From Promethearchaeota archaeon (lineage in GTDB: Archaea > Asgardarchaeota > Lokiarchaeia > Sigyniarchaeales > SOKP01): a stretch of DNA of 22,213 nucleotides. The notes beneath the pieces are model-generated. The model ran no database searches, had not been told where the DNA came from, and was given only the letters and a program-made list of their open reading frames with translations. Below are positions 1 through 22,213 of the stretch, piece after piece; the first letter of the stretch is position 1, and each line of letters begins with the position of its first letter. The translations under genes were made by a program, and so were the position numbers. The stretch lies in contig JAHLWH010000194.1 in NCBI GenBank assembly GCA_019058015.1, positions 1-22,213 on the forward strand. The letters are read 5' to 3'.

Positions 1-575
1 ATTATTGGCATATCAGGATGTTTTTGTCTAACTTGTTGCAAAAGAACTAATGAGCTTACTTTCTCATAGGATTGATGACCACCACCTTCTCCTCCTGTAA
101 CACCCATCCCATCAACTCCTGTAGCAACACACTTATCAGCAAGCCATAGAGCTGGCGCCACATGGAAATGTTTTATATTTGAACCGCTTTCTCTTAATCT
201 TTGGAAAGGTTTTGTATATATTAGTTTTGAAGAACCAGCACTTGTAATCACATAAACACATTGTTCTTTTATTTTTGGGTTGTTCATAATAAATTTTGGA
301 ATATTTCTGCAAAGATTTTGGGCATCAAGTTGCATTCTTCCGGTTCTAATATTAAATCCGAAAGGCTTGTCAGTATGTTCTACGACATATGTTATGTCCT
401 CTTTCATTTGTTTAAAACTATCTTTCCCGTACATATTAGTATGGCTAATAACACCAAGCCCACCTGCTTCAGAAACTGCAACTGCTAATTTGGTTGTATA
501 GAAAGGACCCATAGGTGCCGCAACAATTGGATGCTTTATCCCTAACATTTTGGTAATATTTGTCTCAAATACCAC
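1..575 (-). CDS. Nitronate monooxygenase / FabK-like FMN-dependent oxidoreductase (runs off the window's left edge)
   Basis: Not in the ORF track. Manual translation from GTG at 575 (GTGAT SD just upstream) gives MVFETNITKMLGIKHPIVAAPMGPFYTTKLAVAVSEAGGLGVISH... and later GVDGMGVTGGEGGGHQ, matching the family's P-I-x-x-A-P-M-G, VSxAGGLG and EGGGH motifs. Confidence 0.88.
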   Translation of the reverse strand, partial: MVFETNITKMLGIKHPIVAAPMGPFYTTKLAVAVSEAGGLGVISHTNMYGKDSFKQMKEDITYVVEHTDKPFGFNIRTGRMQLDAQNLCRNIPKFIMNNPKIKEQCVYVITSAGSSKLIYTKPFQRLRESGSNIKHFHVAPALWLADKCVATGVDGMGVTGGEGGGHQSYEKVSSLVLLQQVRQKHPDMPI

Positions 576-715
576 TTATAATCACTTTTTATTCTTATAC
601 AATTTTTTTTTGTTTTAGTTTTCTGATAGAATAAAATTATAAAGTCTTAAAAATTTTATACTGAAAATCTATTATTTTATAATTAAAAAATATAAAAAAT
701 CATCATGAACATAAT

Positions 716-1327
716 ATGGATTTAGAGGTTGATTCAGAGGGCACAGCATTTTTAATTATTGATAAGGATTTTAGTCTTTTTACTATATCTAAACCGAGTT
801 ATTGGAAACACCAAGATAACAGCGAATTAATTTCATATTCATGTGTAGGGGGTAAATTGGAAGAGGGAGAAAATGCCATAGAAGCTGGAAAAAGGGAAGC
901 TTATGAAGAATTAGGCATAGATGTTCGTATTCATTCATCAAAAGTCACTTATTTAATAGATTTACAATTAAATAAACAAGTAATTGAATTTAATCAATCA
1001 ATTAAGCCATTTGCAATTTATAATACAAAATTTTCAGAAAAACCGGAGGAGGATTCAGAAAATTCTACTCTTTTGGGGAGAGTATATGTTTATTTTGCGA
1101 GTCTTTTAGGAGATCCTTCTCCATTATCAGAAATTCCTGCATTAATATGGCTAAAATGGGAAGATATGTTATTCAACATATCAAATCCTATGCGTTTTAA
1201 TGAGATACTTTCAAAGGGACGAATAATTGAAAAAGTGGAAATCCCAAACAATTCTTACTTTATACCAGTGATGACACCTGAGATTACTGGTAAAGTATTT
1301 GGAAAAATAACGGCGTACTTAAAGTAG
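716..1327 (+). CDS. NUDIX hydrolase
   Basis: Complete NUDIX box GGKLEEGENAIEAGKREAYEELG. Confidence 0.85.
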   Translation: MDLEVDSEGTAFLIIDKDFSLFTISKPSYWKHQDNSELISYSCVGGKLEEGENAIEAGKREAYEELGIDVRIHSSKVTYLIDLQLNKQVIEFNQSIKPFAIYNTKFSEKPEEDSENSTLLGRVYVYFASLLGDPSPLSEIPALIWLKWEDMLFNISNPMRFNEILSKGRIIEKVEIPNNSYFIPVMTPEITGKVFGKITAYLK

Positions 1328-1365
1328 ATTAAATAAAAAATAAAAGAGAATATAAGATAGTTATT

Positions 1366-2622
1366 TTATTTATTTGCCTCGTCATCATCCGTGTGGATTC
1401 TTTTAAGGTCTATTTCACTATATCCGGGTAAGGCATTTATGAGATTTCTCATAGATCGTTCAACATCCTTACTTGAGGTAATGTATCTTCCAATAATTAA
1501 TATATCTGCTCCCTTTTCAATTGCATATTTAGCAGTCTCGGGTTCTATCCCTCCGGCAACAGCTACAAGTACTCTATCTCTCCCAGAAACAAGTTTTTTA
1601 TCTTTATAAAACTCTTTAATTTTTGGAACCCATGCCCACTTTTGACGTTGAATATCGTTAGTTTCTACACTTTCGGTATCAATTCCTCTATGTAATATTA
1701 CTACATCGGGAATTTCCTTTAGTTGGGATAATTTTACAATGGGATCATCAACTTCCATCATATCTACATACGCATAGATACTTACTCTGTGCGCTTCAAA
1801 TATGAATTTATCAAGCATAACCGGAGATGCAAGACCTGAAGCAACCACAGCATCTGCGGTGGCATCAAAAGCAAAATCCACTTCTAATTTTCCAACGTCT
1901 AAAGTTTTTAAATCAGCGACTAAAAATACGTCTGGTAATTTTTCTCTTAGTTTTACAACTGCATCCATTCCATATTTTTTTACCAAGGGAGTTCCAGCTT
2001 CAACAATTATTCTATCACTTCTTGGTAATTGCGAAACAACTTTCATTTGATGGTCTATTGAGGGATGATCCAATGCTACCTGAATATAAGGTGGCCTCCA
2101 TAAACGTGGCATCTTAATTCCAGAGACTGGGTGTTTTGCTCTATCTTTATCATAAAATATTTTCTTAATTGTAGGATATTTCTCAAGTGCTCTTTTGATT
2201 GCTAATTTTGTTGCACTATAATTATATTGGTAAATTCGTCGATTATCTGAAGCTCCTGGGTGAATAAAACAGCTAACTACAATCACCCAATCGTCGGCTT
2301 TATTGATTGGAATCACTCCTTCTTCTAAAGAGTCTGCTACGGCCTTGGCGATTGCTGCTTGCGCCGGTCCAAAAATTTTACTTGCATCCTCTAGGTTTCC
2401 GATAGTAACTTTCGGAATTATTAAGGTTTGGGGTTTAGGTGTTAAATTAGGTCGAATTACGGCTAATAGAGCGCCGTGACCTGCACTAGGTTGGGTCATA
2501 GCATTTGCAAAAGCTTGTCCAACTGGTCCGTTCTTAGATCCAATCATTAAGTCAATGTGAGCTATGTTTTCTTTCTCACCAAGGAGTGCTTCACCTATCA
2601 AAAATTCATCTTTAGCAGGCAT
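1366..2622 (-). CDS. fae-hps: Bifunctional formaldehyde-activating enzyme / 3-hexulose-6-phosphate synthase
   Basis: N-terminal Fae domain (IGEAL, AHIDLMIG, LLAVIRPNL, FGPAQAAIAKAV, YNYSATKLAI) fused to an HPS/KGPDC barrel (QVALD, EAGTPL, ADLKTLDVG, HRGID, VAVAGGI). Likely ATG at 2622; the ORF track uses TTG at 2631. Confidence 0.93.
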   Translation of the reverse strand: MPAKDEFLIGEALLGEKENIAHIDLMIGSKNGPVGQAFANAMTQPSAGHGALLAVIRPNLTPKPQTLIIPKVTIGNLEDASKIFGPAQAAIAKAVADSLEEGVIPINKADDWVIVVSCFIHPGASDNRRIYQYNYSATKLAIKRALEKYPTIKKIFYDKDRAKHPVSGIKMPRLWRPPYIQVALDHPSIDHQMKVVSQLPRSDRIIVEAGTPLVKKYGMDAVVKLREKLPDVFLVADLKTLDVGKLEVDFAFDATADAVVASGLASPVMLDKFIFEAHRVSIYAYVDMMEVDDPIVKLSQLKEIPDVVILHRGIDTESVETNDIQRQKWAWVPKIKEFYKDKKLVSGRDRVLVAVAGGIEPETAKYAIEKGADILIIGRYITSSKDVERSMRNLINALPGYSEIDLKRIHTDDDEANK

Positions 2623-2752
2623 ATAAATCAATTTTTTTTTAAATTATTCTAAAATATTATCCACTATGTAAAAAGAGATTATCAATTTATTAAAACTTAA
2701 GTAATATGAGAGTATTAGTTTAAGGTAAATTTGAAAGGGATTTATTTTTAAC

Positions 2753-3613
2753 TTATTCTAAATCAATTTTATCTTTATCAACTTTATTAACATTTAGTTG
2801 TTCTTTTATAGGCTCTTCAATTAATTTTTCAGGAATTTTCATTGAATTAAAAATAGAATTCATTTCTCCAGGTTGATGGAATTTTTCTTCCATAAAAATT
2901 GGGATTTTTAATTGTTCGCCCTTAACTTTTAAATCTTCTGGAATATAATATTCTATTGCCTGAACTTTACTATCTTTTATTATTAGTCTTATAGAATACT
3001 GGTATGTATGATCAAAATAGAAGCCATTAGGAATTTGACCTAATTTTTTTATTGTTTTTATTTCATCGATTTTAGTTATATATGAATTTAGTTCAGATTC
3101 ATAGGAATAGAAATCCCCTCCTATAAGAATAATTTTAGGATGGAAATCTTCTGGTTGAGGGATGGATTTAAGCAATTCTATTGCATCTTTTTTATTAATA
3201 CCGGAATGCACACATAAATCTGTAAATTTTATAGCTTTTTCTCCTGGGATAGTATAATTATTATAATCTTCTCGTGTAATAACTCGAGCCCTACCAGGTC
3301 CAACTTGTTGTTCAAATATTTTCTGAATTGATTTATCATCATAAGAATATTCATTCATATTAGTAATTCTATAAAATAATCTAAGTTGAGCTCTAAATTT
3401 TCTTGCTAAGATTCCCCCAAACATTTGTAGTTTTAAGGAGGTTTTTGGTCCATAGTAAGTCCAAATTCTTTTCTCATTATGATCAATTAAAATTAATACT
3501 TTCTGATTATCAATTAGATCTTTAACGGTTTCTTCTTTAGATATATCTGCAAATAATTCTTTTGTTTCCATATAAGGTGCTTCTTTAAGTTCAATAACTT
3601 CAAATATTTGCAT
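2753..3613 (-). CDS. Hypothetical protein with putative N-terminal gelsolin-like domain
   Basis: LIDNQKVLILIDHNEKRIWTYYGPKTSLKLQMFGGILARKFR resembles the gelsolin-repeat pattern (L-x-x-x-x-V-h-I-L-D...I-W-x-W-x-G-x-x-S followed by a long helix). GAGGT SD upstream. Confidence 0.5.
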   Translation of the reverse strand: MQIFEVIELKEAPYMETKELFADISKEETVKDLIDNQKVLILIDHNEKRIWTYYGPKTSLKLQMFGGILARKFRAQLRLFYRITNMNEYSYDDKSIQKIFEQQVGPGRARVITREDYNNYTIPGEKAIKFTDLCVHSGINKKDAIELLKSIPQPEDFHPKIILIGGDFYSYESELNSYITKIDEIKTIKKLGQIPNGFYFDHTYQYSIRLIIKDSKVQAIEYYIPEDLKVKGEQLKIPIFMEEKFHQPGEMNSIFNSMKIPEKLIEEPIKEQLNVNKVDKDKIDLE

Positions 3614-3633
3614 GAGTTACCTCATCATCTTTT

Positions 3634-4992
3634 TTATTTAAGTGCTACTCTTCCAATAGCTCTAAAAGTTAATTCTTTATCAAATTCTTCAAAAGAAAAA
3701 ATTCTTCTTCCGTCAATAACAAATGGATTTTTCATTAATCTTATGAACTTGCTAGGTTTCAGTATTTTAAATTCATCCCATTCTGTTGTAATTATTGCAC
3801 AATCAGCATCTTTTAATAATTCCTCAATATTATTGGCATATTGAATTTTATTTCCCAATACTTCTCTTGCTGATTCTTTAGCTTTTGGATCATATCCAAT
3901 AATATTAGAAGCATTTCTTCTTTTTAATTCATTAATAATTCTTATACTTGGAGCCTGTCGCATATCATCAGTACCAGGCTTAAAAGCAAGTCCTAATAAT
4001 GCAATTTTCTTATTTGAAAGATTATTTAAGGTATTTTCTGCAAGATCCACAATGTGAATTGCTTGGTCATCGTTAATAGCAAGTACTGCATTTAATAATC
4101 GTGGATCATATCCTTTAGATTGTGCAAATGCTTTAATTGCATTAATATCTTTTGGAAAACAAGAACCTCCGAATCCAACTCCCGCTCCAAGAAATCTTTC
4201 ACAAATCCTGTAGTCAAGACCGACACCCTTCATAACTTGAACTACATCCACTCCAGGAACAAGTTCTGCTAAATTGGCAAATTCATTAGCATAACTAATT
4301 TTTGTTGCTAATAAACAATTATTCCCATATTTAACTAACTCCGCACTCTCCAAATTTATTCTTAATATGGGTGCTTTTTTTAAATGATCTCCATAAAAAG
4401 ACTCATATAATTCCTGTAAAATATCACCACTTTTTTTATCAAATTCTCCAATTACAATCCTATCCGGATAGAAAGTATCCTTAATAGAACGCCCCTCAGC
4501 TAAAAATTCGGGCTGCATACATAACCCAAAATCCTTCCCAAGTTCCTTTCCACTTATTTTTTGAATTGTGTCTCCGACAAGGTTTCTTGTCGTCCCCGGA
4601 ATAACTGTCGACCTAACAACTGTTAAATGATAATTTTCTTTCATTCTTAACACTTCGCCTATTTCTTTAGCAGCTTTTTCCATAAGAGTTAAATCTATTC
4701 TTTTATCTTCTCCCATCGGAGTTCCAACGATAATCATTGAAATATCAGTATCTAGAATAGCTTGTTTTCTTCCGACCAAACACTTAAAATTTCCATCATT
4801 TCGATTTACTACTTCTTTCAATATCTCTTCTAGCTCCACTTCATAAAAAGGAGCAATTCCTTGATTAATCAAATTAGCTTTCTCTTCATTATGAGTTGAA
4901 GCAATAACCTTTATTCCCCTATGAGCAAAGCATACTGCACTACACAAGCCAACAAAGCCAGTTCCAAGGATTGAGACACTTAATTTCTTCAT
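3634..4992 (-). CDS. ugd: UDP-glucose/GDP-mannose 6-dehydrogenase family protein
   Basis: Rossmann GTGFVG, VGTP, RSTVIPGT, PEFLAEG, catalytic GFGGSCFPKD and GLAFKPGTDDMR motifs. Confidence 0.93.
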   Translation of the reverse strand: MKKLSVSILGTGFVGLCSAVCFAHRGIKVIASTHNEEKANLINQGIAPFYEVELEEILKEVVNRNDGNFKCLVGRKQAILDTDISMIIVGTPMGEDKRIDLTLMEKAAKEIGEVLRMKENYHLTVVRSTVIPGTTRNLVGDTIQKISGKELGKDFGLCMQPEFLAEGRSIKDTFYPDRIVIGEFDKKSGDILQELYESFYGDHLKKAPILRINLESAELVKYGNNCLLATKISYANEFANLAELVPGVDVVQVMKGVGLDYRICERFLGAGVGFGGSCFPKDINAIKAFAQSKGYDPRLLNAVLAINDDQAIHIVDLAENTLNNLSNKKIALLGLAFKPGTDDMRQAPSIRIINELKRRNASNIIGYDPKAKESAREVLGNKIQYANNIEELLKDADCAIITTEWDEFKILKPSKFIRLMKNPFVIDGRRIFSFEEFDKELTFRAIGRVALK

Positions 4993-5102
4993 AATATACT
5001 AAAGAATTTGGTCTTTAAATTTTTTATTTCTTTTATCTTTAGAAAATCTTTTAAGTTTTGGTTGTTTAATTTTTTTATAACTAATCTATCATAAGAAATA
5101 AT

Positions 5103-5522
5103 ATGTCTGAAAAGCCCTCTTATAAATTAAATATCTCTGGTGGCAACTCTGGTCCCGGTAAAGGAAAAACAAAATTAATTCAAATAGATCAGTCAAAAGT
5201 AAATTTAAAAGGTTTAAAAATTGATGATACGATTAAGGGAGACCAATTAGGTCTTGTTGGATATGAGTTAATAATTACTGGTGGATCAGATAACAGCGGT
5301 TTTCCACTGAGGAAAGATATAGATGGGCCTTTAAAGAAAAGAATTCTCATTTCAAAAGGATTAGGTTATAAACCAAAGAGAAAAGGAGAACGAAGACGAA
5401 AAACTATGCGTGGGAATGAAATATCTTTTGATACAAGTTTAATTAATCTAAAGATTATAAAGTACGGAAAATCTAAATTTTTTAGTAAAACAGAGAAGAA
5501 AGAACCTATAGAAAAAGAATAA
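5103..5522 (+). CDS. rps6e: 30S ribosomal protein eS6
   Basis: YKLNIS, GYELIITGGSDNSGFP and GERRRKTMRGN motifs. Confidence 0.95.
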   Translation: MSEKPSYKLNISGGNSGPGKGKTKLIQIDQSKVNLKGLKIDDTIKGDQLGLVGYELIITGGSDNSGFPLRKDIDGPLKKRILISKGLGYKPKRKGERRRKTMRGNEISFDTSLINLKIIKYGKSKFFSKTEKKEPIEKE

Positions 5523-5569
5523 AAGTAATACTTATTCATGAATACTTATAAAAATTGGAGACAATAAAG

Positions 5570-5752
5570 ATGGTCAAAGTTAGAAATTGCTCATTCTGTG
5601 GTTATAACATCCCGGCTGGACGAGGAATAATGTATATAAAAAATGATGGAAATATTCTAAACTTTTGCTCGAATAAATGCCGTAAAGCAATGCTTAAATA
5701 TAAAAAGAATCCGAGGAAAACCCGTTGGACTAAATTTTATGGAAAACAATAA
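5570..5752 (+). CDS. rpl24e: 50S ribosomal protein eL24
   Basis: CSFCG...GRGIMYIKNDG...FCSNKC...NPRKTRWT. Start taken as ATG 5570, preceded by GGAG. Confidence 0.95.
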   Translation: MVKVRNCSFCGYNIPAGRGIMYIKNDGNILNFCSNKCRKAMLKYKKNPRKTRWTKFYGKQ

Positions 5753-5757
5753 TTTTT

Positions 5758-5961
5758 TTATTGTAAGCGTGGAAATTTTAAGATCTCATCAATTAAATTT
5801 ATATGACTAACGATCATACGCTTACAGCAAAATCTGGAAATATTTAATTTTTTAAAAGCATCTTCTGAGGGAATCCCTTTTTTAACTGTCATTTCAATAT
5901 ATGGTTCGTATAAATCTCCAATTAATTTTCCACAACTAAAGCATCGGATTGGAATAATCAA
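5758..5961 (-). CDS. rpoN: DNA-directed RNA polymerase subunit Rpo10 (N; RPB10 homologue)
   Basis: MIIPIRCFSCGK...RFCCKRM signature. TTG start. Confidence 0.96.
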   Translation of the reverse strand: MIIPIRCFSCGKLIGDLYEPYIEMTVKKGIPSEDAFKKLNISRFCCKRMIVSHINLIDEILKFPRLQ

Positions 5962-5966
5962 TTAAT

Positions 5967-6035
5967 ATCCTTCCTAAAAAATTTAAAAACTAATTTTTAG
6001 TTATTAATTAGCAATACATCCTTCCTAAAAAATTT
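5967..6035. repeat. 18-bp direct repeat (ATCCTTCCTAAAAAATTT x2) flanking a short inverted repeat
   Basis: Exact copies at 5967-5984 and 6018-6035, with AACTAA-TTT-TTAGTT at 5988-6002 between them. Lies in the rpoN/secY divergent intergenic region. Confidence 0.8.
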
Positions 6036-6180
6036 TATTAATATAGAGAATTTTTATTTTTTAAGAAATTCAATATTTTTAATAGATTATTGATTTTCCA
6101 AATAATTTTTATGTTTATATAACTTTTTTAATTTAATTTTATTGAATTTGATATTACTTTAAGTTATAAATAATTATAAA

Positions 6181-7671
6181 ATGTCTCAAAGCACAAGCAA
6201 ATTCTTAAGGTTCTTCTCCCCATTTATCAGAGTAATGCCGGAAATAAAAACTCCAGATAGAGAAGTCTCTTTTAAAGAAAAAATAATATGGACCGCAGTA
6301 GCTTTAATTATTTATTTAATTATGAGTAATATCCCTTTATATGGGGTTGATATTCAAGAAACTCAAGATTATTTTTATTGGTTGCGAGTTATTTTAGCCT
6401 CTCAGAGGGGGACATTAACGGAGCTGGGGATAGGTCCGATTGTAACTTCAGGTCTGATTATGCAGTTATTAATGGGTTCAGGTATTATAAAGATAAATAT
6501 GGCAGATCCTTATGATCGAAGCATGTTTACTGGAGCCCAAAAAATTTTAGCAATGTTTCTTACGGTATTTAACATTATAGCATATTTAGTTGGAGGTGCT
6601 TTTGGAAATCTTGAAGAAATTAGCCCTGCTGCTGTTATATTCATATTTCTCCAACTGTTTTTTTCGGGAGTAATTATAATTTTACTAGATGAGATGTTAC
6701 AGAAAGGTTGGGGTATTGGCTCAGGTGTGTCTCTCTTTATTGCAGCTGGGATTGCAGGACAAGTATTTTGGAATTGTTTTAGTTTTGTACCTATGACTGG
6801 AGAACATTTTGATGAAATGCCTCGTGGTATAGTTATTGCGTTTTTCCAAGCTTTATTTGATCCAGAGTCTCCAGTTGGAGTAGAGGATCTATGGTTTCGT
6901 GAATCCAATTTGCCTGGACTTGTGAGTATCATAACAACAATAGGAATATTTGTTGTCATTGTGTATTTTGAAAGTGTTAATATTGAGATTCCTCTGGCTT
7001 ACAGTGGATATCGAGGGTTCCAGGGAAAGTACCCGATCAAATTGCTTTATGTATCAAATATTCCAGTTATTTTAGTATCAGCTCTATATGCGAACCTACT
7101 GTTTATAGGTCAAATAATTGCGGGACCAAATTCAGCACTCCGTGGGGGGGATATAGATTTTTTGTTAAATTTAATTGCTTCTTATTCAGACGACCCAACA
7201 GCGACTGGTCCAGGTGGAAGTTATTTAAGTCCAATTGGGGGTATTCTTTATTTAATGACACCTCCGCAAGGGTTTGAATCAGTTATTGGAGATCCGTTGC
7301 GAGCTCTTATTTATTTGGGGATATTTATCGTATTCTGTGTAGTATTCGGAAGGGTTTGGGTTGAAGTTTCTGGATTGGCTCCACGAGATATTGCAAGACA
7401 AATTATAGATAGTGGAATGGAAATTCCAGGATTTAGAAGATCTGAGAAGATTATTGAGCGAATCTTGGCCAGATACATACCCACATTGACGATATTGTGC
7501 GGAATAATAGTAGGATTCCTTAGTTTCACCTCGGATGCGTTAGGAGCACTTTCTTCAGGAACAGGGTTATTAATCGCCATTGGAATTATTCATCAGTATG
7601 CCGAATCAATATCGAAAGAAGCTGCTGCGGAACAATATCCTGCTCTTCGAGGATTTTTAGGATTAGATTAA
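6181..7671 (+). CDS. secY: Protein translocase subunit SecY / Sec61alpha
   Basis: About 10 TM segments. FKEKIIWT, YWLRVILASQRGTLTELGIGPIVTSGLIMQLL, LLDEMLQKGWGIGSGVSLFIA, YPIKLLYVSNIPVIL, IPGFR and SGTGLL motifs. Confidence 0.97.
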   Translation: MSQSTSKFLRFFSPFIRVMPEIKTPDREVSFKEKIIWTAVALIIYLIMSNIPLYGVDIQETQDYFYWLRVILASQRGTLTELGIGPIVTSGLIMQLLMGSGIIKINMADPYDRSMFTGAQKILAMFLTVFNIIAYLVGGAFGNLEEISPAAVIFIFLQLFFSGVIIILLDEMLQKGWGIGSGVSLFIAAGIAGQVFWNCFSFVPMTGEHFDEMPRGIVIAFFQALFDPESPVGVEDLWFRESNLPGLVSIITTIGIFVVIVYFESVNIEIPLAYSGYRGFQGKYPIKLLYVSNIPVILVSALYANLLFIGQIIAGPNSALRGGDIDFLLNLIASYSDDPTATGPGGSYLSPIGGILYLMTPPQGFESVIGDPLRALIYLGIFIVFCVVFGRVWVEVSGLAPRDIARQIIDSGMEIPGFRRSEKIIERILARYIPTLTILCGIIVGFLSFTSDALGALSSGTGLLIAIGIIHQYAESISKEAAAEQYPALRGFLGLD

Positions 7672-7693
7672 TCTAATTATGGAGGTTTAAAAT

Positions 7694-8374
7694 TTGTTAA
7701 TATTGATATTTCAGGAATCAAATAACTTTCTTGATTTTATAACTTATCCTTTGGGATCAACAATTTTTGTTATGTTATTATCGCTAACCATTGCACTTTT
7801 TTCTTCATTTTTAACGAAGAAATTAGTTGATACTGAAGAATTAGAGAGAAAACAGAAGCTTATAAAAAAACATAAAGATGAAAAGAAAAAAATAATTGCA
7901 CTCGCAGAAACAAACCCAAAACAATATAGAAAGAAGAAAACTAAATGGCAAAGAAAGGATCAATTTATAAAAAACATCGAACGAGGAATAGGTTTACAAC
8001 GAATGAAGCCTATGTGTATAACGTTTTTGCCTATGATGATAATGTTTGGAGTTTTGAATATTTTCTTTGGCAAAAGTCCTGTTGCTTGTACACCCATGAA
8101 TGCAAACGATGTTCCTTTAATTAGTGAATATATTTGGGCTGCAACTAAGATCGAGGAACTCCCGCCAGCATGGACTGCATTGGTTTGGGGGGTAGCACGT
8201 CATATTGGCCAATTCGAAGGATGGATTAGTTTTACTGCGTGGTATTTCTTGAACTCCTTTTTTTTTAATGCAATAATCAATCGATTATTAGGAATACAAT
8301 CACAAACTACTGGTGGTATGGAAGGAATATTTAAGGGAATGGGAGCAGAAGCTACTGAATTTCCTGATATTTGA
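7694..8374 (+). CDS. EMC3/TMCO1 (DUF106) Oxa1-superfamily membrane insertase
   Basis: TM1, cytosolic coiled coil, MKPMCITFLP and a C-terminal WYFL motif. Directly downstream of secY, with GGAGG SD at 7681-7685. Confidence 0.87.
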   Translation: MLILIFQESNNFLDFITYPLGSTIFVMLLSLTIALFSSFLTKKLVDTEELERKQKLIKKHKDEKKKIIALAETNPKQYRKKKTKWQRKDQFIKNIERGIGLQRMKPMCITFLPMMIMFGVLNIFFGKSPVACTPMNANDVPLISEYIWAATKIEELPPAWTALVWGVARHIGQFEGWISFTAWYFLNSFFFNAIINRLLGIQSQTTGGMEGIFKGMGAEATEFPDI

Positions 8375-8402
8375 TATTTCTTTTAAAAGATTTAAAAATT
8401 AG

Positions 8403-8515
8403 CGCAGATGAGGGGATTTGAACCCCTGAGCGCGCACGCGCACTGGCTTTACAGGTAAAATAATTTTTTATTAATCGCTCCAAGCCAGCGTCTTACCAGT
8501 CTAGGCTACATCTGC
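8403..8515 (-). tRNA. tRNA-Ser(GGA) with a 29-nt intron at 37/38
   Basis: Minus strand: acceptor GCAGATG/CATCTGC plus G73, anticodon stem CTGGC/GCCAG, GGA at 8481-8479, long variable arm GCGCGTGCGCGC, T arm AGGGG-TTCAAAT-CCCCT. Intron about 8449-8477. CCA not encoded. Confidence 0.88.
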
Positions 8516-8618
8516 TTATTGTATAATTTTAATATTCTTTTTAATAATTATTAAATTTTGGATAATTAGAAAATGAAAATTAAGTATTAGTTAAAAAATG
8601 AGTGTGTTGAAATGGAAG

Positions 8619-8891
8619 TTATAATGTGATTTTAATTATTTCTTTCATTTTTTTTTCAATTTTTGCACTTTTAATTGCCTTTTCAATATCTTCATGTTTT
8701 GCTCCTTTAGAAATATTGACTTTTTCTTTTAAAGGCTCTAAATGTTTAAAATTAACTCTTCTTCTTTTAACTACAAGTCCATCAACAAGAACGAAATTTT
8801 TATCAATAATTTCGACGATTACACATTTTTTTCCAGCTTCTCTTCCCATTGTCTTTACGCAGACTCTTCCTATTTCGTATATTGTGCTCAT
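8619..8891 (-). CDS. rpl14e: 50S ribosomal protein eL14
   Basis: EIGRVCVKTMGREAGKKCVIVEIIDKNFVLVDG...KRRRVN (KOW fold). Confidence 0.95.
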   Translation of the reverse strand: MSTIYEIGRVCVKTMGREAGKKCVIVEIIDKNFVLVDGLVVKRRRVNFKHLEPLKEKVNISKGAKHEDIEKAIKSAKIEKKMKEIIKITL

Positions 8892-8987
8892 TTTTATGAT
8901 TCACAACTTTTTTAATTTAATATTATCAATAATTTTTGAAATAATAATTTTTTTATTTTAGAAAGAATAAAGTAATATTTTTAAAAT

Positions 8988-9521
8988 TTAAGATTTTTTA
9001 ATTTCAGCAACAATTTTTTCAATAATTTCTTCAATTGATAAATTTTCTGTATCAATTATGATATTATATAATTTTCTTATTATTTTTTCATCTTGTAAAT
9101 CGATATTATATAATTTTTTAAATCTTCTTGCTTCACTCCATTCTCTACGCAATGTCTCATCTATTTTCTCTTTATAATTAGTTTCATCTCGGTTACTCAT
9201 TCTTTTTACACGGGTCTCAAGAGGACAGTGAAGTAATATTTTAAAATTTGCATTATCCTTAAGAATGTAAGCACTTAACTGGCTATCAATAATAATATTC
9301 CCCATAATTGCGATATTATTTATCTTTTTATCCAGCATAATATCTATTTCGGGATTTTTTTCAGCAAATTCAGTAAATTCTTTAAGAGACATATTTTGTT
9401 CTTTTGCAAGTTCCCTGAAAGCGTCACCTGTAGAATAATAACGTAAATTAAAAATTTCAGCGATTTTTTTACCTATTGTTGATTTCCCTGTTCCATGAAG
9501 TCCAGAGATAGTAATTATCAA
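8988..9521 (-). CDS. cmk: Cytidylate kinase, archaeal type
   Basis: IITISGLHGTGKST P-loop and STGDAFRELAKE. Sits in the conserved rpl34e-cmk-rpl14e order. Confidence 0.92.
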   Translation of the reverse strand: MIITISGLHGTGKSTIGKKIAEIFNLRYYSTGDAFRELAKEQNMSLKEFTEFAEKNPEIDIMLDKKINNIAIMGNIIIDSQLSAYILKDNANFKILLHCPLETRVKRMSNRDETNYKEKIDETLRREWSEARRFKKLYNIDLQDEKIIRKLYNIIIDTENLSIEEIIEKIVAEIKKS

Positions 9522-9557
9522 AAAATCACTTAATAAAATATTGTTCCAATAAAATAA

Positions 9558-9833
9558 TTAAGATACTTCAGCCCAAATTGATTCTTGAATCAATTTTTGA
9601 AGGCAAGAAGCACAAAATTTTCCGCTATAGGGTCTTGTTGCCTTACGAGCAGTCTTAGGAATTTTTTTCATTTGCGAAGGTCTAACTCGTGGGATGCCTT
9701 GCAGAGGGCGTTTGCAGAGCATACAATGAGCTTTTTTTGGTTTTCTCCGCGAATAATGAATAACATTCTTGTTTCCTGGTGTTGTTCTCTTATGGCGTGC
9801 TAAAGAATGACTTCGATATGCTGGTTTTACCAT
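9558..9833 (-). CDS. rpl34e: 50S ribosomal protein eL34
   Basis: TTPGNKNVIHY, CMLC..LQGIP and RPYSGKFCASC motifs. Confidence 0.95.
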   Translation of the reverse strand: MVKPAYRSHSLARHKRTTPGNKNVIHYSRRKPKKAHCMLCKRPLQGIPRVRPSQMKKIPKTARKATRPYSGKFCASCLQKLIQESIWAEVS

Positions 9834-9960
9834 ATTTAAGCATTATAAATTTTTTTAATATCTATTCGAATAATTATTTTAAGTAAATATTCTCAATTTA
9901 ATTAATTTTATCCTTTTATAAGTTTTAAAATAACAGTTATTTTATTAAAAATTACTGAAA

Positions 9961-10608
9961 TCAGAGATTTAATTTGCTTTTAAACTCTTTAAAAATTGAA
10001 TAGATTTTTTCTGCCAAATCATCTTGTTCTTGAGGAGCTTGTATAATATCATCAGCTATATTTTTAATTTTTGTATACAATAAATCAATTTTTTCTTTTA
10101 TAGAATCAAGCCCAGGAAATTTTTCTAAAGAGATTAATAAATCAAGAAATAATTTTTTTAGTAATTTACTAGTTGCAATATCTCTTAGTTTTAATGCATC
10201 CATCAATGTAATAAAACTACTGGTGATTTCTGTTGAGATTCCTGGTAATTCTAGCACTGCTTGTTGGAGTTTAGGTTTTAGATTTTTATCTAGAGTATCT
10301 GTTTTTTTGTAATTTATATCTCCTTGGTTTGGATTAAATTTCAAGTTGGAAACATTATTAATAATATCAATAGCAGTATGATAATCTTCAGAGAATTCCA
10401 TTTTTTCTAAAAATATATTTAAATTTATCCCCTTATCTTGTAATTCGAAGTTAAATTGAATTAATTCTTGGATTGTGGATTTTATTGATTTTAAGTAGAA
10501 ATTTTCTTGAATTTCTCCCTTTGTATATTTTTTATGAATATTTATAATAGTTTTGACTAAAGCAAATAATTCTGATTCAATTTCAAGGATTGATTTTTGG
10601 TTTTTCAT
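9961..10608 (-). CDS. vps28: Vps28-like ESCRT-I subunit
   Basis: N-terminal ESELFALVKTI...KKYTKGEI...FY resembles the Vps28 core. C-terminal EITSSFITLMDALKL...LFLDLLISLEKF matches the Vps28 FITxMDxLKL motif. Length 215 aa fits the family. Confidence 0.78.
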   Translation of the reverse strand: MKNQKSILEIESELFALVKTIINIHKKYTKGEIQENFYLKSIKSTIQELIQFNFELQDKGINLNIFLEKMEFSEDYHTAIDIINNVSNLKFNPNQGDINYKKTDTLDKNLKPKLQQAVLELPGISTEITSSFITLMDALKLRDIATSKLLKKLFLDLLISLEKFPGLDSIKEKIDLLYTKIKNIADDIIQAPQEQDDLAEKIYSIFKEFKSKLNL

Positions 10609-10629
10609 TTGAATCTTTTTTTATATTTA

Positions 10630-11577
10630 TTATAACGTCCCTAAAATCGTAGGTTTTAGTAAAAAGAATATGATTGCAGTGATTATTCCTATAGAAACAG
10701 AGGATAAATATACTCGATAAGTAGATGAATTAGCGAGTTCTCTGATTGCAATTGTCATATTCATTGGGATCCAAATAATTAGCACAATAGCATCAATAAT
10801 ATCTAACGCCATCCAGGTTGGAGATTGAAAAATTGTGTCAAATATAGTACTGTTTAAAGAAAAGTCAAAGGGGAGGGATATTTCATGAGTGGGTAATGAA
10901 ATTAATATAATTAATACTTTTATTAATCCAGTAATTATAAGAGGTGTAAAAGCACAGAATAACATATTATATTTATTAGCTTCTTGTTTTTGAAGTAGAG
11001 TACCTGACTTATATATACTAAATACAGATGCTTCTTCTGCCAATTTTCCCTTTTCTTTCTCATCTTTGTCTTTTTTTTTCCCAAATCGGTCCTCTAATCT
11101 TTCAGTGAAACCTATAGAGTAATTTGCTCCTTTTATAAAGAAGTAGGACAAAACCACAAGAAGTAAAAAGTAATAAATAAAGCCAAAGGCAAAAAAAGCC
11201 ATATAGACAGATATAAAATAACCAAATAATATAGTAACATCATAAGGATTAACAGGATTTCCATTAATATCAATAATTTGAAAATGTGAAAATAATGATA
11301 ACCCAAAAAGACCATAAATTAATGAATTAAAAAGAATGATAAAAAATCCGGGAGCAGAATCTCGTTTATGATTAATATCCCAAAAGGCTTTCGCAGGATT
11401 GATGATTAAGAGATAGAATTTAGTCAAAAAACTCTCTGGATTGCTCCATTCTGCTTCATATCTCTTAAAAAATAGAAAATTTTCAATTTTTTCTATACGT
11501 AGCCTTTTTCCACAGAAACTACAGACATAAGAATCTTTAGGTGGGGTATTTCCACATCTAGGGCAGCGCATTGACAC
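10630..11577 (-). CDS. Zinc-ribbon plus Yip1-like multi-pass membrane protein
   Basis: CPRC-x10-CSFC at the N-terminus, LIINPAKAFWDI (Yip1-type P-x-x-x-F), then about 5 hydrophobic segments. Confidence 0.65.
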   Translation of the reverse strand: MSMRCPRCGNTPPKDSYVCSFCGKRLRIEKIENFLFFKRYEAEWSNPESFLTKFYLLIINPAKAFWDINHKRDSAPGFFIILFNSLIYGLFGLSLFSHFQIIDINGNPVNPYDVTILFGYFISVYMAFFAFGFIYYFLLLVVLSYFFIKGANYSIGFTERLEDRFGKKKDKDEKEKGKLAEEASVFSIYKSGTLLQKQEANKYNMLFCAFTPLIITGLIKVLIILISLPTHEISLPFDFSLNSTIFDTIFQSPTWMALDIIDAIVLIIWIPMNMTIAIRELANSSTYRVYLSSVSIGIITAIIFFLLKPTILGTL

Positions 11578-11786
11578 AGAAATTCTACTTTTTTTTTAAT
11601 TTTTGTTATATTATAGATATTGCGTTTTATGTTTTTATTTTTATTTCATTATTATTTACCCAGATAATTTCAACTATTAAATAAATTTTTATTGTGAATA
11701 ACCAATTAATGTGAAGATCTTGTGATATTATAAGAAAAAAAAATAAAAAAAAAGATTAGAAACTTAAATAAAAATTTGGTGTTCTT

Positions 11787-12017
11787 TTACCTAGTAGCGT
11801 TTCGAATATCTAAAGCAGTAATACGCTTCCTTTTTGCAGCTTTGGTTAATTTTATAGATTCTTTAGTAATATCAGCTGCCGCTTTTTCTAAATATCCAAT
11901 TAATTTATTAAGAGCTTCTGCTGCTACTAATCTAGCACCTTCTGCTTTCATTAAGCGTCTAATAGGTGCTTTTGCGATATATGCTGCACTTTTTTTTGCA
12001 GGTGCTTTCTTTGACAT
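11787..12017 (-). CDS. Archaeal histone with short Lys-rich N-terminal tail
   Basis: Histone fold APIRRLMK..GA..V...A...L...LE....DI...S..L....KRKRI...DI. ATG at 12017 with GGAGG SD at 12030-12026; 76 aa. Confidence 0.93.
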   Translation of the reverse strand: MSKKAPAKKSAAYIAKAPIRRLMKAEGARLVAAEALNKLIGYLEKAAADITKESIKLTKAAKRKRITALDIRNATR

Positions 12018-12273
12018 AATATTTTCCTCCAATTTTTTTTTATTAAAATACTATTTTTAAAAAATTTTTTTCTAAATAAACCTATACCTTTCTAATATAT
12101 AAATTTCACGATTCAAATAACAATAATCTTTAATTCTATTATATTTTTTTGATCAATTGCAAATAATTTTAATGTATAAATACCGACAAAATGAAAAATC
12201 CATTTTAAAAAATAAACATTAAATATAAAAATTGAATCAAAATTTATTTAAAGAAGAATTATTTTACTCCAGT

Positions 12274-13338
12274 TTAAATTTGTTTTTGTTTCAGATTTAC
12301 AATAATTCCATTACTCTCTTTTAAAATTTTATACTCCTTCAAATTAAATTTTTGGAGTAATTCTAAATTTGTTTTTAAATGACTTGTTAATTCGGAAACT
12401 CTTATTCGAGATTCTCCATTAGCAATTGACATAACTGGGATCAATTGATCAGCTAGATAATTATCCACGGGTATTTTGTTTTTAATATAGGAAATAATTG
12501 CATTTGCAGCATGTTTTCCTACCTTTTCGGACGAAACACCTCTTTCTCCCAAGATTGTTCCTGAACTAATAATTGCCTTTGTATCAGATTCAGCCCATAA
12601 ACATATACCTACTCCAGTACTATATGTTTTTACATAGTCATAAATAATATTACAGCTTAAACCTAATTTTTGGTGAATTTGGGATTTTATTGTTTCTATT
12701 ATACGTTCAGCAACTTTAGGTTTTCTTAAAGCTTCTGAACATATAACACGTCCATTGATTTGGCTAACATTTCCCAATTCAACGATCTCTATTGGTTTTA
12801 TTGGTTGTGTGGAACCAGATATTGTGAAGTGTAAGTGTGCACCTCCCTTGGGATAAAATCCATGGCGGTGTATTTTCAAATTGGTTTTATATCCTACTTG
12901 TTCATATACTTTAAAAAGAACATTTGTTAAAAAAGAAGTTCCAGGGGCCCATTTTCCATAGGTTCCTCCTCCCTTTATTTCCAGATTGATTGATTTTCCA
13001 GAACCTAACCTCATACATGCAATTTGAACTGGTTGGAGTAATAAAGCAACATTTCCTGCTGTTTCAACATTTATAACTAAATTTTCCTTAAACTCATCCC
13101 CAGGAGAAAATTCAATTTCTGTGGTCCCTACTGTAGATTTAGATAAATACCCACCTGTAAGTTTTTCCAATATTTGCAATCCGCGTAAATGTTGTAATCG
13201 TAATCCTGGTTTTGGTCTGTTTGCTCTAATATTTTTTACTCTTATTGGGATTTGTTTTAACACAGAAAAGCCTGATGATAACCGTAATATCGATCCACCC
13301 CCCTCAAGAAGTGATCCATCAATAGCTAACGGTTCCAT
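12274..13338 (-). CDS. rtcA: RNA 3'-terminal phosphate cyclase
   Basis: IDGSLLEGGGSILR, IRANRPKPGLRLQH, GFYPKGG, YLADQL and catalytic His in TSHLKTN. Confidence 0.95.
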   Translation of the reverse strand: MEPLAIDGSLLEGGGSILRLSSGFSVLKQIPIRVKNIRANRPKPGLRLQHLRGLQILEKLTGGYLSKSTVGTTEIEFSPGDEFKENLVINVETAGNVALLLQPVQIACMRLGSGKSINLEIKGGGTYGKWAPGTSFLTNVLFKVYEQVGYKTNLKIHRHGFYPKGGAHLHFTISGSTQPIKPIEIVELGNVSQINGRVICSEALRKPKVAERIIETIKSQIHQKLGLSCNIIYDYVKTYSTGVGICLWAESDTKAIISSGTILGERGVSSEKVGKHAANAIISYIKNKIPVDNYLADQLIPVMSIANGESRIRVSELTSHLKTNLELLQKFNLKEYKILKESNGIIVNLKQKQI

Positions 13339-13343
13339 AGAGT

Positions 13344-14468
13344 TTAATTCCTATTCAATTTTTTAATTCTTTCAATTCCATCAAATTTTACAATTAATTT
13401 AGCAACAGGCTTAGGAACTAATTCAATCCATTCATTATCATTTTTTAAAATTAGTTCTCTAATATAGGCTCCATTAAATTCATCTTTATGATAGTATTTT
13501 GGTATTACAATGTCACACTTTTTTCCTAAAAAGAGATTTCGCATCCACTCATTGGGTGTATATATGAGATCAAAATCGCCAACAATCTTGAAGATGTTAT
13601 CAACCCATTTTTTTGCATCATACATATCCGGAATTTCATAGTAAGTAATTTTTTTAAAATCTATGCCGTTTTTTTTTAAAGATTCAGTAATAAAACTTTT
13701 TCGTTCTTTAAAACTAAAGGGATTCATTTTTGTATTATATTCTTGAGAACTCCCAATACCGATTTTTAATTCAGCATTTTCTTCTAATATTTTTGTTATT
13801 ATATGCAAATGTCCTTTATGAAAAGGTTGGAATCTCCCAATAAATAATGCACATCTATTTTTTTTATCTAATTTAGGTTTTTCTTTAAAAAGGTTGATTA
13901 CATCCATATTTATAAAAATGTTCCACAATTTTTTAGTTATCGAGATAAAATTTTTTGCTTTTAATAATTGACTCAGCTCATCTTTAGAGTAAAATCGACT
14001 AGATTCAATATCAACTTCATTAGGATTTAAATGAATATTAGAGTCAATTAAAGCAATAAAGATATAACTTATCTCAAAAGACTCTTCAGGTTCTGATTGC
14101 AAGGAATAGAACTTAATTTTTTGCGGATATACTCCCATTTCTTCAAATAGTTCCCTCTCAGACTCTTGAATAATATCTTCAAAACTTAATTTTTTCTTGT
14201 AATTAATATGTCCGGAAGCTGAATCCGTATAAAAATTTGGATATACTTTTTTTTTTTTACTTCTTTTTTGGATTAAATATTTAACCTCTCCATTCTTATC
14301 AACAAAAAATCCAAAAATTCGAACGATAAGATGGTAAATATTCTTTTCATGAACAATTCTTCTTTTTTCCGGAAAAATATAAGGAGATATTTTACCTGTA
14401 TGTAGATATTTTATATCTTCTTTTTTAATGCATGCTAAAAGTTCATCTGGATCAGCAAATTCTGCCAT
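13344..14468 (-). CDS. nadM: NUDIX (IDI/YfcD-like) domain fused to C-terminal nicotinamide-mononucleotide adenylyltransferase
   Basis: N-terminal HLIVRIF, IQKRSKKK, DSASGH and RELFEEMG. C-terminal FIGRFQPFHKGH, IGIGSSQ, NPFSFKER, GAYIR and WIELVP. Confidence 0.88.
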   Translation of the reverse strand: MAEFADPDELLACIKKEDIKYLHTGKISPYIFPEKRRIVHEKNIYHLIVRIFGFFVDKNGEVKYLIQKRSKKKKVYPNFYTDSASGHINYKKKLSFEDIIQESERELFEEMGVYPQKIKFYSLQSEPEESFEISYIFIALIDSNIHLNPNEVDIESSRFYSKDELSQLLKAKNFISITKKLWNIFINMDVINLFKEKPKLDKKNRCALFIGRFQPFHKGHLHIITKILEENAELKIGIGSSQEYNTKMNPFSFKERKSFITESLKKNGIDFKKITYYEIPDMYDAKKWVDNIFKIVGDFDLIYTPNEWMRNLFLGKKCDIVIPKYYHKDEFNGAYIRELILKNDNEWIELVPKPVAKLIVKFDGIERIKKLNRN

Positions 14469-14486
14469 GAGATCTAATCCATCTAA

Positions 14487-15359
14487 TTAATCTAAGTTAA
14501 ATTGATCTTTTTTAATATAAAATATTTCTCCAACAGAGATATTAAATGTTTGTGCAAAACTTTTCATATTTAGACTTAATTCTAAAAAATTAAAAGAATC
14601 TCTCTTTAAAAGAGGTTTACTCGACACTTTTAAATAAGATGAGAGTTCTTCATAATAAGACAAAAAAATACATTCCAAATCTTTTCCTTTTAAATTCATC
14701 TTATAAGAATCTTTATGAAGGAATTGAATTCCTAAATTTTTAGATTTATTTTCATTATCTAATTCAATATTTGTAATACAATTTCCAAAAGAATCAATAT
14801 ATTGAATCATTCCTTTAATTTTATTCTCTTCTTCAATTATTTTTGGAAATAAATCATTTAATTTTTTTATATTATCAATTTCAAGAGGATTACCAAAATT
14901 CTCAATCGATATCCCTTTGGATAAATAAGCACTGACCGGAGCCATAATATCACGCCCATGAAAGGTGTCTGAAACTGGTTCTAAAAAATAATCTTGGTTA
15001 GAAATCTCAATAATTTTAGAAATCACCTCATTATTAATAATATACGTAAATAATCCATTGTCAGGGCCAATAAAATAAAAACCTGAAGAAGTTTCAAGTA
15101 TAATAATTTTTCTTGCACTTCCGACTCCTGGATCTATTATTAATACAAATATAATTCCTTTTGGAAAATATTTATATGTCGATTTTAGAATGTAAGCACC
15201 TTCAAGAATAGAAAATGGAGTTATGTTATGAGAAATATCAATTATTTTTACTGTTGGATTAATTTTTAAAATTACCCCTTTGATGCACGCAACATAATGC
15301 TGACCATCGGAACCAAAATCAGTGATTAATGCAATGTAATTATTATTTATATTAGTCAT
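14487..15359 (-). CDS. SAM hydroxide adenosyltransferase (DUF62; chlorinase/fluorinase superfamily)
   Basis: IALITDFG, IIDPGVGSAR, GPDNG, SDTFHGRDIMAP and YIDSFGNCITN motifs. ATG 15359 preferred over TTG 15380. Confidence 0.92.
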   Translation of the reverse strand: MTNINNNYIALITDFGSDGQHYVACIKGVILKINPTVKIIDISHNITPFSILEGAYILKSTYKYFPKGIIFVLIIDPGVGSARKIIILETSSGFYFIGPDNGLFTYIINNEVISKIIEISNQDYFLEPVSDTFHGRDIMAPVSAYLSKGISIENFGNPLEIDNIKKLNDLFPKIIEEENKIKGMIQYIDSFGNCITNIELDNENKSKNLGIQFLHKDSYKMNLKGKDLECIFLSYYEELSSYLKVSSKPLLKRDSFNFLELSLNMKSFAQTFNISVGEIFYIKKDQFNLD

Positions 15360-15413
15360 TTTGTTTGAATTTTTTATCAATTTTGTATGGTTATTTATGA
15401 TTATTTTTTATTC

Positions 15414-16364
15414 CTAATTATCTCCAAGACCAATTACAATAGCATCATAATAATATCCGTCAAGTTCTTCCTCTCTACAGTCCATACTCAAACCATGTTC
15501 CTTACACCATCGCTCTAACTCTTGCACCTCTTGATGAGAAAAAACACTCGCATCAATAAAAAAAATTGACCTAAGATTCGGAACATCCTTAATTGGGTGG
15601 ATTTTCGTAATTGGGTTTTTGAACACCTCGAAATCATATAGATTTAATAAGCCGTTGATACCTTTTAACTCGGTTATTTGATTATAAGTTAAATTTAAAT
15701 TGCGAAGCGTAATAAGGTTCCCAAGGTCTTTTATCTCGGTAATCTGATTATGGGCCAAATTGAGCGTAACAATATTGTCGAGGCTGTCAAGGACCTTAAT
15801 CTCGGTGATTTTATTGTTCTCTAAATATAGATCTCTCAGATTTTTAAGATTGCCCAGCCCTTGTATTTCGGTAATTTGATTATTTCTTAAATATAAACTT
15901 TTTAGATTACTTAATCTTTCAAGACCATTAATATGGACAATTTGATTAAATTGTAGAGTTAATTCTTCCAATTTATGAAGAGCCCCCAAACCCTCTATCA
16001 CTTTTATCTGATTTCCTGCCATATCTAACTGTCTTAACTGTTTTAGGTTTTCAAGCCCTTCTATTTTTCGTATGTTAGCGTTGCATAAAGTTAATTTCTC
16101 TAAATTTTCAAGTGAATTGAGAAAATCTAAATTTTTAAATTTACAACTAGAAATATGGAGATTCAAAAGATTAGAGAAACGTGCAAGCATTTCTGGTTCT
16201 TCAATATCAATATCTCTTAAATGGAGATGATAAACACGTCTTTGCCAATTTGTATTGAAATATAAAATATCCTCTTGATGACCATATTTCTTAAGAATAT
16301 TTAATAAAAAAAATCTCTCGGTTTTATTCGAGATTTTTTTAATCTTTTTAAGTTGAGATTCCAA
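15414..16364 (-). CDS. Leucine-rich repeat protein (22-residue SDS22/internalin-like repeats); start uncertain
   Basis: About 9 repeats of LxxLxxLxLxxNxIxxIxGL. The frame stays open upstream to a TAA at 16460-16458, with an in-frame ATG at 16478. Confidence 0.9.
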   Translation of the reverse strand: MESQLKKIKKISNKTERFFLLNILKKYGHQEDILYFNTNWQRRVYHLHLRDIDIEEPEMLARFSNLLNLHISSCKFKNLDFLNSLENLEKLTLCNANIRKIEGLENLKQLRQLDMAGNQIKVIEGLGALHKLEELTLQFNQIVHINGLERLSNLKSLYLRNNQITEIQGLGNLKNLRDLYLENNKITEIKVLDSLDNIVTLNLAHNQITEIKDLGNLITLRNLNLTYNQITELKGINGLLNLYDFEVFKNPITKIHPIKDVPNLRSIFFIDASVFSHQEVQELERWCKEHGLSMDCREEELDGYYYDAIVIGLGDN

Positions 16365-16557
16365 TTTGGCTTGTATTCTTTCTCTCTTGGCTTCGGGGCT
16401 TTCCTCGGGCCTCTTTTTCTCCCTCCAATATATCCAAGAAAACTTATCCGAAATATCTTACCACTCTTTATTTCGCATTTCTAAATAGTCAATTAATAAA
16501 TAAGAAAAAAAAGATGCTTAAATATTTTTACACCCTCCCGATTTTGCGTTTAATACA

Positions 16558-16950
16558 CTAATCCACATTCTGTATATTGGGAAAATATTTGCGTAAGACT
16601 AAAAACTCGGGGCTAAACCACGGTTGCAGTTCAATCTCTATTGCGTCAAAATCGAAGGATCCTATACTACTGGTAAACCATTTATCATCCCAATTTTTTA
16701 TCATTAGACTCAAAAAGATTCTTATAGCTTTTTTATCTATTGGATTAGATTTTGAATCTTTAATATAATTATCATACCATCTATTCCATCTGTCTATATC
16801 AAACTCATCTGGTGGATTCTTTAAGACCATTTCATTAAATATTTCAATATAGCCCTTATCAATATTTTGAGTAGTAGCTAATTGCTTTTCTAAATCATTC
16901 AATTTCGCTCGTAAATCTAATGCGACGTTATTATTAATAGTTTTATTCAT
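16558..16950 (-). CDS. Hypothetical protein
   Basis: Open frame. ATG 16950 overlaps the upstream gene's stop (ATGAATAA), suggesting translational coupling. No family recognised. Confidence 0.6.
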   Translation of the reverse strand: MNKTINNNVALDLRAKLNDLEKQLATTQNIDKGYIEIFNEMVLKNPPDEFDIDRWNRWYDNYIKDSKSNPIDKKAIRIFLSLMIKNWDDKWFTSSIGSFDFDAIEIELQPWFSPEFLVLRKYFPNIQNVD

Positions 16951-17842
16951 TTTGTTTATATTTTTTATCAATTTTATGAAATTCACTTAAAGCCCGGCTT
17001 TTCATTGAATATATTTCAGCCCTTTCGAAATCCATAAGTTTTTCGGATAGATCAGCAGCTTTTCTATATAATAAATAAGCTGTATGAAAATCATCGTTTT
17101 TAAGGGAATTTCTTGCCTTTTCAGCAACTTCCTCACGTTCTTTTATAATATTTGGGAGTTGTCTTGTATTAATAGCCTTTTCTTTTAAAGTTTTAACCAA
17201 TTTATCTTCATATATTTCAACAGCCATCTTGGAAACTACATCATATTTCTTCGCAGCCCTCTCATATTCACCATTTTTTATTGCTTCTTCTGCACTTTTA
17301 GAAATTTTTTGCATTTCAATGTGAATTCCATCCTCGATTTTTCCTAAAAGTTCCTGAGCAAGCTTTCTATCTTCGATATTACCACTTAATAATGTCTTGG
17401 TTCTTTCTATAATTAATTTTTTTAGATTATCTGAATCAACAATATCTTTTAATTTTTCTATATAATTAATGTAAATATCTTCAATTTTTTCTTCAATATT
17501 GAGAGATTTAATGTCTGAATAATCTAAATCTTCAAATAATTTTGCTGAAGTTTGTAGAGAAGAAATATATGATTTTACATCCTCATCCATATTTAAGAAC
17601 AGCCCAATAATTATTCCTTGAAGATATTTTTGAAATTTCGGGTGAAATTTGTATAAAAAAGAGAGAATTATTTGATTTTCAAGAGTTATTTTATTTATTT
17701 CTTTTGAATTATGATCAATTCTAATTCGTAAAAATAGTTCATCAGAAATTGGTTTTTGACGCTTTTGATCTTTAAAAAAATAACCCAAAATCTCAAATTC
17801 TGAGTTTTTTTTCATAGCAATCAAAAAAAAACCTTTAGGCAT
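16943..17842 (-). CDS. Hypothetical protein: putative longin-like N-terminal domain plus TPR/MIT-like helical C-terminus
   Basis: MPKGFFLIAM...EILGYFF...ISDELFLRI...IIIGLFLN..ED shows a beta-beta-alpha-beta-beta-beta-alpha pattern. C-terminal AEEAIKNGEYERAAKKY and ARNSLKNDDFHTAYLLYRKAADL are TPR-like. Confidence 0.5.
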   Translation of the reverse strand: MPKGFFLIAMKKNSEFEILGYFFKDQKRQKPISDELFLRIRIDHNSKEINKITLENQIILSFLYKFHPKFQKYLQGIIIGLFLNMDEDVKSYISSLQTSAKLFEDLDYSDIKSLNIEEKIEDIYINYIEKLKDIVDSDNLKKLIIERTKTLLSGNIEDRKLAQELLGKIEDGIHIEMQKISKSAEEAIKNGEYERAAKKYDVVSKMAVEIYEDKLVKTLKEKAINTRQLPNIIKEREEVAEKARNSLKNDDFHTAYLLYRKAADLSEKLMDFERAEIYSMKSRALSEFHKIDKKYKQNE

Positions 17843-17895
17843 TATTGGAAACCGGTTTAAAAGTATTCTTTATTACAATGTTAACATAAAAAATT

Positions 17896-18315
17896 TTATT
17901 TTTTAGCTTGCATTGCTCTCCCCATTAACTCTCTTATGGATTGGACAACGGAGAGAAGTTGTGTATAATATAAAGTATCAGTAACAGACGATGATACCTG
18001 TTTTATAATATCAATATTTTGTTTATGTTGTTCAGTCATATGTTCCACGCTTTTTTTATCCCAGAGTTGTTTTACTTTAGCATTAACTTCCTTAGATAAT
18101 ACACCTAATTGTTCATTGGATTTAACCCGAAATTGCCTTAAAACTTCAATTATTAACCGAATATTTTCAGTTAGACTAACAATTTCTTTTGAAAACGTCA
18201 TTGTTATTTTATCAATATCTTCACTCATTTTTCCAACTTTCTGAATAGTTACATCTAAAGTATTTGTAATTTGATTTATTTTATTCAACATCTCATTTAT
18301 TAAATTTTCAGCCAA
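17896..18315 (-). CDS. Hypothetical all-helical coiled-coil protein
   Basis: 139 aa with heptad periodicity and no TM segment. TTG start with purine-rich GAAGGG upstream. Confidence 0.7.
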   Translation of the reverse strand: MAENLINEMLNKINQITNTLDVTIQKVGKMSEDIDKITMTFSKEIVSLTENIRLIIEVLRQFRVKSNEQLGVLSKEVNAKVKQLWDKKSVEHMTEQHKQNIDIIKQVSSSVTDTLYYTQLLSVVQSIRELMGRAMQAKK

Positions 18316-18345
18316 TTTCTCAACCCTTCTTATTTTTAATTAAGT

Positions 18346-18747
18346 TTATGATGGTAATTTCTGCTCTTTAAATTTATTAATTGAATCTAACGCTTCTTTA
18401 ATTAAGAGGTCAACATTTTCTTGTTTTAATGTTTGTTCCGCGATATTAGAAAATGAATCTAAGTTTTTGATTAATTCTTCAATTGAATCAACGGCCAAAT
18501 TTTTTTGAAGCTTTTCCAATTCAATCGTTACATTTTTACCAATACTTTGTAAAGTGGAAATATGAGCACTACCTCCATCTTCTATCTGAAATTTAAGATC
18601 ACCAAATTGTTTAGAAAGATTGGATATTTTTTCTTCAATATTTTTATTAAGACCATCTAACGATTCCTTTAAACCTTGAATTGCATTGCCTAACTGAGCG
18701 ATTCTTTTATAAATATTTTGTAATAAATCTGTAAGCATTTCCGCCAT
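18346..18747 (-). CDS. Hypothetical all-helical coiled-coil protein
   Basis: 133 aa with strong heptads (LLQNIYKRIAQLGNAIQGLKESLDGLNKNIEEKISNLSKQF). GTGATGATG upstream. Confidence 0.72.
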   Translation of the reverse strand: MAEMLTDLLQNIYKRIAQLGNAIQGLKESLDGLNKNIEEKISNLSKQFGDLKFQIEDGGSAHISTLQSIGKNVTIELEKLQKNLAVDSIEELIKNLDSFSNIAEQTLKQENVDLLIKEALDSINKFKEQKLPS

Positions 18748-19035
18748 AAATCATCATCACATTATATTAAATATTGAACTTTTTTTTGTATAACCATCTA
18801 AGAGTTTTTAAGCTTATTATTTTTTTGTTAAAATTAAAAAGATTGTTATTAAATTTATTTTTATTGATTTTCCTAATTCATTGATAAATTCAATAAATGA
18901 TTTTCTTATGTTAATAAAATTTTTATTAATTTAACAATTAAATTGATAATAGAATAATAAGAAAAGAATTATTACAAAAAATTTATTTAAAAAACGCTCC
19001 CATGGCTAAGCTTGGTTTAAAGCGCTGGTCTTATA

Positions 19036-19088
19036 AGACATATAGACATACAAAAAAAATAAGAATTCTGTCTATAAGCATTTAGGAG
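19036..19088 (+). other. tRNA intron 1 (53 nt, canonical 37/38)
   Basis: Central helix C32-T33-T34-A35 pairs with TAGG (19083-19086); 3-nt bulges TAA and AGA. Internal hairpin TATAGACA/TGTCTATA. Confidence 0.85.
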
Positions 19089-19110
19089 AACCAGAGAACG
19101 GGGGATCGAA

Positions 19111-19140
19111 AGAAAGAGCCATTTGGACTCATTCTGATAT
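19111..19140 (+). other. tRNA intron 2 (30 nt, non-canonical 59/60, T-loop)
   Basis: Central helix ATCG (54-57) pairs with TGAT (19135-19138); bulges AAA and ATG. Outer helix GAA/TTC, followed by GAG/CTC. Confidence 0.85.
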
Positions 19141-19186
19141 GCCCCCTGGGAGCACTAATTCTTTAATTCCGATAAAAAAGAAGATA

Positions 19187-19732
19187 TTATTTTTTTTTGA
19201 TAACGCGAGTTAGTGAAGCAGATATTGCCCAACCAATAGTAAAGAAAAGTAAAATCCATTTCATAAGTGCAACCCAAGAGTGAGATACTGCCCAAATATC
19301 TGGAAAACCTAGTGGATCTGTAAGCATTGCTAATATAAATCCATTTTCAATAGCATCCAAACTCGCTGCAATAATTCCTAAAATAGCAATTAAGAAACCT
19401 GACTTCCTCCATTTTGTGCTTTCGTTAAATTTTCTAGCAATAATTAAAGCAAGAGAGAAGATTAAAATCCCATAACTAACCATAAACCCGTAATCGAGTA
19501 TTTCTGCGATTCTATAGTTATTTATATCCACTGTATTCATTGTATTAAAGTGGGACTTAATAATTTCACCACTAAATGATAGTTGACTTTCTATATAATT
19601 TACTGGATAATTTGATATAATGGAAAAATAAGTCATAATGGGATAAACAATAAACAGAAGAATTATACTAAAAATTAATAATACTCGATTTTTTTTAGTA
19701 GATGGCCAATCAGATAATTTCTCTAAAAACAT
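19187..19732 (-). CDS. Hypothetical membrane protein (about 4 TM)
   Basis: Four hydrophobic segments with LDYGFMVSYG, LDAIEN and ALMKW motifs. No function assignable. Confidence 0.75.
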   Translation of the reverse strand: MFLEKLSDWPSTKKNRVLLIFSIILLFIVYPIMTYFSIISNYPVNYIESQLSFSGEIIKSHFNTMNTVDINNYRIAEILDYGFMVSYGILIFSLALIIARKFNESTKWRKSGFLIAILGIIAASLDAIENGFILAMLTDPLGFPDIWAVSHSWVALMKWILLFFTIGWAISASLTRVIKKK

Positions 19733-19902
19733 TTTTCACAAATGATCTTAATTTTCTAAGTTTATTTTGATTAGAATAATTAATTAAAAAATCTATTTAA
19801 TTCTTTTGAGTTTTTTAAATATCCTTAACTTATATCCCTAAACTTCGGTTTTTTAACTTAAAAGAGACCTAAACAAAAAAGGAATGTAAAAATATGAAAA
19901 AT

Positions 19903-20583
19903 TTAACCCACTAATTTTACTTTAATTTGTCCAATGAGCCATTTTTTAATTTGGATAAAATTTTTTAGCATACCTTTCCCTTGTTCGGTAGGAAACTCTT
20001 GTTCCTGTGGGAGGGTTTGTGTGTATGTCATCCATTTATTTAGAGCGAGCTGTACCAAATTATATCCTTCAGCCTCCTTTATGATCGGAATTACGGCGGC
20101 AGTTTCTCTTGTGTCACCTACAGAGAAGTATATCTTTCTTATGACATCTCCAATCATTATTCCGTTAATTACTTCATCTATTTTCCTTAGAACAATAATA
20201 GATTTTAATATCTGGTTTTTTACGTTTTCTTCAAGGGCGCTAAACCCTTTCTTCCTATTTTCCATTATTTCTTTAATTTTTTCAGTTAATGGTTCTAACT
20301 CTTCTTCGGTATTAGCAAAATAAGTTATATTTACTCCGTCATCTGCTGCTTGGACTTTACAGAAATATTTTTTAGTTGAATTAAACATAATTATTGTGCT
20401 TCCTTTTTCTTCTGCAGAGAGTTTAATCCAAATAGCACGGAGCTGGACGTCATTACAGCAATGATATGAAATTTCAAATAATTCTTTTTTTGATAAAGAA
20501 TTATAGGTTATTGTAATGACTTTATTTTTCCAGTTCTTCTCAACAATATTTTTATATTGTGATAAAATCTTGTTTGCGACCAT
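19903..20583 (-). CDS. Hypothetical protein (alpha/beta N-terminal domain plus helical bundle)
   Basis: Long open frame. ATG 20583 preceded by GGGTG; the ORF track uses 20595. Confidence 0.7.
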   Translation of the reverse strand: MVANKILSQYKNIVEKNWKNKVITITYNSLSKKELFEISYHCCNDVQLRAIWIKLSAEEKGSTIIMFNSTKKYFCKVQAADDGVNITYFANTEEELEPLTEKIKEIMENRKKGFSALEENVKNQILKSIIVLRKIDEVINGIMIGDVIRKIYFSVGDTRETAAVIPIIKEAEGYNLVQLALNKWMTYTQTLPQEQEFPTEQGKGMLKNFIQIKKWLIGQIKVKLVG

Positions 20584-20599
20584 ATACACCCACAAAAAG

Positions 20600-20615
20600 A
20601 TAAGAAATTTCTTAT
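20600..20615. promoter_or_regulatory. Perfect 16-bp palindrome, possible operator
   Basis: ATAAGAAATTTCTTAT, about 17 bp upstream of the ATG at 20583. Confidence 0.35.
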
Positions 20616-20674
20616 AATAATTTAATCCTTTGCTAACATATAAATATTTATTGTAGTTTTTAATTTTAGTTAGT

Positions 20675-22045
20675 TTATTGGTTTAAGGATTTACTGAATT
20701 GATCATAAGATTTTTGAAATCGTATGATAGTTAGATCTATATCTCTTTTTGTTGCACCTATTGCAGAATTCATAACAATATATGCATGTGGATAATGATT
20801 ACAACACATCCCAAATGATTTTTTGGTTGGATCATATATTCTTGGGCCAGTAACTCGTAGAGTATATAATGCACCTCCTAATGAAGATAAATTTCTACTT
20901 TTTAGATTATCTAATGTTAATGCAACAGCTACAGGATTAAACACATTGAGTATTTTTTCTCCAATTTTATCAGCAATTTTGTTTAATTCAACTTCTAAAT
21001 ATTTACGATTTTCCTTTTGTTCTTCTATAAGTGTTTGATAACCTTTAATGCCTAATGAGAGGATAGAAATTAAAAACTGAAAAATGGGTGAGGCGTTAGC
21101 TCGTCCAGCATATGTTCGGCTAATTTTTTCCATTGTATCTTTATCTGGTGTGCATATAATTGACCCACCAACTGGTGTTAGGAAGTTCTTATCAGTAGAT
21201 TGAATTATTGCATCAACTCTTCCAGCGTCTATAGCAGATCTTATCATTTTCATCCATTCTTCACTTTGCACTCCATAAGCATTAACAACTATATGAGCAA
21301 TATCTTTCTCTTGTGCTAATTTTGCAATTTCTTTAATATTATCTGCTTCACGAGGAGGAAAAAAGCTTGTAAATGATAAGATTGAGAAAGTATCTTTATC
21401 AATTCCAGCAGATATCTTTTCTATTGGAACACGAACAGCATCTCCATATATTTCTCCTTCAATAATTTTAGGTTCAGCACCCATATATTTAATTCCTTTT
21501 ATTATCGAGGTATGATCTAATCTAGGCACAACTACTTTTCTTTTGTGAAGAGTATCATTTTTCCATTCAGGTCGTAATCCAGCTAAACACAATGATAAGG
21601 ACATTCCAGTCGCCATTGGAACAACCAAGGCATCTTTAATGTTAGGTAATCCAAACTTACTCATTGCATATTTGGCTAATTTATTAGTTAACTCATGCAT
21701 GATGGATCCACCCGGCGCTTTAGGTTGAGGAGCACTAATTTCTCCACTTCTACCAATTCCATGACAAAAACCAGCAGAGTAGAGATTTAATAATGGTGTT
21801 GAAATACGTGCTTCCCTTTCACCCACTCTAGCGGCATCTAAATCTTTATCTGTATCCATTTGAGATAATAATTTTAATAAAAATTTTATTTGCTCATCTT
21901 CCCAAGGCTCTTCCGGAACTCGTTTTTGTTCTAATAAATTTTTAATTGGCTTTAACCAATTATCAAGAACAATTTGTCACCTATTAATTATATTTTGTGG
22001 AATTTTCGAGCCTTCAATTAAATCCCTTATTTTTTTTTCAAACAT
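20675..22045 (-). CDS. spcS: O-phosphoseryl-tRNA(Sec) selenium transferase (SepSecS) with in-frame TGA at codon 23 (recoded, pseudogenised or sequencing error)
   Basis: MDTDKD...VGEREAR, HGIGRSG...QPKAPG, TGMSL, FFPPR, NAYG, PLP-Lys STDKNFLTPVGG, GRA and RVTGPR motifs. Upstream of the listed ORF the same frame reads MFEKKIRDLIEGSKIPQNIINR*QIVLDNWLKPIKNLLEQKRVPEEPWEDEQIKFLLKLLSQ, the family's N-terminal scaffold. TGA at 21979-21977. Confidence 0.92.
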
Positions 22046-22094
22046 TACAAATTCATCTCTTTTTTTTTATGAATCGGCATTAAGAGTAGGAAAT

Positions 22095-22213
22095 TTATGC
22101 TTTATAATTCACTGTAATGGAATACTCAAAAGTGTCTTTCTCTGTAGGAATTTCTTCTCCATCTGCCTTTAAACTTTCGATATATAACTCAATTGCTTCT
22201 TTAGCCATTGAAA
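22095..22213 (-). CDS. hicB: HicB-family antitoxin, C-terminal part (5' end outside the window)
   Basis: Manual translation SMAKEAIELYIESLKADGEEIPTEKDTFEYSITVNYKA* matches the HicB pattern A-x-E-A-I-E-L-Y-I-E-S-L-x-x-x-G-E-x-I-P. Confidence 0.75.
   Translation of the reverse strand, partial: SMAKEAIELYIESLKADGEEIPTEKDTFEYSITVNYKA

Follow-up and report, generated by a model that had tools for sequence, protein, structure and literature searches.

Positions 18996-19154 on the forward strand of a 22,213-nt stretch of DNA from a Promethearchaeota archaeon (contig JAHLWH010000194.1; hereafter the window) are confirmed as a real tRNA-Ile gene with a UAU anticodon, interrupted by two bulge-helix-bulge introns. 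It is very likely the single AUA-decoder gene, a tRNA-Ile(UAU) or 'tRNA-Ile3', of Loki-type Asgard archaea, where it would replace the combination of tRNA-Ile2(CAU) and agmatidine formation by TiaS. This reading is carried by the structure of the spliced product, by the conservation of the gene, by the failure to detect TiaS, by frequent AUA codons and by the splicing genes of the host.

A tRNA-Ile(UAU) gene with two introns

The unspliced gene lies in an AT-rich spacer with a minus-strand open reading frame on either side. Other genes in the window, for RtcA, SepSecS, a SecY that has the Sec61 plug, and proteins resembling VPS28 and EMC3/TMCO1, mark the host as an Asgard archaeon. The parts of the gene are as follows.

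18996..19035 (+): exon 1, tRNA positions 1-37 in the ARAGORN cloverleaf obtained after splicing; 5' acceptor strand, D arm with G18 G19, 5' anticodon stem strand and, in the anticodon loop, C32 U33 U34 A35 U36 A37
19032..19034 (+): anticodon TAT (UAU), predicted reader of AUA, called by ARAGORN on the spliced form; the letters agree in three DNA studies
19036..19088 (+): intron 1, 53 nt long, inserted at 37/38, the canonical site; strict hBHBh' motif (p=C32, L=53)
19041..19076 (+): hairpin in intron 1, stem 19041-19048 with 19069-19076, A-rich loop opening U-ACA (ACA at 19050-19052)
19089..19110 (+): exon 2, tRNA positions 38-59; A38, 3' anticodon stem strand, variable region, 5' T-stem strand GGGGG and T-loop positions 54-59
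19111..19140 (+): intron 2, 30 nt long, inserted in the T loop at 59/60, a non-canonical site; strict hBHBh' motif (p=19105, L=30)
19141..19154 (+): exon 3, tRNA positions 60-73; position 60, 3' T-stem strand CCCCC, 3' acceptor strand and discriminator A73, with no encoded CCA

Each intron has the strict motif with all eight required pairs (4/4 central, 2/2 outer, 2/2 inner) in a genome-wide scan whose background was about 7 in 10,000 position/length combinations (642,842 matches over both strands and 121 lengths). In intron 1, the 4-bp central helix is formed by C32-G19086, U33.G19085, U34-A19084 and A35-U19083, with a 3-nt bulge on each side (19034-19036 and 19087-19089). The pairing of U34 with A19084, proposed in an earlier note made from the sequence, is thus present in the strict motif. 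That note mentioned a single intron. In the second one, which it did not mention, the outer helix is provided by the T stem, bases 19105-19108 pair with 19135-19138 in the central helix, and the two bulges span 19109-19111 and 19139-19141.

Once both introns are removed, the remaining 76 nt form a cloverleaf, called tRNA-Ile(tat) by ARAGORN, in agreement with the well-formed tRNA claimed from the letters. Its acceptor stem is paired 7/7, and its anticodon and T stems are equally perfect. The 7-nt anticodon loop consists of CTTATA followed by A19089 and is closed by a 5-bp stem (19025-19029/19090-19094). The conserved positions U8, A14, G18 G19, U33, A37 following U36, G53-C61, U55, C56, A58 and A73 are all present in the spliced product. 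Position 54 is an A, in a T loop reading A-U-C-G-A-A-G, which is unusual for an elongator tRNA; A54 was also seen in some orthologues of the sister family and was missing from others.

When intron 2 alone was removed, ARAGORN itself located the 53-nt intron, and when intron 1 alone was removed it returned no tRNA. No tRNA gene was reported by ARAGORN in default mode on the unspliced window. At the gathering score, the Rfam tRNA model matched only the gene at 8403-8515 in the window and none at 18996-19154, and a search of 18900-19260 at E<=10 gave five weak matches, none of them a tRNA. Standard finders are blind to this gene because the second intron splits the T loop at 59/60.

The T at 19032 was further verified in contigs from three separate DNA studies, in which no letter differs within 18996-19154. 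The three positions where these contigs depart from the window, 18899, 18903 and 18955, lie upstream of the gene. This agreement means that the T is not an assembly slip. A 311-nt contig (18977-19287) came from a run guessed to be RNA that is probably DNA; it is unspliced and is uninformative on expression or splicing.

A different splicing register starts from U31 and would excise a 55-nt intron (19035-19089), giving a 74-nt RNA with the anticodon UUA and a possible role as a UAA reader. This register also has 8/8 motif pairs, and its product is accepted by ARAGORN as 'tRNA-Stop(tta)'. The product would nevertheless have a 4-bp anticodon stem, a C in place of the universal U33, and neither A37 nor A38. 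Among 27 distinct orthologous loci, 24 have the motif whose removal leaves the 7-nt loop CUUAUAA (one of the three misses is cut by a contig end), and most of them lack the U31 register. A relaxed intron-removal run at the locus produced Ile(tat) three times and tta once. The chance that the UUA product is the true one is accordingly very small, and this register is rejected.

AUA decoding and the agmatidine route among Asgard genomes

Telling AUA from AUG is the hardest wobble problem of the genetic code, and the three domains were thought to solve it separately. In the present genome (3.84 Mb in 283 contigs, 94.4% complete, about 30% G+C), ATA accounts for 36.0 per 1000 codons and 33% of isoleucine codons across 2178 long open reading frames, which makes it the eighth-ranked codon. 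The TiaS kinase domain TiaS_TCKD (PF22641) had no match in this genome, and all four archaeal control genomes were positive. A lone match to TiaS_FLD (PF08489) scored 19 bits against a cut-off of 21 and falls in an open reading frame whose translation, read by eye, is aconitase-like.

The absence of TiaS extends well beyond this genome. Among 41 relatives, two had any TiaS match and one had a match above the cut-off, the latter in a different family. Across 301 Asgard genomes that are at least 80% complete, TiaS is present in 158, and TiaS_TCKD was found in none of the 91 genomes of the own family and none of the nine of the sister family, many of these 98-100% complete. Eight further Asgard families also had no TiaS match (f4, f5, f7, f8, f17, f18, f21 and f25). 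These absences are based on two Pfam domain models, and an enzyme that is non-homologous or strongly diverged would go undetected. A locus scan for relatives of Asgard TiaS, made with a four-sequence alignment after a first one had been too diverse, placed close relatives in records named Hodarchaeota, Heimdallarchaeota, Hermodarchaeota, Thorarchaeota, Baldrarchaeum and Jordarchaeia.

A search for tiaS and tRNA-Ile2(CAU) had been suggested as a check on the UAU gene, and neither TiaS nor a candidate beyond two CAU tRNAs was recovered in a partial tRNA census. The tRNA genes concerned are listed here by contig.

C81:18254-18353: CAU tRNA, initiator-like, beginning with the pair A1-U72, with GGG/CCC in the anticodon stem and CCA encoded in the gene
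C240:313-451: CAU tRNA, elongator-like, with one intron of about 29 nt in the D arm and an anticodon intron of 34 nt
C102:75-170: tRNA-Ile(GAU)

No third CAU tRNA was observed among 290 GC-rich intergenic islands, in a CAU/UAU stem-loop scan that returned 217 very noisy rows. One GC-rich island, at 5604-5730 in the window, was considered as an RNA gene and rejected, being the gene for ribosomal protein eL24. Elsewhere in the genome, many of the anticodon calls made by the strict and relaxed intron-removal pipelines conflicted, and several isoacceptors were left unresolved, so their output is usable as a list of loci only. With a genome 94.4% complete and a partial census, a third CAU tRNA is to be taken as not found rather than as proven absent.

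The D arm of the UAU tRNA is almost identical to that of the CAU tRNA on C240, a likeness that hints at descent of the UAU tRNA from a CAU tRNA. We also searched with a CAU version of the UAU pattern described below, aimed at a C34 orthologue of the UAU tRNA in TiaS-bearing families. All that it recovered were Met-like GGACTCATA tRNAs, found in 17 of the 301 genomes and in 0/91 of the own family.

These results bear on the alternative that the UAU tRNA merely supplements a hidden agmatidine-like system, made up of a divergent cytidine-modifying enzyme and an undetected tRNA-Ile2(CAU). The incompleteness of the genome and of the census leaves room for it, as does the tRNA on C240, whose D arm matches that of the UAU tRNA nearly letter for letter and whose own sequence does not tell whether it is a Met or an Ile2 tRNA. 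Were that tRNA an Ile2, however, no elongator tRNA-Met would be left, since only two CAU tRNAs were found. The kinase domain is missing from 100/100 sampled genomes of the two families with every control positive, and the CAU pattern does not occur in the own family. We therefore regard a hidden agmatidine-like system as very improbable. The earlier note had suggested that this lineage may have replaced or supplemented the agmatidine system; the TiaS distribution supports a lineage that does without that system.

The UAU gene itself is widely conserved. BLAST recovered it in 15 of 41 relatives, counting the present genome, and all 13 readable homologues show the UAU loop GGTCTTATA followed by an intron. 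The pattern TGGT-N3-7-GCRCNGGNCTTATA, which spans G18G19 to A37 and includes TAT, matched 68 of the 301 Asgard genomes, with a single match in the present genome and none for the reversed pattern used as a control. By family, matches were found in 59/91 genomes of the own family, 7/9 of the sister family and 1/14 of one other TiaS-less family, and in no TiaS-bearing family; no Asgard family thus shows both the UAU pattern and TiaS. The pattern is lineage-specific, and genomes that it misses elsewhere may still have a UAU tRNA.

In the alignment of orthologues, the anticodon stem pair 28-42 undergoes compensatory changes (AU 13, UA 6, GC 3, CG 2). Together with the conservation of the gene across two families, these changes speak against the gene being a decaying or silent copy, a pseudogene, with AUA read by other means. 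The atypical A54 is what such a reading has in its favour. Against it also stand the perfect acceptor, anticodon and T stems, the two strict-motif introns, the lack of any second UAU-pattern match in the genome, and the rank of AUA among the codons with no alternative decoder found. Decay or silence of this gene is extremely unlikely, and we retain the reading of a probable AUA decoder.

Proposed maturation and the anticodon intron

We propose that the gene gives rise to a primary transcript with two bulge-helix-bulge introns, both of which would be excised by the archaeal splicing endonuclease. The genome has two EndA-family genes (PF01974; 100 and 67.6 bits), which may point to the heteromeric type of endonuclease that accepts non-canonical sites, and one RtcB gene (577.5 bits), whose product would join the exons into a 76-nt tRNA with the loop C-U-U-A-U-A-A and the discriminator A73. 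An archaeal-type IleRS, reading a carbonyl acceptor at position 34, would then charge this tRNA with isoleucine, and U34 would pair with the A of AUA. Eukaryotic and archaeal IleRS are described as using a conserved arginine to recognise N34 by its carbonyl or imine acceptor (PMC11685878); U34 supplies an acceptor of the kind read at this position. Expression of the gene, splicing at the predicted sites, charging with isoleucine and a U34 modification that guards against AUG are all presumed in this scheme. Some misreading of AUG would be expected from an unmodified U34, and no mechanism against it was identified.

The anticodon intron could, in principle, be linked to such a mechanism. In all 30 fetched loci with the UAU pattern an intron follows A37, and throughout the loci examined U33-A35 are held in a central helix with intron bases. 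The helix starts at C32 in own-genus and sister-family genes and, in a relaxed form, from U33 in most of the family. Intron 1 further contains the hairpin listed above. In 24 distinct orthologous sequences, six of its eight stem pairs change on both sides, and 88.9% of the alignment cells are paired, compared with 23-40% when the partner strand is slid. Covariation scored 0.329, compared with 0.175 for shuffled data, and 0/500 shuffles came as high; figures of this kind are inflated by kinship. RNAalifold on the intron alignment gave the anticodon stem only, and the hairpin was specified by hand for the pair count.

The hairpin loop opens N-ACA in 20 of the 24 sequences and is otherwise free to vary in length and sequence. 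The four exceptions are three sister-family genes and one gene of the own family, and three sister-family introns lack the motif altogether. In a single control intron, that of tRNA-Ser(GGA) at 8403-8515, both length and sequence have already changed between two of the family's genera. Two roles for the hairpin were considered and rejected. A standard H/ACA or C/D guide does not agree with the lack of an Rfam match, the lack of K-turn-like GA pairs by eye and the position of ACA inside the loop. A codon mimic, with a loop AUA pairing with the anticodon, was dismissed because the base before ACA varies.

These features raise an alternative that would extend the best explanation, in which AUA specificity depends on the anticodon intron: the anticodon-intron helix and the hairpin would present U34 and U36 to a modifying enzyme before splicing. 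Either a pseudouridine synthase or a guide RNP might act as the modifier, in a scheme that parallels the formation of Psi34/Psi36 in eukaryotic pre-tRNA-Ile(UAU). We consider this rather unlikely. The constant intron after A37, the pairing of U33-A35, the covarying stem and the retention of ACA in a loop that varies freely, set beside a control intron that has diverged, count in its favour. The tRNA-Ile(UAU) genes of Korarchaeum and ARMAN-2 also have a 37/38 intron (PMC6000648, PMC3239211), and formation of Psi34/Psi36 in yeast is reported to require the intron (PMC9602550).

On the other side, introns are common to most tRNA genes of these lineages, as reported in a preprint (10.64898/2026.10.13.758758), and the mere presence of an intron therefore says little. 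The genome has one TruA/Pus1-family gene (PF01416) and no additional Pus1, no match to Rfam H/ACA or C/D families was obtained over 18900-19260, and the shape of the hairpin is unlike that of an H/ACA guide, in which ACA lies 3' of a stem. ACA is moreover missing in 4/24 sequences, and the comparison with other introns is made with one control. That intron 1 has been kept because its hairpin and the anticodon-intron helix are needed for modification of U34/U36, such that AUA but not AUG is read, appears distinctly unlikely to us. Gene content lends no support to the eukaryote-like, intron-dependent reading. If it were true, intron-dependent AUA decoding, so far eukaryotic, would be a trait that Asgard archaea already have and that may extend to all archaea with a tRNA-Ile(UAU). 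The conserved intron element offers a testable candidate for a role in anticodon modification.

Comparison with known AUA-decoding systems

The earlier note had called the gene eukaryote-like. As a functional resemblance this stands: the cytoplasmic tRNA-Ile(UAU) of eukaryotes and the present gene have in common the UAU anticodon, the 37/38 intron and anticodon-intron pairing in the precursor. As something specific to eukaryotes it does not, since the same solution occurs in Nanoarchaeum, Korarchaeum and ARMAN. The introns here are of the archaeal bulge-helix-bulge type, and whereas the eukaryotic tRNA acquires Psi-A-Psi through the action of Pus1 on the intron-containing precursor, no second TruA/Pus1-family gene is present here. 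The retention of TiaS in Hod- and Heimdall-type lineages further weakens the eukaryote-like reading as a claim of ancestry.

Loss of the modifying enzyme also accompanies a UAU anticodon in Mycoplasma mobile and other TilS-less bacteria (PMC3575796, PMC8450103). In these cases, unlike the present gene, a bacterial tRNA without introns is served by a bacterial-type IleRS.

Closer parallels are found among archaea. PMC3239211 describes pre-tRNA-Ile(UAU) in ARMAN-2, -4 and -5 (Micrarchaeota/Parvarchaeota), with a 37/38 intron in a strict hBHBh' motif and neither TiaS nor tRNA-Ile(CAU); the ARMAN-2 intron was cleaved in vitro by its own endonuclease, and a 59/60 intron was present in another tRNA. 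The ARMAN intron is 25 nt long and the endonuclease is of the epsilon2 type. The present gene differs in its 53-nt intron with a conserved internal hairpin and in the additional 59/60 intron in the same gene, and its genome in having two separate EndA-family genes. Replacement of tRNA-Ile2(CAU) by tRNA-Ile3(UAU) in Nanoarchaeum equitans and Candidatus Korarchaeum cryptofilum is reported in PMC8450103. These two were the only ones among 167 archaeal genomes with a tRNA-Ile-UAU, the Korarchaeum gene having an intron (PMC6000648).

A literature search with subscription journals and supplements outside its scope returned no report of tRNA-Ile(UAU) or TiaS in Asgard archaea. In the 2026 preprint on Asgard tRNA introns (10.64898/2026.10.13.758758), the terms UAU, Ile, isoleucine, TiaS, agmatidine and pseudouridine are absent.

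The present gene would establish a second AUA route within Asgard archaea, in which whole Loki-type families without TiaS use a UAU tRNA, the anticodon of eukaryotes, and Hod-, Heimdall- and Thor-type lineages retain TiaS. Such a dated and repeated switch would be open to study in cultured relatives. It also carries a warning, as an essential decoder in these genomes escapes standard tRNA finders. AUA decoding by tRNA-Ile(UAU) without TiaS is already known in a few other archaea, which this gene very probably joins. Compared with Nanoarchaeum and Korarchaeum, it is found here in the Asgard phylum and in a 3.8-Mb genome, with a T-loop intron in addition to the anticodon intron and with A54, as a family-wide trait in which the UAU pattern is widespread in both families and TiaS occurs in none of their 100 genomes.

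Introns and conservation of the tRNA-Ile(UAU) gene

The tRNA-Ile(UAU) gene is identical at 159 of 159 positions, introns included, in a same-genus genome (locus L002, G004:C2:186808-186966), whereas the tRNA-Ser(GGA) gene of that same genome shows only 88% identity, with indels in its intron (comparison of L002 with locus L154). Across the family the intron content of tRNA-Ile(UAU) varies from one to three per gene. Several orthologues (among loci L009, L011, L012 and L008 of relatives) carry an additional D-arm intron, which is accompanied by a duplicated-looking segment, AGCTTGGT, and others contain introns in the T loop or the variable region, at differing sites. Within the source genome (G000), the D arm of tRNA-Ile(UAU) is near-identical to that of an elongator-type tRNA(CAU), which is itself interrupted twice.

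G000 C240:313-451, elongator-type tRNA(CAU) with two introns, one of ~29 nt in the D loop and one of 34 nt at 37/38

T-loop sequences

The T54-Psi55-C56 rule is often broken in the T loops of tRNAs from this genome. Position 54 is A in tRNA-Ile(UAU) (window 19105-19141) and C in the elongator CAU tRNA (C240:313-451), and C55 was found in tRNA-Ile(GAU) (C102:75-170) and in the tRNA at C240:200-298. These departures may bear on which enzymes modifying positions 54 and 55 act in this organism.

The tRNA-Ser gene and selenocysteine genes

8403-8515, minus strand, intron-containing tRNA-Ser(GGA)
20675-21859, minus strand, SepSecS
G000 C156:20802-20894, elsewhere in the genome, tRNA-Sec

ARAGORN labelled the tRNA at 8403-8515 as Pro(tgg). 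Comparison with relatives shows it instead to be a tRNA-Ser(GGA), with G73, an extended variable arm and an anticodon loop reading U-U-G-G-A-G. Its BLAST matches also included two other serine isoacceptors, Ser(CGA) and Ser(UGA). SepSecS lies ~1.5 kb downstream of the tRNA-Ile(UAU) gene (19154 to 20675), and the genome also has a tRNA-Sec gene. Selenocysteine is encoded in this organism.

Other protein-coding genes of the window

5570-5752, plus strand, ribosomal protein eL24 (60 aa)
6181-7671, plus strand, SecY with a Sec61 plug
7694-8374, plus strand, EMC3/TMCO1-like membrane insertase
9961-10608, minus strand, VPS28-like (ESCRT-I) gene
12274-13338, minus strand, RNA 3'-phosphate cyclase RtcA

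The eL24 gene had been flagged by the scan as a GC-rich island and considered a possible RNA gene, a candidate that was rejected. RtcB is encoded outside the window, at G000 C65:626-1933. The VPS28-like, EMC3/TMCO1-like and SecY/Sec61-plug genes are eukaryote-signature genes found together in a single window, and they assign the contig to the Asgard archaea.
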